From a virus (taxonomy: Duplodnaviria; Caudoviricetes): 64,000 nt of DNA. Each line of letters begins with the position of its first letter. Positions within the stretch are counted from its first letter, which is position 1. Shown one piece after another: positions 1 to 64,000 of the stretch. The notes below the pieces were generated by a model that was given only the letters and a program-made list of their open reading frames with translations, was not told the origin of the DNA and did no database searches. The stretch covers positions 96,001 to 160,000 of the IMG/VR virus record IMGVR_UViG_3300031466_000001; one strand, 5' to 3'. Made by a program: the position numbers and the translations under genes.

Positions 1-2
1 AG

Positions 3-533
3 CTTAACAAGCTTATTGAACAATTTGGTGATTTCGAAACATACATTGAAGAAACAATGAATAAACGATTGGAAGTTGCTACTGGTAAAGAAAGAGAGCG
101 TTTGCTAATCGTTAAACAAGCATATGAAGAAGCGGAAAACCTCAACGAAATCTATGAGCACTACAAGAACAAAGGTACTATGATGATTATTAATACCATC
201 GAAGACCTTAAAAGTATTTCTCGGGCAAATCGTGTATATGAAAAATATAAAAAGCAACTTATTAAATTGAATATCAAAACGGATCTTACGGATTTTGACA
301 ATCTTGAACTTAAATTGGACGAGAAGTATCATCCTTATGCAAATGTCTTCCTTTTTGCAGTTATCAAATATATTGCTTATAAGAAAGATGTGTCTGTTAA
401 TAAAGACGGTGTGTTTTTGGCTCGTCTTGGAGAAAATGTGCGTAAACTCTTTGCAGACAGCTTCAAAGATGAAGCAAAGAAAGAAAAATTCAAAGCATCT
501 ATTTCCAAAGTCCTCGATCTGTTTATTCAATAA
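3..533 (+). CDS. Hypothetical phage protein, 5'-truncated by window edge
   Basis: Frame is open from position 3 through the annotated 57..533 ORF; no recognisable motif. Confidence 0.7.
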   Translation, partial: LNKLIEQFGDFETYIEETMNKRLEVATGKERERLLIVKQAYEEAENLNEIYEHYKNKGTMMIINTIEDLKSISRANRVYEKYKKQLIKLNIKTDLTDFDNLELKLDEKYHPYANVFLFAVIKYIAYKKDVSVNKDGVFLARLGENVRKLFADSFKDEAKKEKFKASISKVLDLFIQ

Positions 534-655
534 AAAAGGCCCTTCGTAAAAACGTGTTGAAATAGCTGTTTTGTTCATACTCTAAAAAATCATAAAGTGT
601 GTTGAAATCACCTCCGATGATTGGTAAAATTAAGGTAAAGGAGGAAGAATGCAAA

Positions 656-802
656 ATGATGGAAACTCCCCAAATTGGAGACTTTGTAACGGATGTGTAC
701 GGGAATAAAGGTGTTGTTGCATCTGTTTATTTTGATTATGTTCGGCTGACAGATGGAAAACATGTATATAAAAGAGCAATTTCTAAAATTGTAAAGGAGT
801 AG
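656..802 (+). CDS. Small KOW/SH3-like hypothetical protein
   Basis: AAGGAGG RBS before ATG 656; PQIGDFV..GNKGVV pattern. Confidence 0.45.
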   Translation: MMETPQIGDFVTDVYGNKGVVASVYFDYVRLTDGKHVYKRAISKIVKE

Positions 803-963
803 AAGGTGAACATACTCAATTTCCCTTCGCTATCAGTCACCAACGTCCTGAAATAGAAGAGCAAACCGTCACACTTGGAGCAGACATTTCAACCCTAATC
901 AAGCGTATCGAAGAGGGGTCGTTATGACCATTTTTCAATACACTTTTACGAATACCCTAAAAA

Positions 964-975
964 AACAATAGGGTA
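964..975 (+). promoter_or_regulatory. Phage late-type promoter AACA-N6-TA
   Basis: AACA-ATAGGG-TA upstream of 1043; one of 16 exact intergenic copies. Confidence 0.7.
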
Positions 976-1042
976 AGAGTAGATTTCACTTCTACTCTTA
1001 CCCCCCTTATTTTTTGCATTCATAGAAAGGGTGATATAGATT

Positions 1043-1780
1043 ATGATTGAAAAATATTTACTTAATGACGGAGAGAACATTATCTTTGTCGGTCATTATA
1101 TGGAGGCATATATTCCAGAATTTTACTTCGAGGGTAAGTTAGCAGAAGACTATGGTTCTTCAATCAATGTATTTGGTTTATTCAATGTGAGAATGTTTGA
1201 TGAAAATGGAAGATCAGAAAAATTGGAAACATTTAATCTTCCATCCATGATCAACATCTATCCCTCAGAGACTGAAACAAAAGAACTTCAACTTATTCCC
1301 GGAGACGACGGTGTATTGGATCGTTACAGAGTTGCCAAATTCTTTAAGGGTAACAAAGTTATGGCCAATAGCTTTCCTCAAGATGCTTCTAACGTAGAAC
1401 TTTTTATCAATCTTTTATTTAGGGGAAAAGTACCCCCGACTATCCCATATGATCAAATTGTAAAGATTTGGCAGAAAAATCTTGAAATTAACAACGTTAA
1501 ACTCGGTGTAACATCTACCGTTCTTGAAATTATTGTTTCCGAAATATATCGTAACAAAAAGAAACCAGAGGAAACGTTCGCTAAAGTTGTTGGTAAAGAT
1601 CCAAAAGTTTCCCAATATGCATATAAAGCTGCAAATATTCGTGAGATTTGTGCTAGAAACTCAACATTTGCAGCACTTACCTTTGAAGATATTGACTCAA
1701 TGATTACAACATCTCTCAATATCAATAAATATAATAAAGAAGAATCTGAGTCACCAATCGAAAAAATCATAAAGATGTAG
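1043..1780 (+). CDS. RNA polymerase beta-prime C-terminal fragment (probably virion RNAP)
   Basis: LEIIVSEIYR and NSTFAALTFEDIDSMITTSL resemble RpoC HIEVIVRQM and ESFISAASFQETTRVLTEA; late promoter upstream. Confidence 0.65.
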   Translation: MIEKYLLNDGENIIFVGHYMEAYIPEFYFEGKLAEDYGSSINVFGLFNVRMFDENGRSEKLETFNLPSMINIYPSETETKELQLIPGDDGVLDRYRVAKFFKGNKVMANSFPQDASNVELFINLLFRGKVPPTIPYDQIVKIWQKNLEINNVKLGVTSTVLEIIVSEIYRNKKKPEETFAKVVGKDPKVSQYAYKAANIREICARNSTFAALTFEDIDSMITTSLNINKYNKEESESPIEKIIKM

Positions 1781-1791
1781 GGTCTCCAAAG

Positions 1792-1803
1792 AACATTAAA
1801 TTA
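1792..1803 (+). promoter_or_regulatory. Phage late-type promoter for sheath-tube operon
   Basis: AACA-TTAAAT-TA followed by AGGAGG RBS and ATG 1829. Confidence 0.75.
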
Positions 1804-1828
1804 AAAATAAGTATAGGAGGTAGACGAT

Positions 1829-3688
1829 ATGCCGCAACCTGGACAAATTATCCCGGATTATTTACATCCGAGTGTTCAGACCATCATCAATGATAATACC
1901 GAATTCGTTGAAGAAACGTCTCAACCGGATCTCGGTATTAGGTCGCTGTTCGTATTCACATCTGGCAAGGGTAGAGACGGTGTACTGCTTGAAATGGCTA
2001 ACCGCACTCAATTCATCGAAGAGTTTGGTAAGCCGGACTACAGCAAGTACGGTCAGCCGATCTACATGCCGTACGCGTTCCTTTCGTCGAGTCAGACTCG
2101 CGCATATTGCATGCGTGTTATGCCTGACGACGCATCTTATGCAAATAGTGTCGTTGTAGCAAAAGTGAAGGTCGATACTATTTCTGGCTCGACCCCGGTT
2201 AAACGTCTTCTTATCCGTTTCCAAGTGTCCAACATTGGCAACATCACGGACAAAGAAGAACTGCTTCCGCTGGCTGAAGCCATGACGAATACCGATCCTG
2301 ATGCCGATGGTTTCATGACCTATCCTCTGTTTATTCTGAATTCGCATGGTCGTGGTGTATATGGTGACGCTTTCCGTTATCGTATTTCTACGGCTATTCA
2401 AGCAGACAAAGAAAATGAATACAAGAACTATCGTCTTGAAGTTTATGAGCTTGAAAACAGCCTTAAACGGAAAGAAGTCTTTGAGGGAACTCTGAGCCCG
2501 GATTCCGTTCAAGGAACGACGTCCCTTTTCTTCGAAGACGTTGTTAACGATTCGGAAAACGGTAGCAACAAGATCAACATTACCGTTATCGTGGATTCCT
2601 TCAAGGCAATCTTTGATATGTACAAGGAAGAAATTAATCCGACAACGGAATTGACGTTCGAAACTTTCGACTTCCTGTATGGTAAAGACAAAGACGGTCA
2701 ACCCATTCAAGGTATTGCTTATGACACGGAAGATCCGGATTATGTATCTCTGGATACTGTTTCCGGTATTCCGCTTGCAGGTGGTAGTGACGGCTCTTTT
2801 GCATATGAAGAAGCAAACCTCGCTATCCGTGAAGAAGCTATCATTGAAGCTTATCAGAAGGCATTCCGCGGTGAATATGACCGCGCAATTCTGAGTAAGC
2901 GTCGTACTCCGTGCCAGTTCATCTTTGACGCCGGCTACCCGGAAGAAGTCAAGAGTGAACTCATCACGCTCATGACCAAACGTTATGATGCTTATGGGTT
3001 CATTGATGCTGGCATTCTGAACTCTGTAACGGATGCTATCGCATGGGGCGAATCCATGAAGAACGTTGGCGACAGGGTGTTCTCGAAAGAGTTCCAGCAC
3101 TACAAGACGCGCGATCCGTTCACCGGTAAGATTATTCCGGTCACTATCACGTACTTTTATGCCAATGCCCTTCCGATGCACTTTATCACCAACGGAAACC
3201 ATATTCCGTTCACGGGTGAAAACTACGCCCTGCTTACGGGCCACATCAAGAATTCGCTTGCTCCGATAGTCGACGCTGACGACGGAGACGTCAAAGAACA
3301 ACTTTACTTGCTGCGTCTGAACTATTTCCAAGCTATCGCTGAGAATACGTTCGTTCGCGGTACTCAAACGACGTCTCAAAATGTCTGGTCTGATCTTTCG
3401 GAAGAAAACAATATGCACGTCCTGCTTGAACTCAAGCGTATGATTGAAAATATGGTCAGCTCGCTTGCATACAACTTTGCTGAAGCCGAAGACCGTATTC
3501 GGTTTACTGAAACCGCTCAACGCTTGATTGGTCCGTACATCGGAACCAAGATCCGTGAAGGGTCAGTTACTTTCCAAATGTCGCCGTGGGAAGAACAACG
3601 TAGCATTCTCCATTGCTACCTGAGTGTTGTCTTCCGTACGCTTGGTAAGCGCGGTATTGTCGAAATTGACATTAATCCGCGTGTCTAA
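1829..3688 (+). CDS. Contractile tail sheath protein
   Basis: 619 aa; N-terminal HPSVQT, FIEEFGKPD, LAGGSDG, C-terminal sheath-like domain (RLNYF, GTQT); high-expression codon bias. Confidence 0.88.
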   Translation: MPQPGQIIPDYLHPSVQTIINDNTEFVEETSQPDLGIRSLFVFTSGKGRDGVLLEMANRTQFIEEFGKPDYSKYGQPIYMPYAFLSSSQTRAYCMRVMPDDASYANSVVVAKVKVDTISGSTPVKRLLIRFQVSNIGNITDKEELLPLAEAMTNTDPDADGFMTYPLFILNSHGRGVYGDAFRYRISTAIQADKENEYKNYRLEVYELENSLKRKEVFEGTLSPDSVQGTTSLFFEDVVNDSENGSNKINITVIVDSFKAIFDMYKEEINPTTELTFETFDFLYGKDKDGQPIQGIAYDTEDPDYVSLDTVSGIPLAGGSDGSFAYEEANLAIREEAIIEAYQKAFRGEYDRAILSKRRTPCQFIFDAGYPEEVKSELITLMTKRYDAYGFIDAGILNSVTDAIAWGESMKNVGDRVFSKEFQHYKTRDPFTGKIIPVTITYFYANALPMHFITNGNHIPFTGENYALLTGHIKNSLAPIVDADDGDVKEQLYLLRLNYFQAIAENTFVRGTQTTSQNVWSDLSEENNMHVLLELKRMIENMVSSLAYNFAEAEDRIRFTETAQRLIGPYIGTKIREGSVTFQMSPWEEQRSILHCYLSVVFRTLGKRGIVEIDINPRV

Positions 3689-3720
3689 TACAAATAAAAA
3701 ATAGAAGGGAGATGGAATAA

Positions 3721-4527
3721 ATGGCTGAGACTACGCTTCAGACTAACATCAAACAACCCAGTGACAAAATCACTCAGTACTCTTTGTTCCTTGGCGGTCT
3801 CAACACCAAGGCCGGAGTAATTGAGCAATACTCGCCTCTGCGTACTGGTTATGCCCGTATCTTTTTTGTTAAGATGCCGGTTTTCATGAATAAAATCTTC
3901 CCGAATAAGACTAAGAACTTCAAGCATATGCTTGAATATGGATTCGTCGGTATCGACGGTATCCAAAACACGACGCTTGAATTCGAACAAGTCACGGGTG
4001 GTTACAACGCCCGCTCGTTCGACGTTCCGTCGACGGCTCGGGACGAAACGACCGAGGTGACGATCCGTCTCTATGAATTCACTGGTTCGCCGGTACGTGA
4101 GTATACGGAGATGTGGATCTCTGGTATTTCGGACCCGGTCACCGGTATCGGTCACTATCATGGTGCTATTGGTCAAGATGGTATTGTCTACAACCAAGCA
4201 AACCATGTTGCCGAAGCAATCTATGTACAAACTGACCCGACCGGCCGTGAAGACGGTATCGAGTATGCGTGCCTGCTGACGAACATGATTCCGAAAAACG
4301 TCAAGAAGGATCACTTCAACTACGAATCGGGTCAACACCCGGTAGTCCAAGTTGACGTGCCGTTCAGCTGCGTTAAGTACGAATCGCCGCAAATCAACAC
4401 CATTGCAAAACAACTTATTACGAAATATAAGATTCTTCGCAATTTCCTGGATTTCAACTCGGGTTACACTATCGACAACGTCAACAACATGCCCGTACCT
4501 CAAATCAGCGACTGGCCTACGCAGTAA
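3721..4527 (+). CDS. Tail tube protein
   Basis: Directly after sheath; 268 aa; YEFTGSPV..W..ISDP.TG pattern typical of jumbo-phage tube proteins. Confidence 0.75.
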   Translation: MAETTLQTNIKQPSDKITQYSLFLGGLNTKAGVIEQYSPLRTGYARIFFVKMPVFMNKIFPNKTKNFKHMLEYGFVGIDGIQNTTLEFEQVTGGYNARSFDVPSTARDETTEVTIRLYEFTGSPVREYTEMWISGISDPVTGIGHYHGAIGQDGIVYNQANHVAEAIYVQTDPTGREDGIEYACLLTNMIPKNVKKDHFNYESGQHPVVQVDVPFSCVKYESPQINTIAKQLITKYKILRNFLDFNSGYTIDNVNNMPVPQISDWPTQ

Positions 4528-4535
4528 TAAAATTA

Positions 4536-4567
4536 AAAGATCCCATACCGTACGGTATGGGATCTTT
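4536..4567. terminator. Bidirectional terminator, perfect 32-bp palindrome
   Basis: AAAGATCCCATACCGT-ACGGTATGGGATCTTT between convergent tube and portal genes. Confidence 0.8.
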
Positions 4568-4581
4568 ATTATGTTTTTTTT

Positions 4582-6819
4582 TCACTGACCGGAATTATCA
4601 GATTCGGGTCTATTTTTCTTATTTTCTGTGAGTCTAGTCGCTTCAACAAAAGCATCTCTAAGTATTTCTTCTGCACGATTCCACGGCAACATCGGAAGAA
4701 CTTCCTTAGCGAGATTCCTATAAAGAATGTCTTTGAGTTTGTTATCAAATTCAGTCTGTTCGGATTGTTCGCCGGTCATTGCCTTAATGAGCATATTGAT
4801 AACTACATCGGCATTAGAGACAATGTCCGACATGTTGGTGTTATTCAGAGATTTGGGTGGCATAAGTTTAAATTCAAAGCTTTCGATAATATCATCGTCG
4901 ATAGTACTACTGGTGAAACGAAGAATCTTTTTATAAAGCTCTGTGGTACAGTTATTGAAATCCATCTGATAGCTGATAACACGTCTCAGGAATTTTGCAT
5001 TTGCCATAACCAGAGTTTTTGCATAGTCTGCTTGATTGATGTACTCCATAATAACTGAAGGAACACCAGTGGAATTAATATATGCAGTACGAAGAAGTTC
5101 CATGAGTTCAGTATTCAACTGGACATCTTGCCCAGACAGGATATCGAAATCTATACCTCTTTCACCGCTTCTTCCTATAGGCATGAAGATATCTTTTGCA
5201 TGGCCGATTTTAGAAATCATCGAGTTGTAGTTGAGAAGATCCATGAAATTGATTTGTCTTTCGCGGATGGAGCGAGCTATTTCTTGTATCTTATTAGCTA
5301 TGTTCGCATCGATTCCGGAGGATCTCACATAGTATACTCTGGTATCATTGGAACGGCTAATGATAGTAACCATCTTAAAAATGAGCAACGCAAGGTATAG
5401 TTTAGCATAGAAGAGAGAAGGCATAATTATAGACTGCCCCTCACCTTCTTCATTTCTGTTCACATGGAATTCGGTGACGTAATCGACTGGAATGAATTGG
5501 AATCTGAGATCTTTTTTATAAATATCATTATAAATCAGTGAGTTCAAAATGAGTTCTTTGAATTTATGATTCTCTTCCAGGAATTTCTTATTAAATGCCT
5601 TTACGATCTTATCGGTAATTTTAGAAAGAAAGTTTGTCTCTAAATCTTTGGGTGTACCAAATGTAAAGTTAGCACGGATCGTTTGTGAAAAAGGAGTTCT
5701 AGAAACCTCTGTTGCAACTTGATGTACGTAATAATACCCGATTGTATGATCAAGGATTTTAATTGGAATCATACGACGAGGGTCAATGAGTTTAATATAG
5801 CAATCATTGAACATGGAAAAATCTTTTTCAGAATCTTTAAGTTCTTTGGTTCCATCTGCATACATAGACGCGGAGGACTCGTTTTTCTTAATGCTATCTT
5901 TTGAAATTTTATCTGCCATCTTTCTAAACGGACTATCCGTTCCGAAGAGAGCATCCAAATCATTTGCTCCCTCCAAAACAAGAGGAAGAGGAATGTCATC
6001 ATTAACAACCTCAATATTTTCTAAAACATTGTTAAACGTCTTCTTCAAATCTGCCAAATTTACATTTTTCAAATCAGATTCTTCTCTGAAACTTTTTACG
6101 AATTCATCACTTACGGCTTCTAAAGTATATTTAATTCTTTGCTCGGAACGTTGTTTCTTTTCAGTATATTGCTGATACAGCTTAGAGTATGGAATAGTAT
6201 AGACATAATATTTCCCATATTGGAGAGTATTGGGAATAATATGGTCTTTGAGTTTTTGAAGGAGTTGGAATTTCTTTTGAATGTTTTCCACGGTATCTCT
6301 TAAACCTAATTTATCTTCACTACCAGTCTCCTGATTTTTGAAGGTCAGGCTGCAAGAAACATAGGATGAAAGATCGTCTGCAGATACGATAGCGTCTCTT
6401 GTAGTATTAAGTGCTTCTTTCAGTTCAAAAAGCTGATTACAAATAATATTCAGATCTTCATAAAGAAGATTTTGATTCTTGTAACGTTCATAGAAGAAAC
6501 TAAAGATACCGCTACCGGATTCGTCCGAGAAAATTTCCTCCATAGATTTCGGATTGTTTCTCAGACTATTTTCCCTATCCTGCTCATTAAAAAGTTTTAC
6601 AAGGAAAACAGAGATATCATCTCCGGTATATTTAGTAAATTCTTTGATGTCATCATAAATAACATCATCTATCTCATTAGAGATTCTCTCAAGTTCCCTT
6701 TCTCGCTTGAGATTAGGAGAGCCGAGATTTTCTATATATTCGTTGAATAGTGAATTGAGTCTTTGGAGAGGTTTTTCTATTCTTCTGACTGTAGTTCTTC
6801 TATTATTAGTTTTAGCCAT
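4582..6819 (-). CDS. Portal protein (T4 gp20-like)
   Basis: About 745 aa; YGKYYVY, IDPRRM, SRSNDTRVYYV, FDILSGQ, TGVPS motifs; late promoter at 6853-6864. Confidence 0.75.
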   Translation of the reverse strand: MAKTNNRRTTVRRIEKPLQRLNSLFNEYIENLGSPNLKRERELERISNEIDDVIYDDIKEFTKYTGDDISVFLVKLFNEQDRENSLRNNPKSMEEIFSDESGSGIFSFFYERYKNQNLLYEDLNIICNQLFELKEALNTTRDAIVSADDLSSYVSCSLTFKNQETGSEDKLGLRDTVENIQKKFQLLQKLKDHIIPNTLQYGKYYVYTIPYSKLYQQYTEKKQRSEQRIKYTLEAVSDEFVKSFREESDLKNVNLADLKKTFNNVLENIEVVNDDIPLPLVLEGANDLDALFGTDSPFRKMADKISKDSIKKNESSASMYADGTKELKDSEKDFSMFNDCYIKLIDPRRMIPIKILDHTIGYYYVHQVATEVSRTPFSQTIRANFTFGTPKDLETNFLSKITDKIVKAFNKKFLEENHKFKELILNSLIYNDIYKKDLRFQFIPVDYVTEFHVNRNEEGEGQSIIMPSLFYAKLYLALLIFKMVTIISRSNDTRVYYVRSSGIDANIANKIQEIARSIRERQINFMDLLNYNSMISKIGHAKDIFMPIGRSGERGIDFDILSGQDVQLNTELMELLRTAYINSTGVPSVIMEYINQADYAKTLVMANAKFLRRVISYQMDFNNCTTELYKKILRFTSSTIDDDIIESFEFKLMPPKSLNNTNMSDIVSNADVVINMLIKAMTGEQSEQTEFDNKLKDILYRNLAKEVLPMLPWNRAEEILRDAFVEATRLTENKKNRPESDNSGQ

Positions 6820-6925
6820 TTTATAACCGACCACCTTTACTACAACTTATTTTATAGATCTGTTCGACTGAGTAAATTATAGTCGGATTTTTGCAAAAAA
6901 ATAAAGAGAGCATAACTTATGCTCT

Positions 6926-7600
6926 CTAATCAGTGGGCATCTTTATACAGCTATAAAGATGAAAAGAGGATATTGAATTATTCTCATCCATCAATACAGC
7001 CTCGAAAATTTCTTCGTTTATTTCCGAAAACAAGAACCATATATCTGAACTATTTTTCAATGTGGGTAATAATTCTTTTGACATTTTAATCCGAAAATCT
7101 TCATACTGATGAATCAGTATCTCACCGTCAAGCAATGTCTGAGTGGCTTCATCGCTCATTTTAATAGACTTTTGCTTGAATTGTTTAATTTTCTCTTTCA
7201 CTTTGAAATAGATATTGGGAATAATCGAATCGCTTATTTCGCCAATAACAAAGTTCAATTCTTTCTTATCCGTAGAGACTTTTATTTTAATCAGATTATT
7301 ATCTACTACAATTTCTTCAATTTCGGATTTCTTATAATCCTTAAAAACTTCGGAAATTTTTACACCATTGAGTATAAGAAATCCGGAATTTGTCATCGCA
7401 CTAACAATTTCCTGTATTGTCTCTGATTGAGCAAAATGGTATCCTATATCAATAACTTTGCTATTTTGATAAGGTAATGCAATTCCGTCTCCAAAAAGGC
7501 AATAGACCTTACACATACGTCTCATTACCTTATTCAATTCTTCTACTTTCTTAATGATTTTTTTATCTACTTTAAGGTTGTCCATTACCATCATCCCCAA
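6926..7600 (-). CDS. Hypothetical protein, coupled downstream of DNA polymerase
   Basis: 224 aa ORF overlapping the pol stop. Confidence 0.7.
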   Translation of the reverse strand: MGMMVMDNLKVDKKIIKKVEELNKVMRRMCKVYCLFGDGIALPYQNSKVIDIGYHFAQSETIQEIVSAMTNSGFLILNGVKISEVFKDYKKSEIEEIVVDNNLIKIKVSTDKKELNFVIGEISDSIIPNIYFKVKEKIKQFKQKSIKMSDEATQTLLDGEILIHQYEDFRIKMSKELLPTLKNSSDIWFLFSEINEEIFEAVLMDENNSISSFHLYSCIKMPTD

Positions 7601-9428
7601 TTTCGATAACTAATTTGTCGATAAAATGTGTATTTCCATACAACTCAGGAACTTTATATTTCTTTCTATTCTTGATTCCAAACTGTTCACGAACTTTCTT
7701 ATCCAATTCAAGAATACCAGGGAGACCAAACCATTTGGTTCCCATGAGCCCATAGTTTCCAATAAGATAATTGTCTACAAACTCTTTACCTTTGTCATCA
7801 ATGTCACTGTTATCCGAATTTTGAATCTTACGACTAACTTCCCCAATTGAACTATCAATGATCAATTTTCCAATCATAGTATTAGGTGCAACGTTGAATG
7901 TTATAATTATATTTGGATACATGGACGAGAAGTCCATATCTACAGCATTATCGTAAATAAACATGCTTCTTTTTCCAAAAATCTTAACCCCAGTATGTGA
8001 ATTAAGCATGGGGTCTGCAACTAATGCACCATCGAATTTTTCATCGTCATCGCCTTCATCCGATTCTTGTGCTTTTTTGTTCTTAGTACTCTCACCGTAA
8101 TCAACGTTGATGTTATTCCCAATAATCAGACCCTGTTTATAAAACTCAACATAGGCCCGATTCTTAAGGAACACCGTCTGTTTGAATACTTTGTGATATA
8201 CAGTAGCATTTGCATATGCTCGTTGATAAATATTATCAGTATCTCCGGTTTTATCCTCAATTCCCATTTGAAGAAGAACGTCTTTTATATTATATTTAAC
8301 GAAAAGCCAATAATCAACCCATGCTAATGTTTTGATATTGGCAGCTTCGCTGTAATCAAGCTTAGAATCACCAATCTCTTTCTCTGCAACTGCATTAAGA
8401 GAAAAGGATCTGATCTCTCCTTGACCTTTTCTAAGTCCGCCATAATTGATCATTTGGTCGAGATACGTTGTATATGAAGAAATTCTAAAATAGTCTCCCT
8501 TATTGGGAATGGAGAAAGTTTTATAATCTTTCTTATAGAAAAGATATTTGACTTTGAAATCTTTATGACACATAACTCTTATGGGATCTAATCCGAGTTT
8601 CTTCAGGCGTTCGATAATGTACGGAATATCGAAGCCCATGTTCCAAATCAACATAAAATCCCGTTTAAGAGTGTTAATCAATTTAAACATATCAACTATG
8701 AGATCACATTCATCATCATACATGTAAATATTGTAATCCAGCACTCCATAAACATCATCAAAGTCATCATGGAGTTCTTTAATAAACTCATCCACTCTTG
8801 CTTCAAAATCTGCAATTAATGGGTTTTCAGGATTTCTTAAAAGAAAAGTGAATACTGATTTACTCTCTTTATCTACAATGGTTGCTGCATTAATGGGACA
8901 TTCTCCCTCTTTCGGAAACCCATCAAACTTATAGCTGTCAACCTCAATATCGAGAAACTGCTTTGTAATATATTTGGGTCGATCATTGTCGTTGTGTAAA
9001 ACCCATTGAATTCTCACCCAGTTTTCGATATCATAATCTGAACCAAATACATATGGGTATTTATGAATTTCATGAATTTTACCCCAATTACCTGTAGCTT
9101 TACAATCTTCAATAAATTTTTTAAACATGTCACCCGCTTGCTGGGCGATATAGAAGGGAAGATTGTTAAATTTACATCTATGCATCTCTGTCTGATCGAG
9201 TTCAATAAATAATTTATTATAATCGTAGTTACGATATTTTTCTTTTGTAAAATAAATCTCAATTTCAGGCTCTCTAATTGTTTCAACAAATTTTTCTCCC
9301 GTATCAAGATCTTTATAGATAATATCAAGATAGTCTGCATCCCCACCAACTTTTTTATTATGATACATAACATTTAACAACATCGTATTTTCTTTATTTC
9401 TATGAGGTATAAATTTCAAGTTTATCAC
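7572..9428 (-). CDS. Family B DNA polymerase, exonuclease + motif A subunit (split polymerase)
   Basis: ExoI FLDIEVD, ExoII WNMGFDIPYI, ExoIII YNIKDV, motif A DMDFSSMYPNII; motifs B/C absent. Confidence 0.88.
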   Translation of the reverse strand: MINLKFIPHRNKENTMLLNVMYHNKKVGGDADYLDIIYKDLDTGEKFVETIREPEIEIYFTKEKYRNYDYNKLFIELDQTEMHRCKFNNLPFYIAQQAGDMFKKFIEDCKATGNWGKIHEIHKYPYVFGSDYDIENWVRIQWVLHNDNDRPKYITKQFLDIEVDSYKFDGFPKEGECPINAATIVDKESKSVFTFLLRNPENPLIADFEARVDEFIKELHDDFDDVYGVLDYNIYMYDDECDLIVDMFKLINTLKRDFMLIWNMGFDIPYIIERLKKLGLDPIRVMCHKDFKVKYLFYKKDYKTFSIPNKGDYFRISSYTTYLDQMINYGGLRKGQGEIRSFSLNAVAEKEIGDSKLDYSEAANIKTLAWVDYWLFVKYNIKDVLLQMGIEDKTGDTDNIYQRAYANATVYHKVFKQTVFLKNRAYVEFYKQGLIIGNNINVDYGESTKNKKAQESDEGDDDEKFDGALVADPMLNSHTGVKIFGKRSMFIYDNAVDMDFSSMYPNIIITFNVAPNTMIGKLIIDSSIGEVSRKIQNSDNSDIDDKGKEFVDNYLIGNYGLMGTKWFGLPGILELDKKVREQFGIKNRKKYKVPELYGNTHFIDKLVIEIGDDGNGQP

Positions 9429-9446
9429 ACCCCGTAAATTACTAGT

Positions 9447-9509
9447 TACATTGATGTTAACCCGTCTTTATAAAAGAATCTCACTTTATTTCTGAGAAAA
9501 TAATATATA
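9447..9509 (-). promoter_or_regulatory. Tandem early (TATATATTAT, 9500-9509) and late (AACA-N6-TA, 9447-9458) promoters for DNA polymerase
   Basis: Both motifs exact and oriented toward the gene. Confidence 0.65.
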
Positions 9510-9579
9510 AACTACAGATTAATTAATTTAGCATCTTGAAAACACTTTAATAAAGAGATAAACTGGAGGTGCAACCAAG

Positions 9580-10734
9580 ATGGAGAAGAACGGTTTGCTT
9601 GTAATTAATATTGATATTGATGAGAAAGTCAATATTATTGAGGGTCTCAAGTCTCTTAAACCGCTTCCCGGTACTAATTCAAAGGCTAGCTTAGATGAAG
9701 AGAGAAACGAGCCCCTATTGTTGACGAAATTAGGTAAGAAGGATAAAAAGAAAAAGAAGAAAAAGAAAGGAAAAGAAGGTTTATTTGATGGAGTTGATTT
9801 CTCACTAAGTAAAAATTTCGACGACGATGATGAAGGAGAAGAGCAAAAAGAAGAACGAAAATTCACATTCCTCGAAGCGGATGACATGTTCAGAGATGAT
9901 GAAGAAACCGATCTTACTGAGGAAATTAGTAAAGACCAGAAAAAAAATTATAAGAAACGGGAAAGTGACTTCGAGAAAAAATTCGATGAAGAGTTAACTA
10001 TTCTTTATGATCTCTTGGAAGAAGTGAATAAATTCGGTAAATCTCTGGAGAAAAAATATCATGCTTTGGAAGCTAGTAAGGTTAGGGGTATTAGCAAATA
10101 TACCAATGACCTCATAGTCTCAATCCTGTCCAGTAAAGCAAGTAAACTTCAAATTGTTAAAGAAATTGCAGCCATTAAGAAAACAATTCAAGATCTTAAA
10201 TTTAAAGCAGAGAAAGAAGCTCGGGATAAAGAAGGCGATATCTCTAGAGACCAAATTGCCGCAGCATATCTTTCTCGGGTATTTAATAACGTTGGTAGAA
10301 ATAACTTTATTCAAGGTGCTGGTGGAATGGGATTTGCTCCTCGTAGCCAAGATGATGACGATGATGAAGTTCTTGAAGAAATTGAATCCCGTCGTGGAAA
10401 TAGTGACTACCAGCGCGAAAGAATCTATGATATGATCTTGAATCGACTGGAAAATGAAAGAGATGATGGTGTTCGATCTTTCTATAGGGCACCTGAAGCA
10501 GATATTTATCTCAAATATGAGAATGAGGGAATAAATATTTGTGTTAAAAGATGTATTGACGACGGTTCGTGGCAATTTATTGCTGTAAACCGTGACGGTC
10601 AAGAAGTTCCCGACTATCCTCTCCCTAAAAAGAAAGACGTCGGTTCTGTTAAATTTAGTGCAGACGGTCGTCGTATGACTGATGGTAGGGGAGTTACCTA
10701 TAAAGTAATTGAATACTCTGCTCCAATCGAATAA
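9580..10734 (+). CDS. Hypothetical late protein with Lys tract, acidic tracts and coiled coil
   Basis: 384 aa; GGAGG RBS; AACA-CTTTAA-TA at 9541-9552. Confidence 0.75.
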   Translation: MEKNGLLVINIDIDEKVNIIEGLKSLKPLPGTNSKASLDEERNEPLLLTKLGKKDKKKKKKKKGKEGLFDGVDFSLSKNFDDDDEGEEQKEERKFTFLEADDMFRDDEETDLTEEISKDQKKNYKKRESDFEKKFDEELTILYDLLEEVNKFGKSLEKKYHALEASKVRGISKYTNDLIVSILSSKASKLQIVKEIAAIKKTIQDLKFKAEKEARDKEGDISRDQIAAAYLSRVFNNVGRNNFIQGAGGMGFAPRSQDDDDDEVLEEIESRRGNSDYQRERIYDMILNRLENERDDGVRSFYRAPEADIYLKYENEGINICVKRCIDDGSWQFIAVNRDGQEVPDYPLPKKKDVGSVKFSADGRRMTDGRGVTYKVIEYSAPIE

Positions 10735-10786
10735 AAAAATAAAAGAGGATGATGGATTTTACCATCATCCTCTTTTATTGTTGTTC

Positions 10787-11452
10787 TTATGCACGAATAA
10801 GATTTCCGTTTCTTTCCATTTTGAATCTTTGAGCCCGATTCTCTCCGAGCTCTTTATCAACCATGCTACGAAGCTGCCGGAATGTACTTACGATAGCTTC
10901 GTATTCTGCTCGTTTTTCGTGTAAATCGAGGAGCTCATTTTTCAATGACCTGACCTCTGCAGCGTAATGGCGTATCCTCTCTTCCATTTGCAAGAGCATC
11001 ATTTCGGCAGCCTGTCTACGCTGCTGTTCTTCTCTGATAGTATTACGTAAGATTTTTTCATTCTTTGCGTATTCCTGATTTTGTCCTGTGATAACCTTGA
11101 TAAACAAATTGAGAGAATCTATCTCTTCTCTCAAACGTTCAATCACTCGATCCCGTTCTTCGATCTCTTGTGTGGAAAGAGCATCCGCCTTTTGAGCGAT
11201 TGCTATAGCTTCCATAAGATCTGTTTCGGCAGTTGAAGTATCGGCTTCGAGAATAAGACGATACCGTTCAACTTTACGGAAGCGAGTATAAGCACCAAGA
11301 AGTGCAGACGGAGAAACTCGGATATAGTTCTCCGAAATGATTTTGAACGAAGACGAATTGGAATGTCCTTGTTCCCTGAGCGCTTTCATCAGAGTAAACA
11401 AGTACACGATATCTTCATCATTCCAGCGTTTATTGGTTCGATGATTTTTCAT
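10787..11452 (-). CDS. RsfA/GerR(YlbO)-like transcription regulator
   Basis: N-terminal Myb-like W.DED...L...REQG....F...SE....SA; central coiled coil; C-terminal RFKMERNGNL tail seen in RsfA-family proteins; early motif at 11500-11509. Confidence 0.6.
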   Translation of the reverse strand: MKNHRTNKRWNDEDIVYLFTLMKALREQGHSNSSSFKIISENYIRVSPSALLGAYTRFRKVERYRLILEADTSTAETDLMEAIAIAQKADALSTQEIEERDRVIERLREEIDSLNLFIKVITGQNQEYAKNEKILRNTIREEQQRRQAAEMMLLQMEERIRHYAAEVRSLKNELLDLHEKRAEYEAIVSTFRQLRSMVDKELGENRAQRFKMERNGNLIRA

Positions 11453-11537
11453 AAATGTAAGTCCTCCTATTTTATTAATTATATTGACGATTCATATCTA
11501 TAATATATAATCATCAATTTTGAAAATCCGAAAGGTA

Positions 11538-14204
11538 TTATGAAGCCTTAAAAAGAATATTGACATTCCGATAGTTGTCAATAGAGACATCCGACGTCAT
11601 AATAATATCGACAGGATAATTGTCAAACATGTTGTTATGAGTAATAAGGAAAGTTTGTTCGCAATTAATGACATCAAGAAGAGTCTCAAGTATCCCTATA
11701 AAAGTAGTACGATAACTAGTATCAAGTGTAGAATCAATTTCATCCAAAAGCATAATGTTATAATCTCGAAGGGATTGTACGATCAAAGCAAATGAAATTG
11801 CCAATGAAATAAAAGTCCTTTCACCCTGAGAACATCTTATTGCATCATGTACACGAACTCCTTTCTTAATGTATGGAATACGGAATTCATCTTCGTTGAT
11901 AACAAAATCATCGATCTCCAATGTATCTTGGTAAACCGACTCTAGAAGTTGGTTTACAAACGTTTTAGTACTTTTCAAATATAGCTGAATATACAAAAGA
12001 GGTACACCTTTAGTTGAAGAAAGAGACTCTCTAATAATTTCAACTTCTTCGTATTTTTCTTCGAGAGTTTTTCTCTCCTCATTAAGTGCATTGAACTCTC
12101 TCAGCCTATAATCTATGTCTGCAACCTCTGCTTCAAGTTCAGAGATTTCTCTATCTAAGTCTCGTATAGATACCCTATTTCTTTCAATCAACGATAGATA
12201 ATATTGAATTTTACCATGTGTTTCTTTCTTTTCCTCAATAAGCTTAATCGTTTCCTTAAGTTTTTCCTCTGTTTCAGAAATAAGTTCTTTAATTTTCTTA
12301 AATTGATTGAGATCGGCTAATGAGGATTCCAATAAAGTTATTTTTTTATTCAAATCGTTGCTTTCTTCTTTCAATTTTTCAATGTCCTTTTCTACAGAAG
12401 ATATTTGTTCGTCTAATACAAAAATTTCATTTTGAAGAGATGTCAGTGAAGAACTATTTTTTTCGATGAATTGAAGTTCTTTTTTAGTTTCTTTGATTTT
12501 ATTGTCCAATTCTTTAAATTCTTCATATTCCTCCAAAGCAGATATATAATTAGTGATATAATCCTCATCGTATACAATCGTTCTATTTTTTATAGAATTG
12601 AGAATATTTTTAATATTAAAGAAATCCTCAGGCATTCTTTCGATAAGATTTTTGTTAGATTTAATAACCATAAAAATATACTCGATTTTCTTCATAATGT
12701 CGATATATGAAAGAAGTCGTTCTCTCTCAACCTCTAAAGATTCCAATTCTGCTCGAAGTTTCTTTGAGTGAGATTCTTTGTCTGGAATCTGCTTGTGATC
12801 CTCGTAGAATTTTCGATACGGACATTCACAATTCGTATCATGAGGAACATACAAAACATATACCTTATCCTCATTATTCAAATTGATTTTGAGTCTTTCC
12901 AACTCAGAATGAATACTATTTATACGCCTATCGATTTTATTAACTTCTCTGCGTACAAAAGAATCGACATCCTGGCCTTTATTAAACATATCTACTACAT
13001 CATTAATTGAACTGGAGCTAAACTCATAGACATTTGTTGCAACTTCATTTATTTCCTGAAGTAGAGAAAGAGCCTTCAGCATATCATCTTTTGTACATTT
13101 GGGATTGAAATTTTTAAATTTTTCACCAAGCTTATCCTTTTTCTTATTGAGTTCAAGATAGTAATCACTAAGTCGGTCATATTGCAATTCGGAAGACACA
13201 TATTTTAAATTTTCTTCTTTTTCTTGTTTCTGAGTAATAAGTGAATTTAACTGGGTGAAGAAGAAATCAATTTTACTCTTATTGAGAGAGATACTATTCG
13301 TGTGATTATCTATCAACATAGTTATTTCTTTAATTTTAGAATCGACGTCTCCCTCAATAACTAATACATTACTAGAAATCTTCCCGCCAAGGTCATTAAG
13401 ATGAGTTTTGAGACTGGAATACTCTCTTTCCAGAGATTTTGTCTCTAAAATAAATGAATCCAATCCTTGGGGAATTAAAGATTCAATAAACCCTTGGAGC
13501 TTACCATTTTCACTACCAATTTCGTCACGATGTAAACGAAGTTTAGAGATTTTATCATTCAATTTACTCATTTTTTCACGTTCATCATTTTCATTAAAAA
13601 CCTTAAGTTTTGCAATCTTAAAAGTTACAGTTTTTATCAATGATTTAAGAACACGAGCGTCTTCTCCAACTTTTTTATGTAGCTTAAGATAAAGATTGAT
13701 ATCTTTAAGCAAATCTGACATGAAGTTCTTACGATCACTTGCTTTCATATCTATAAACCCTGATACATTAGATCCAAGACGAAGGAGCCTAAAAAGATCG
13801 GACTCGATTGACAATTCGAGTTCGACAATTTCATTAAACGATTTTACATTTCCATTAGGATTAAGCTCCTTACCATTCTTACTAATGAAACTTTTAATAC
13901 CCTTATCGTTTTTAAACTGATAAAAATGTTTAATAATGTATTCGTTACCATTATGGAGATAATGAATCTCCTTATATCCGTTTTCGCCCTCAAGAATAAA
14001 ATCCTTCCCACTCCTAATATCCATAGAACCTGGATATGCATAAGGATTCAAGAGACTGAGAATACTAGTTTTACCTGAACCGTTTGGTCCAACCAGCAAT
14101 ATAATGCGATTTTTTTGATTAGACAAATCTATCTCAATGTGCTTTTTTCCCATTGCTGTAAAAATCGGTGCTATGTTGGTAGCAATAAGCTTTGTAATTT
14201 TCAT
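11538..14204 (-). CDS. sbcC: SbcC/Rad50-like SMC ATPase
   Basis: Walker A GPNGSGKT, long coiled coils, central Cys motif CECP (possible hook), signature SQGE, Walker B LLDEID, H-loop LITH. Confidence 0.9.
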   Translation of the reverse strand: MKITKLIATNIAPIFTAMGKKHIEIDLSNQKNRIILLVGPNGSGKTSILSLLNPYAYPGSMDIRSGKDFILEGENGYKEIHYLHNGNEYIIKHFYQFKNDKGIKSFISKNGKELNPNGNVKSFNEIVELELSIESDLFRLLRLGSNVSGFIDMKASDRKNFMSDLLKDINLYLKLHKKVGEDARVLKSLIKTVTFKIAKLKVFNENDEREKMSKLNDKISKLRLHRDEIGSENGKLQGFIESLIPQGLDSFILETKSLEREYSSLKTHLNDLGGKISSNVLVIEGDVDSKIKEITMLIDNHTNSISLNKSKIDFFFTQLNSLITQKQEKEENLKYVSSELQYDRLSDYYLELNKKKDKLGEKFKNFNPKCTKDDMLKALSLLQEINEVATNVYEFSSSSINDVVDMFNKGQDVDSFVRREVNKIDRRINSIHSELERLKINLNNEDKVYVLYVPHDTNCECPYRKFYEDHKQIPDKESHSKKLRAELESLEVERERLLSYIDIMKKIEYIFMVIKSNKNLIERMPEDFFNIKNILNSIKNRTIVYDEDYITNYISALEEYEEFKELDNKIKETKKELQFIEKNSSSLTSLQNEIFVLDEQISSVEKDIEKLKEESNDLNKKITLLESSLADLNQFKKIKELISETEEKLKETIKLIEEKKETHGKIQYYLSLIERNRVSIRDLDREISELEAEVADIDYRLREFNALNEERKTLEEKYEEVEIIRESLSSTKGVPLLYIQLYLKSTKTFVNQLLESVYQDTLEIDDFVINEDEFRIPYIKKGVRVHDAIRCSQGERTFISLAISFALIVQSLRDYNIMLLDEIDSTLDTSYRTTFIGILETLLDVINCEQTFLITHNNMFDNYPVDIIMTSDVSIDNYRNVNILFKAS

Positions 14205-14271
14205 AGTTTCATCCTCTCCCAAAAAAATAAAATTCCCTCTGTAGATCTGTTACAGAGGGAATTTTATTTGA

Positions 14272-14505
14272 TTATTCGTCTTTCTCGTTAATTTCTTTTA
14301 CGGCATATTTAACTATTCTGAATGACTCATCGACATATGTGGCACCTTCGATCGGAAGGTGGTCCATTTTTTCAACTTCTTCAATGGCTTCTTCCAGAGA
14401 AGAAGCTTCAATTTCAACAGTATTTTCAACTTCCCAAGTAACTAGGATTTTATATTTTCTTTTGTTTGCATTAATTTCTCCATTAGCGGCGAGTTCTACT
14501 TTCAT
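14272..14505 (-). CDS. Small hypothetical phage protein
   Basis: AAGGAGG RBS before ATG 14505; VEIEASSLEEAIE motif common in phage small proteins. Confidence 0.65.
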   Translation of the reverse strand: MKVELAANGEINANKRKYKILVTWEVENTVEIEASSLEEAIEEVEKMDHLPIEGATYVDESFRIVKYAVKEINEKDE

Positions 14506-14557
14506 TTTTTTCCTCCTTTTTTCCATAATGATTGATAAATATTTTTTCATAATGGTT

Positions 14558-14643
14558 TGGTGCCGAGGAGGGGACTCGAACCCCCATGACCCGAAGTCGC
14601 GGGATTTTAAGTCCCGTGCGTCTGCCAATTCCGCCACCCCGGC
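14558..14643 (-). tRNA. tRNA-Leu(UAA)
   Basis: GCCGGGGTGGCGGAATTGGCAGACGC..GACTTAAAATC..long variable arm..GGTTCGAGTCC..CGGCACCA. Confidence 0.95.
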
Positions 14644-14660
14644 GCGATTAAAATTTAAGT

Positions 14661-14737
14661 TGGTGGGCCCTGCAGGACTCGAACCTGCGACCGATCGGTT
14701 ATGAGCCGACTGCTCTCACCAACTGAGCTAAGGGCCC
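14661..14737 (-). tRNA. tRNA with CAU anticodon, most likely tRNA-Ile2 (lysidine, reads AUA)
   Basis: GGGCCCTTAGCTCAGTTGGTGAGAGCAGTCGGCTCATAACCGA..CCA; body resembles Bacillus Ile2 rather than Met tRNAs. Confidence 0.85.
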
Positions 14738-14748
14738 AGATAGGTATA

Positions 14749-14824
14749 TGGTGCCGCCTGAGGGACTTGAACCCCCAACCATCTGATTACAAGTCAGACG
14801 CTCTACCAATTGAGCTAAGACGGC
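14749..14824 (-). tRNA. tRNA-Thr(UGU)
   Basis: GCCGTCTTAGCTCAATTGGTAGAGC.TCTGACTTGTAATCAGA..GGTTCAAGTCC..GCGGCACCA. Confidence 0.95.
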
Positions 14825-14829
14825 ATATA

Positions 14830-15036
14830 TTACATTATGTGATCTTTTATTGAATAAAAAGATCCATGTTTTATCAACAAGCCATTTTCACACAAACGAT
14901 CCAAATATCTCTTAAGTTTAATTTTGTCTATAGTATCGCTGACCTTATTGTATAATTCTTCAAAAATGAACGGTCTTTTAAATTTAGATATTTCACCGAT
15001 AATCTTTTTTGCTGTATCCAATTTCAACCACCCCAA
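14830..15036 (-). CDS. Small winged-helix-like protein
   Basis: F.FEELY....IDKIKLKRYLDRLCENGLL.K.G..Y wHTH pattern; start uncertain. Confidence 0.5.
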   Translation of the reverse strand: MGWLKLDTAKKIIGEISKFKRPFIFEELYNKVSDTIDKIKLKRYLDRLCENGLLIKHGSFYSIKDHIM

Positions 15037-15170
15037 AGATATATAACACTGGACCCGGAGGAATTTGAATTATCAAATTCCATCAACAGGCCCAGCGGAA
15101 GGTTGGTTTAACTTCTTCAAAGTTTTGTTTGTTTCATTTTTATTTAATATAGGATTAATATCCATTTATA

Positions 15171-15845
15171 TCACAAGAATTCTTCGCTTGAAAGATGAAT
15201 GGGATTTGGAAGAGGATTAATTTTATCAGTTCCATTATCCTCAATGATCATATCCCATCTAACACCAAGAATCTCACACCATATTTTAAAATTCTTTACT
15301 GTCATCTTGGTATTTTTGACGAGACCACTTTTCAGATTATTGAGTGCATGTTGGTTTGTAAATTTGGACTTATAATTTTTGAGATTGACCTTCTTATCGA
15401 TGATAATTCTTTTAACAAGATACTTCAAGAAATCATCATCTTCCTTAATCGTTGGCAACCAAAGCTCTGTATTATTATTAATAACCTCGATATCCTCAGC
15501 GTCGATGAAGCTATCTTTCGAAGTTTCCATCTCTTTGAAGATTTTATCGAGATTAAGTTCATTCACATTATCAATGTGATACTTCTTGGCAGTTTCTTTG
15601 TCATACTCGACAAAGATATAGTTACCCTCACGGTCTTTCCAAATTCCAGCTTCAAGCTTTTCTCCTTGCTTAAAGTCTTCAGGGACCTTTCCCTTATAGA
15701 CATAAACATGCTCACCCTTGATATAGCCGATTCCTTTCTTAAGTTTCATTCCTGGAATGTATATTGTTACTTCATGAAATTCATCATCGACAATTATGTT
15801 GGTTCTGCCTGTAAAAACTCTAACCGTCGTGATTTTTTCAGTCAT
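15171..15845 (-). CDS. Hypothetical protein with C-terminal XRE-like HTH
   Basis: GGAGG RBS; early motif 15865-15874; NNLKSGL....MTVKNF..WCEILG. Confidence 0.65.
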   Translation of the reverse strand: MTEKITTVRVFTGRTNIIVDDEFHEVTIYIPGMKLKKGIGYIKGEHVYVYKGKVPEDFKQGEKLEAGIWKDREGNYIFVEYDKETAKKYHIDNVNELNLDKIFKEMETSKDSFIDAEDIEVINNNTELWLPTIKEDDDFLKYLVKRIIIDKKVNLKNYKSKFTNQHALNNLKSGLVKNTKMTVKNFKIWCEILGVRWDMIIEDNGTDKINPLPNPIHLSSEEFL

Positions 15846-15903
15846 TCATAACACCTCCACAAAGATAATATATAAATATTTACTCAACTATATTATTCGA
15901 TGA

Positions 15904-16638
15904 TCATTCTTTTTTCTCTAGATCGGACATTATATCTGCTTCTTTTACTATTCCTCCAGTTGATTTGACAAATTCCTTCGATGCTTTTTCAAATACACTT
16001 TTCTTAGGTTTCGCTTTAATTAACGGCTTGGTATTTTCTAACTCCCCTGCTTTAATTGCAGAGATATAGTAGTTTATTAACGCTTGAGAATAGACAAAGA
16101 TATTTGTCTGTTTTAATGCATAAAGTAGACTTTCAAATGCATCAATAGGGAGTTCGACAAAATTGTTGTTATTATTTAGGTAAAGAATGACCCCTTCATA
16201 CGAGAGTTCATTTTCGTCATATATTTTAGCAGGCTTTAAAACCATCCTGTTACCATTGCCAAGATTGTAAATTCTTACCACAGCTTTTTCTGCCTCATCG
16301 GAATAAATAACGATTTCATTTTTGGAATTTACTGCAAAAATATTGCCGTTATATATCGAATCAAGCATTTTTTCAAAACCTTTAATAATCTGAATTATAT
16401 TTCTTTCGTTAATAATGATACTTTTATCTTTATCCCATTCGGTATTATCAATCAATTCAAGAGTCAAAAATGATTGGAAATCTAATTTCAAATACGTTTT
16501 TCCTTGAAACGTAAATTCATTGTGAAAATTTTCCACCCTGCCATCTTTTTCTTTTAATAATTTAACATGTATCCTCAATATGAGATTAGCCACAGGCTGA
16601 ATTATAATTCGAGATATTTTTTGCAGATTCTCTAGCAT
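15904..16638 (-). CDS. Hypothetical protein
   Basis: 244 aa, AGGAG RBS, late motif 16684-16695. Confidence 0.75.
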   Translation of the reverse strand: MLENLQKISRIIIQPVANLILRIHVKLLKEKDGRVENFHNEFTFQGKTYLKLDFQSFLTLELIDNTEWDKDKSIIINERNIIQIIKGFEKMLDSIYNGNIFAVNSKNEIVIYSDEAEKAVVRIYNLGNGNRMVLKPAKIYDENELSYEGVILYLNNNNNFVELPIDAFESLLYALKQTNIFVYSQALINYYISAIKAGELENTKPLIKAKPKKSVFEKASKEFVKSTGGIVKEADIMSDLEKKE

Positions 16639-16732
16639 AATTTATTCTCCTTTGAAAAAAATAAGGGGAATTCTACACCCCTTTATTTTTCTGTTTTCAG
16701 TTAAATGGAAAGTAGAATTCCGAGATTACCGA

Positions 16733-17311
16733 TTAGTGTACAACTCCTGCTGATTCAGGTTCTATAAATATATTGGCACCTTTACCAACCTCGAATTTAT
16801 TATCTTCAATTACTTCGTTAATCAATTTATTAAATTGATCGATGCCGAATATTATCGCAAATCTTATGTAATCTTTGTTTCTATCATTTTTAATGGAGTA
16901 GTAAAGCATTCTATTTATAAACCTAGCTCTTTGTAATGATCCATAAAAAATATCGGGGTTAAGGTGATAGTATCTAAGGTGATCTATTATCTTAGGAATA
17001 GCCGTTTCATTCAGCCAATTCAAAAAGGCAAGAGGTATGATTTTAATTGGTGTTAATTTATCCTTCGGAATATCGACTTTATTAACAACCCGTGTTAAAA
17101 GATCTTTGATATCTTTACATTCCCGCGATTTTACATCGAAATAATTGCCAATAAGAACGAAGGTGTAAGCTGCAAATATGTCCACTTCTTTATCAAATTT
17201 AGATAAAGACGGATATTTAATCCCGTATAATGCGCGGGAATCACCATTTTTAATTACATTCCTGATAAATTTTTCATCTTTACGTTTTTCAATAAAATTA
17301 AGAATAGACAT
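16733..17311 (-). CDS. Hypothetical protein
   Basis: 192 aa, AGGAGG RBS. Confidence 0.7.
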   Translation of the reverse strand: MSILNFIEKRKDEKFIRNVIKNGDSRALYGIKYPSLSKFDKEVDIFAAYTFVLIGNYFDVKSRECKDIKDLLTRVVNKVDIPKDKLTPIKIIPLAFLNWLNETAIPKIIDHLRYYHLNPDIFYGSLQRARFINRMLYYSIKNDRNKDYIRFAIIFGIDQFNKLINEVIEDNKFEVGKGANIFIEPESAGVVH

Positions 17312-17386
17312 ACATGGGCCTCCTAATTATTAATTGTATAAAAAATAATCAGGGAACCGCAAAGGTTCCCTGATTTAAATCTATTT

Positions 17387-19060
17387 TTATAGATCGTCGT
17401 CATTATCGTTGATATTTATCCAGACCCTGAGATAACCATTGTCATACTCAGTTCTCTTTATCGACGACATTCTGACAACTTCTCTTAAATTTCTTTCTTG
17501 GTCAAAGAGTTCTTGAATCGTTTCACATTTCTCAAACGGGTCCACGTAAAGAATATCTTTGTTCTGCTCTTTGTGTTTCTTAGACATCTCTTTCTGGAAA
17601 TCGAAAATACCATCCTCAGGTTCATGAGCTCCATCAAAATACAACCCTTCGGTTTTACAGAAAGGCGTGATGATACCAGATGAACCTGGGTCGCTTGTTC
17701 CACAGACGTTGATATCCAATCTTCCCAAATATGATGGGTGGATACCTCTATATTTCATCGGAATATTGTTTTCGTTTTTATTACCAAGAGAGTTTGGACC
17801 TTTCAAGGTAAATCTAAGTTTTGCAAAGAAGTCCATATCATTAATGCGATCATCATACCGAAGCAATCCGGATATATGGAGTTGATCCATCAAAATATTT
17901 CCGGAAAACTTCAAGATTTCTTTTACTTTATCCAGAGTAACTCTGCTACCAGCAGCGATTACCCGATTCATTCTTTCATTAAAAGCTTTTGTCAGCAGAG
18001 ATACAATATATTCATTGCACCTCAAACGTTTATTTGTCAAATCCATGTTATCCTTTTTACGAAGTTCGTTGTAATTTTGGACCATCCAGCGAAGGATGGA
18101 ATAGATGGATTTTTTATTCGAATCGTTGATCTTAAGAATATCTTTCGTCGTTTCATCAAGCATACGCTCAATGAATTTCAGTGTATTTAATCCTTTTTCC
18201 ATGTAGTTATATGAATTGGTAGCGTGCATACTTCCAATCCATTCAATCCAGTAGTTTCTATTATCAAGGTCCTCATAATTCAAACGATTTGTAACAAATC
18301 GCAGAATCATGGACACTATTGATTGCACATATTGATACTTTAGAAAGAAATAACGGTTTACTTCCAAAAATAGTTTATTTTTTATCTTGAAATAGATGTT
18401 ATTCTCTTTATCCCCTTCTTCTTCAACGAATCTAACCACTTTATCAACGCTGAAGAATTTAAGGGTTTTGGTAACACCCATTTTCGCAAAATAAATCAGT
18501 AAAAGGTCTATCTCTTTCCTAAAGATAAGCAAATATGTGGGGGCAGTATAAAAATTACCGTCGGTATCCTCAAACTCCCCTTTAACACGTTTAAGAACTA
18601 CTGGAACCAGAGATTTAAGTGTCAAATTCTGGCGAGTTGTATAGGTAGAAGAATCTACCAATTGATAGAGCAAAAGATATTTCTTACCTTTGATTGTATA
18701 GTAGCCATTTTCGTCAGCTACTGGGATAAGAAGCTTCTTAGTTACGATCGCTTCCTCACCCTTACATTCCAGCTTGAACTTGAGACGAAGCTCCATGTAT
18801 CTGCTATCTTGCATGTACATGTAGCGCGTATCGGATTTCTTTCTGGATTTTTTACGGGTAGTCATATATTCATTGAGATCAATCTCTTTCTCATCCTCAA
18901 TGAATGTATAACCGAGAAATTTAATATATTCAAGGACCTCCAATGATTTACATGCGTTTACAATTAGTTTAATGAGGTCCTCATCGTATTCGCGGGTAAT
19001 GAGACCGTAGTTAATTCGTTTTTCATTTTCGTTTTCATAATTCGCTATGAAATCTCTCAT
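17387..19060 (-). CDS. RNA polymerase beta subunit, N-terminal half (probably non-virion RNAP)
   Basis: GYYTIKGK..L.QL, NKRLR, KGPNSLG, RGIHPSYLGRLD...TSDPG resemble RpoB motifs (RDVHPTHYGR); early motif 19122-19131. Confidence 0.85.
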   Translation of the reverse strand: MRDFIANYENENEKRINYGLITREYDEDLIKLIVNACKSLEVLEYIKFLGYTFIEDEKEIDLNEYMTTRKKSRKKSDTRYMYMQDSRYMELRLKFKLECKGEEAIVTKKLLIPVADENGYYTIKGKKYLLLYQLVDSSTYTTRQNLTLKSLVPVVLKRVKGEFEDTDGNFYTAPTYLLIFRKEIDLLLIYFAKMGVTKTLKFFSVDKVVRFVEEEGDKENNIYFKIKNKLFLEVNRYFFLKYQYVQSIVSMILRFVTNRLNYEDLDNRNYWIEWIGSMHATNSYNYMEKGLNTLKFIERMLDETTKDILKINDSNKKSIYSILRWMVQNYNELRKKDNMDLTNKRLRCNEYIVSLLTKAFNERMNRVIAAGSRVTLDKVKEILKFSGNILMDQLHISGLLRYDDRINDMDFFAKLRFTLKGPNSLGNKNENNIPMKYRGIHPSYLGRLDINVCGTSDPGSSGIITPFCKTEGLYFDGAHEPEDGIFDFQKEMSKKHKEQNKDILYVDPFEKCETIQELFDQERNLREVVRMSSIKRTEYDNGYLRVWININDNDDDL

Positions 19061-19171
19061 CCCAACTTTGACCTCCCAACATCAGTTTTCCCATATCATC
19101 TATTGTAATGTAAGCTAATAAATAATATATAATTTATCACCTCCTCTCTTTTCCAAAAAATCATTTATTTT

Positions 19172-19444
19172 TTAAACCCCTACATTTTCTTCATTGTTTG
19201 TCTGCTTCTCTGATGTATAATTTGCCGTTAACAGATTTTTGAGCCGTGGATCATCTTTTTCGAAAAGTTTCACTATATATCCAGCCACTTCCCTTATGGG
19301 AATAGCCGTGAGTCTATCCTTGTCAACGAATTCCTTAATGGCATCATCTTCATTTATACCCACTCTAAGCCCGACATATTCCAGCCTAGAATAGTCATTA
19401 GTTTCAGCAAGAATCAAAAATACATCCATTTGATTATTATTCAT
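19172..19444 (-). CDS. Hypothetical protein
   Basis: 90 aa, GGGAGGGG RBS. Confidence 0.6.
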   Translation of the reverse strand: MNNNQMDVFLILAETNDYSRLEYVGLRVGINEDDAIKEFVDKDRLTAIPIREVAGYIVKLFEKDDPRLKNLLTANYTSEKQTNNEENVGV

Positions 19445-19568
19445 TGTAAATCCCCTCCCATATTCTTTTAAACAAAAAATTTATTCATTTTAATCAAAAA
19501 GAAATCTTTTTGATTAAAATGAAGGTCCGATGGTGATCTTAATGACCACCATCGGACTTGCGGCCGAA

Positions 19569-19925
19569 TTATTCTTCGGTTTCGTTGTCGTCTTTGACGA
19601 TGAGTTTGAATTCCGGTCCCGGAGTAGCAATCGGGACATAATTGCCTTCTTTTTCTGCGTCTTCAGAGCCGCTCCGATGGCTTACACCGATATCAAGCAG
19701 TCCCATCAGATTGAGGATGTAATCGGTGTCCGGAGCTTTCCGTTCGTTGACGAAGTTGATGGCGCAGAGCAGGAACGCGCGGGCAATCGTCGGAATCCCT
19801 ACAGCATGGGTAATATCAACGCCGTGTTGCTCAAGCAGAAGCTTTTGAGCACGTTCAGCAATCTTCATGATTTCCTTTTCGTTTTCACCAATTTCCACCG
19901 GAGTAAAGCTAGTTTTGTTTCCCAT
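19569..19925 (-). CDS. Divergent, acidic HU/IHF-like protein
   Basis: LNLMGLLDIGVSHR...VPIATPGPEFKLIVK follows the HU beta-arm/alpha3 pattern; AGGAGG RBS; high-expression codons. Confidence 0.5.
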   Translation of the reverse strand: MGNKTSFTPVEIGENEKEIMKIAERAQKLLLEQHGVDITHAVGIPTIARAFLLCAINFVNERKAPDTDYILNLMGLLDIGVSHRSGSEDAEKEGNYVPIATPGPEFKLIVKDDNETEE

Positions 19926-20018
19926 GATTTTTTACCTCCTGAAATTTAGATTCATTAATATGTTAGTAGGTTGATAATAATTTACCAACCTAAACCAACC
20001 AAAGGTTAGTTATTGATT

Positions 20019-20301
20019 TTACTCAGCAAGTTCCATTATATTTCCAATTTGCACGTCTTCGGGGAGAGATGAAACGACATCAGAGATTGTCATTTTTTTT
20101 CCATCTTCCCTTAATTCAATTACAATTTTTCCGACATCTTTGCCGGTTTTTTGATTTATTATATTTTTGAAGAATTCATACACAACACTTGGAAGAACAC
20201 CTTATGGGACATAAAACTTCTCTTCTCCCAATTAATTTTGCCCTGATAACTTTCAGAAGATCATATTCTCCCGAAAGAAGGCCGATTTTCTTACGTCTCA
20301 T
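20019..20301 (-). pseudogene. Disrupted ~93-codon gene downstream of ligase
   Basis: AAGGTGA RBS + ATG; one +1 frameshift (near ATT GGG AGA) and one in-frame TAA, then open to TAA at 20019. Confidence 0.5.
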
Positions 20302-20306
20302 GTTAA

Positions 20307-22415
20307 TCACCTTTTATAATCAAATTTTTTATATGCTTCATCGATTGTGATTACCGGTATATTGTGTTTCCTAGCTTTTTCAATTTTTGAACTTAATACA
20401 TTTGGTGCAGTTATCAACAAATCGATATTTTTGTTAAAAGTTTCCGTCACTCCAATATCCTTAGATTTGAGATAATTTTCAAAATCTTTGTCTCTTACTT
20501 TCGTAAAGCAAACGATCATTTTATAATCCTTTGCTTCTTCCCGTTTTACTTCAAGAACGGAACATAGAAATCTGATCAAATCTATATTGATCCTAATACC
20601 CTGAATGACTTTTTCCGCTGTCTTTTTCTGTATCCCTCCGATCTTCAGCAATTTTTCATAGTTGTTTTTAGTAGCTATGTCTAGCAGTTCGGTAAGATAA
20701 TATATATTCAAAATATTTTTAAAAATTCTCCTACCGATGCCAGGGATACCAATTGAGCCGAGCAATTCATAATCATAAACTTTCTTCCTGGAATTGATTC
20801 CTTTAATCATCTTTCGTACTGACTTTTCACCAAATCCAGGAAGTTGAGATATGATGTATTCGTGATTTTCAAGCTTATACAAATCCTCAATGCTATTGAG
20901 GAATTTATATTTGTAGAGGGTAGTTATGGTTCCCACTGAAATTTCGGGAATCTTCATTTTTTCTACATAGTTCACAATCTTTCCAATTTTCCTACAATCA
21001 CAATCAAGATTTACACAACGAAGAACCGGGTCCCTAACCAACGGTTGATTACAATATACACAGTGCGTTGGGGTTGTAAATTTCTTACCTGACCCCTTAC
21101 GACACGTTTCATCTTTCTCCAGATATGGGACGATATTATATTTAATAATAACCTCGTCACCTTCTCTAAGATCAAGACTTTCGAAAATGTCGATAGAACC
21201 GAGGGACGGACTATCAATTGTATTGCCATTGAGTTTTACCGGTTCCACAATTGCTACAGGTGTCACAGTTCCAAATACACCGACAGAGAATTCGACATTT
21301 TTCAATACCGTTTTCTTCTGTTCCGGCGGGAACTTGTAAGCCACTTCAAATTTATTTATCTTACCGTCTTCCCTACCAAGGGATTCTTGAACCATGGGAT
21401 TGGTGAGACGAATGACAACCCCATCTATATCAATACCGAATCTTTTCTCTACTTCATCTCGTATATTTTCAATTTTCTCTTTGATGTCGTCCAAATCACG
21501 CAAATTGGCCGTTGCTGAAGGATAGTCATCCAAAGTTGATTTAGGTATTTTTATTTCTTTGGTTTCATAATTTTGAACTTGCAACGGGATGATTGTAATA
21601 TACGGGAGATACTTTCTATCAAGATCTTTCGTTCTGAAAATTGAACTTACCGCAATTCTCGGATTATTAACATGGCCGAAATCTTTACAGAACTTCTCAT
21701 AATTATCTCGGCTCATGACTGTTTCGGTCTTGATACCAATCTCATAATATTTAAACTCTTCAATGAAATCAAAGCTTGTACCTTTAAACATCTTAGTCAG
21801 GTCAACAGCCTCATTTGAATCTGTATCTCCTCGACTCAAAGCTCTCTCCACAGTATGAGTTACATCCGTTTCAAATACGATAGAAATACCATCCCATTTA
21901 GGGGTTATCAAAACCTCCAGCTCATTTTCTCTGAGACTTCTCCCAAGACGATTCTCACACGATTTGATCCATTCCTCAAGAGATTTCCTTACTTCCTTCT
22001 TGTTTTTAGGTTTATCACTATTCTTGATAAAATGAATTTTATCTAAAGTTCCTCTCAGATCAGGATATTTGTGAAATCCTGTCGGTATATCTTTAACACC
22101 CACAGATGCACCAACGATTTCATTACCGTTAATGCTTCTATGGACTTCATATAATATGTCATACTCCTCATCAGGAACCGGCGATTCAATATTGCCATTG
22201 TTATAAATTTCCTGGAGGATATTAATAATCAGCTCTATTATCTCTTTATCGTCTTCGTCATAATTTTCAACTGCATTACTATAATAATTTACCAAGCTCC
22301 TAATTTTAGTCAAATTTTTCAATCTGTCTACAACTATATCGAAATCTCCTACAGTTCTGAGATTATTAAGATAAGCAACAAGTTCAGATTTTATGTTGAT
22401 TTTGTCAATCATCAC
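20307..22415 (-). CDS. ligA: NAD-dependent DNA ligase
   Basis: PDEEYD, KWDG adenylation motif, SRGD, DGVV, AYKF, C4 zinc finger, HhH, C-terminal BRCT; early and late promoters at 22485-22494 and 22441-22452. Confidence 0.93.
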   Translation of the reverse strand: MMIDKINIKSELVAYLNNLRTVGDFDIVVDRLKNLTKIRSLVNYYSNAVENYDEDDKEIIELIINILQEIYNNGNIESPVPDEEYDILYEVHRSINGNEIVGASVGVKDIPTGFHKYPDLRGTLDKIHFIKNSDKPKNKKEVRKSLEEWIKSCENRLGRSLRENELEVLITPKWDGISIVFETDVTHTVERALSRGDTDSNEAVDLTKMFKGTSFDFIEEFKYYEIGIKTETVMSRDNYEKFCKDFGHVNNPRIAVSSIFRTKDLDRKYLPYITIIPLQVQNYETKEIKIPKSTLDDYPSATANLRDLDDIKEKIENIRDEVEKRFGIDIDGVVIRLTNPMVQESLGREDGKINKFEVAYKFPPEQKKTVLKNVEFSVGVFGTVTPVAIVEPVKLNGNTIDSPSLGSIDIFESLDLREGDEVIIKYNIVPYLEKDETCRKGSGKKFTTPTHCVYCNQPLVRDPVLRCVNLDCDCRKIGKIVNYVEKMKIPEISVGTITTLYKYKFLNSIEDLYKLENHEYIISQLPGFGEKSVRKMIKGINSRKKVYDYELLGSIGIPGIGRRIFKNILNIYYLTELLDIATKNNYEKLLKIGGIQKKTAEKVIQGIRINIDLIRFLCSVLEVKREEAKDYKMIVCFTKVRDKDFENYLKSKDIGVTETFNKNIDLLITAPNVLSSKIEKARKHNIPVITIDEAYKKFDYKR

Positions 22416-22542
22416 ACATATTCCTCCTATCTTTATCCGTTAATTGTCTGTTTTCTTACACATCATATTCTACTTCACAAATTAATAATATATAAACAAA
22501 AAAAACAGGCTGGGAACATTTATCCCCCAGCCTGTTTTAAAC

Positions 22543-23361
22543 TCACCGAATTTGGCTGAGCTTATTTCCGAATCCCGAAATAACATCACCGAAACTCGGA
22601 AACGCGAAAACTCCCGGTTTGGCGTTATCATCTTGAACGGGATTGGAAGAATCATTGTCGCTGATTGAAACGACCTTACCTTGGGATACCATGAAGACCT
22701 TATCGTCATCGGTCCCCCTGGTTTTCTCCCCTTGAGCTGCCGCTTCTTGAGCCTTATTTTTGTCGGCTTTCTCAGACTCAAGACGGATGGCCGCAACCAT
22801 ATCCATGATTTCAAGAACATATTTGTCCTCGCTGACAAACTTGTGGACCACATTTTTCAGCAGTTCACGAAGCTTGTCATTCATGTGCGGCGCGATCTGT
22901 TCATCCTCCGAGATGGCCGTCCAGATCAGTGAACTGATGAGCTGTCGCCAATCCTCTTGAGTGAAATTTGCAGTATCCTTGTTGTTGGCAACAATCTGTT
23001 CTACTGCTTTATGCATGAACGATTGTGCCTTTTCATAGAAGTACCTGCGCGCATTCGTGTCGTCGATCGGAATCTCCTCAATATTGAGGAGATTATTGAC
23101 CCAGTCCTGACTGGGGTCCTCATAGGTTACCGGAAAACTCAGCCTATTCAGTTTTGCGACATCTTCAGCAAGCTCCTCCTGTGCAACCATTGTCTTGATG
23201 TCGACGCGCAAGACCCCGTCACTTTCATCGGGCGAGGATGTCGCTCCTTCAGTGACAACATAGGTCGACCCGTTCGCCACAGTGTCGAACGTCGGACCGT
23301 CCTTTCCCGTCTTTTTGGTCGATTTGTTGGTCGCCTTGGGGAAAGTATCTTTTTTAGCCAT
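22543..23361 (-). CDS. ParA-associated hypothetical protein (no ParB domain recognised)
   Basis: Start overlaps parA stop; basic N-terminal peptide, acidic helical core, amphipathic C-terminus. Confidence 0.7.
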   Translation of the reverse strand: MAKKDTFPKATNKSTKKTGKDGPTFDTVANGSTYVVTEGATSSPDESDGVLRVDIKTMVAQEELAEDVAKLNRLSFPVTYEDPSQDWVNNLLNIEEIPIDDTNARRYFYEKAQSFMHKAVEQIVANNKDTANFTQEDWRQLISSLIWTAISEDEQIAPHMNDKLRELLKNVVHKFVSEDKYVLEIMDMVAAIRLESEKADKNKAQEAAAQGEKTRGTDDDKVFMVSQGKVVSISDNDSSNPVQDDNAKPGVFAFPSFGDVISGFGNKLSQIR

Positions 23362-24148
23362 ATTTTAAAACCTCCCAAATTTCTTGATATAAATCAAAGT
23401 ATTTTCTTGAAGTTGGATGGTCCGGATCATGTAACGTAGAGGGTAATCCACCATACGCTACAGATGAAGCGAACCGTATAGATTTAGGGATAACCGTTTC
23501 AAACAGAGTTATTCCGGCTCCTTGGCAGAACTGTCTACATTTTGCAAGAATATCACTGTGAAGAACAGTCTTGGTGTCAACTATGGTAGCAATAACTCCA
23601 CCAACTTCCGCTTTGGCACCATGGTCCTGCTTGAATTCCGAAATAGCAGACAAAATCTTAACCAGCGAACGCATAGAATACGTCTCTGGTTGAAATGGTA
23701 TGAACAACTTGTCGACAAATTTGATAATGTTTCCCTGCATCAATCCGAAATGTGCTGGGGAATCCACAAGAACGAAATCATAGTTCTTGGCAATACTGGA
23801 TAATGACTCACGCATTAGATCAAACGGTTTGGGGAATTCTACGAAATTCCCTATAACCTTGAAGTCCAAACTTTCCAAACGATCATTTGCCGGAATAATG
23901 TCAATGTTTTTCGTCAGTTTAATTACGGCTTTCTCTGCGGGTATTTTCCCAGTCAAAACTTCAAACAACGTGTTTTTAACATTGTCAGGATTTTTTCCGA
24001 ACGAGAGTAAGCAATCACCTTGCGCATCAGTATCAACGATGAGGACTTTATATTTTCGGGAAAGAACTCCTGCAACATTTACCGTCAACGACGTTTTAAG
24101 TACTCCACCTTTGCGCGTAGAAAAAGCTATGACAAAAGTATTCTTCAC
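23354..24148 (-). CDS. parA: ParA/Soj-family ATPase
   Basis: Deviant Walker A RKGGVLKT, A' VDTDAQG, B YDFVLVDSP; two early motifs upstream (24174-24183, 24233-24242). Confidence 0.9.
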   Translation of the reverse strand: MKNTFVIAFSTRKGGVLKTSLTVNVAGVLSRKYKVLIVDTDAQGDCLLSFGKNPDNVKNTLFEVLTGKIPAEKAVIKLTKNIDIIPANDRLESLDFKVIGNFVEFPKPFDLMRESLSSIAKNYDFVLVDSPAHFGLMQGNIIKFVDKLFIPFQPETYSMRSLVKILSAISEFKQDHGAKAEVGGVIATIVDTKTVLHSDILAKCRQFCQGAGITLFETVIPKSIRFASSVAYGGLPSTLHDPDHPTSRKYFDLYQEIWEVLKYG

Positions 24149-24258
24149 GACTTATTCCTCCTACGACACAGGAATAATATATAAACAAAAACTGAGTGGG
24201 TCTTATTCCTGCTTCCTATCCCACTCACTTTTATAATATATAGATAAACGCATTAAAA

Positions 24259-24301
24259 AAACGATAAATACCTAGTGTTAAACACTAGGTATTTATCGTT
24301 T
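24259..24301. terminator. 21-bp perfect inverted repeat terminator
   Basis: AAACGATAAATACCTAGTGTT-A-AACACTAGGTATTTATCGTTT at the glycosyltransferase stop. Confidence 0.75.
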
Positions 24302-25259
24302 AAATTTCATTCAATGCTCTGATAATATCTCTAGCTCTTTGTTCATATGTATGTTTTTCATAAACCAATTTTTGTCCTTCCAAAGCAATCTTTTTCCGCT
24401 TATCTTCATTGTAGAGATAGTAATTAATGAGTTCATATGTTTCTTCCACACTAGACGAAGCAACAAGATGCTTATGGTTGACAAACATGGATTCTATGGC
24501 TTTAGTTCTGGATGTAAGGAAAAATCCACCGCATCCCAGAACTTCAAATGTTCTCATTGATTGCATAGTCGTAGAATCTACTACGGAATGCACTCCGAGA
24601 ACAAACTTGACATTCGAGTATGCGTGGAGGGTTTCTTCCATAGGCATGTATCCTTTATAAACCTCATTAGGTACATGATACCTAAATTGAGGATTGACCC
24701 ATTCAGGCCCTCCGTAAATCTCAATGTTTCGTCCAAGATTAATAAACGGTTGAATAATAATTTGATAAGCTTCATATCTCGTATCGTAATAATTATAGTT
24801 ATTGCCAATGAAAATAGCGTCGAGATCTTTATACTTAGGATTGCTACCCTTGTTGTTATGAACACTGGGATCAATAGCAAAAGGTACACAAATTGCTTTA
24901 ATCCCATTTTGCTCATATTTTGGGATTGCCTCAATACAAGGAGTTGCAACAAGTACAGATCTCTTACCCCAGTCTTGAGAAAGAGTATCGATCCATACAG
25001 GATCTTCAATACCCCAATAAATCATTTTCAAACCAAACTCTTCAACTACAGGAAATACCCATCTATCGGCGTTGATTCCGCCCTCCATGAGAACGTAATC
25101 AGGTTTAAATTCATCCAATTTTTTCTTAAATCCTTCGATAGTAGCTTCTTCAGGGAATAATAACATTTCAGTTTCCCAACCGTTTTTCTCAAAGCCAATC
25201 TTCAAACCATATTTGATAATTGGCGCAGAGTTAAGGAATAAAATTTTCATTCCGTACAC
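24300..25259 (-). CDS. CgeB-family glycosyltransferase
   Basis: W.IEDP, FIGN.Y..R, SMRTFEVLGCGGFFLT, HTYEQRA: Glyco_trans_1_2/CgeB pattern; late motif 25283-25294. Confidence 0.85.
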   Translation of the reverse strand: MYGMKILFLNSAPIIKYGLKIGFEKNGWETEMLLFPEEATIEGFKKKLDEFKPDYVLMEGGINADRWVFPVVEEFGLKMIYWGIEDPVWIDTLSQDWGKRSVLVATPCIEAIPKYEQNGIKAICVPFAIDPSVHNNKGSNPKYKDLDAIFIGNNYNYYDTRYEAYQIIIQPFINLGRNIEIYGGPEWVNPQFRYHVPNEVYKGYMPMEETLHAYSNVKFVLGVHSVVDSTTMQSMRTFEVLGCGGFFLTSRTKAIESMFVNHKHLVASSSVEETYELINYYLYNEDKRKKIALEGQKLVYEKHTYEQRARDIIRALNEI

Positions 25260-25357
25260 TCCTTATTGAAGGTATTTCTAATTAAAAAAATGTTCTCTAT
25301 GTTACTAAAAATTAGTCAATAGACAAAAAAAATAAAAGAGGGTATTTTATACCCTCT

Positions 25358-27634
25358 TTAAACATCAATTTCAACTACCAACATTTTTTCACGTCTCTTT
25401 GCCAGCTCGATTTCCCGCTGAATCTTTTCTTCAACTTCTTCAGGTGTACCGACGAGAATGATGTCGCCTTGAAATTTCTTTCGGACATCAATTTCTAGCT
25501 TAATGTCATTGAATTCTCTTTCTGTGCAAATGAACAGTCTACCATCGTATTCGTAATCCTTGATCAGGTCAGTATCGATCTTGACAACATACTTATCTTC
25601 TTCGAATTCAATTTTCAATCCTAAAAAGAGAAGATATGCGTTCAAGATCTCAACGTTCCTGTTTATGAAATCATTTCGATCGTTGAATTTCTTCATCTCT
25701 TTGAGATTGGTCATAAGTTCTTCACCAAGATCCCTACGACCAAGTACAGATGATCTGTAGAAGAGATGAAGTTTTGCAATAATATTTGTATCTACACCGA
25801 TGGCACTGTTTATATTTTCTTGGTCGCCAATTCTGATAGGTGTTTTACTATAAAGCTCTTGGTGAGTTTTAGCTTTATTCGTTTTCTCAGGAAGACCTTT
25901 TCTTGATAAACCTCCAGTAGACCGTACACTAAGGCCCTTTTTCGAAGTTTGTTTCAGTTTGAGAATATACATGTCGCCTACAATCAGTGGCTTAAGAATT
26001 TTTATGGTTCGACCAAATTTATTGACATACACGTTATAGGGTTTTATCCAATCGAACTCTTTATAAATCTTCCTAAGTCTATCAAACAACGGCTCAGTTT
26101 CCCATAATGGAGGGACATGGATATAAATTCCCTCTTTGATAATATTATCAAAGAACGTTTCCCTGGACTTTTTGTTGAGAGATTTAATATATTTGGAAAG
26201 TTTCTCAGCTTGCCGTTCATTGAAATGCTGGACAATTCTCACGAGAAGATCTTCTTTTTCATCCAAAGAACTCAATGTAGCCAGTTTTTCCCGAACCCGG
26301 TTACAAATAAACGTTATCGACTGTTCATAAAGCTGCATGGAATTCAACCGGTTAATAACCCCAAGGCTATTGAAAATGACATCGATCCGTTCTCCAGTTT
26401 CGAGGAATGGCATTTCTTCATCTGGTACAATTACCGATACAACACCTTTATTACCATGTCGTCCAGTAATTTTTTGACCAGCACTGAGAGAGATATTTCT
26501 CTCAATCGTGAATTCAATGATCATGTTACTGAATACGGAATTATCTTCTTCTCTCCACTTATAATTTTCGTCAAGATAGTTCTTTGCTCGTTTGTAATAA
26601 TAGTTAATGTCTGATGAATAGTTAGAACCTGATTCAATGATTTTCTTACAACGGAGATAGATCTTTCGATAGAAGTTCTCCTGAAGCTCCAAGTATTTGA
26701 TAAATTGAGAATTGAAGCTATTTCTCTCAATCTTATCGAGAGGTTTATTGCAATAGATATTTATATCTACTACTCGCCCCTCGCAGAAATAAAGAGTATC
26801 GGAAGAATAATTGATCTTTCTGAGATTGGATTTTTTCAAATCGTAAAGCAATTGAGAATTGTGAATTCTTCTTTTTGCACAAACGATCCTATCGACGACA
26901 AACTCATTGATATCCGGAAAGCACTTATATGTTTCGGAGTCGCCATAAATGTTCGGAAGTATGTCATTATCGTTTACCGAAACCTTTACGGTTTCAATCT
27001 CTTTGGACAACATTTCATTCGCCAGAGATTGAGATACCTTAACAGCATCTTCAATGGTATAGTTGTCCAACAGATAAACGAATTTTACGTTCTTACCATA
27101 ACAATAGTTCATATTGTCATCATACGACGTTGTCTTATAGAGAACTTCTCCCTTTTTGACAACGTCGCCAACTTTTTTCGAATCGATAACATCGGTGTTA
27201 TATGAATAGCCGAATTTCTCGGTCAAATCTTCAACAACACGTTTTTCAATGATGTCGTACATATCCTTCTCTTTGTCATAGACAAACAAGAAGTAAATAT
27301 GATCATCATTGACACCATCTTCATACTTGGAAACCTTATCGATGATTTCCAAATCGGATTTGGCTTTATAATAGCCAGTAGAATTCTTACCAACAATATT
27401 TTCATAGTTGGTGAACACAAACGGGAAATCCGGATTAACGAGATTCACAGCCTGACGAAGATGGCTTGTAAACATAATATTTCTGGCCGAACTGATATAT
27501 CCAGGATTGGTAAGCAATGTTGCTCCGAATATATCGTCTTTAAAACTGAATTCTTTTTCTTTCTCAGCCAATGCCTCTCTAAGACTTAAAGTTTCTGAGG
27601 GTGCCTCTCTTCTACCTTGAGCCATTCCAACCAT
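25358..27634 (-). CDS. RNA polymerase beta subunit, C-terminal half (probably non-virion RNAP)
   Basis: MFTSHLRQAV, YTIEDA, GQKITGRHGNKGVVS, MPF, N.LGV.NRLN, GDMYILKL, PIRIGDQE; early motif 27663-27672. Confidence 0.92.
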   Translation of the reverse strand: MVGMAQGRREAPSETLSLREALAEKEKEFSFKDDIFGATLLTNPGYISSARNIMFTSHLRQAVNLVNPDFPFVFTNYENIVGKNSTGYYKAKSDLEIIDKVSKYEDGVNDDHIYFLFVYDKEKDMYDIIEKRVVEDLTEKFGYSYNTDVIDSKKVGDVVKKGEVLYKTTSYDDNMNYCYGKNVKFVYLLDNYTIEDAVKVSQSLANEMLSKEIETVKVSVNDNDILPNIYGDSETYKCFPDINEFVVDRIVCAKRRIHNSQLLYDLKKSNLRKINYSSDTLYFCEGRVVDINIYCNKPLDKIERNSFNSQFIKYLELQENFYRKIYLRCKKIIESGSNYSSDINYYYKRAKNYLDENYKWREEDNSVFSNMIIEFTIERNISLSAGQKITGRHGNKGVVSVIVPDEEMPFLETGERIDVIFNSLGVINRLNSMQLYEQSITFICNRVREKLATLSSLDEKEDLLVRIVQHFNERQAEKLSKYIKSLNKKSRETFFDNIIKEGIYIHVPPLWETEPLFDRLRKIYKEFDWIKPYNVYVNKFGRTIKILKPLIVGDMYILKLKQTSKKGLSVRSTGGLSRKGLPEKTNKAKTHQELYSKTPIRIGDQENINSAIGVDTNIIAKLHLFYRSSVLGRRDLGEELMTNLKEMKKFNDRNDFINRNVEILNAYLLFLGLKIEFEEDKYVVKIDTDLIKDYEYDGRLFICTEREFNDIKLEIDVRKKFQGDIILVGTPEEVEEKIQREIELAKRREKMLVVEIDV

Positions 27635-27690
27635 CCCTTCTTTTTTCTTTCTATACCTATTTATAATATATAAAATAAAGAAGCGATGGT

Positions 27691-28962
27691 TTACACCACC
27701 GCTCCTAATTCACTAACTTCATCGTATGCTTCACCCTCTTGAGATCTACTCAAGCGGATAAGAGTTTCCGTAAGGTCGACAACCTTAGAGGTTTCATCGG
27801 GATCGACTCTAGAGAGTTGCTTTTCAAGTAACGGGATAGTTGAATTGTATAGTGCGAATCTGAGTTTTTCGTCAGCCATAAAACTCTCACGAAGTTTTCT
27901 GTCGTCAAATTTAATGTCTTCATAGCCAATGACATACTTTTTAGGATTCTTGCCGCCGATAAGTTCATTGGCTTGAGCAAATGCATATTGCGAATAAATA
28001 TGGTCAAAACCACACATTTGATTGTAAACCAAATCACAATATTGCCCAGCCATATTGGTTCTGGATTTGAGAAAGTCTACTCTAACATCAAAACCGTTAA
28101 AACCATCTTTATCCATCGTACGTTTATCCCCAACTTTAGATGTGAATTTCACGAGAGTGTTAGCATAATAAAGTGGAGCGAAACCACCTGGAATAGATTC
28201 ATCCATACCAAGATAATTGAGCTGGGGTTGTGTACGTTGCATCGGATTGATATTGATTTTAGTTTTGAGATGGTTAATTGCAATGACGATGATATTATAG
28301 CTCTTAATGACAGGGATTAGTCGGTTGTAAAATTGTGAAAGTGCTCTTGCTACACGGTTGGCATACGTCATACCCGCCATACCTTCCATTTCTTCTTCCT
28401 TGGATGCCATGACAGGAATGGAGTCAATAATGACAACCGTAGGCACAAAAGCCATGATGGGATTACCGAATTCATCTTTTAATTTTGTGTCATACATCAT
28501 ATTTTCACGTTCTTCTTCTTTAACTTTGCAGATAGCAAGAATAGCATCGAGGATATCCTCAATATAGCTTTCCTCTTGTTTAAGAACGTATTTTTCTTCG
28601 AGTTCAACAGTCGAAAAACCGGTAACGTTCCTAACACGAGTATATGTAGTAGCTCGTTCGAGATCATAATGCTGGACGAAACCATTCGGAAAAGGACGCA
28701 CAATATTAGCTGCCGCCTGAATAGCAAATGTGGATTTAGCTGTACCGGGTTTTCCAATAATGGTTACAAAGGAACCTCCAAGAATACCAACAGAAGGATA
28801 TTCTTCTACCAGGCTGTCGTTGTTGTCTTTTACCTGGATCATATATCCATTACGATAATCAAAGGTTGAGAATCCTGTTCTATAACTAATAGAAGTTTGT
28901 GTTTTTCTGAAGAGACCACGTTTGTCATTTTCCCTGAGACGGGCCAAAAGTCTATTAGACAT
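27691..28962 (-). CDS. recA: RecA/UvsX-like recombinase
   Basis: TGF..FD, Walker A GKPGTAKS, YDLE, VIIDSI, INHL, PGG.A..YYA. Confidence 0.88.
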   Translation of the reverse strand: MSNRLLARLRENDKRGLFRKTQTSISYRTGFSTFDYRNGYMIQVKDNNDSLVEEYPSVGILGGSFVTIIGKPGTAKSTFAIQAAANIVRPFPNGFVQHYDLERATTYTRVRNVTGFSTVELEEKYVLKQEESYIEDILDAILAICKVKEEERENMMYDTKLKDEFGNPIMAFVPTVVIIDSIPVMASKEEEMEGMAGMTYANRVARALSQFYNRLIPVIKSYNIIVIAINHLKTKININPMQRTQPQLNYLGMDESIPGGFAPLYYANTLVKFTSKVGDKRTMDKDGFNGFDVRVDFLKSRTNMAGQYCDLVYNQMCGFDHIYSQYAFAQANELIGGKNPKKYVIGYEDIKFDDRKLRESFMADEKLRFALYNSTIPLLEKQLSRVDPDETSKVVDLTETLIRLSRSQEGEAYDEVSELGAVV

Positions 28963-29161
28963 ATTTAAACATCCTTCCTACAATTTTAGGAATTTTAACA
29001 AGACGAACAGGCTTAAACTTCTTTTTATATTTCAACAAAATTTGACCACAATCATCACATTTGATAACTTTAAAAGTAGATTCATGAATGGGGGTCGCTT
29101 TATCTCATTTTGCGATACCACAAGTAGGACAAATCAATTCTTCGGTGACCATACATACCAT
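28955..29161 (-). pseudogene. Zinc-ribbon gene with in-frame TGA
   Basis: GGAGG RBS; MVCMVTEELICPTCGIAK*DKATPIHESTFKVIKCDDCGQ..., 69 codons in one frame, stop overlapping recA start. Confidence 0.6.
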
Positions 29162-29270
29162 ACTTCCTCCTATTCGTTATATAGTTTAATATAAAGTTCC
29201 TCATATAATAAAAAGAAAAAAAATAGGTAAGACCAGATGCAGAAGAGCATCTGGTCTTACCATTACGTTA

Positions 29271-30188
29271 TTAGTACTTAACTTTGAGGATTCGACGATC
29301 AGAGAAGAGTCCGTAAACGAGTTTGAATTCGTGCAGGAAATTGACTTCTTGACCGTAAACGTCTTCAAATGCTTCGATAGCGTCATCGTACTTGTACGAC
29401 GACGAGTTCACGAAGAGCGTAACAGCAGAGAAGAATTGCGACTTGACGTCTTCAACAACTTCTCTGACCGTTTCCGGCGTAACTTCAACGATCGTATGCT
29501 TACTCGGATCGATAAGCTCATCGAGCTTAGCACGATCACCCGGCAGGGTAAGAACCAGATGAGTAACACGAGCCGGGCGGAAACGTTTAACTGCGATGAA
29601 ATCATACGATTCGTCATCCGGAAGCTTCTCGCCACCAGTGATGTTCAGTACGATTCCTTCTTCGCTGCTGGAGAATTCATATGTAGTAAGCTCGCGGGTT
29701 TCTTCTTCCAGAAGCGTAAAGGTGAACTTCGAAGACGGGTTGTTGAACGAAACGATGAACGAAAATTCACCGCTATAGACAAAACTTTCCAGAAGGAAAG
29801 TGTTATGATTGTCCATGGAGACAATCTTCCGGCCACGCAGACGAACCGATGCGAGTAGAATGTCCTTGACATTCTCAGCGCTCTCGCTAACGAACGGCCG
29901 GAACGCTTTGCGATTGAAGGTGATATTGGTGTTACGAGTCGGGATGGAACAAACCACACCCTTGTCGTTGTTCACTTCACCTTTAACGATTTCAACAACT
30001 TGGTCATAATCTTCAAAGATCGAGTGATAAGCAAGAATCGAAATTACTTGTCGCGTGATCTTTTTACGTTTGTTGTTGAATCGACTTTCCGGCGCATCTT
30101 TGCGCTTCATGAAACGGACAACATTTCCAGAATCGTTGATTTTTTCGATGGTCCACTGATTTTTTGTTTCATTGTAGATGCTGAACAT
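29271..30188 (-). CDS. Hypothetical protein, high-expression codon bias
   Basis: GGAGGT RBS before ATG 30188; late motif 30217-30228; terminator hairpin downstream. Confidence 0.8.
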   Translation of the reverse strand: MFSIYNETKNQWTIEKINDSGNVVRFMKRKDAPESRFNNKRKKITRQVISILAYHSIFEDYDQVVEIVKGEVNNDKGVVCSIPTRNTNITFNRKAFRPFVSESAENVKDILLASVRLRGRKIVSMDNHNTFLLESFVYSGEFSFIVSFNNPSSKFTFTLLEEETRELTTYEFSSSEEGIVLNITGGEKLPDDESYDFIAVKRFRPARVTHLVLTLPGDRAKLDELIDPSKHTIVEVTPETVREVVEDVKSQFFSAVTLFVNSSSYKYDDAIEAFEDVYGQEVNFLHEFKLVYGLFSDRRILKVKY

Positions 30189-30273
30189 TTGTTCTACCTC
30201 CATTGTGATTGGAATCTAATGAATTGTTAATAATTTAATAAAGAAATATTTGGAAAAAAAGTGATCCGGAAAT

Positions 30274-30540
30274 TTATCCCAGATCAACTTTTACATTCCC
30301 ATATTGATCGGTGATCATAAAACCACCATTTTCTTTTTTAACGTCGCTTGCATCAAGCTTTCGGTCGTCTCTCCGAAACTTCATTCTAACGGAACCATCG
30401 CCGTCAACGTATATATTTATGTTCCTTGATGACCCAGCGACGCCAAGGAGTTCGATTCGACCAAACACTCTTTCCAGTATATCAAGCTGATCTTTGGTTC
30501 CAGTAATAGTATAAGTTCTGGTCTCTTTCTCCATATGCAT
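30274..30540 (-). CDS. Hypothetical phage protein
   Basis: 88 aa, AAGGAG RBS; G..GSSR.I.IYVDGDG motif. Confidence 0.65.
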   Translation of the reverse strand: MHMEKETRTYTITGTKDQLDILERVFGRIELLGVAGSSRNINIYVDGDGSVRMKFRRDDRKLDASDVKKENGGFMITDQYGNVKVDLG

Positions 30541-30620
30541 TCTCCTTATGCTATTTTATTATTTTTTCGAGAAGAAAAATAAACGCGGAGTGTGATCAAC
30601 ACACTCCGCGTTTCTGGTAA

Positions 30621-31505
30621 TCAAAGATACTTGGCGTACTTTTCTTTCTCCGAAAGTTTGTTCGTAACCTTCCGGATCTTCGGATAGTTCTCTTCCGAGA
30701 TCGAGGAGAATTGAATGCGACGGGCCCCATCGTTACCTTTGCTGTCTTCCTTGATACGGATATTGACATACCGATCAATCAGAAGATCTTCGATTTCACC
30801 CTTCTTGCACTCTTCAAGCGTGTCAAGTGCGAACTCGGTCATCCGATTCCATACATTGAGCTGACGCTCATTGAAGTTCCGGTGCGTGTCTTTGCGCTCA
30901 AGGAGAATTGCGATTGCAACGTAGTTGAGAGCATCTTCACCGAAGAGCTGCTTAAACAGCTTCCGGATACTCTTTGCGCTGTCCAGACCGATATCGTTTT
31001 CCTTCGCAATCGCATAGAGCTTGCGAAGAACGTTGCGTACATGAACCCCGATATAACGGTCGTCCACAACGACTTGCGGATGCGTTACAACAACGAGCAG
31101 TTCCTTGATGAGATCTTCGCTCAGGCCGGTCTTTTCGGCGACCTTCTTGACACGCTTCTTCAGGAGCTTGTCGATAATATCGCGGTAGGCATCGACAACT
31201 TTTGCGTCGAGATTGTCATAACGCCATTCCACGAGAGTATTGATGACCATCGCAAGAGCAAGGTCGACCCGCGGCGGGTTTTCTTTATCCTTCAGGAGCT
31301 TCTGAAGGGTCTTGACAAACTTCGGAGATGCCATGCGGTCGAAGAGTTCGGAAATCACTTCCGCATTCTTCTTCCGATGACCTTCCTCGATGTAGAAGCT
31401 AACGATGTCGTCCAGGTAGCCCCTGAGGACGGCCATGCGTTGCTCCTTGTCCCATTCTTTGACCTTCTTCGGTTTCCACGTTTTGAGGAATTCTTTGATC
31501 GCCAT
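30621..31505 (-). CDS. Alpha-helical hypothetical protein downstream of the tubulin/FtsZ gene
   Basis: GGAGG RBS; strong C/G-ending codon bias; terminator at about 30582-30614. Confidence 0.8.
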   Translation of the reverse strand: MAIKEFLKTWKPKKVKEWDKEQRMAVLRGYLDDIVSFYIEEGHRKKNAEVISELFDRMASPKFVKTLQKLLKDKENPPRVDLALAMVINTLVEWRYDNLDAKVVDAYRDIIDKLLKKRVKKVAEKTGLSEDLIKELLVVVTHPQVVVDDRYIGVHVRNVLRKLYAIAKENDIGLDSAKSIRKLFKQLFGEDALNYVAIAILLERKDTHRNFNERQLNVWNRMTEFALDTLEECKKGEIEDLLIDRYVNIRIKEDSKGNDGARRIQFSSISEENYPKIRKVTNKLSEKEKYAKYL

Positions 31506-31568
31506 CTTTTGTTTGCCTCCCATTTAATTTTTTTGGCTTATACTTATTTTGTTTATTCAATTATAAAT

Positions 31569-32690
31569 TTACATAAATTTACTGAACTCATCATCGAGGT
31601 TGTCTTCGCTGATTCGTTTGGAGATGGTTTCAGTTTGACGAAGACTCTTGATGAGATCAGTTTTAACGTCATCGAGAAGAGAAGTTTCCTTGGTGCGGGT
31701 GAGTTGAGCTTCTACTTCAGCAATGCGCTGAGCGATCTTCTCAATCCGATCATCTGGAATAGAGAGACCCGACATAATGGCGATAACGCGATTCACGTCG
31801 TCGTTAACGCCATTGATGTAAATATGCTCAAACTCTTCAACCGGCTCGCCAAGAATCGATTTGAACTTGGGCATAGTCGGATCAAACGCTTTGTGGATTT
31901 TCTCACTCAGATTGGTGATCAATCCAAACTTGCGAATGATCATATCTCTGTCAAGTTCGGCATGAGCGCTCACTTTCAAGGAATCGATGAGGCGATCTTC
32001 GATAGATTTATCATCGATATCCTTTTCGCGGAACCCAGATACCTTGGCTACAACGAGTCGACCGGGAGTATTGAGAATCTTCCACGAGTCTCTTTCGTCG
32101 ATGCTCGTGTATGGCGTGGTATATTGGTAATCACCACGGATAATTGCAATGTCCTCAACGATTTCCCGGTTCACTTCATGGAACATTTCGCTACGGGTCT
32201 TATGCGCCCGCTTCTCGTTGTCATACAGCATGAAAGTCGGATTGATTTGCTTGATTTCTTTCATGTATTCGATCGTATTTTGTTGTGCAGCAACCGACTC
32301 TTTCAGTGGTGGGAGAATTCCGACCGGGATGAACTTTTTATTCGGAAAATACCCACTGAGAATGTGAGTAAGTACCGGTCCAATGGCCGACCCACTTCCG
32401 CCACCGGTCGATCCGGGAATGAAGATGACATTGTTCTCCTCAATGACTCGGAGCATGACATCCATACTGAGCAACTTCTTCATGTTGTCACGAAGAAATT
32501 GCTTTGCGATCGTCCGATCTTTACCGGCACCTTTCTCGTCGCCGATGCAGATCACATCGATGTTCTTGATTGTTGAAATGTCGTCATTTGAGGTATTGAG
32601 AGCCACTCCATCAATACCAAAATCTTTTTTTCCTTGGTCCGCAGTTTGCCCACCTGCGTTTCCAACACCGATAATTCCAACTTTTTGCAT
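31569..32690 (-). CDS. FtsZ/tubulin-family GTPase (PhuZ/TubZ-like)
   Basis: GVGNAGG, GAGKD, signature GGGSGS, T7-like SIDERD, C-terminal coiled coil; early motif 32738-32747. Confidence 0.88.
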   Translation of the reverse strand: MQKVGIIGVGNAGGQTADQGKKDFGIDGVALNTSNDDISTIKNIDVICIGDEKGAGKDRTIAKQFLRDNMKKLLSMDVMLRVIEENNVIFIPGSTGGGSGSAIGPVLTHILSGYFPNKKFIPVGILPPLKESVAAQQNTIEYMKEIKQINPTFMLYDNEKRAHKTRSEMFHEVNREIVEDIAIIRGDYQYTTPYTSIDERDSWKILNTPGRLVVAKVSGFREKDIDDKSIEDRLIDSLKVSAHAELDRDMIIRKFGLITNLSEKIHKAFDPTMPKFKSILGEPVEEFEHIYINGVNDDVNRVIAIMSGLSIPDDRIEKIAQRIAEVEAQLTRTKETSLLDDVKTDLIKSLRQTETISKRISEDNLDDEFSKFM

Positions 32691-32790
32691 TCGTTGATCT
32701 CTCCTTACCATAGAATATTATTATTTTAGACTTGATGATAATATATATTTGTTTTGGGGTTTATATTTTTTCAGAGATCGCTAGAATTAA

Positions 32791-33009
32791 CTAGTTCTTT
32801 TTATATAAAAACCATCTTCTAAATAAAAAACGAGCGATGTCTGCAGTAAATCCAACTGTTATGAAAATTATAAGATATGTGAAGGCCAGAAATATAATAT
32901 CGACAAGATTATTGGTTCTTATTTTAAACGAATCCATCATATGATTTATAAAAAGCAGCAGACCAGTGAGTATGGAGCCTGTAAACAACCGCTCCTTTAT
33001 ATACGTCAT
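32791..33009 (-). CDS. Small two-TM membrane protein
   Basis: Two hydrophobic segments; GGAG RBS. Confidence 0.55.
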   Translation of the reverse strand: MTYIKERLFTGSILTGLLLFINHMMDSFKIRTNNLVDIIFLAFTYLIIFITVGFTADIARFLFRRWFLYKKN

Positions 33010-33081
33010 ATCTCCCACTCCTTTTAGAATAAAAAAATGAAGTACAGTGAGTTTATACCTCACTGTACCTCCTTAGGCGTC

Positions 33082-33252
33082 CTATTTTCGTCCAGAAAGA
33101 TTTTTAAGATTGCTTTGAGTTGATTCCATGATCAATTCATCAATATCCTCATTCTTTTTATTTACTTTTTTTCTTGTAGGATCTTCGATATTCAAATCAC
33201 CGAAGACACCTACTTCGGTAACAATTTCAAATTCCTGACCTTTGTCTGCCAT
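33082..33252 (-). CDS. 56-aa hypothetical protein (not in ORF track)
   Basis: AGGAGGGG RBS, MADKGQEFEIVTEVGVFG..., late motif 33279-33290. Confidence 0.55.
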   Translation of the reverse strand: MADKGQEFEIVTEVGVFGDLNIEDPTRKKVNKKNEDIDELIMESTQSNLKNLSGRK

Positions 33253-33409
33253 TTTAGAGGCACCCCTCCTTTTTTTATTATTTCTATGTTCCGTGAAAAT
33301 AAATAATAGACCCGATGATTTTTGACACTAGATCAGATTATAAATTTAAAGTTACATTACTGATTTATTAGAATAGTTAACCTTCTTACTCGATTTATAT
33401 ATTATAAAT

Positions 33410-33712
33410 TTGATACGTAATAGAGGGGAGAGATTTTCATTGTATCAGAAAACATGGCGGGCTATTATCCATTATGGTCATTATGGGAATAGCAAGGTTA
33501 GATTTGCTTTTGTTGATGATGAAGAAAAAAATCTTTTGGATCGAGCAATCGTCGAAGAAATTCCGGTTAAAATCGAATATGTTGATGGATCTGAAATTAC
33601 TGTAAACAGTGGTTTCGTCCAGGAAATCGAGTTCGAGCCAATAAGTAAATCTATCAACGAAACGAGTAGTGAATGGTCTACTACTACGAAAAAAGTCTAT
33701 TTTCTTAAATAA
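33410..33712 (+). CDS. Hypothetical early protein
   Basis: Early motif 33396-33405; start uncertain. Confidence 0.55.
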   Translation: MIRNRGERFSLYQKTWRAIIHYGHYGNSKVRFAFVDDEEKNLLDRAIVEEIPVKIEYVDGSEITVNSGFVQEIEFEPISKSINETSSEWSTTTKKVYFLK

Positions 33713-33760
33713 GTGATAAAAAATAACGGGATGACTTAGAGACGTCATCCCCTTATTTTT

Positions 33761-34483
33761 TTATTTGTTCATTGTTTTCTTAAGAACCAGACCTTGAGTT
33801 ACGAGGTCAGATTTAAGACCCATACCAATAAGATATACATCAAGAGTATTAAGTGTAACTTTATTTTCAAGTTTATTTGTCAATTCTTCCAATGATACAA
33901 ATTCTTTTTGAGCAATAGCTGCATACATTTCACTCTTCATAACCATATCGTCAGCTCTCGGCCCCATAAATTCTCTCAGGGTATTAACTGCATTGAGGGT
34001 TACAAGACCGAAGTTCTCAGCATCAGAATCGCGTGCATTTTTATCTCGTCCCACAACTTGCCCAGTGAGAGCAGAACGTGCAGAAATTTCTGTTGATGTC
34101 GTATTCTTTTTAACTACCATCTGCTGTGCCCGTTTCAGGTGAACATAACCTACAGGTACGGGATATTGAGTGACAACAGGATTTTCTTTATTCATATCGA
34201 CATGGGGCATAGCAACATGTTCGAATAATGGAACACCCAGAATTTTTGCGGCTTTTTCAACATTTTCAATCGTAAGATTTCTTTCGTAGTCAACAACGTC
34301 CAATACTAAATATTGATTTTCATCTTTGAAGAATTCCGAAAAGAATTTATCGAATTGGTCATCGCTCATAGGCTCAAACATAGCTCTATACTTAGCACTA
34401 TTTGTTTTAGTTGGATCAAGAGCATCAAAAACTCTATATATCAATTCTTCCATTTCTCTTCTTTTCTCTTTTGTAATAGCCAA
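33761..34483 (-). CDS. RNA polymerase beta C-terminal fragment (second, probably virion RNAP)
   Basis: PVPVGYVHLKRAQQMV.KKN..RSALTGQV resembles RpoB VTVGYMYMLKL.H.V.DK..YSLVTQQP; redundant with 25358..27634, so it belongs to a different enzyme. Confidence 0.7.
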   Translation of the reverse strand: MAITKEKRREMEELIYRVFDALDPTKTNSAKYRAMFEPMSDDQFDKFFSEFFKDENQYLVLDVVDYERNLTIENVEKAAKILGVPLFEHVAMPHVDMNKENPVVTQYPVPVGYVHLKRAQQMVVKKNTTSTEISARSALTGQVVGRDKNARDSDAENFGLVTLNAVNTLREFMGPRADDMVMKSEMYAAIAQKEFVSLEELTNKLENKVTLNTLDVYLIGMGLKSDLVTQGLVLKKTMNK

Positions 34484-34587
34484 TTAAAATCACTCCGATC
34501 TTGTAATTAGTATTTTTACTATTGATAATTATATATCATAACAATGTATACTCCAAATAATTTTCAACTATCTGGATAAAGGAGAGC

Positions 34588-34818
34588 GTGTCGATGGAGT
34601 TTATGGTAGTCAATATTGTCAATGGGTTGAAAATACTTCAAGGTGTGCTAACAATTGACAAAACACCCCTGTATATTCTCATTTCGGTTGCACCGGACAC
34701 CAACGCCATTCTTAGCCTGAAAGCTCAGATCGTCAATGAGCAGACCGGTGAGTTTGAAGAAGCGTTGGTTGATGAAAAGGTTCTTAGGGAAAAAATCACT
34801 AAAGCCTTTTTGATCTAA
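34588..34818 (+). CDS. Hypothetical protein
   Basis: AAGGAG RBS, 76 aa. Confidence 0.55.
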   Translation: MSMEFMVVNIVNGLKILQGVLTIDKTPLYILISVAPDTNAILSLKAQIVNEQTGEFEEALVDEKVLREKITKAFLI

Positions 34819-35008
34819 GCCCTAAGCAGCCTTAAATTATTACAAAAATGGAGTATACACGTTGTAAGTCGTTTGTTCTATTTGTCAGTTGTTTGAAGAG
34901 TGTTCGTCTATTTGGTGGTTGTTTTGTCGTGTAGTACATATATAAAATTCAACTCCACACAACATTCTCGAAGGCACCGTTGCATTTAACGGCCTTTCTT
35001 TTTTTGTA

Positions 35009-36178
35009 TTAATATGTGGTTTGAATACTAAGAACGAAAAACAGGAAAAGAGCCCGCCTAAAACTGTTAATAGTTGCAAATCGCTGGGTCTTTTTATAGG
35101 TGCCAAGATTCTCAAGCCATTTATCCAATATTTTCTTTATCCTAATAATATTTTTATCGGTGGTATTAGATTTCTTATATGTCTCCATACAATACATAAG
35201 GAATTTGTTACTATTGACTTCTTGAATTGTGTTTTGTGAATCGAAAATATACAAAAAGAGAATACTTTCGACAATTGCTCGAATATCCTCTCTGTTCTCG
35301 CTGACAACCATCGTATTAACATAGTTTCTGAGCTCAGAAACGCTTACTTTACACAAATTTGCCGCAACTGTAACAAGCCTCATATTTGGTCCTTCCACCA
35401 CAAGTTTCAGAACCACGTTATTCGTTAATCTTTCCACAGCAAAAGTATTGCTATCTGCCTCATGATAGTTTTCTTCTTCTAGGTTATCACTATCTAAGTT
35501 CATATACTTTCCTAGCTCACTATTTCTATAAAATTCATTTGCGATTTTTTTCAGAAGACTGTTAAGTCTGGTCTTTTCATCCATAATGAAATCGACGATA
35601 TCTTTATCTGTACCTCTAATAAGTTTATCGGTATTTGTCCTATAGCAAACCTGCGTGGTATCAACAAGGGCATGATATACTGTGCCGGTTTGCTTAATCT
35701 TAAATTTATTCGAAAGGTTATTGATGGTGTAATTCATTATCTGCTCATTTGGCTCATGTTTAAAATACTTAAAATGCAACGAAGGATACATGGATAAAGT
35801 AAGATAGACCAACGTTGCATTGACCATTTCCTGATTCTTTTTGATTGTAAAATAACGAATGATCATAGCAATAGTTGGGTTAAATATGTTATTCATAATT
35901 TTCCATTGGCTCTTGATAGTGGGAGATCCCTGTACAATTCGTTTAATTTCCGCAGGATCTACTTCTATAGCCTCATAGAGTTTATTCATGTCCGAATCGG
36001 AAAAAATCGTTCTATAAACTGGTCCCGGTGTGGTAAGTCTATCCATGTTTCTATCTAAATAATCAGTTACCGCTCGTTTAATCTTATTTACATTGGTAGG
36101 ATTGCTCAGAGCTTTTTCAACCAATGGATAAAGCTCGTCGACGAGCACACTATTAGAGGATTTTGTCGCGGTAGCCAT
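35009..36178 (-). CDS. Hypothetical late protein (possibly virion-associated)
   Basis: About 389 aa helical protein; GAGGAG RBS; late motif 36209-36220. Confidence 0.75.
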   Translation of the reverse strand: MATATKSSNSVLVDELYPLVEKALSNPTNVNKIKRAVTDYLDRNMDRLTTPGPVYRTIFSDSDMNKLYEAIEVDPAEIKRIVQGSPTIKSQWKIMNNIFNPTIAMIIRYFTIKKNQEMVNATLVYLTLSMYPSLHFKYFKHEPNEQIMNYTINNLSNKFKIKQTGTVYHALVDTTQVCYRTNTDKLIRGTDKDIVDFIMDEKTRLNSLLKKIANEFYRNSELGKYMNLDSDNLEEENYHEADSNTFAVERLTNNVVLKLVVEGPNMRLVTVAANLCKVSVSELRNYVNTMVVSENREDIRAIVESILFLYIFDSQNTIQEVNSNKFLMYCMETYKKSNTTDKNIIRIKKILDKWLENLGTYKKTQRFATINSFRRALFLFFVLSIQTTY

Positions 36179-36294
36179 ATTTATCAACACTCTCCTCAAT
36201 CATTCTATTAAATAACTGTTTTGGATTTGATTAGATAGTCGGTTTTATGGGTTGTACATTATTCTAAAAAAATAAAAGCAGGGAGGACTCCCTT

Positions 36295-37524
36295 ATGTCT
36301 ATTCTTGGTGGTGGCTCCGCCTATTTATTTTCATATTCGTCAACCGACGATTGTATCTTACTCGAAAAGTTTGTAGGTAGGAACTTTAAAGAATTTAAGC
36401 TCGTGGAAGATGAACTTCGTAAAATTATTAAAATTATTAAAAATAATTCAAATGAATATAAAACCAGCCTAGATATATCTGAAATAAATAATTCTGATCA
36501 CAATAGAGCCATAGAAAGGGCTCTCAAGCATTTTTTCAACGTAAAAGAGGTTAAGATAACTTGGACAGAGGCAACTGTGCCCAATGCGTTTACAGTATGT
36601 AAGACCTACATGGTTTTCGATAGCAACTATAAAACCGATGAAAAAACGAATAGAAAAAGTAATGAAAATCTATTTGTTGGTGTGATTTTACATACAGGTA
36701 TTGTTACCATAGCGAATCTAAATGAAAAAGAAATTTTAGCTATTATTTTACACGAAATTGGTCATAATTTCTACAATAGTATTTTCCATGTTCTTAGTAT
36801 GACTGGGGTCAGCATTGGTAAAATGATCGCATCAGGTATCATGGATGCTATTAATTTAAATAAATTTTACATTAATTTCTCTGATTTTGTTAATAATTTT
36901 GCTTCCAAACATATTAGACCGTTGTACCTTTTAATAACAAACGCTGAGAGAATTCTATTCCAAATAACTTCAATCTTCGGAAAATCCCTTTTCTCGGCAG
37001 TTACAAATTTACCGAGAATTATAAAGAGTTTTTTAACATTGGAAATTTTATCAAGATACAATGTTGAAAAACATGCGGATAGTTTTGCGGTAGATCATGG
37101 TTATGGTAAAGAACTGGCGTCCGCACTGAATAAAATGGAACGAATGGAAAAATCCTTAGGTAATAAAATTTATAATTATGCACCTATTGCATGGTTTTAT
37201 GATCTTATCGATCTTCAATTTGAAATTATTTTCGGACTTCTTGGACCATATCCAAGCACACAAAATCGTATTCGCTCTGGCTTAGATAGATTGAAGCGGG
37301 ATATGAAAAGAACCGATCTTAGTCCGGCTCTTAGAAAAGAGCTGGAACAACAAATAAAAGAATATGAAGATTTCTATAATAACTATTACCTTAATATCGA
37401 ACAGAATCAAAATAGGAATCGTATTTTTACTTGGCTCTATAGAAAATTCGTTGAAGCAATTTTTAGAGGTAAATTGGATATTCGTGAACTTATTTATAGT
37501 TTGGATAGAACTAAATACAACTAA
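36295..37524 (+). CDS. Zinc metallopeptidase (M48-like HExxH)
   Basis: PNAF, AIILHEIGH, EKHADSFA..GY...LASAL.K, YPS...R; hydrophobic middle. Confidence 0.75.
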   Translation: MSILGGGSAYLFSYSSTDDCILLEKFVGRNFKEFKLVEDELRKIIKIIKNNSNEYKTSLDISEINNSDHNRAIERALKHFFNVKEVKITWTEATVPNAFTVCKTYMVFDSNYKTDEKTNRKSNENLFVGVILHTGIVTIANLNEKEILAIILHEIGHNFYNSIFHVLSMTGVSIGKMIASGIMDAINLNKFYINFSDFVNNFASKHIRPLYLLITNAERILFQITSIFGKSLFSAVTNLPRIIKSFLTLEILSRYNVEKHADSFAVDHGYGKELASALNKMERMEKSLGNKIYNYAPIAWFYDLIDLQFEIIFGLLGPYPSTQNRIRSGLDRLKRDMKRTDLSPALRKELEQQIKEYEDFYNNYYLNIEQNQNRNRIFTWLYRKFVEAIFRGKLDIRELIYSLDRTKYN

Positions 37525-37637
37525 AAACATCATAAGGGATGCTGTAAATATGGCATCCCTTATACTTATTGATTCTGGGAACATTTTTAATAATCAAGGA
37601 TCATACAAAATGGTCTGTTAAGGGAGGAAAAAATAAA

Positions 37638-38237
37638 ATGAGCGCTATTAACTCTAAGGAATACTGGGATTATCGTTTCGAGAACGATTGGGAGAAACGA
37701 GGAGGACTCATTCAAACAAGGGCATTTATCCAACTCATGATTAATCATCTTCCCGATAGTGTAATCGACTATCTTGATAGTCGGCGGGTAACAGTACTTG
37801 ATTGGGGTTGCGGAATCGGTGTAGGAGTTAAAGAATTTGCAGAAAGATTTAAGAAGGCGTCTGTAGCGGGATTAGATTTTTCGGACGTTGCGATTGAAAA
37901 ATCGAAAGAATTGTTCCCACAGTTTGAATTTATTGCTGGCAGTTTAGATACCCACAGGAAGAGATATGACGTGATTTATAGCAGTAACTGTCTCGAACAC
38001 TTTAAAGATCCGTATCCGTGGATGAAACAAATCCTTTCCTATACTAACAAGTATGCTATTTTCCTTGTTCCATATAATGAAAAAATCAAAGAATATGATG
38101 AGCATATGTTCTCTTTCACCGAAAAATCTTTCTATCCCAAATTCTATGGGTTCAATAAGATCTTTGAAAAAGTTATTGATGAATGTCCTAACTGCTGGGC
38201 GGGTCAACAAATTCTCGTTATCTATAAAAAGCATTAA
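37638..38237 (+). CDS. Class I SAM-dependent methyltransferase
   Basis: VLDWGCGIG, GLDFS, YDVIYSSNCLEH; GGGAGG RBS. Confidence 0.88.
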   Translation: MSAINSKEYWDYRFENDWEKRGGLIQTRAFIQLMINHLPDSVIDYLDSRRVTVLDWGCGIGVGVKEFAERFKKASVAGLDFSDVAIEKSKELFPQFEFIAGSLDTHRKRYDVIYSSNCLEHFKDPYPWMKQILSYTNKYAIFLVPYNEKIKEYDEHMFSFTEKSFYPKFYGFNKIFEKVIDECPNCWAGQQILVIYKKH

Positions 38238-38286
38238 AAATATGCACATGGGTATTTTATGAACACCCATGTGCATATTTTTTTGA

Positions 38287-38697
38287 TTACTTGAAAATAC
38301 GTTTATATATGCTTTTAAACCAGGAACATGATTCCTTGGTTTCTTCTGCTGTCCCACTTTCAGCATTTCCTTTCTTAGTACGCGAGGGATAGAAGAATTT
38401 GATACCTTTGATTTTACCACCATGAAGAAGTAACCATCTACGTCTCATTTCGATAGAAATCTGCATGTTTTCTTCATAAGTGTCAGTGATAAATCCTTTT
38501 TGGCGAGCAAGCCTAAGGTATTTATAGTAGGTGGTTTTACCGATGTCCAAAGCTGCAGAAATAATTTCAGCAATCTCAACAGGATAATATCCTTTGTCTT
38601 TCCACTCCTGATAAGCATTTGCAAAATTTCTGAGCTTGTCTTCATTGTCGATAACCTTGATGTTCCTTCCTATTTTTTTAGCCGTTTCGTTTACCAA
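38287..38697 (-). CDS. HTH protein with C-terminal amphipathic helix
   Basis: EIAEIISAALDIGKTTYYKYL HTH; ends SWFKSIYKRIFK; late motif 38732-38743. Confidence 0.6.
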   Translation of the reverse strand: MVNETAKKIGRNIKVIDNEDKLRNFANAYQEWKDKGYYPVEIAEIISAALDIGKTTYYKYLRLARQKGFITDTYEENMQISIEMRRRWLLLHGGKIKGIKFFYPSRTKKGNAESGTAEETKESCSWFKSIYKRIFK

Positions 38698-38819
38698 CCC
38701 ATATCACCTCCTTCCCCTCAAACGCATTTGTTATTAATCTGTTTATGTTGGTTCTTATTTCCAATAAATGAAATCAAAAAAATAAAGGTATGGGAGTAAT
38801 TATTACTCCCATACCTAAG

Positions 38820-39101
38820 TCACAATTTGAACATGTAACCTTTTTCCACATGTTCACTATCACCATAGAAGAGAATTCCTGCATCAACAAGATTATCTAA
38901 TGCCTTAGAAACTTCTTTCTTGTCCATAAGAAGCTCTCTGGCGATTTGTTTTTTGTCAACTTTCTTTGGACGAAGACTGTCCAGATGGGACATCAAAAAT
39001 AACAAGACGCGATAGTCTCTCTTTTTAAGAGTGTCGATTTTAGCCAGACCCTGTAACGATGAAAGGCTAATTGTTGCCATAACTTTATGAATTTGCAGCA
39101 T
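38820..39101 (-). CDS. Winged-helix DNA-binding protein (MarR/RepL-like)
   Basis: DYRVLLFL..KKQIAREL.M.KKEVSKALDNL...GIL. Confidence 0.7.
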   Translation of the reverse strand: MLQIHKVMATISLSSLQGLAKIDTLKKRDYRVLLFLMSHLDSLRPKKVDKKQIARELLMDKKEVSKALDNLVDAGILFYGDSEHVEKGYMFKL

Positions 39102-39164
39102 TTATTCTTACCTCCAATTATTTAAGATGGCTCTCTTGGTATCAACACAAGAGAGCCATCTTTC

Positions 39165-41567
39165 TTATTTTACTTCCTTAATGTCAATGATAACATTACC
39201 CTTTGCAACAGGAACCAATTTTCTTCCTTTGGAAAGTCGAGGGAGTTCAGGTACTTTTTCAACATCGATTTCTTCGATGCTGTTTTTCAGAAATACTTTG
39301 AACTTTTCTTTACCTTTAACCGTTCTCATGATAATGGCCTCTTCACCATCTTCGAGTGAGATGATCCTGAGGGATTTACCTGCACGTTCCATCGTAGGGA
39401 ACGTTTCGAGTGTGGATCGTTTTCCTGTACCCTTATTAGTCAGAACAAAGATGCTTGTATCTTTCTCGTTGACGATATCCATACCAATAACGAATTCGTC
39501 CTCGGTAAGATCAATCGCCTTCACACCGATGGACATCCTATTCGTCTCTTTAACGGCATCAGACGAGAATCTGATACCGAAACCTTTGTTGGTATATACG
39601 AGAATGTCCTTAGTTCCGATAAGCATCTTTACAGATTGAAGTTCGTCTCCCTCTTTAACGATCATGGCCATCAAGTCATTTTTGATGTTCATGTAACTCT
39701 TCAAGAGAGTTTTCTTGATGATACCATTCTTTGTTACCATCAGAAGATAAATTGGTGCCTTGAACGCATCAATAGACTCCATAGTAGGCTTCCTAATAAT
39801 CGATGTAATCCTACCGGTCAAATTGCAATACTTACTGATACTTTCTCCTCCAGAGCTGAGTTCGGTATTAGGAATAGCATGGAGAGAAAGCTTAGAGATC
39901 ATTCCCCGACTATCGAAGAAGAGGATGTCTGTAAGATTACTAACATCCGTCAAAATCTCTGTCGGATAATCCCCTTGATTGATATGACCAATCGTTGTCA
40001 CGTCATGAGGGAGTTTCTTAATCATGTTATCTTTAGTGACAACGACGATGTGTCTGGTGTCACGAATTTTCCTAGTCCCATCAATGGTAATGATTTTACT
40101 TTTCCGTTCACCACCAAAAAGACGAATTCCTTCTTCAAGTTCGGCTTTGATGATTTTATCAATCATTTTATTCGACTTGATGATCTTTCTATATTCTTCA
40201 ACTTTCCTGTCGATATCTTCTTTTTCGGCCATATATCTTTTGATGGAATCCTTGGTAAATGCAGAAAGTTTCATTTCCGCAATTTGCTCAGCTTGCAGGG
40301 AGCTGATTTTGAATTCATCCATCAAATATTCACGAATTTCAGCCTTCGACTCAGCACTTTTGATAACCGACAGTGCTTTCTCTGCATTTTTTCCTGTAAA
40401 GATCATCAGTAACGTATCCAAAATGTGCTGACGTTCCTTGGCTTTGATATACATATGATTGAACACACGACGTTTAAAATCCCGTCTATAATCAAGCCAA
40501 GTGAGTATTACAGATCTTACATTAAATTTCTTATCTTGATAGTCATCGATCAGTCTGAAATTAACTGGGATTGTGATCTGCATACGAACTCTGTTATTCG
40601 TATACAGAGTATCCACGATCGTATAAGGATCTACTTCTTTCTTCAGCACGATACGCATCTCAAACCCAGATGGATTTTTGGTTTCTTTCGCCGAAGATTC
40701 TTTAAAGTCAAGAATACCGCTAATCTTTCCTTCTTCTTGAAGTGTAATAATGGCTTCCTTGACTTTATTGGGGGATACTTGAAGCGGGACCGATTTGATG
40801 ATAATTATGTTATTTTCTTCGTCAACCTCAATTTCCCCGCGCATCTTAAATTGACCTACTCCAGTTTCCGACAGCTCTTTAAACTGTCCTTCATCGACAA
40901 TATGGGCATACGTCGGACTGTCTGGAATAAGTGTGACATTTTCATAATTGGGATCTTCCAGCAATTTGATTGTCAGTTCGAGAACTTCTTTGGTGTTATA
41001 TGTTGGGAGACCTGTTGCCACACCATAACCAATACCGAAGGTGTTATTGATGAGCACATTCGGATACCGACTATGGAGAAACTCCGGTTCTTCTTCGTCT
41101 CCAAGATAATTAAGCTTCGTATCACTATAACGCAAATCAAATTCTTCAAAGAAACATTTATATGCATATTGACTCATTCTAACCTCTGTATACCGGCTAG
41201 CGGCTGCAGAGTCGCCCATCGGTGTACCGAAGTTACCTTGACCGTCAATCAATACCTGATTGTTGTTCCAAGGTTGAGCCAGCCTTACAATCGTATCATA
41301 GATCGGACTATCACCGTGCGGGTGATATTGGATTGCTTCACCTACAGCAGTATTAGATTTTTTATGGTTTTCATATGGGAACAGTTTTCGCAAATACATT
41401 GCATACATGATACGGCGTTCCCCCGGTTTAAGTCCATCAACTACACCAGGGATGTAACGCATGAATTTTACGTTTGCTCCGTAGATTTGCATTACATCCA
41501 TGCAGAGATCACTGATATTTCGGACCTCTATATTTCTATCCTCAGGGATAACTTTTTGTTTCTTCAT
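39165..41567 (-). CDS. gyrA: Type IIA topoisomerase subunit A (GyrA/ParC-like)
   Basis: DGLKPGERRI, YHPHGD, GQGNFG, catalytic AASRYTE, C-terminal beta-pinwheel repeats. Confidence 0.93.
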   Translation of the reverse strand: MKKQKVIPEDRNIEVRNISDLCMDVMQIYGANVKFMRYIPGVVDGLKPGERRIMYAMYLRKLFPYENHKKSNTAVGEAIQYHPHGDSPIYDTIVRLAQPWNNNQVLIDGQGNFGTPMGDSAAASRYTEVRMSQYAYKCFFEEFDLRYSDTKLNYLGDEEEPEFLHSRYPNVLINNTFGIGYGVATGLPTYNTKEVLELTIKLLEDPNYENVTLIPDSPTYAHIVDEGQFKELSETGVGQFKMRGEIEVDEENNIIIIKSVPLQVSPNKVKEAIITLQEEGKISGILDFKESSAKETKNPSGFEMRIVLKKEVDPYTIVDTLYTNNRVRMQITIPVNFRLIDDYQDKKFNVRSVILTWLDYRRDFKRRVFNHMYIKAKERQHILDTLLMIFTGKNAEKALSVIKSAESKAEIREYLMDEFKISSLQAEQIAEMKLSAFTKDSIKRYMAEKEDIDRKVEEYRKIIKSNKMIDKIIKAELEEGIRLFGGERKSKIITIDGTRKIRDTRHIVVVTKDNMIKKLPHDVTTIGHINQGDYPTEILTDVSNLTDILFFDSRGMISKLSLHAIPNTELSSGGESISKYCNLTGRITSIIRKPTMESIDAFKAPIYLLMVTKNGIIKKTLLKSYMNIKNDLMAMIVKEGDELQSVKMLIGTKDILVYTNKGFGIRFSSDAVKETNRMSIGVKAIDLTEDEFVIGMDIVNEKDTSIFVLTNKGTGKRSTLETFPTMERAGKSLRIISLEDGEEAIIMRTVKGKEKFKVFLKNSIEEIDVEKVPELPRLSKGRKLVPVAKGNVIIDIKEVK

Positions 41568-41622
41568 GCTTAATTACTCCTTTTCCATCATTTCTCTTGT
41601 ATAAATAATATATAAATGCAAA

Positions 41623-41850
41623 TTAGGTGTGCTCCCCAATAAAAATCATATCTGTTTCTTGACATGTGGATTTTGGACAAATTGGAGCCGCCATATGTTC
41701 GCCTGGCTCAGTCGTATAAAGCTCAGAACAGCCTTGACATTCATAAATACCAACAAGATTGGGATTTGCAAGATCTACTCCAAATTCAACATTACTACGA
41801 TCAAAGGAATCGAGCTGGAATCCTTTTTCTTTTTCCATGATCAAAACCAT
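41623..41850 (-). CDS. Small zinc-finger protein
   Basis: YECQGC...CPKSTC. Confidence 0.6.
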   Translation of the reverse strand: MVLIMEKEKGFQLDSFDRSNVEFGVDLANPNLVGIYECQGCSELYTTEPGEHMAAPICPKSTCQETDMIFIGEHT

Positions 41851-42084
41851 CCTTTCCTCTTTTTAAAACGTACGAATAATTCTTCAACTTCGTACTCACA
41901 TCCACAATCAGAGCACGTGTATCTGCTTATTTTAACAAGTTTACGCTTTAAAAATCCTTTGCGCACGAAATAATCATATCCATATTGAAGGAGCCGAGCA
42001 AGCTGGACATGAAGTCTTATCCATGTCCAGCTTGTTTTCCGATTTAGGAAGTCTTCCATTTCGCAAAATTCTTACCTTTGCCAT
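41841..42084 (-). pseudogene. Frameshifted zinc-ribbon gene between gyrB and gyrA
   Basis: RBS precedes ATG 42084 (MAKVRILRNG..CPACS); second CxxC (CSDC) lies in the +1 frame (track ORF 41841..42059). Confidence 0.6.
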
Positions 42085-42102
42085 ATAAAGACCCCTCTCC
42101 CA

Positions 42103-44535
42103 TTAATTATCGAGATCCTCTCGATTGAGTTTGTAGTTGGACAGGAATTCTACACGGTCATCTCTCGACTTTGCACCACCGTGCAAAATCTCCATCTTAC
42201 GGAGTTCCTCTTTCAGATCATTGATGGTTAGTTGAATCAGCATCCGATTATTCGGGTCCATAGTGGTCATGCCCAATTGATCATGGTTGAGTTCACCAAG
42301 TCCCTTAAACCGCTTTGTGATTGCCGGTCTAAATTTCTGACAATGAACCATGATATCCCCGATGGTCATAACACCACGGTCGATATAACCGTTCTTAGTC
42401 TTCTCATGCAAACGGTAGTAGATTTTACCCTTATTTACATCGAAGATCAAATCTTTTAACGTTTGAATCTTCTTGAAAAGAAGTTTGTCAAGGTTCAGAA
42501 TTTGATAGCGGCCTTCATGAATACCTTCGAGTATATTATCCTCGATAGTGATTTCCGGAAATCTCTTCTTCAAAAGAGTTTTGAAATTGACATCTTCCCC
42601 GTGTACCGCCACAAATTCCATAATTTGCGGATGGATACCGTAGTGCTTCGAAGCACGTTGGAGTTCTTCAAGATAATCCCGATTGTTCATCAGGAAATCT
42701 TTGAATTTCTCTTCTTTCATGACAACGTTCGTCTTAGGATCAATAAGAACGATGTTGTCACCGATTCTTTCCTCGAAGAGTTCAATATACTGACGTTTGT
42801 TCATTACATATTTCTTTTTCTTGTCATTTGTTTCATACAACGGCGCAACGGCTTTATACAGATAACCTTCTTCAACCACCTTAGGCAGATGGTATACGAA
42901 GAACGCACACAAAAGCGAGAAAATAAAGAAACCGTCTGCGTCGCTATCTGTCATGATAATAATTTTCTTGTAATGCAACTTACTTAAATCGAATCTTGGT
43001 CCGATATTACATCTAAGGATCGTCACCAGATCACGCAGCTCATTATTCTGCAGGACCACATCAGGACTAACCCCAAATACGTTTTTACCATAACCGCGAA
43101 CCCCGAATACTGCTTGGAAGTCTGCCGAATATCGACCTTGTTTTGCCGGACCGAATGCGGACTCCCCTTCTACGATGAACAATTCGCGGTAATCGTTTTT
43201 ACCCTTGTTATTAGCCGGACAGAAAAGATTGATTCCATGTTCAGAGAGATTGTTAGACTCTCCTCGAATTGCCGAGTTTCTCACTTTTGTAGATTCATAA
43301 CGAGCTTTTGCATTAGCTTTTATATAATCAACGATCTTTTTCAGCTCTCTCGGATTGCGTTTGAAATACTCGTCGAGACCACGATAAGTCATTTCACGCA
43401 ACGGTCTGAAGAAAGCTTGGTTGTTGAGTTTCTCTTTTGTCTGACCGCCAAACTCCGGTGTCATGTCAGTTGCAAGATACACACAGAGAACCAGACCATT
43501 GACAATATCGTTCGGCGTGATCTCAATTTTCTTAGCTTCTTTCTCCGAAAGAGCCTCACGCGCTTGTTTTCCAAAGTAATTAATAATACCAGCACGAACA
43601 CCATTAACGTGCTCGCCATGGTCAGTAGTCGTTACAAAGTTACAGAACGACTTAACTTTCATCTCTGCTACATGTGAAGATTCATACGTGAGAGCAAATT
43701 CTAATCCGATGAACCGCTGGATATTCTCCGGTTTGTATTCTCCAGTTTTTTCATCCCGGACTTGAACTATCTCAGTCAGCTTCATATCCCTTAAAATATG
43801 GATCGGATCTAAAATTGGCTTCTCCGCAAACTTCTTACACATCGTATAGAGACCATCTTTATTTCTAAACTTCCTTGTCATTACTGATTCTTTACCCTTG
43901 CGAGACACACTGAAGTTAATGCTAATATGACTAGGAGTTAAACAAATAATGTCTTCCAACCAAGCAATAACGTCATTGGGATCAATTTTACAATTTTCAC
44001 CCAGAAATCTTTTGCTCGGAATAAATTTAACAGTAGTTCCGTGTTTTACGCTCGCATCATCTTCGATCTTTACGTCTTGAACAAGCTTACCTTCACGGAA
44101 TTTTATACTTGCTCTCTTACCATAACGATAAGAAATAATCTCAAATGATTCAGACAAAGCATTTTCGACAGTGATACCCACCCCGTTCTGCCCAGCGGTA
44201 GTCCCTACTCCTTCACGTTTAAACTTACCACTAGACTGAAGAGTAGTACATACTATCTTAAGTTTATCGAACGGAATACCCCTACCGTTATCCGAAACGA
44301 TAATTTCATTCTCACTTTCATCAAGAAAGATCGAGATTTCATTACCAGGGGAATTCGGATTGATACATTCGTCAATCGCGTTATTAATGCCTTCCTTTGA
44401 CAGATGGAAGGCTCCCCTAGCTCCAGAATATCCGATATACATATGAGATGCTTCTTGAACTTTTTCAATGTCATTCTCTAGGTGCACAATATTATCATCT
44501 TCAAAAAGTTTTTCTTCTGTGATATTAACTGCCAT
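42103..44535 (-). CDS. gyrB: Type IIA topoisomerase subunit B (GyrB/ParE-like)
   Basis: GHKL motifs E.INNAIDE, DNGRGIP, GQNGVG; Toprim VEGESA, MTDSDADG; RFKGLGE. Confidence 0.93.
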   Translation of the reverse strand: MAVNITEEKLFEDDNIVHLENDIEKVQEASHMYIGYSGARGAFHLSKEGINNAIDECINPNSPGNEISIFLDESENEIIVSDNGRGIPFDKLKIVCTTLQSSGKFKREGVGTTAGQNGVGITVENALSESFEIISYRYGKRASIKFREGKLVQDVKIEDDASVKHGTTVKFIPSKRFLGENCKIDPNDVIAWLEDIICLTPSHISINFSVSRKGKESVMTRKFRNKDGLYTMCKKFAEKPILDPIHILRDMKLTEIVQVRDEKTGEYKPENIQRFIGLEFALTYESSHVAEMKVKSFCNFVTTTDHGEHVNGVRAGIINYFGKQAREALSEKEAKKIEITPNDIVNGLVLCVYLATDMTPEFGGQTKEKLNNQAFFRPLREMTYRGLDEYFKRNPRELKKIVDYIKANAKARYESTKVRNSAIRGESNNLSEHGINLFCPANNKGKNDYRELFIVEGESAFGPAKQGRYSADFQAVFGVRGYGKNVFGVSPDVVLQNNELRDLVTILRCNIGPRFDLSKLHYKKIIIMTDSDADGFFIFSLLCAFFVYHLPKVVEEGYLYKAVAPLYETNDKKKKYVMNKRQYIELFEERIGDNIVLIDPKTNVVMKEEKFKDFLMNNRDYLEELQRASKHYGIHPQIMEFVAVHGEDVNFKTLLKKRFPEITIEDNILEGIHEGRYQILNLDKLLFKKIQTLKDLIFDVNKGKIYYRLHEKTKNGYIDRGVMTIGDIMVHCQKFRPAITKRFKGLGELNHDQLGMTTMDPNNRMLIQLTINDLKEELRKMEILHGGAKSRDDRVEFLSNYKLNREDLDN

Positions 44536-44729
44536 GACTAGCCTACCTCCTTTTTCTATCTATATGTTTAGCCATTTTTAAAAATATAAAATCTACGTCG
44601 CGGAATACAGATACATAGAAAAAATAATTTTTTCATTTTCAAAAGTAAAAGTGTGTATACGATAGAATGGTCTGCAAACCCCCCATTGAGGGAGTTTGAG
44701 ACCATTCCTCATATACACACTTTCAGATA

Positions 44730-45014
44730 TTAATTTACGATCAGTTCGGATTCAAGGCGTCTAACGACGTCCTGATAACAACCGATGATTTCCTTCGCGT
44801 CCAGCTTAGCACCGAGTCTGAATTTGTAAACGATTATGCCAGTCTTATGACTGATGACGTTTACATCGAGGGTTCCTTTGATGCGATGGAACCAATAGTC
44901 GCCGACCCGCAAACCTTTCTTCGCGTTGTTGTCATCGGCACCTTCAGCCTCAATGAGAGCGGTTTCGTTTTCAACAGTTCCCGGCTCTTGAACAAAGATT
45001 TCAGCTTCGGTCAT
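44730..45014 (-). CDS. Hypothetical protein
   Basis: 94 aa, GGAGGG RBS. Confidence 0.7.
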   Translation of the reverse strand: MTEAEIFVQEPGTVENETALIEAEGADDNNAKKGLRVGDYWFHRIKGTLDVNVISHKTGIIVYKFRLGAKLDAKEIIGCYQDVVRRLESELIVN

Positions 45015-45144
45015 TAGGAATCACCCTCCGTTTTATGATGACAATAAAAATCGATGATTAATTTAATATATTTCGAGGGAAATAAAGTAGGGGACGCGAG
45101 TACTTACTCACATCCCCTACAGAATGATCAATGCTGGACGTTAG

Positions 45145-45657
45145 TTAAAGGTAGTAGCTATGCTTCTTCTTTTCTTTCTTGCCACCTTCGTAGCTGAACG
45201 AAAGTGCACCGAAACCGCCGAACGGCTCGCGCTCGCGTTCTTCACGGCCTTCGAAACGATCATCCCGGTCTCCATGATCTTCGCTGTTCTTCCGGACGAT
45301 CCGTTCATACAGTTCAGCAGCTTCCTTGATATCGAAATTCAGAATACCAAGAGCTTCGCTGATGCGCACGTCGCGCTCTCTGTCCGGGTCCGTAAGGCAG
45401 CGAATTTGGTTGATCATGTCGTGAACGACGCGCAGAGCGTTGCTGATGTCGCGGCCCGGAATTTGTTCCATGGAAAAGGTTTCGCCGCAACGTTTGCACT
45501 CAAAGCGACCATCAGACAGAACACGAAGAGCAAGCTTGCCGCTTTTCTTGCGGTGGCTGCAACGAGATACAATGCGCTTTTCTTTCTCACGGAGTTGACG
45601 ACGCAGTTCGTAAAGATCGTTTCTTTCTTTGTCGAATTCTTTGTTTTTCTTACCCAT
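45145..45657 (-). CDS. Zinc-binding hypothetical protein, high-expression codon bias
   Basis: CSH...CKRC; AAGGAGG RBS. Confidence 0.75.
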   Translation of the reverse strand: MGKKNKEFDKERNDLYELRRQLREKEKRIVSRCSHRKKSGKLALRVLSDGRFECKRCGETFSMEQIPGRDISNALRVVHDMINQIRCLTDPDRERDVRISEALGILNFDIKEAAELYERIVRKNSEDHGDRDDRFEGREEREREPFGGFGALSFSYEGGKKEKKKHSYYL

Positions 45658-45886
45658 CTAGTATTCCTCCTTAATTTGGTTATTTTTTTGTTTTCTCCAA
45701 AGTAAGTTTTAATTAAACTTACTCTTGAGACCTTAATAATTAGTTTCGCAAATAATAAAATACTGCAATTTTTCTACGATCCGCTAGGTGAAATTAATCG
45801 ATATTAATCTCTCCTTTACAGAATATTATTTATTTTCTTTCTGGCCTTATAATATAGATTCGAAATATTTATTAATTTTTTTCGGT

Positions 45887-45922
45887 TAAAAGATCCTACG
45901 GAATATTCCGTAGGATCTTTTA
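45887..45922. terminator. Perfect 36-bp palindrome terminator
   Basis: TAAAAGATCCTACGGAAT-ATTCCGTAGGATCTTTTA directly after the 45923 stop. Confidence 0.75.
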
Positions 45923-46204
45923 TTAAAAACCAATGAAACGGCTATTAACGGTATCCCAGTCACTTTCACTTTTTACAATAACTATTGTTTGGATATGACC
46001 AATATGTTTAGCCACCCTAACCTTAGTTCCTTTAGGATCTTCAACTTCAAAGACGAGATGCTGAATACTTGGTATATAATTTTTGGCAAGTGAAAATCTA
46101 TTATTTTTAGTAAAAAGATGGCGTGCAGAGTTGTCAAACACGAAACCAAGAATATTTTCTTCCCCAAAATATGCCACAGTTGCAAGAAAAATATCTTCTT
46201 CCAT
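45923..46204 (-). CDS. Hypothetical protein
   Basis: 93 aa, GGAGG RBS. Confidence 0.65.
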   Translation of the reverse strand: MEEDIFLATVAYFGEENILGFVFDNSARHLFTKNNRFSLAKNYIPSIQHLVFEVEDPKGTKVRVAKHIGHIQTIVIVKSESDWDTVNSRFIGF

Positions 46205-46368
46205 TACTTTTTCCTCCTCTTCTTTTTACGCTTACCTTTACCATGATGTAGGTTAAATTTCTTTTTTATTTCAGCTATTTTTTGCTCTCTTGTTTTATAA
46301 GGTTTAGGTTTAGCTTTAGGTAGCGCTTCCCCTATTTTTTCAAGTGCAAAAGGTACTTTTGGTAGCAT
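46204..46368 (-). CDS. 54-aa very basic peptide (not in ORF track)
   Basis: AAGGAG RBS; MLPKVPFALEK...HHGKGKRKKRGGKK; TAATG coupling to next gene. Confidence 0.55.
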   Translation of the reverse strand: MLPKVPFALEKIGEALPKAKPKPYKTREQKIAEIKKKFNLHHGKGKRKKKRRKK

Positions 46369-46441
46369 TAGTATTACTCCTTCCTACGTTTATATATTAT
46401 TTAAGTGAAGTGTAATAAATAATCTAAAAGGAGTGTTTTAA

Positions 46442-46618
46442 ATGGGTAAAATGGAAGAAAAAATCTACGAAACACGGGCACGGCTCCATATGCACACTGA
46501 GAGTGCAGCAAGGAAAGTTCGCAGCACAACGAACAAAATCATTCCGATTCACCCCAACCCGTACCATTTCGCGGTGAATATCAAAGATGGTATCCGCCGC
46601 ATCTTCAAAAAATATTAA
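46442..46618 (+). CDS. 58-aa basic early peptide (not in ORF track)
   Basis: Early motif 46391-46400, AAGGAG RBS, MGKMEEKIYETRARLHMH...IRRIFKKY, downstream hairpins. Confidence 0.55.
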   Translation: MGKMEEKIYETRARLHMHTESAARKVRSTTNKIIPIHPNPYHFAVNIKDGIRRIFKKY

Positions 46619-46692
46619 AATTGCCCTCCGGCGACCACTCATGGTCGATTTTGTCCCAGGCCTTGTCGATAACGACAAGGCCCTATTTTTTT

Positions 46693-47940
46693 CTATGCGA
46701 CTTTATCAAATACATTTGATTTTTTTGTGGGTGATCTGAAAACTGGCTGCTTAGCCAAAATCAGACCCTTAACTGCACGAGTAATGGATGTATAAAGCCA
46801 CTTATTATAGTACTCTTGGTCACCAATACGTTCGTCATATACGAAAACGTTATCGTACTGGGAACCTTGAGCCAAGTGTGCGGTAATTACATAACCAAAC
46901 TGAAATTTATTATAGTTATTGAATTTAGACATGATATTTTCATTCTTAGCGGCTTCTGCCATGTCTGTGAAAAGATATCGATAATCTATTTCTACCTGTT
47001 CAAATATTTCTTCAGTTTTAAACTCGGGTCGAAAATCTATCTTAATAGATCTTCTATTATAACTTTCTAGGTCCATATCGTCGACATATCCAATCAACCC
47101 ATTAATTAAACAAATTCCATTATCAATAGATAGATTCCAATTATTTTGTCTGCAAATAAGCTTTTCTCCCAAAACAAGAGTGTCTTTCTGTTTGACTCCA
47201 ATGATGTTTTGTCTATAATACTCTGTCATTCGTTGACGAGTAGAATTTTTCCCACAGATTATAATGTCTGCCTTTGAAAGCATTTGGTCTGTTATCATTT
47301 CCTTAGGAATGACAAAACACCTATCGCCATATTTACCAATAGGTATTTCTTCTCCCTTTATAGCCATCTGACTAAGAATAACAATGGGATCATTCTTAGC
47401 CTGACGCATGACCTCAGTGAGAATGAAATCTGGCTTAATAAGAAATGCAGGCTTACCGAATACTGGCGGTAACTGATTGAGATCCCCTAAAACAATCACA
47501 GGTAAACCAAAACTAAGTATGTCATTCTTAATCTGCTCATTTATCATAGAACCTTCATCGACAACCAAAAGTTTAATATAAGGAGGAAGAAATTTTTTTC
47601 TCTCAAACCCCTTATATTTAACGACTCTATTGTTCTTAATAACTTCATTTCCGTCTTCATCATAAAGAGTTTTATAGACTATGTCATAAAGGGATGCATG
47701 TATGGTTTTGGCTATATTACCACGGAGAGTTAACATCATCGCCGCTTTCCCGACATAGGCCATATATAAAACCTCATGGGGTTCAAGACCTATTCTTTCA
47801 ATCATTAGTTCAATGATACTTGTTTTACCTGAACCAGCTGGTCCAGATATCTCATATGTCTGCTTGTATTGCGTTAACCACCATTTAGTACAGTCATTGA
47901 GCAATTCTTTTTGTTGTTCATTCAAATCAGCATAATCCAC
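46693..47940 (-). CDS. Dda/RecD-like SF1B helicase
   Basis: GPAGSGKT, TIH, VVDEGSM, GDLNQLPPV, LTEVMRQ, GY.IT.H.AQGSQY, YTSITRA. Confidence 0.9.
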   Translation of the reverse strand: MDYADLNEQQKELLNDCTKWWLTQYKQTYEISGPAGSGKTSIIELMIERIGLEPHEVLYMAYVGKAAMMLTLRGNIAKTIHASLYDIVYKTLYDEDGNEVIKNNRVVKYKGFERKKFLPPYIKLLVVDEGSMINEQIKNDILSFGLPVIVLGDLNQLPPVFGKPAFLIKPDFILTEVMRQAKNDPIVILSQMAIKGEEIPIGKYGDRCFVIPKEMITDQMLSKADIIICGKNSTRQRMTEYYRQNIIGVKQKDTLVLGEKLICRQNNWNLSIDNGICLINGLIGYVDDMDLESYNRRSIKIDFRPEFKTEEIFEQVEIDYRYLFTDMAEAAKNENIMSKFNNYNKFQFGYVITAHLAQGSQYDNVFVYDERIGDQEYYNKWLYTSITRAVKGLILAKQPVFRSPTKKSNVFDKVA

Positions 47941-48050
47941 GGGGACAAGTACTCCCCCTTTCTCGAAAAAATAATTTATAAGAATGTATTTCCTTTTTTA
48001 ACATGCTACATTAATTTAATACTGCGAATATAGAGGTAGGTGGTAATTTT

Positions 48051-48419
48051 ATGATTGAAACGTTGGAAGATCTTAAACTTGAATCATTCGAATATGCATA
48101 CTTGGTTGAAGATACATCCTATACAGCGGATTCATTTCCTCTCTGGATGCCGAAGCTTCTTCCGTTAACAAATGGCTCGGCCAAGAGAGAAAATACCGTT
48201 GTTATAAACAACAATATTTTCATCAATGAAGTTAAACCAGAAACACCCTCATCCGTTTCTGCTAGAAATTATATTAGAATTCCAAAATACAGAAAGGCAG
48301 ATTTTCTTTATAAGGTAGATAATTATCCTCATAACACATCCATTAAAAGAGGGGCGTCCTTTTTGGTAAATGTGTTAAATAGTAATATTCAGACTATGTA
48401 CGTTACAGATAATATTTAA
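48051..48419 (+). CDS. Probable baseplate/tail-associated protein
   Basis: Upstream of gp53-like gene; beta-rich 122 aa. Confidence 0.5.
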   Translation: MIETLEDLKLESFEYAYLVEDTSYTADSFPLWMPKLLPLTNGSAKRENTVVINNNIFINEVKPETPSSVSARNYIRIPKYRKADFLYKVDNYPHNTSIKRGASFLVNVLNSNIQTMYVTDNI

Positions 48420-48436
48420 TAAAGGAGAATGGTATT

Positions 48437-48871
48437 ATGCCACCTTTAGGTATACCGGATTACGGGTCAATGCAAGGCCTTATAGATTACAGTAAGAGTC
48501 TTGATATTTCTCATGCTAAACTCCATTTCAAAACCCTCATACAATCTGAACAAAATAAACTTATCATCAATACGATGTCTATAATCGATAAATATTATGA
48601 CGTTATAAAAGCAAATACAGTTGACTATCAAATGACAGATGCCGAATTAATAAAATATAAATTTCAACCCAAGTATCTCTCTTTTGATCTTTATGGTACG
48701 ACCGAACTCTGGTCTCTTATCTTAAAGGTTAATAATATGCTTAGTGCTACCCAATTCACGAGAAGGAATATAAAGATCCTCACGAATAATATATTCTCTG
48801 TATTGAATGAGATTCTAATTCTTGAGGATAAAGAAATTAAAGAAAATAATTTGTTGGTATATAGGAAATAA
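48437..48871 (+). CDS. Baseplate wedge protein (T4 gp53/LysM-like)
   Basis: YKFQPKYLSFDLYGTTELWSLILKVNN pattern. Confidence 0.7.
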   Translation: MPPLGIPDYGSMQGLIDYSKSLDISHAKLHFKTLIQSEQNKLIINTMSIIDKYYDVIKANTVDYQMTDAELIKYKFQPKYLSFDLYGTTELWSLILKVNNMLSATQFTRRNIKILTNNIFSVLNEILILEDKEIKENNLLVYRK

Positions 48872-48969
48872 AGGAAGAGGTCAATTCCTCTTCCTTTATT
48901 TTTTTTTTCTTAGTAATCTCACTCACCAGATTTATATATTATAGATCTGGAAAGGGGTGAGAAACGTCT

Positions 48970-49338
48970 ATGAAAACATTCAAAATTGAAGTATTGCATG
49001 TTCCTTCTTATATTGCATCTAGATGTGTCTCACAAATACCCCAAAAGATGTCAATTGCGGCAAAAGATAGCTTCGAAGCAATTAATTTATTTCTCACAAA
49101 TGCAGTAAAAAGCATGGGAAATATCATTCATGAAATAGCATCATATTTACAAGGTCCTTCCTTCATCATTAAAGACAATCATATCGAACTCGGAAAATAT
49201 GTAATCTATATGAGAAGGAGCGCAGATAAGAGCGGGACTATTGTTACAGTAAAAGACTATCGCGGGATTACAGTACCCAATCTCGGCATTTATGTAAAAA
49301 GGGAAATCGAAGAACAAGAAAAATACTTCGTATGGTGA
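48970..49338 (+). CDS. Hypothetical early protein
   Basis: Early motif 48933-48942; RBS; bidirectional terminator downstream. Confidence 0.65.
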   Translation: MKTFKIEVLHVPSYIASRCVSQIPQKMSIAAKDSFEAINLFLTNAVKSMGNIIHEIASYLQGPSFIIKDNHIELGKYVIYMRRSADKSGTIVTVKDYRGITVPNLGIYVKREIEEQEKYFVW

Positions 49339-49396
49339 AATAAAAAATAAACGGCTATGGATTTATACCATAGCCGTTTATTTTTTTTATTAGAAC

Positions 49397-51082
49397 CTAT
49401 GATGCCTTCTTATTGATAGCTGTGCTGAAATCAAATACACTGTCAAAATCATCAGAGTCATCGACAACTTCTCTTTCAGTTGCATTTCTTTTACCTTTCT
49501 TAGCAACGAGATCAACAATTCCTTCAAAGTCAGAAGCAAGACTTTCTTCAGACAACGATGTTTCAAGATGAATATCATCAATAAGTCTAACTCTATTTCC
49601 GATTTCGAACGGATGGTTGAAATAACCAAGTTCATTTGGATTCGGATCTTTATAACGAAGTTTAACCCGCTTAAATGTAAGATAGAATTGATCAGTTCCA
49701 CGTTTCTTTTCAACGTTGATAATACAACACCAGTCGCTATTCTCGATAACTTCCCAGGCACTACCGACATTAGATCGACCGACAAACCTAGCGAGGTCCT
49801 CTTTATTCGCGGTCATAGCCGAGTCAATTGTAGTTGCGGCTTCCCGGTTCAGTTGGTGAGCTGTAATAACCGGAATGTCTTTATCTGTTGCCAGATTCTT
49901 GAGTTCGTTCGTAATATTTTTGAGTTCTTCTTTTTCATCCTTACCGCGCTCCGCTGGACGGATACGCTTAATATAATCAAGAACGAGAGCGATTACTTCT
50001 CCTCCCTCATCTTCGATATCTTCAATAATCGTATAAAGATCTGCTGTACTAATCGATCTATTCGGATAATATTTGATTATGATGTTAATATCATCTTCGT
50101 CATCAATACGAAGCTCACCTTTAGTTTTCATCAACTTAACGATTTCTTTAGCCGTATAATTCCTAATATTTTCCGAAGATACACTCATATTGAATAAACG
50201 TTCCACAGACTCTTCAAGAGAGTTTTCCATAGTCAACATAAGTACTGTCTTACGTTTACCTGCTTTTTTCGAAGGAACATCTTTATTATATTTCTTAATA
50301 TCCCTCGCTGTCTTCAGAAGGATACCAGATTTAAAACCTGCTGGGAGACCGAGATACATATAAAGACGTTTGGAGAAGTATCCCCCACCAAGTATAGCAT
50401 TCAATTTTTTGATACCGCTTTTCAAAATTCTCGAAGGATCAATCAACCTGATAGCAATATCTTCGAGCGTTAAATCAAAGTTTTCATCAGCCAGATTTAA
50501 CGTATCGACATCATCCAAGACCTGAGTCTTTCGAGTCTCCGCCAGGAGATCTCTTACCAAAGATAAAAGCTCTTCATTAATTTCCTTAAACGAATCATAA
50601 TCTCCCGAATCAATTCTCTCGATAAGTTCATAAAGTTCATCCTTATAATGGAAAATGAAAAAGTATTTAAGACGTTCTTGAATCGCTTTATTGATAAATT
50701 GAATTTCGTTGTAATTAATCTTTCGATAATGGTCAAGATTGTTAATAATTTCATCGATTTCTTTATTCTGGGAATCGCTATCGCTTCGGCAATAGTTGAT
50801 AATGATATTTTCGTTCTCCATTCCCTCAATAAGTTTTGCATGAAGAGCACGTTTGATAAAATGAATTCTAGCTTCCATCTTTTCATTACCTTCATAAGCT
50901 CTTTCATCCAATACATCAAATAGCTTTTTCATATTACTTAAGGCTTTTTTAGTCACTTGTCTTTTTGGAGTAAATATGTAACCGATAAACATGTTAAGCA
51001 TAGATATGTCAAACTTAAGGAATATTTTTTTATCCTCATAAACTTTCTGTTTTTTATTATAACCCCAAGCCAATATTATCAC
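49397..51082 (-). CDS. dnaB: DnaB-like replicative helicase
   Basis: SGIKKLN..LGGG, Walker A GLPAGFKS, TMEN, LVLDYI, ELKNLA...IPVITAHQLNR. Confidence 0.9.
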   Translation of the reverse strand: MIILAWGYNKKQKVYEDKKIFLKFDISMLNMFIGYIFTPKRQVTKKALSNMKKLFDVLDERAYEGNEKMEARIHFIKRALHAKLIEGMENENIIINYCRSDSDSQNKEIDEIINNLDHYRKINYNEIQFINKAIQERLKYFFIFHYKDELYELIERIDSGDYDSFKEINEELLSLVRDLLAETRKTQVLDDVDTLNLADENFDLTLEDIAIRLIDPSRILKSGIKKLNAILGGGYFSKRLYMYLGLPAGFKSGILLKTARDIKKYNKDVPSKKAGKRKTVLMLTMENSLEESVERLFNMSVSSENIRNYTAKEIVKLMKTKGELRIDDEDDINIIIKYYPNRSISTADLYTIIEDIEDEGGEVIALVLDYIKRIRPAERGKDEKEELKNITNELKNLATDKDIPVITAHQLNREAATTIDSAMTANKEDLARFVGRSNVGSAWEVIENSDWCCIINVEKKRGTDQFYLTFKRVKLRYKDPNPNELGYFNHPFEIGNRVRLIDDIHLETSLSEESLASDFEGIVDLVAKKGKRNATEREVVDDSDDFDSVFDFSTAINKKAS

Positions 51083-52296
51083 TCCCCAGATAAATACCTA
51101 TCAAACAGGTATTCTCTCATTTTCTCTATCGAAATGTTTTTCTGATATTTCTCTTTAATATAACGCGAAATCTTTTCTTCTACGGGTATTTTCTTATCAA
51201 ATATGAACCCATATCTTTCCAGAAGTATATTAATTTTTCTTTCCATCTCTTTATTCTTAACTACTTTGCCGTTGTTGTTAATTTTCAATTTAAACTTCTT
51301 ATACTTGCTGAATACACTGTTAAGCATTGATGTTAACAATGAAGGATTTGGATGATTTTCAGGTATATTAACTTCTAAACGTAAATAATCCCTGTTATCT
51401 GCCAAATTGTCTACTAGTTTAACAAGATAATCTATCTGATCTTCAATTGAATTATCTGGGTTGCAATCAACTTCCATAGTTTCAAATTTTCTAGCGGTTT
51501 TATTTACAATAAATTCGGTTTTAAATTCAGATGTGATTGGCGAATAGCAAAATAAATAATATCCTTTATCCTCTTCTTCTCCAAATGCCCATCTTGAAAA
51601 AGAATTAGTGTAGAAAAATCTATTTTTGATCACTATTTTTTTATGGATATGACCGAAAAAGATCGGACCTTTACAAATTTCGATAAGCTCATCGACTTTG
51701 AAGACCGGTGCTTTAGGCATAGTCATTTCACTTTCTTGTGTTGCTGCCATATGTAATGCTTCTTGAATGAGTCCATGACCGAAAATACTATCATATTGCT
51801 TAGAAAAATAATCTTTATAGTATTCATTTTTATCTTCGATATATTCTTCTGGTATATACAACACATGATAATCTTCAAATAACCACTCAGATTCTACATT
51901 TTGGATAATTTTTACATCACAATCGGCATTTGTAAGTAATGCCTCGATTATTTCCAGTTGATTGTTATCATGAGATTCTGTACCTTTAACGATTCTCAGT
52001 TTAGAATTCTTTTTCGAGCAAATTTTTACTAATCTATTGAGAAATAATGCCAAATATTTAGCGTGACTTGAGTTAAAAGATATTTTATTATTAAGAGTAT
52101 CCCCACAAAGGATAATAAAATCAAGAACCGGCATATTTTCAGCCGGTTCTAGAAGAGATTTTTCAATTTCATGAAACCAAATGTCAGCTTCAAAAGCTCC
52201 ACAATGTAAATCTCCTACAGCTATCCCAACATATGCAGGATTTTTTATTTCAACCTTCAAGGATATTCCCCCATCCATCTCTAATATTAAGATCAT
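51079..52296 (-). CDS. sbcD: SbcD/Mre11-like metallophosphoesterase nuclease
   Basis: GDLH, GD, GTESHD, FGHG, FGHIH, SFSRWAFGEEEDKG. Confidence 0.85.
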   Translation of the reverse strand: MILILEMDGGISLKVEIKNPAYVGIAVGDLHCGAFEADIWFHEIEKSLLEPAENMPVLDFIILCGDTLNNKISFNSSHAKYLALFLNRLVKICSKKNSKLRIVKGTESHDNNQLEIIEALLTNADCDVKIIQNVESEWLFEDYHVLYIPEEYIEDKNEYYKDYFSKQYDSIFGHGLIQEALHMAATQESEMTMPKAPVFKVDELIEICKGPIFFGHIHKKIVIKNRFFYTNSFSRWAFGEEEDKGYYLFCYSPITSEFKTEFIVNKTARKFETMEVDCNPDNSIEDQIDYLVKLVDNLADNRDYLRLEVNIPENHPNPSLLTSMLNSVFSKYKKFKLKINNNGKVVKNKEMERKINILLERYGFIFDKKIPVEEKISRYIKEKYQKNISIEKMREYLFDRYLSGE

Positions 52297-52927
52297 ACCA
52301 TGTATGAAATAAGTCCAAAAGTTTTTTAAACGCTTCTATATATGGTTCTAGTTCAGTTCTTTGTATAAATTTAGGCTCTGCTTCTCCTTTATTTTTCAAA
52401 AGCAAAATAGCAACCTGATCAACTTGTTTACCTTGTGATTCAAGTATCATACAATAAGCTGCTAGTTGTAAGAACATGGTTGCATAAAATCTCTTAGAGG
52501 TTTTATAATCCAAAATCGTATATTTATCATTTATAAGTCCATAGAAATCACAAGTGCCACCAAATCTATCCGAAACTAAAATTTGCTCAGTAAAAATAGG
52601 TTCTACTTTATTTTTCTTATACCATGAAAGAAATGAATCAAAATACCTAATTACTGTTTGCTTATCTGAATAATCACCAATCCATATGTAATAGTATTTC
52701 ATTACAAAAGCTCTGACTATACCATGAACTAATGTACCAATTCGTGATGTTTCTTCGAGTACATTATCTACATTTATACCCCTAAAGCCCATAATATTGG
52801 CCCATTTAGTTAGAAAAGGTTTATTTAATATCTTCAAAATAGTTGTCACACTTGGAACCTCTATACCATCTTGATTAACATAGATGGTATGATCTTTACT
52901 ATATTTCATTCTACTCATCCTCTTCAA
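52250..52927 (-). CDS. PD-(D/E)XK exonuclease
   Basis: PSVTTIL, GTLVH, E, GTCD, ILDYKTS, QLAAY. Confidence 0.85.
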   Translation of the reverse strand: MKRMSRMKYSKDHTIYVNQDGIEVPSVTTILKILNKPFLTKWANIMGFRGINVDNVLEETSRIGTLVHGIVRAFVMKYYYIWIGDYSDKQTVIRYFDSFLSWYKKNKVEPIFTEQILVSDRFGGTCDFYGLINDKYTILDYKTSKRFYATMFLQLAAYCMILESQGKQVDQVAILLLKNKGEAEPKFIQRTELEPYIEAFKKLLDLFHTWYDLNIRDGWGNILEG

Positions 52928-53064
52928 ACTGATCTACTTTTATCCTTATTATTATCTGTAGTATACGGGTTCGGATTTGTCTTTTTACAGTAGTAACAAC
53001 CATAGCTCTTAACATATGGGTTATTTTTTAAACATCTTTCATTGATGAATGGATTCTTTACCAT
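52924..53064 (-). CDS. 46-aa Cys-containing peptide (not in ORF track)
   Basis: GAGGTG RBS; MVKNPFINERC...GCYYCKK; stop overlaps next gene. Confidence 0.4.
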   Translation of the reverse strand: MVKNPFINERCLKNNPYVKSYGCYYCKKTNPNPYTTDNNKDKSRSV

Positions 53065-53078
53065 TTTTGACACCTCAA

Positions 53079-53538
53079 TTATAGTATAACATTCAATATT
53101 CTCAACGACTTCTTCTTAACGTCTTCGTTAATTTTTTTAGTATGATCGCACCAAGCAAGATTTGTATATGTAAACTCACCCATATATTGGTTATCGTCTA
53201 TTATGACAAAATTCTTTACAATGTTTTTATTCTGATCCAACCATTGGCGTATTTCAATAGGTCGAATAGTTTTATCCATTTCTTGAACTAAAATAGGCGT
53301 ACAGCCTATAAATTTATCAACAAGTCCATATTTTCCCAATTCTTCTTTAATTGCCTCTATTGCCCATTCAAAATGGCGCCAATTGGACGAAATAACTATC
53401 CTAGCATCAGCTTCATGTACTATTTCTTTCAAATATTTCATAGCATGTTGTTCGAATGTAATATATCCTCTCTTGTTGGGCGATAGCATCATTTATCACC
53501 CCGTCTATATCCAAAAATATTATATTCAATCTATCCAT
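53079..53538 (-). pseudogene. HAD-family phosphatase (HAD_SAK_2-like), frameshifted
   Basis: Catalytic IIFLDIDGVIN follows GGAG RBS and ATG 53538; IVISSNWR, R..EI..WL and FVIIDD lie in the +1 frame. Confidence 0.75.
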
Positions 53539-53714
53539 TTTCTCCACCGACTCTCTATGTCGACTCCATAAAGTAACCTTACAATAAAGTTGAGAATAAA
53601 ATTTATTAGTAGAAATTTTAATATCAAAATCTTATAACCCATGTGGGAGAATTAATAACTACGGTCTTCTTTAACAATCTATTAATATTAATCTGAGAAA
53701 GGTGGCTTAAAAGG

Positions 53715-54665
53715 ATGGCGACAAAATCTGCCGAATCAACCTTTGTATACAGGAATCTCAATTCCGGTGATGCCCTTAGTTTGGCAGTCTTAAATATTAT
53801 TCAAAACGGTATTCCTCTTACAAAAATTAATCTTGAAGAAGCATTTATCATTATCAATAAAAACTTCAAGTATCCTCTGAAACTTAAGGTTTTAGAAGCG
53901 GTTGAAGATGGTACTATTCGTCTTATCTACTCTCCAACAAAAACCAGAGTCCCGACATGTCTTCCGTTTTTCTTAACTAAAGATCAAAGTGGTAAAATTG
54001 TGGCCTTTGTCCTCGTTGACCTCTACGGAAGACTTAACCCGGATACGATGGTTGTAAATATTGATCCGAAAAAGCTTTATACTATTATGGAGGCCGCTCT
54101 GTTAGCCATTACCTACCATCAAAGACATAGGGAAATTTCTAAACGTAACATTATCATCACCAATGGTGCCTTGATTTATTCTAACATGTTTGCTAGGGTC
54201 CTTAATAAGAAATATGCACTCAATGCAGACAAAAGTAGGTTACACAAAGTCCAGTTCCTTGCTTCTAAATTCTATATGCTTAACGTTCTTGGATTGGAAG
54301 ACAATGATATTACTCTTAACTATGCTCTCAAAAGTGTACCAAACGGTAATGTTTTCCAACTGAGAGAAGTTAACTCTGCTTTTGATGACAAAAACTATGA
54401 GGATCTGGGGACTTTTATTAAAGGTCTTACTGATCCTAATCTGAATCTTGGTCTCAAGGACCTTACAGTTAGAGGTTATCTTGAGGCATTCATCACGATG
54501 TACGACGGATCTGCTTTATTTGCTCTCGAACTCTTCCCGTACTTTGTATACACAGTTAATTCCGTAATAAATGGTGCATACCTCAATAATCAATATGTGC
54601 TTGAAGACATTGTTGATAAACATGGTGCTAAAATTTATGTCGATCTTATCGACTTTGTCCGCTAA
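53715..54665 (+). CDS. Late protein, probably virion structural
   Basis: 316 aa; late motif 53673-53684; long terminator hairpin downstream. Confidence 0.7.
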   Translation: MATKSAESTFVYRNLNSGDALSLAVLNIIQNGIPLTKINLEEAFIIINKNFKYPLKLKVLEAVEDGTIRLIYSPTKTRVPTCLPFFLTKDQSGKIVAFVLVDLYGRLNPDTMVVNIDPKKLYTIMEAALLAITYHQRHREISKRNIIITNGALIYSNMFARVLNKKYALNADKSRLHKVQFLASKFYMLNVLGLEDNDITLNYALKSVPNGNVFQLREVNSAFDDKNYEDLGTFIKGLTDPNLNLGLKDLTVRGYLEAFITMYDGSALFALELFPYFVYTVNSVINGAYLNNQYVLEDIVDKHGAKIYVDLIDFVR

Positions 54666-54966
54666 ATAAAGGAAATGTGCATAAGGACAAGGGCTTAGAG
54701 TCATTATAGCCCGTCCTTATGCACATCTTTTTTGTACATTTACGTAATAAAAAAAAGTATAACTATATTTTTCATTTTATTTTTTAATAAGAAAGGGGAG
54801 GTTGAAAATGAAAAAATAATTATTTAGTCCCCCTATAATAAATAATTATTCCATGTAGCCCCCAGATTACCCTCGGGAGGTGCAGGAATTAAAGTACATG
54901 TAATAATGATTGAAGCCTATGGACATGTACAGAGAGAAAAAAATGTCGGAGGGGAGCGCGAGTGTT

Positions 54967-55266
54967 ATGGTCGATCCATCAACTGTCGGGGGCTGGGCTG
55001 AACTCATCGACAAGTATGGTTTTGTCTTAATTTTTGCAATCGTAAGTGGTGTGATCAACCTTTATTTTGTAACTCAAATTATACGAGGAAAACTTGTTCC
55101 TTATAGTATCCATAAGAGAAGTCTAGAGGAAGCTGATAGACTTCAAAAATCCATGGAAAAAGAACGTGCTCAGTACATGTCTAAATTGTTAGAATTTATG
55201 GGCGGACTTAAGCCTCATAAGGGGGACCCAAACAATGATGGAAAATATAGTGAGAGGTCAAAATGA
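54967..55266 (+). CDS. Single-TM holin-like protein (BhlA-like)
   Basis: N-terminal TM (KYGFVLIFAIV) + charged coiled coil; first gene of lysis cluster. Confidence 0.5.
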   Translation: MVDPSTVGGWAELIDKYGFVLIFAIVSGVINLYFVTQIIRGKLVPYSIHKRSLEEADRLQKSMEKERAQYMSKLLEFMGGLKPHKGDPNNDGKYSERSK

Positions 55267-55453
55267 AAGTTTTCTCACTAGACTTCTACTTAAATTCTCA
55301 CCAGGACTGGCTAGGGAGAAACAAAAGGTAGATAGTATGTGTCATAAATCAGATATTATCATTAAGCAGTATTCTGAATTGAGTAAAGAAATTAGAGACG
55401 AGGTTGATAGAAACCACTTTTCGACATTGCTCAATTACGAAAAGAGAGCATAG
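55235..55453 (+). CDS. Lysis-cluster hypothetical protein
   Basis: 72 aa, overlaps previous gene. Confidence 0.55.
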   Translation: MMENIVRGQNESFLTRLLLKFSPGLAREKQKVDSMCHKSDIIIKQYSELSKEIRDEVDRNHFSTLLNYEKRA

Positions 55454-55464
55454 TCATCTTCTAA

Positions 55465-55881
55465 ATGGGGGAGAAATACATGTTCCTACTTATTCCTGAA
55501 GAATTTCTACCCCTAATGTTGTTAATCTACACCATAGAGTTTGCTCTAATAATTGCAGCATTAGTGTTTTTAATTGATCATCTAATAATGAAATACAAAA
55601 AAGGTTTTATTAGTGTCTTTATGGGCACATTAGCAATTCATTTCATATCTTTGGGTATATCTACCCTATCTGCTTTTCTTATCAATATTAGCGAGGAAAA
55701 CAATTTTTCAGACAATATATTATTTCTTATCTGGTTACTGTTAATTTTATCGAACATTGTTATGAGTATAACTTTTCTTATTATGATCTTTTTCTTTATT
55801 ACAAAAAGATTTGACATCTACATCACTAAATTGAGGAATGTAAATACATTAAAGGAGGATGAGAAGGATGTTGACAAATGA
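55465..55881 (+). CDS. Three-TM membrane protein
   Basis: Three long hydrophobic segments. Confidence 0.65.
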   Translation: MGEKYMFLLIPEEFLPLMLLIYTIEFALIIAALVFLIDHLIMKYKKGFISVFMGTLAIHFISLGISTLSAFLINISEENNFSDNILFLIWLLLILSNIVMSITFLIMIFFFITKRFDIYITKLRNVNTLKEDEKDVDK

Positions 55882-56161
55882 GTACAACGATCTCATTACG
55901 CTGATCGCAGAGAATCCCGATCTTGCTCTGATCCCTATTGCTTTGCTCATCGGTAAAGCGGTAAAAATGAGCAAGATTAAGGACGAATTTATTCCGATCA
56001 TCGTACTCGTAATTTCTTCGATCATTGGGTTTTTGATCGGAGGAGCGGATACCATTGCTGCTATCAAAGGTCTTGTCGCTGGTTTTGTTGCAGTTGGCGG
56101 CACTAGTGCTCTCAAACAACTTAACAAAGCTTCTTCCAATAGAAAAAATAATTCTGGATAG
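55859..56161 (+). CDS. Holin
   Basis: LIGKAVK...KDEFIP.IV..., G.VA...A.GG....KQ Firmicute holin pattern; upstream of amidase. Confidence 0.75.
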   Translation: MRRMLTNEYNDLITLIAENPDLALIPIALLIGKAVKMSKIKDEFIPIIVLVISSIIGFLIGGADTIAAIKGLVAGFVAVGGTSALKQLNKASSNRKNNSG

Positions 56162-56261
56162 GAATAACACAATATAAGATGGATGGTCTCTGCTCTAATT
56201 GCGATCATCCATCTTATAAATAATTTTTTAACACATAATACTAAAAGAGGGAGGGATAAAA

Positions 56262-57287
56262 TTGGCAAATTATAAAGCAAAAGTTGCTTGGGATGCCGGA
56301 CATCTTGAAGATACCTTCGAGGTGGAAGGTGGAAAAGGCGTTATTGTCAATGGTGAAAAATTTGAAGAACATTGGTTCAATCTTGCAGTAGCTAAGAAAG
56401 CTGCCGAACTTGGCAAATATAATGGTATTGAACCGGTGTTAACACATGAAGCTCTTGCTGGTAAATCTAAAGATAATCTAACGACTCGCACCAATAAAGC
56501 TAAATCTGAGAAAGTTGACCTCTTGTTCAGTATTCACGCTGATGCCAGCGGTAACGCAAATGCTAAAGGTCACTGGGTCTTCTACTGGCACGCTGATACC
56601 AAAGCCAAAAAGTTAGCTGAAATTTGGGATAAGTGGGCTGACAAACTTCTTCCCAATAACGACAGAAATACCGTAGCTTGTTCTCCTAATTCGTGGGCAA
56701 ACTTCCACATGTGTCGTGTTCCCGCTTCCTACGGTATTCCTGCAATCCTTATTGAACATGCATTTATGACAAACCTTGAAGATCTTGCTTATCTTAAAAG
56801 TGAGGAATTTCGTGATCTCTGTGCTGAAGCTGCAGTTCGTGCTGCTTGTGAGTATCTTGGTATTCCTTTTAGTAAACCTCCTGCATCTGCACCTACGAAA
56901 CCTTTTGAAAAAGATCCGAGTGTCAAGTTCATTGACGTCCCCAAAGGTCATTGGGCAGTAAACGCTATCAAACTGGTTTCGGATGAAAGTATTATTAATG
57001 GTTTCACTGACGGGCGCTTCGGTATTGGTGAAGATGTGACCCGTGAACAACTGGCAGTTGTCATCTGCAATTTGATCACTAGTAGAAAGGTTAAGGTGAT
57101 TAACATGGGTAAACCCACCAAATTCACGGATGTCCCCGACAATCACTGGGCAAAAACTTCTATTGACGTTGTAAGTGCTGCTGGTATCATGGAGGGTTAT
57201 CCCGACGGCCGTTTCGGTCTCGGCAATACCGTGAAACGCGAAGAACTTGCTGTGGTTGTTTCGAGACTTATTGATACTAAAAAATAA
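56262..57287 (+). CDS. Endolysin: N-acetylmuramoyl-L-alanine amidase (Amidase_3) with two SLH domains
   Basis: DAGH, E, SIHAD, ILIEHAFMTN; FIDVPKGHWA..GFTDGRFG..VTREQLA and FTDVPDNHWA..GYPDGRFG..REELA. Confidence 0.92.
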   Translation: MANYKAKVAWDAGHLEDTFEVEGGKGVIVNGEKFEEHWFNLAVAKKAAELGKYNGIEPVLTHEALAGKSKDNLTTRTNKAKSEKVDLLFSIHADASGNANAKGHWVFYWHADTKAKKLAEIWDKWADKLLPNNDRNTVACSPNSWANFHMCRVPASYGIPAILIEHAFMTNLEDLAYLKSEEFRDLCAEAAVRAACEYLGIPFSKPPASAPTKPFEKDPSVKFIDVPKGHWAVNAIKLVSDESIINGFTDGRFGIGEDVTREQLAVVICNLITSRKVKVINMGKPTKFTDVPDNHWAKTSIDVVSAAGIMEGYPDGRFGLGNTVKREELAVVVSRLIDTKK

Positions 57288-57389
57288 TAAAATAAAGGAT
57301 ATCGCCATAAGGTGATATCCTTTATTTTTTTCTAATCTTCTGTTTAGTAGAACTTTATAGTAAATATGTTTTATAGGAGGTCGGAAAAT

Positions 57390-60038
57390 ATGAGCGGACA
57401 ATATACTGGTCCAGATGAAATATTATATAAAGATGCAATGACATATGACACTTTTGAAGTAAAAGCTATGGAAGAAGCTCTCCATGATCTGAAGATAAAT
57501 GCATTTAAATATCTTTATGATGCACAGAAAGATCTGGCTGATGTGCATCGGTTTGATCTTAAGATGAGCGATCTGGTAAGGACAAAGGTAAAGAAAACTG
57601 ATACCGGTTTCAATTCTTACGTAGGTTTCTTGAATAGAAATTTCATTACCGAAAAACAAAGACACGCTTTTAAACAATCTCAATTCTACAACAGCGAAAT
57701 TAGTATCCATGATACTGCAGCCAACCCAAGTTTATTTGCTTATACGTTTCTCGTGTTCATAAACGGGAAATTCTATGATAATATAAAGATTTTTTGTGAT
57801 GAAGATAAAACCTATCTAGTCTTCAATGTCATCACCAGTGGTACAGATGGAATACCTAAGGATCTTTTTGATAGTCTTCTTGCTGAAGATGCCAACATTA
57901 CCGTATTTTTTGTCCCCAACTGTGCTTACGGTATCTATACAACTAATAGATACGTTTTGCTTAAATATAAAGATAATCTTGCCTTGAATAGATTCAATAT
58001 TGAAAACAGCTTAGGTACTGAACAATCGTACCTGACTTTCATCAATGATAATGATCTTCTCTTCGAGGGTGTAGTAGTAAATACTGTAAAATCAGGAGAT
58101 ATGCTTAGATTTACTGATGAAAATATCAACGACTTCCAGAATAGATATGTGCATCTCAATATTTTTGGTTTTAGGCATTTACTTGATCAAATTGATTTAC
58201 CGGGAACCCAAAAATTCTTCTCATTACCTGTAATGGATATGCCGATACCTGTTGAAAATATGATTATCTTTAAAAACACGCCTGATGGAAAGAAAGTATT
58301 CGCGCATGATATTGAAACAAAGATGTATTATCCCAACGTGTATGAAATTTTAAATAATGACGATGATGAAGATCTTACTATCTATGTTTTTTATTTCGAT
58401 GACACTCCAGTATCCGGAGGTTATCCTAAATATAAAGATGAAATTGCTCTCTACCGGGCAACTATGAATCTGACAGCGGACGATTACCCACTTAACGTTC
58501 CGGAAATTATCAAAAATTATGATCCTGAGTCATTGATCTATGGTATTAAAGATTTTATCAATTCTGAAGACCATCCTAATCATTTGACGTATAAAGTAAA
58601 TAAACTTAAGGAATGGATTAGAAAAGATCCATCAAGAATGGTCTCATATCTTATAAAGCAAGTTAATACTTCCAATTCGTTCTACATTGATTGCTCGGAT
58701 ATAAATCTGGCTGAAAAATATAGGACGAATAACTACAGTGAAGTTAAATATGAATATGAAAAGAAAGAATTTAATGAGCCTAGGTATGTTTTTGTCCTTC
58801 GGAGATATTATAATATCGATGAAATTTATTATCGATTCTTTATTGATGGTAATAACTATTATCCTGATGAGGTTTATGTCGATGATTTTTATGAATACTA
58901 TTATATTCCTATTACTCTTATTACCAACACAAGTCTTATTGAAGTTGAGAAATTTGAAACCTTTGATCTTCATCAGGATATAGTATTTGATGAAGTTGAT
59001 GAGAAAAAAGAAGTCGATCTCAATAAGAATATTCAAATTTATGCAAGCGATATCTTCTTTGTTAATTCTGAAACACAAGAATTTATTGATAAATCGAAAT
59101 TTAAAATATCGTATGTAGACGTTTTTGAAATAGAATTACCTACAAATTCATTCAAAAAGATACCAACTAAATTTTATGTGACTCTATTAGATCCATCCCT
59201 TGAAGGAGTTAATATTACTGTAAGAGTCAAGCAGTTCTTCCAGATTAAACACTATAAAATTAATAATGAAGAAGATAAAGGTGAAGCGTTCAATCTTATA
59301 ATTGCAGCAGAAAACGATAAATCTAATATTAGAGTGTTTAAGAATGGGCGTCTTCTTCCCAATAACTATATTCATTTCTATCCATCTCTCACTTACGGTG
59401 GAACCAGCGTCGTTTTACCTGGTATTACTAGAGAAATTGGGGAAGAATATGTAGTGGACTACACACCGTATAAATATGAAGTCGTTTATAGTGCTAACAC
59501 TATACCCAATACTGGACTTATTGATCTGAGCGGTCTCATTGATAAACCGTTTGATCTGAAATGGTTTGATGTCTACGTCAATGGCAGAAAATTAACTAAA
59601 GATAATATTGAGATTATTTCATCGACGATTATTCTTGTGAAAAATGTACAAAGTGTAAAGAATTTTTATATCTATCAAAAGAACAGAGGTGCAGAATATT
59701 TTACCTTCGATATAAGTACTAATCCCGGATTTGATAATTTTATTTGGACAACTATTGAAGATTTTCGAGATGCATTTATGGAAGGTAAACCTCTTCTCGA
59801 TGACATTGAGCAAGATATTATCAGTGATATCGTTGATATTATATCCATTGAAAGATCTGCGTTCTTTGAAGAATTTATAAAAGCTATTAAAATAATTAAT
59901 CCTGATTTATATCAGATTCCTGATATATATAAGACCAGATATTCGTCTATCTTTCAAGGTAACGTCGCTGTCTTAAATCCTGATGATAGTGATCCAATGG
60001 CTACCGGTCTTAAAGTTTTCCCCGATGAGGATTTATAA
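57390..60038 (+). CDS. Large virion structural protein (baseplate/tail)
   Basis: About 882 aa, repeated (V/F)F(I/K)NG beta motifs; structural-gene neighbourhood. Confidence 0.7.
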   Translation: MSGQYTGPDEILYKDAMTYDTFEVKAMEEALHDLKINAFKYLYDAQKDLADVHRFDLKMSDLVRTKVKKTDTGFNSYVGFLNRNFITEKQRHAFKQSQFYNSEISIHDTAANPSLFAYTFLVFINGKFYDNIKIFCDEDKTYLVFNVITSGTDGIPKDLFDSLLAEDANITVFFVPNCAYGIYTTNRYVLLKYKDNLALNRFNIENSLGTEQSYLTFINDNDLLFEGVVVNTVKSGDMLRFTDENINDFQNRYVHLNIFGFRHLLDQIDLPGTQKFFSLPVMDMPIPVENMIIFKNTPDGKKVFAHDIETKMYYPNVYEILNNDDDEDLTIYVFYFDDTPVSGGYPKYKDEIALYRATMNLTADDYPLNVPEIIKNYDPESLIYGIKDFINSEDHPNHLTYKVNKLKEWIRKDPSRMVSYLIKQVNTSNSFYIDCSDINLAEKYRTNNYSEVKYEYEKKEFNEPRYVFVLRRYYNIDEIYYRFFIDGNNYYPDEVYVDDFYEYYYIPITLITNTSLIEVEKFETFDLHQDIVFDEVDEKKEVDLNKNIQIYASDIFFVNSETQEFIDKSKFKISYVDVFEIELPTNSFKKIPTKFYVTLLDPSLEGVNITVRVKQFFQIKHYKINNEEDKGEAFNLIIAAENDKSNIRVFKNGRLLPNNYIHFYPSLTYGGTSVVLPGITREIGEEYVVDYTPYKYEVVYSANTIPNTGLIDLSGLIDKPFDLKWFDVYVNGRKLTKDNIEIISSTIILVKNVQSVKNFYIYQKNRGAEYFTFDISTNPGFDNFIWTTIEDFRDAFMEGKPLLDDIEQDIISDIVDIISIERSAFFEEFIKAIKIINPDLYQIPDIYKTRYSSIFQGNVAVLNPDDSDPMATGLKVFPDEDL

Positions 60039-60143
60039 TAAAGAAATAAGAGATCCCCTATACAAGTCTTTTGTATGGGGGGTTCTCTTTTTTGAAAACA
60101 TTATAATAAATTATTGGATGTCTGTGTAAAGGAGGATACAGTC

Positions 60144-60764
60144 ATGGCTGATATGAATAGGTTTGCTGTTTCTGCTCTTAGTAGAGACAGAAAGGCAGAA
60201 GCATTGCCTGAAGAACTATTAGTTCATAAACCGACAGGTCAAATGCTGATTAAAAGACCGGATGGTCGTATTATATCATATGATAAAATTTCACGTCTTA
60301 AAACTCATATAGATTTTTTAGAATCCAGTCATAGTATTATTGGTATCGATGGTGATCTCTGTCTGTTGGAATTGGATCACATAGAACTACCGAATACTGT
60401 ACAATATGAATCTAATATACTTGACAACCCTCTTACTTTAGGCGATTCACCTGTATCGAAAATTTTAATATCCATGGATATTGATTGTATGGAATTTGTA
60501 AATGGGGAAGCTTTTATCTTAAGAGATCTTCCAAGCATCAGGTTCGAATTCGAATTTGTTGATGAAAATGATCAAACTCATTCTGTAACTAAAACTGTAC
60601 CTCTAAATAAACTATCGACAAATATTTTTAATGTATTGAATTACAGTCCTAATTCTACGCCTATGAATGCAACACTAAATGGTATTTACATTGAAGAAAA
60701 TCCTTCTAACGTTGGTAAGGTTTTGGAAAATATACTGCATAGTATATTAATTATTTTAGAATAA
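60144..60764 (+). CDS. Tail-associated structural protein
   Basis: Late motif 60097-60108; AAGGAGG RBS. Confidence 0.65.
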   Translation: MADMNRFAVSALSRDRKAEALPEELLVHKPTGQMLIKRPDGRIISYDKISRLKTHIDFLESSHSIIGIDGDLCLLELDHIELPNTVQYESNILDNPLTLGDSPVSKILISMDIDCMEFVNGEAFILRDLPSIRFEFEFVDENDQTHSVTKTVPLNKLSTNIFNVLNYSPNSTPMNATLNGIYIEENPSNVGKVLENILHSILIILE

Positions 60765-60783
60765 AAAGGCGGGTGATTTTTAT

Positions 60784-61218
60784 ATGGCAACTTTAAGAAA
60801 ATTAAAAAACTTCAGCGAAAATAACCTAACAACATTGGATAAAATTATCGCTATAACTCTCGGAGATTCCGATATAGATTGGTATGATGAAACCAAAATT
60901 TATAATGCCGATGATTTAATTATTAGGGTAAATCCTTCTACTGGGAAGAAGGAGATTTTATCTTGTAAAAAATCCGGGGCGACTGGTCCATTTGATATTA
61001 ATGATTGGCAAGTTGTAAACATGACCAATATTTCATCAACTAGCGTAATCCCAGTATCTGAAGAAGAACCTCCGAATCCAAAACCGAATATGATTTGGTT
61101 TAAAAATATGGGGGAGTCACCAGATTTCGGTGACAACATTATAATAATTATAGGTAATGTTAGTCTCGACGGAACAACCGAATTTTGGTTTGATTCCAAT
61201 AACAGAGACGGCGAATAG
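60784..61218 (+). CDS. Tail-associated protein
   Basis: WYDETKIY...GPFD..DW carbohydrate-binding-like segment; VSEEEPP.P..NMIWF fibre-type motif. Confidence 0.6.
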   Translation: MATLRKLKNFSENNLTTLDKIIAITLGDSDIDWYDETKIYNADDLIIRVNPSTGKKEILSCKKSGATGPFDINDWQVVNMTNISSTSVIPVSEEEPPNPKPNMIWFKNMGESPDFGDNIIIIIGNVSLDGTTEFWFDSNNRDGE

Positions 61219-61251
61219 AAAAACAGTAAAAGAAAGGGGGTAAGATGAGAA

Positions 61252-63405
61252 ATGAGCAGTAAAAACATTCAGATTCGTCACAAGAATGGTAGTGAATGGG
61301 ATAATTTATACCCAAAAACAAAAGCGGAATTAGTAGAAGGTCTTGATGAGCAACTTGCCGGAAAGGTTGATAAAGAAGAAGGTAAAGGTCTTTCTACTGA
61401 AGATTATACTACAGAAGAAAAGAATAAACTTGCGGGCATTGAGGAAGGAGCCAACAAATACGTTCATCCAACTAGTGCTGGTAATAAACATATTCCTTCT
61501 GGCGGTGCGCCTAACCAGGTACTTAAATATGGCGGTTCGTCAGGAACCGCAACATGGGGTGCTCTGACATCTGCAGATATTCCTACATTGGCTCTTAGTA
61601 AGATTTCCGATGCAGGTACAGCAGCTTCCAGAGATATCGGTACTTCTGCTGGTAATGTGCCTGTATTGGATAGCAATGGTAAACTTGATGTTAATGTCCT
61701 TCCTGCAATTGCTATTTCGGATACTTTCGTTGTCGGAAGCGAAGGAGAAATGCTGGGTCTTACTGCGGAAGTTGGTGATATCGCGGTACGATCGGATATC
61801 AACAAAACATTCATTTTGAGAGCAGAACCTGCATCCGTAGTTGGCAACTGGCAAGAACTTTTGACTCCGACTTCCCCTGTACAATCTGTTGCAGGTAAAA
61901 CCGGTGCAGTTACACTGGTTAAAGGTGACGTGGGACTCGGAAACGTCCAAAACTATGGAATAGCAACACAGGAAGAAGCAGAAGCCGGAACGTCCGATAC
62001 CGCGTACATGACGCCGCTTAAAACAGCGCAGGCGATTGCTGCACTTGCACCCGCGCCGGATGCTTCGGAAGTTTCGCTTAGTTCACCGAATTTCACTTCT
62101 ACCAACGTCCGGGATGGAATGGATGAACTTTTTCAATCTGTCAGTGATGGGAAAAATCAGATCGCTTCCGCCATCACTGACATGGGACAGTCTGCTTCAG
62201 GAGGCGACACGTTTGCGCAGTTGTCAAGCAAAATTCGGGACATCTCCAAGGACGCGAACGCGGCTGTTGGGGATGTTTTGACCGGTAAGACGTTTTATCA
62301 GGGCGGAGTAAAGCGCACCGGCACGATGCCCAATAACGGATCGGTTTCCCAAACGCTGACATCACAAGGCGAAGAATACACGATCCCGGAGGGATACCAC
62401 GACGGCACCGGCACGGTCACGACCGACATCGTGAATCTGTCCGCAGGAAATATCCGAGCCGGTGCGACGGTAGGCGGCGTTGATGGTACGTTCACTAGCG
62501 ACGCGACAGCCACGGCTGGTCAAATCTTGTCTGGCCGGACGGCGTATGTTAACGGCTCGAAGGTAACCGGCAGCATGATCAACAATGGAGCCGTCAGTCA
62601 AACCTTGACCACGCAGGGGGCGTCGTACACAATCCCGGCAGGTTATCACAATGGCAGCGGCACAGTCACGGCCAATATCACCAACTTGACGGCGGCCAAT
62701 ATCAAGGCTGGTACGACGGTCGGCGGCGTATCTGGAACATTCACAAGCGACGCAACCGCAACAGCCGCACAAATCTTGTCTGGCCGGACGGCGTATGTTA
62801 ACGGCTCGAAGGTAACCGGCACGATGCCAGTCAAAACAAATGATTATGGCGCACCGCGTACAGGCCAAACTGGGCGTCTGTATGTGACACCGGAAGCAGG
62901 ATACCATGACGGGACTGTAAGGGTCTATACGGACGACGCTAATTTTAATGCTGCCAATATCAAGTCTGGGGTTACGCTGTTCGGAATAACCGGTACGTAT
63001 GCGCCGATTTCCGTAGGTAGTACAACCCTGACATTTAACCGATCCGGCTCCGGTAACAATGTTACGTCGATTATCTATTATGCGAATTACACGCCGCCCA
63101 AGACAAACTTTTTGGGGTCGTTCCAAATACCCGTTACGTTCACAATCGGGAACATTGAATATAAAGGAGACCCGTTTAACAGCATCACGATCGGATATCC
63201 GACAAACCTAATCTTCGGCTATGGTTTGTACATTGTCGACCCGACCGTTAATGCAGAAATACAAATCAGCGCCATTTATAATAGTAGCACTGGCCGTATT
63301 CAACTACAGATTGGTAACCCGTCCACAGCAAGTCCTAAAGCGTTGTTTACCAATATCAGCACCAATAGCTTTACAGCGGGTTTACGGTATGTTTCATGGG
63401 AGTGA
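61252..63405 (+). CDS. Tail fibre / receptor-binding protein, chimeric
   Basis: LYPKT, KVDKEEGKGLSTEDYT, VQSVAGKTGAVTL, FQSVSDGK..IASAIT, repeated DATATA.QILSG.TAY and YTIP.GYH.G.G units. Confidence 0.88.
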   Translation: MSSKNIQIRHKNGSEWDNLYPKTKAELVEGLDEQLAGKVDKEEGKGLSTEDYTTEEKNKLAGIEEGANKYVHPTSAGNKHIPSGGAPNQVLKYGGSSGTATWGALTSADIPTLALSKISDAGTAASRDIGTSAGNVPVLDSNGKLDVNVLPAIAISDTFVVGSEGEMLGLTAEVGDIAVRSDINKTFILRAEPASVVGNWQELLTPTSPVQSVAGKTGAVTLVKGDVGLGNVQNYGIATQEEAEAGTSDTAYMTPLKTAQAIAALAPAPDASEVSLSSPNFTSTNVRDGMDELFQSVSDGKNQIASAITDMGQSASGGDTFAQLSSKIRDISKDANAAVGDVLTGKTFYQGGVKRTGTMPNNGSVSQTLTSQGEEYTIPEGYHDGTGTVTTDIVNLSAGNIRAGATVGGVDGTFTSDATATAGQILSGRTAYVNGSKVTGSMINNGAVSQTLTTQGASYTIPAGYHNGSGTVTANITNLTAANIKAGTTVGGVSGTFTSDATATAAQILSGRTAYVNGSKVTGTMPVKTNDYGAPRTGQTGRLYVTPEAGYHDGTVRVYTDDANFNAANIKSGVTLFGITGTYAPISVGSTTLTFNRSGSGNNVTSIIYYANYTPPKTNFLGSFQIPVTFTIGNIEYKGDPFNSITIGYPTNLIFGYGLYIVDPTVNAEIQISAIYNSSTGRIQLQIGNPSTASPKALFTNISTNSFTAGLRYVSWE
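61857..61931 (+). repeat. 75-bp direct repeat, copy 1 (inside fibre gene)
   Basis: ACTTTTGACTCCGACTTCCCCT...AAAGGTGACGT identical to 63889-63963. Confidence 0.95.
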
Positions 63406-63458
63406 AATCGTGATGACGAGAGAGGACTCATTATACAGATCGCATCGGCGGCCAAGCC

Positions 63459-63608
63459 GAGCAATATAAACAAATCACCGGATTTGATTATGAAGCGTAA
63501 GGCTCCGCCGAATAGGCGGGGCCTCATAATCTGCACAGTGTGGTACAATTAGACGCTATGACGGCAGAAGAATATGAGCAGATTACGAGCGAGCCGTACA
63601 CACCCTAA
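63459..63608 (+). pseudogene. Two XkdX-like C-terminal remnants
   Basis: EQYKQITGFDYEA* (63459-63500) and VVQLDAMTAEEYEQITSEPYTP* (63540-63608) match the XkdX IT.E(E/Q)Y..ITG..Y tail. Confidence 0.6.
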
Positions 63609-63630
63609 TTAGGCGCAGAGACGTGTAATT

Positions 63631-63657
63631 AGACCCTGCTTAATGCGGGGTCTTTTT
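63631..63657 (+). terminator. Rho-independent terminator
   Basis: AGACCCTGC-TTAAT-GCGGGGTCT-TTTT. Confidence 0.75.
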
Positions 63658-63761
63658 GTTGACTTCGTAGTGACAAAAGGGAAATTTTATACGATAATAG
63701 TGTTAAAGTACTCGTAAAGTACGATTACGTTACCGTCGCTGGAAGGGGTGGAAAAGTTCCG

Positions 63762-63809
63762 ATGGACTTTACGAGCCTTGGAGAGTACGGCGTAGGAATC
63801 GCGTCATGA
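63762..63809 (+). pseudogene. Truncated holin-like gene start (15 codons)
   Basis: GGAAGGGGTG RBS + MDFTSLGEYGVGIAS*; preceded by sigmaA-like GTGACA-17-GATAAT. Confidence 0.45.
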
Positions 63810-64000
63810 CTTCTCCCGATGGTATAAACTGGACGATTCGTTCAACTCCGGCGGATAACAACTGGTATTCCGTCACTTATGGCAACGGACTTTTGACTCC
63901 GACTTCCCCTGTACAATCTGTTGCAGGTAAAACCGGTGCAGTTACACTGGTTAAAGGTGACGTTGGTCTTGATAATGTTGAAAACTACGGTATCGCTTCT
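63806..64000 (+). CDS. Second tail-fibre continuation, fused to a propeller-repeat fragment; runs off window
   Basis: MTSPDGINWTIRSTPADNNWYSVTYGNGL-LTPTSPVQSVAGKTGAVTLVKGDVGLDNVENYGIAS, open to end of window. Confidence 0.7.
   Translation, partial: MTSPDGINWTIRSTPADNNWYSVTYGNGLLTPTSPVQSVAGKTGAVTLVKGDVGLDNVENYGIAS
63889..63963 (+). repeat. 75-bp direct repeat, copy 2
   Basis: Identical to 61857-61931 and read as the same peptide. Confidence 0.95.

Follow-up and report, generated by a model that had tools for sequence, protein, structure and literature searches.

Probable duplicative capture of a foreign receptor-binding module in a tail-fibre-like gene of a jumbo phage from thermophilic compost cultures

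The range of bacteria that a phage can attack is set by the ends of its tail fibres. In Mu (G segment, Gin), P1 (C segment, Cin) and e14 (Pin), a serine invertase acts on inverted crossover sites and the inversion is fully reversible. Diversity-generating retroelements, such as that acting on Mtd in BPP-1, target the receptor-binding end of the fibre. Direct duplications with a novel joint, known from T4 rII and from lambda, are unstable and segregate by homologous recombination. Tail fibres may also be mosaics. The origin of phage mosaicism through relaxed homologous recombination is established, and the same study reported no exchanges between virulent and temperate coliphages (PMC3945230).

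The locus described here lies in a 64,000-nucleotide stretch of phage DNA (hereafter the window) belonging to a large jumbo phage, with a tubulin and a multisubunit RNA polymerase, from thermophilic compost cultures. As in mosaic tail fibres, a constant virion-proximal part is followed by a horizontally acquired and putatively receptor-binding distal part, the crossover falls in a short conserved motif amid diverged sequence, and a sharp boundary marks the identity with an unrelated phage; unlike in them, there is no clean replacement, one joint being illegitimate and staggered and the displaced end being kept. The partners here are a jumbo phage and a 53-kb contractile-tailed phage. The Gin, Cin, Pin and Min switches likewise have a constant N-terminal part and two stored C-terminal ends, one in frame at a time, whereas here the repeats are direct, the alternative end has the same orientation, no recombinase was found among the proteins scanned, and a deletion would be one-way. 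The locus resembles the duplications of T4 rII and lambda in that extra DNA lies between directly duplicated copies and that generalised recombination could precisely restore the parental gene; however, only 75 nt are duplicated here, around 1,957 nt of foreign DNA bringing a new gene end, and the allele is sufficiently stable to form the consensus in 12 samples or more. The receptor-binding fibre end is also what the BPP-1 retroelement targets, but here a whole module was replaced, and neither a reverse transcriptase (RVT) among the scanned ORFs and neighbours nor a template/variable repeat pair was seen. A programmed direct-repeat excision system or cassette library differs in turn from this locus, which has two copies of the site in 82 kb and one state in contigs.

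The 75-nt sequence occurs exactly twice in the window with no mismatch, the copies starting 2032 nt apart (Table 1), whereas 100 dinucleotide-preserving shuffles gave an expectation of zero such repeats. Both copies are in frame and encode LLTPTSPVQSVAGKTGAVTLVKGDV: codon 203 of the 717-aa gene begins at 61858 in the first copy (R1), and codon 29 of the ORF starting at 63806 begins at 63890 in the second (R2). The reading frame continues with GLGNVQNYGIAT after R1 and with GLDNVENYGIAS after R2. In these respects the original prediction, which described a captured foreign fibre cassette between identical in-frame repeats with an alternative fibre end parked behind it, was accurate; its hand counts of GC (39/60 at 62461-62520 against 24/60 at 61321-61380) were exact, and the shift in codon style that it described is found as well. 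More specifically, T-ending codons make up 44% of the N-terminal part, 44% of the repeat and 45% of the sequence after R2, against 25% in 62134-63402, a value equal to that of the fibre gene in the donor-like phage. In the 82 kb that was read of this genome (about 212 kb or more), there was no further copy of the 75-mer and no other exact repeat of 28 nt or longer, with the exception of a 52-mer within the cassette; the repeats at the two ends of 61857-63963 are direct, and no inverted pair encloses this interval.

Table 1. Features of the repeat-flanked locus and candidate recombination genes; positions are those of the window.
Feature	Position	Strand	Remarks
SbcC/Rad50-like ORF	11538-14222		from scan of large ORFs
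RecA/UvsX-like ATPase	27691..28962	-	Pfam RecA E=1.3e-5, 25.2 bits (curated cut-off 27)
Chimeric 717-aa tail-fibre-like gene	61252..63405	+	native N-terminus, repeat copy 1 and foreign C-terminus
Native N-terminal part, aa 1-202	61252..61856	+	own codon style, GC 0.43
Repeat copy 1 (R1)	61857..61931	+	75 nt, exact match to copy 2
Foreign segment A, donor-type fibre repeat unit and linker	61932..62133	+	GC 0.52-0.54
Foreign segment B	62134..63520	+	shaft repeats, tip domain, stop codon and 115 nt of 3' flank; L087 match
Segment C	63521..63794	+	tail of a small ORF (...AMTAEEYEQITSEPYTP, stop), terminator, sigma-70-like site
Segment D, one-blade fragment of a 42-aa beta-propeller repeat gene	63795..63888	+	94 nt, NRVMTSPDGINWTIRSTPADNNWYSVTYGNG
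ORF2, 225 aa in full	63806..64000 (to 64483)	+	28 aa of propeller, repeat and native C-terminus
Repeat copy 2 (R2)	63889..63963	+	75 nt, exact copy
Start of displaced native C-terminus	63964..64000	+	runs on to 64483; read on L004 12713-13232

The 717-aa gene is a chimera. In PHROG it matches families of minor tail, tail fibre and virion structural proteins, and its N-terminal part shows 66-69% identity to protein P0007, aligns with the proteins P0012, P0051, P0044, P0060 and P0068 of about 400 aa, and also matches actinophage genes annotated as minor tail protein and virion structural protein. By homology, and from the position of the donor-like gene, the 717-aa product can be assigned to the tail-fibre or receptor-binding type. 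Segment B is 96.7% identical in DNA, over 1388 nt and with sharp boundaries on both sides, to positions 10634-12021 of an otherwise unrelated 53-kb contractile-tailed phage contig (L087) that matches nothing else in the window or in L004, a contig identical (100%) to the last 9 kb of the window. The encoded protein is 95% identical over 428 aa to P0125, whose gene in L087 occupies the canonical position of a tail fibre, immediately behind Baseplate_J and Mu Gp48 and followed by XhlA, amidase-SLH and holin. The third-position composition of the insert equals that of L087, unlike that of its flanks, and among 1.84 billion representative proteins P0125 is the sole real relative of the tip (aa 575-717). 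The DNA match and the codon shift together identify the segment between the repeats as foreign, as had been predicted. The L087-type near-donor comes from ENA assembly ERZ795072, whose accession adjoins that of ERZ795069, in which the jumbo phage is present. A scan of representative bacterial genomes with P0125 found no prophage that would name a host; the endolysins of the two phages are 30% identical in their amidase/SLH parts, a level silent on a shared host. For the tip (aa 560-717), structure prediction from the single sequence reached a mean pLDDT of 32.5, too low to be usable. Wider searches gave no near match to 60800-64000 among GenBank phages, where the insert matched only through a 60-nt motif, no relatives in IMG/VR when the 216-aa neighbour was used to look for related loci, no Pfam match for the five proteins of the cluster and no Rfam match in 61000-64000.

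Segment A is a donor-type copy of a fibre repeat unit of wide distribution (GLGNVQNYGIAT...YMTP...QAIAAL). It is absent from L087, and its differences from the native sequence after R2, to which it is homeologous, are mostly of the wobble type; its boundary with segment B lies near an SVSDGK motif that is also present in another phage contig (L023). The linker unit is common to three of the cluster's genes. A-type sequence forms the 3' half of the extra unit in a 307-aa variant of the next gene, so that part of the apparently foreign sequence is also in circulation among paralogues of the phage itself.

The sequence parked behind R2 is native. In L004 the frame after R2 meets no early stop and runs on to complete ORF2, the last 172 aa of which, ending ...SGTEPTNADFWYQEI, are the displaced C-terminus. 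Joining the N-terminal part, one repeat and the parked end yields a virtual product of 399 aa that aligns from 1 to 399 with P0012 (413 aa), P0051 (420), P0044 (411), P0060 (399) and P0068 (398). This colinearity with five natural proteins of 398-420 aa, together with the native codon style, bears out the prediction of an alternative native end, and a single recombination between the repeats would indeed place a constant part of 227 aa in frame with it and give the natural 399-aa architecture. P0007 has this architecture too, followed by a homologue of the next gene, and in one relative (G001), in which 836 nt stand in place of 60361-64766, the 144- and 249-aa genes are fused into one 363-aa gene; these fused forms suggest that the native ...WYQEI end might bind the N-terminus of the next protein.

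The two joints are of different kinds. On the left, the joint falls at KGDV/GLGNV (slash at the joint), inside a unit that is repeated in many fibres; to the right of the repeat the two copies stay alignable with wobble-type differences, and at the crossover the donor-type motif, as seen in the extra unit of contig L094, has GACGT alone in common with the native one. On the right, there is no homology to the native gene upstream of R2 except the microhomology TGGCAAnnnACTTTT at the D/R2 joint, where segment D ends GGCAACGGACTTTT and the native gene reads GGCAAGAACTTTT, and this joint lies 75 nt upstream of the left one on the native gene. Segment D is at most 92.6% identical in DNA to the repeat units of a 786-aa fibre gene in high-GC phage contigs (L022 and L023), the latter from sample 3300033752, the source also of this jumbo phage's contig. 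A junction of this sort, at which 94 nt of a propeller gene adjoin native sequence through a microhomology, bears the mark of accident. Segment C, with an intrinsic terminator predicted at 63631-63653 (L004 12380-12402) and a sigma-70-like site predicted at 63670-63698 (L004 12419-12447), had no match in L087, L023, viral contigs or metagenome contigs, and two more patterns drawn from it had none either. Contigs L088 and L089 were rejected as its donors, being unrelated contigs with 25-nt matches to a 24-mer alone.

The structure is thus probably a scar left when a foreign receptor-binding module was recently acquired by duplicative capture, and not a dedicated switch. The ancestral fibre-like gene would have encoded about 399 aa, its N-terminal part being followed by a conserved linker unit and by a C-terminus ending ...FWYQEI. 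While the phage replicated in a cell where DNA from other phages was also present, a foreign stretch of 1,957 nt would have been joined in: a linker unit of donor type, then the distal 428 aa from the tail fibre of a contractile-tailed phage with its stop and 3' flank, then a spacer bearing a terminator, and lastly the scrap of a beta-propeller fibre gene. Since no donor with A, B, C and D contiguous was found, the insert was perhaps built in more than one step. The left joint may have formed by relaxed (homeologous) recombination within the conserved motif and the right one through the microhomology, the stagger between them duplicating the 75 nt. Copy-choice (template switching) or two joints on sister molecules would be the simplest explanations of the stagger, both being compatible with the sequence; a Campbell-type single reciprocal crossover appears to be ruled out, both copies being fully native over the 75 nt. 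The outcome would be a 717-aa fibre with a native virion-attachment end and a foreign receptor-binding end, which may have changed receptor specificity, and an old C-terminus left silent behind a terminator. By recombining homologously, the repeats could eliminate the cassette and restore the ancestral gene precisely; such a deletion, unobserved so far, would be one-way and generic to any like duplication.

The allele carrying the cassette has spread and diversified since. It is the consensus in every sample with the locus, all contigs examined carry it, and the 717-aa gene is intact in at least 12 samples and four haplotypes; the database cluster of the protein holds five variants from 16 contigs, all of 717 aa. 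The allele is thus established and looks functional. In the four alleles compared, there are no SNPs in 61252-61856 or in the native C-terminus after R2, and 31 sites differ in the tip region 62869-63332, at 20 of which the L087 state is found, suggesting continued exchange. Alleles b and d carry a SNP in R1 (61865 C>T, Thr to Ile) that is absent from R2, which reduces the match between the copies to 74/75; R1 and R2 already differ in six of the ten full-length contigs examined. The next gene has gained a chimeric 58-aa unit, the 307-aa variant with this extra unit being seen in L094. All four combinations of the R1 SNP with the tip haplotype exist and, with the chimeric unit and the G001 replacement, mark the locus as prone to recombination.

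An alternative is that the locus is a selected, revertible host-range device, in which recombination of the RecA/UvsX type steadily yields minority revertants as a bet-hedge across hosts. As a contingency locus of this sort, its 75-nt repeats would continually seed precise revertants and maintain two receptor specificities at the population level without a dedicated recombinase. A deletion would be precise, in frame and productive of a natural-looking 399-aa protein, and 66-75 nt of identity should suffice for homologous recombination, for which T4 reportedly requires about 50 bp. The phage encodes RecA-like and SbcC-like proteins, unequal exchange has taken place among like repeat units in the next gene, and the parked end is intact in all alleles. 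Recombination by the phage RecA had been proposed from the outset, and a RecA/UvsX-like ORF is present and a possible agent of recombination between the repeats, but its score falls below the Pfam cut-off (Table 1). No recombinase was found in the Pfam matches of the neighbours (about 22 kb) or of 20 large ORFs of the window, in agreement, as far as the ORFs were scanned, with the earlier statement that the window encodes no invertase or reverse transcriptase.

Several observations stand against such a device. Neither the excised 399-aa allele nor an ORF across the D-R-A circle junction occurs among the proteins of about 15 billion sequences, so that the predicted excision product is in no assembly. 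The excised-junction pattern had no match in viral contigs, nor the 75-mer core in viral or metagenome contigs, both weak results, as the records nearest the window may lie outside the sets; the protein-database result is the stronger. The difference between R1 and R2 in most full-length contigs shows that their identity is not maintained, and the anatomy of the right junction, a propeller scrap at a microhomology, looks accidental and speaks against a dedicated system. Nor does the proposed reversibility hold, because a cassette deleted between direct repeats departs as a circle that does not replicate and is lost, leaving the lineage unable to switch back alone. The array of 75-mers expected of a cassette library is absent, with two copies alone in 82 kb, and the notion of an exchange system stocked with modules finds a single parked end and, bar the 52-mer, no further repeats of 28 nt or more. 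Because the native parts are free of SNPs throughout, the intact state of the parked end carries no signal of selection. A selected device is accordingly an unlikely account of the locus.

Less probable again is the reading of the locus as two ordinary adjacent paralogous fibre genes, of 717 and 225 aa, whose linker was homogenised by gene conversion and in which nothing was inserted or displaced. Gene callers do predict ORF2 in every contig, three of the cluster's genes share the linker unit, and L094 shows in its extra unit an instance of conversion between paralogues. However, the first 28 aa of ORF2 are part of a foreign propeller blade without an upstream ORF, its ATG at 63806 being an internal Met codon of the propeller repeat unit; ORF2 has no N-terminal domain, whereas the N-terminal part and parked C-terminus together fit a full natural architecture; and the left edge of the identity is an illegitimate joint. 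ORF2 also lies downstream of the predicted terminator and has a weak AGGA ribosome-binding site where neighbouring genes have the GGAGG type. A proposed promoter-like motif, AACA-N6-TA, precedes the 206-, 717- and 249-aa genes (at 60097, 61135 and 64622) and was not found before ORF2. From these signals, ORF2 appears to be an accidental reading frame and is probably silent.

An assembly artefact, in which two phage genomes or variants were threaded through the common 75-mer, has next to no probability, for although short-k Logan contigs, those of SRR8874265 alone, break inside the repeats (R1 after its first 30 nt, R2 with 30 nt still to run), as a real repeat would cause, the serial order of N-terminal part, repeat, insert, repeat and C-terminus was assembled independently from 12 or more samples, among both JGI and ENA contigs, and in four haplotypes, the novel C/D and D/R2 joints are present in all those assemblies, and the insert differs from the co-occurring L087-type phage, their identity being 96.7%.

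The origin of new fibre ends in virulent and jumbo phages is mostly inferred from old, blurred mosaics. Here, under the preferred reading of a duplicative capture, both joints of a very recent event are readable, a near-donor is known and the displaced end survives, which makes the locus a concrete, testable example of how one homeologous and one illegitimate joint can make a new fibre, and a clear snapshot of host-range evolution instead of a proven switch. Jumbo phages that encode tubulin build a nucleus-like compartment, and the locus could serve to examine if the genetic isolation that such compartments suggest is real in jumbo phages. If this phage builds one, the captured module would show that DNA of a small phage, whether co-infecting or resident, can reach its genome and recombine with it.

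A 75-nt sequence has exactly two matches in the window, at 61857-61931 (R1) and 63889-63963 (R2), where 100 shuffles gave an expectation of none, and both copies encode the same in-frame peptide, LLTPTSPVQSVAGKTGAVTLVKGDV. The identical in-frame repeats of the original prediction are thus borne out at 75 of 75 positions, and its hand counts of GC content were exact on recount. R2 lies in an ORF (ORF2) that runs past the window end; on the 133-kb contig L004 (JGI contig Ga0373396_000167), which matches the last 9 kb of the window at 100%, its stop falls at window position 64483, giving 225 aa. According to exact-protein look-ups, the order 144-aa gene, 717-aa gene, 225-aa ORF, 249- or 307-aa gene is common to contigs that come from three data sources and represent at least 12 samples. 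In two of these samples the source was a thermophilic, compost-derived, switchgrass-degrading community (PMC5155067). One contig with the 717-aa protein has a length of 212 kb. The order is broken only in the short-k Logan contigs of SRR8874265, which stop 30 nt inside R1 and resume 30 nt short of the R2 end, the kind of break to be expected from a real 75-nt repeat. A copy of the 717-aa protein (P0363) is deposited in NCBI as HEY8396537.1, on a 5.8-kb contig of a 'Flavihumibacter sp.' MAG that is probably a mis-binned phage contig.

When aa 1-227 of the 717-aa protein are fused to ORF2 aa 54-225, the virtual product has 399 aa and aligns end to end with natural proteins of 398-420 aa (P0012, P0051, P0044, P0060 and P0068). 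P0007 has the same architecture, with an N-terminal part 69% identical, and continues in one reading frame into a homologue of the gene that comes next in the window phage. The sequence after R2 is thus the gene's original C-terminus, pushed aside by the insert. ORF2 residues 1-28 are a propeller fragment, and the ATG of ORF2 corresponds to a Met codon inside the propeller repeat. ORF2 lies downstream of a predicted terminator and has a weak ribosome-binding site (AGGA); the candidate promoter motif AACA-N6-TA, which precedes the neighbouring 206-, 717- and 249-aa genes by about 50-120 nt (at 64622 in a similar form before the last), was not found before it. A 17-nt near-repeat, TGA(A/C)AACATTATAATAA, upstream of the 206- and 717-aa genes (60093-60109 and 61131-61147) may be a phage promoter element.

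Features of the fibre locus, its haplotypes and the jumbo-phage hallmark genes
Feature	Position	Strand	Description
717-aa ORF	61252-63405		contains R1
Segment A	61932-62133		fibre repeat unit of donor type, with linker
Segment B	62134-63520		96.7% DNA identity over 1388 nt to L087; stop codon and 115 nt of 3' flank included
Segment C	63521-63794		without known source; terminator and sigma-70-like site inside
Intrinsic terminator	63631-63653		predicted, within segment C
Sigma-70-like site	63670-63698		predicted, within segment C
Segment D	63795-63888		mid-blade fragment of a 42-aa beta-propeller repeat
ORF2	from 63806, past window end		contains R2
Haplotype a			window allele
Haplotype b	62550-62829		25 changes
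Haplotype c	62869-63332		31 changes in tip region; L087's base at 20 of 31
Haplotype d			as c, with one more SNP
Extra 58-aa unit	L094:12170-12360, just after window-equivalent 65000		5' half own type, 3' half foreign A-type
RNA polymerase Rpb2-like subunit	25358-27634	-	jumbo-phage hallmark
RecA-like ATPase	27691-28962	-	jumbo-phage hallmark
Tubulin/FtsZ-family protein	31569-32711	-	jumbo-phage hallmark

The insert (61932-63888) consists of at least four pieces, segments A to D. The protein of segment B is 95% identical over 428 aa to P0125, encoded on L087, a 53-kb contig of a contractile-tailed phage (ENA ERZ795072). The P0125 gene has sheath, tube, Baseplate_J and Mu Gp48 genes on its 5' side and XhlA, amidase-SLH and holin genes on its 3' side, a position between baseplate genes and XhlA/amidase-SLH/holin that marks it as the tail fibre of L087. 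Third-codon composition tells the native and foreign pieces of the locus apart: T-ending codons make up 44-45% in the N-terminal part, in the repeat and downstream of R2, matching other genes of the phage, and 25% in segment B, the same value as in the L087 fibre gene. For the tip domain (aa 575-717), P0125 is the sole real relative among 1.84 billion representative proteins, so transfer between the two lineages was recent and close to direct. Segment D is up to 92.6% identical to a 786-aa fibre gene of the high-GC phage contigs L022 and L023, and sample 3300033752 is the source of both L023 and L004. About 12 kb before the window start, a GC-rich island (L106:4800-5400) holds 30 nt matching L022/L023 at 100%, just downstream of their endolysin gene, and has no match to L087; a phage of this high-GC type may have contributed fragments to the jumbo genome at two separate sites. 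Adjacent 712- and 707-aa genes at L004:14482-19057 (window-equivalent 65733-70308), each followed by a 99-aa ORF, hold 14 copies each of a propeller repeat of SFSPDGQYIAV type, 132 nt (44 aa) long and with 84-92% identity; its family is not the one from which segment D derives.

Four haplotypes occur at the locus. In alleles b and d a C>T SNP at 61865, in R1 only, leaves the repeats identical at 74 of 75 positions, and all four combinations of this SNP with the tip haplotype are present, which is evidence of recombination among strains. The bases shared with L087 in the tip of haplotype c suggest repeated exchange with the donor phage population after capture. Segment B contains internal tandem repeats (62377-62821) of 249 nt that are about 79% identical and share an exact core of 52 nt (at 62521 and 62770); the private changes of allele b cluster there and look like conversion between these repeats or with another donor. 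The native parts show no SNPs among haplotypes, and the intact displaced end is therefore uninformative on selection. The next gene encodes 249 aa, or 307 aa in alleles b-d, the difference being a chimeric 58-aa linker unit whose A-type 3' half is the type found after R1 in the 717-aa gene. This unit indicates exchange between paralogous fibre genes at a KGDV|GLGNV motif common to the left joint. The nearest relative compared, G001 (L001/L002), shows about 93-95% identity in either flank of the locus and has 836 nt in place of the 4.4-kb island at 60361-64766; a single fused 363-aa gene (a 144-aa-like N-terminus and a 249-aa-like protein) stands there, with no 717-aa gene and no ORF2. The whole fibre cluster is a variable island and a hot spot of recombination that has a common linker unit as its basis.

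Past the right edge of the repeat, the sequences can still be aligned for about 100 nt, with mostly wobble-type differences, which places the left joint inside a homeologous region. Other strains (L094) keep a donor-type version of the motif, in the added unit of their next gene, and this version has only GACGT in common with the native sequence at the crossover. Left of R2 the only homology to the native gene is TGGCAAGAACTTTT (native) against TGGCAACGGACTTTT, where the propeller fragment ends. Since both copies are native over an identical stretch of 75 nt, one reciprocal crossover with a circle would not account for them. It would take two joints, one homeologous and the other mediated by microhomology, with a stagger of 75 nt between them on the native gene; the stagger could have come from copy-choice or from joints on sister molecules.

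The original prediction read this arrangement as a candidate reversible host-range switch, operated by recombination between the repeats with excision of 2032 bp. The flanking repeats are in direct, not inverted, orientation. Pfam searches of about 22 kb of neighbouring genes and of 20 large window ORFs gave no hit to a recombinase or a reverse transcriptase, and in the 82 kb read, with the two propeller-repeat genes set aside, the 75-mer and the 52-mer inside the cassette are the only exact repeats of at least 28 nt. Neither the 399-aa excised allele nor the circle-junction ORF occurs among the proteins of a large collection. The phage is of jumbo type, with a tubulin, an RNA polymerase beta-like subunit, gyrase, ligase, an SbcC-like protein and a weak RecA-like protein (25.2 bits, below cut-off), and jumbo hallmarks lie at 25358-32711. 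Given the SbcC-like and RecA-like genes, general recombination between the 75-nt repeats is plausible. Exact reversion by this route is possible and would be one-way; it is unobserved, and there is no indication of selection for it. The observation and most of the structural reasoning stand; a dedicated switch is not supported, and the mechanism that best fits the anatomy is an accident in which a foreign receptor-binding module was captured with duplication.

A TEP...W(F/Y)xxx motif ends both the 144-aa gene (~61090-61215) and ORF2 (~64440-64483), and the proteins next in line, of 717 and 249 aa, begin with an I.I....G.W..L.P.T.A..V motif. Such neighbours are fused into one polypeptide in G001 and P0007, so the separate fibre proteins may connect end to end in the virion; in that case the cassette allele would moreover have lost the end at which the 249-aa protein docks. 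Fibre mosaicism by relaxed recombination is a known kind of event (PMC3945230, PMC3157838). The present example is unusual in how fresh and complete it is, and it connects a jumbo phage to a small phage with a contractile tail.
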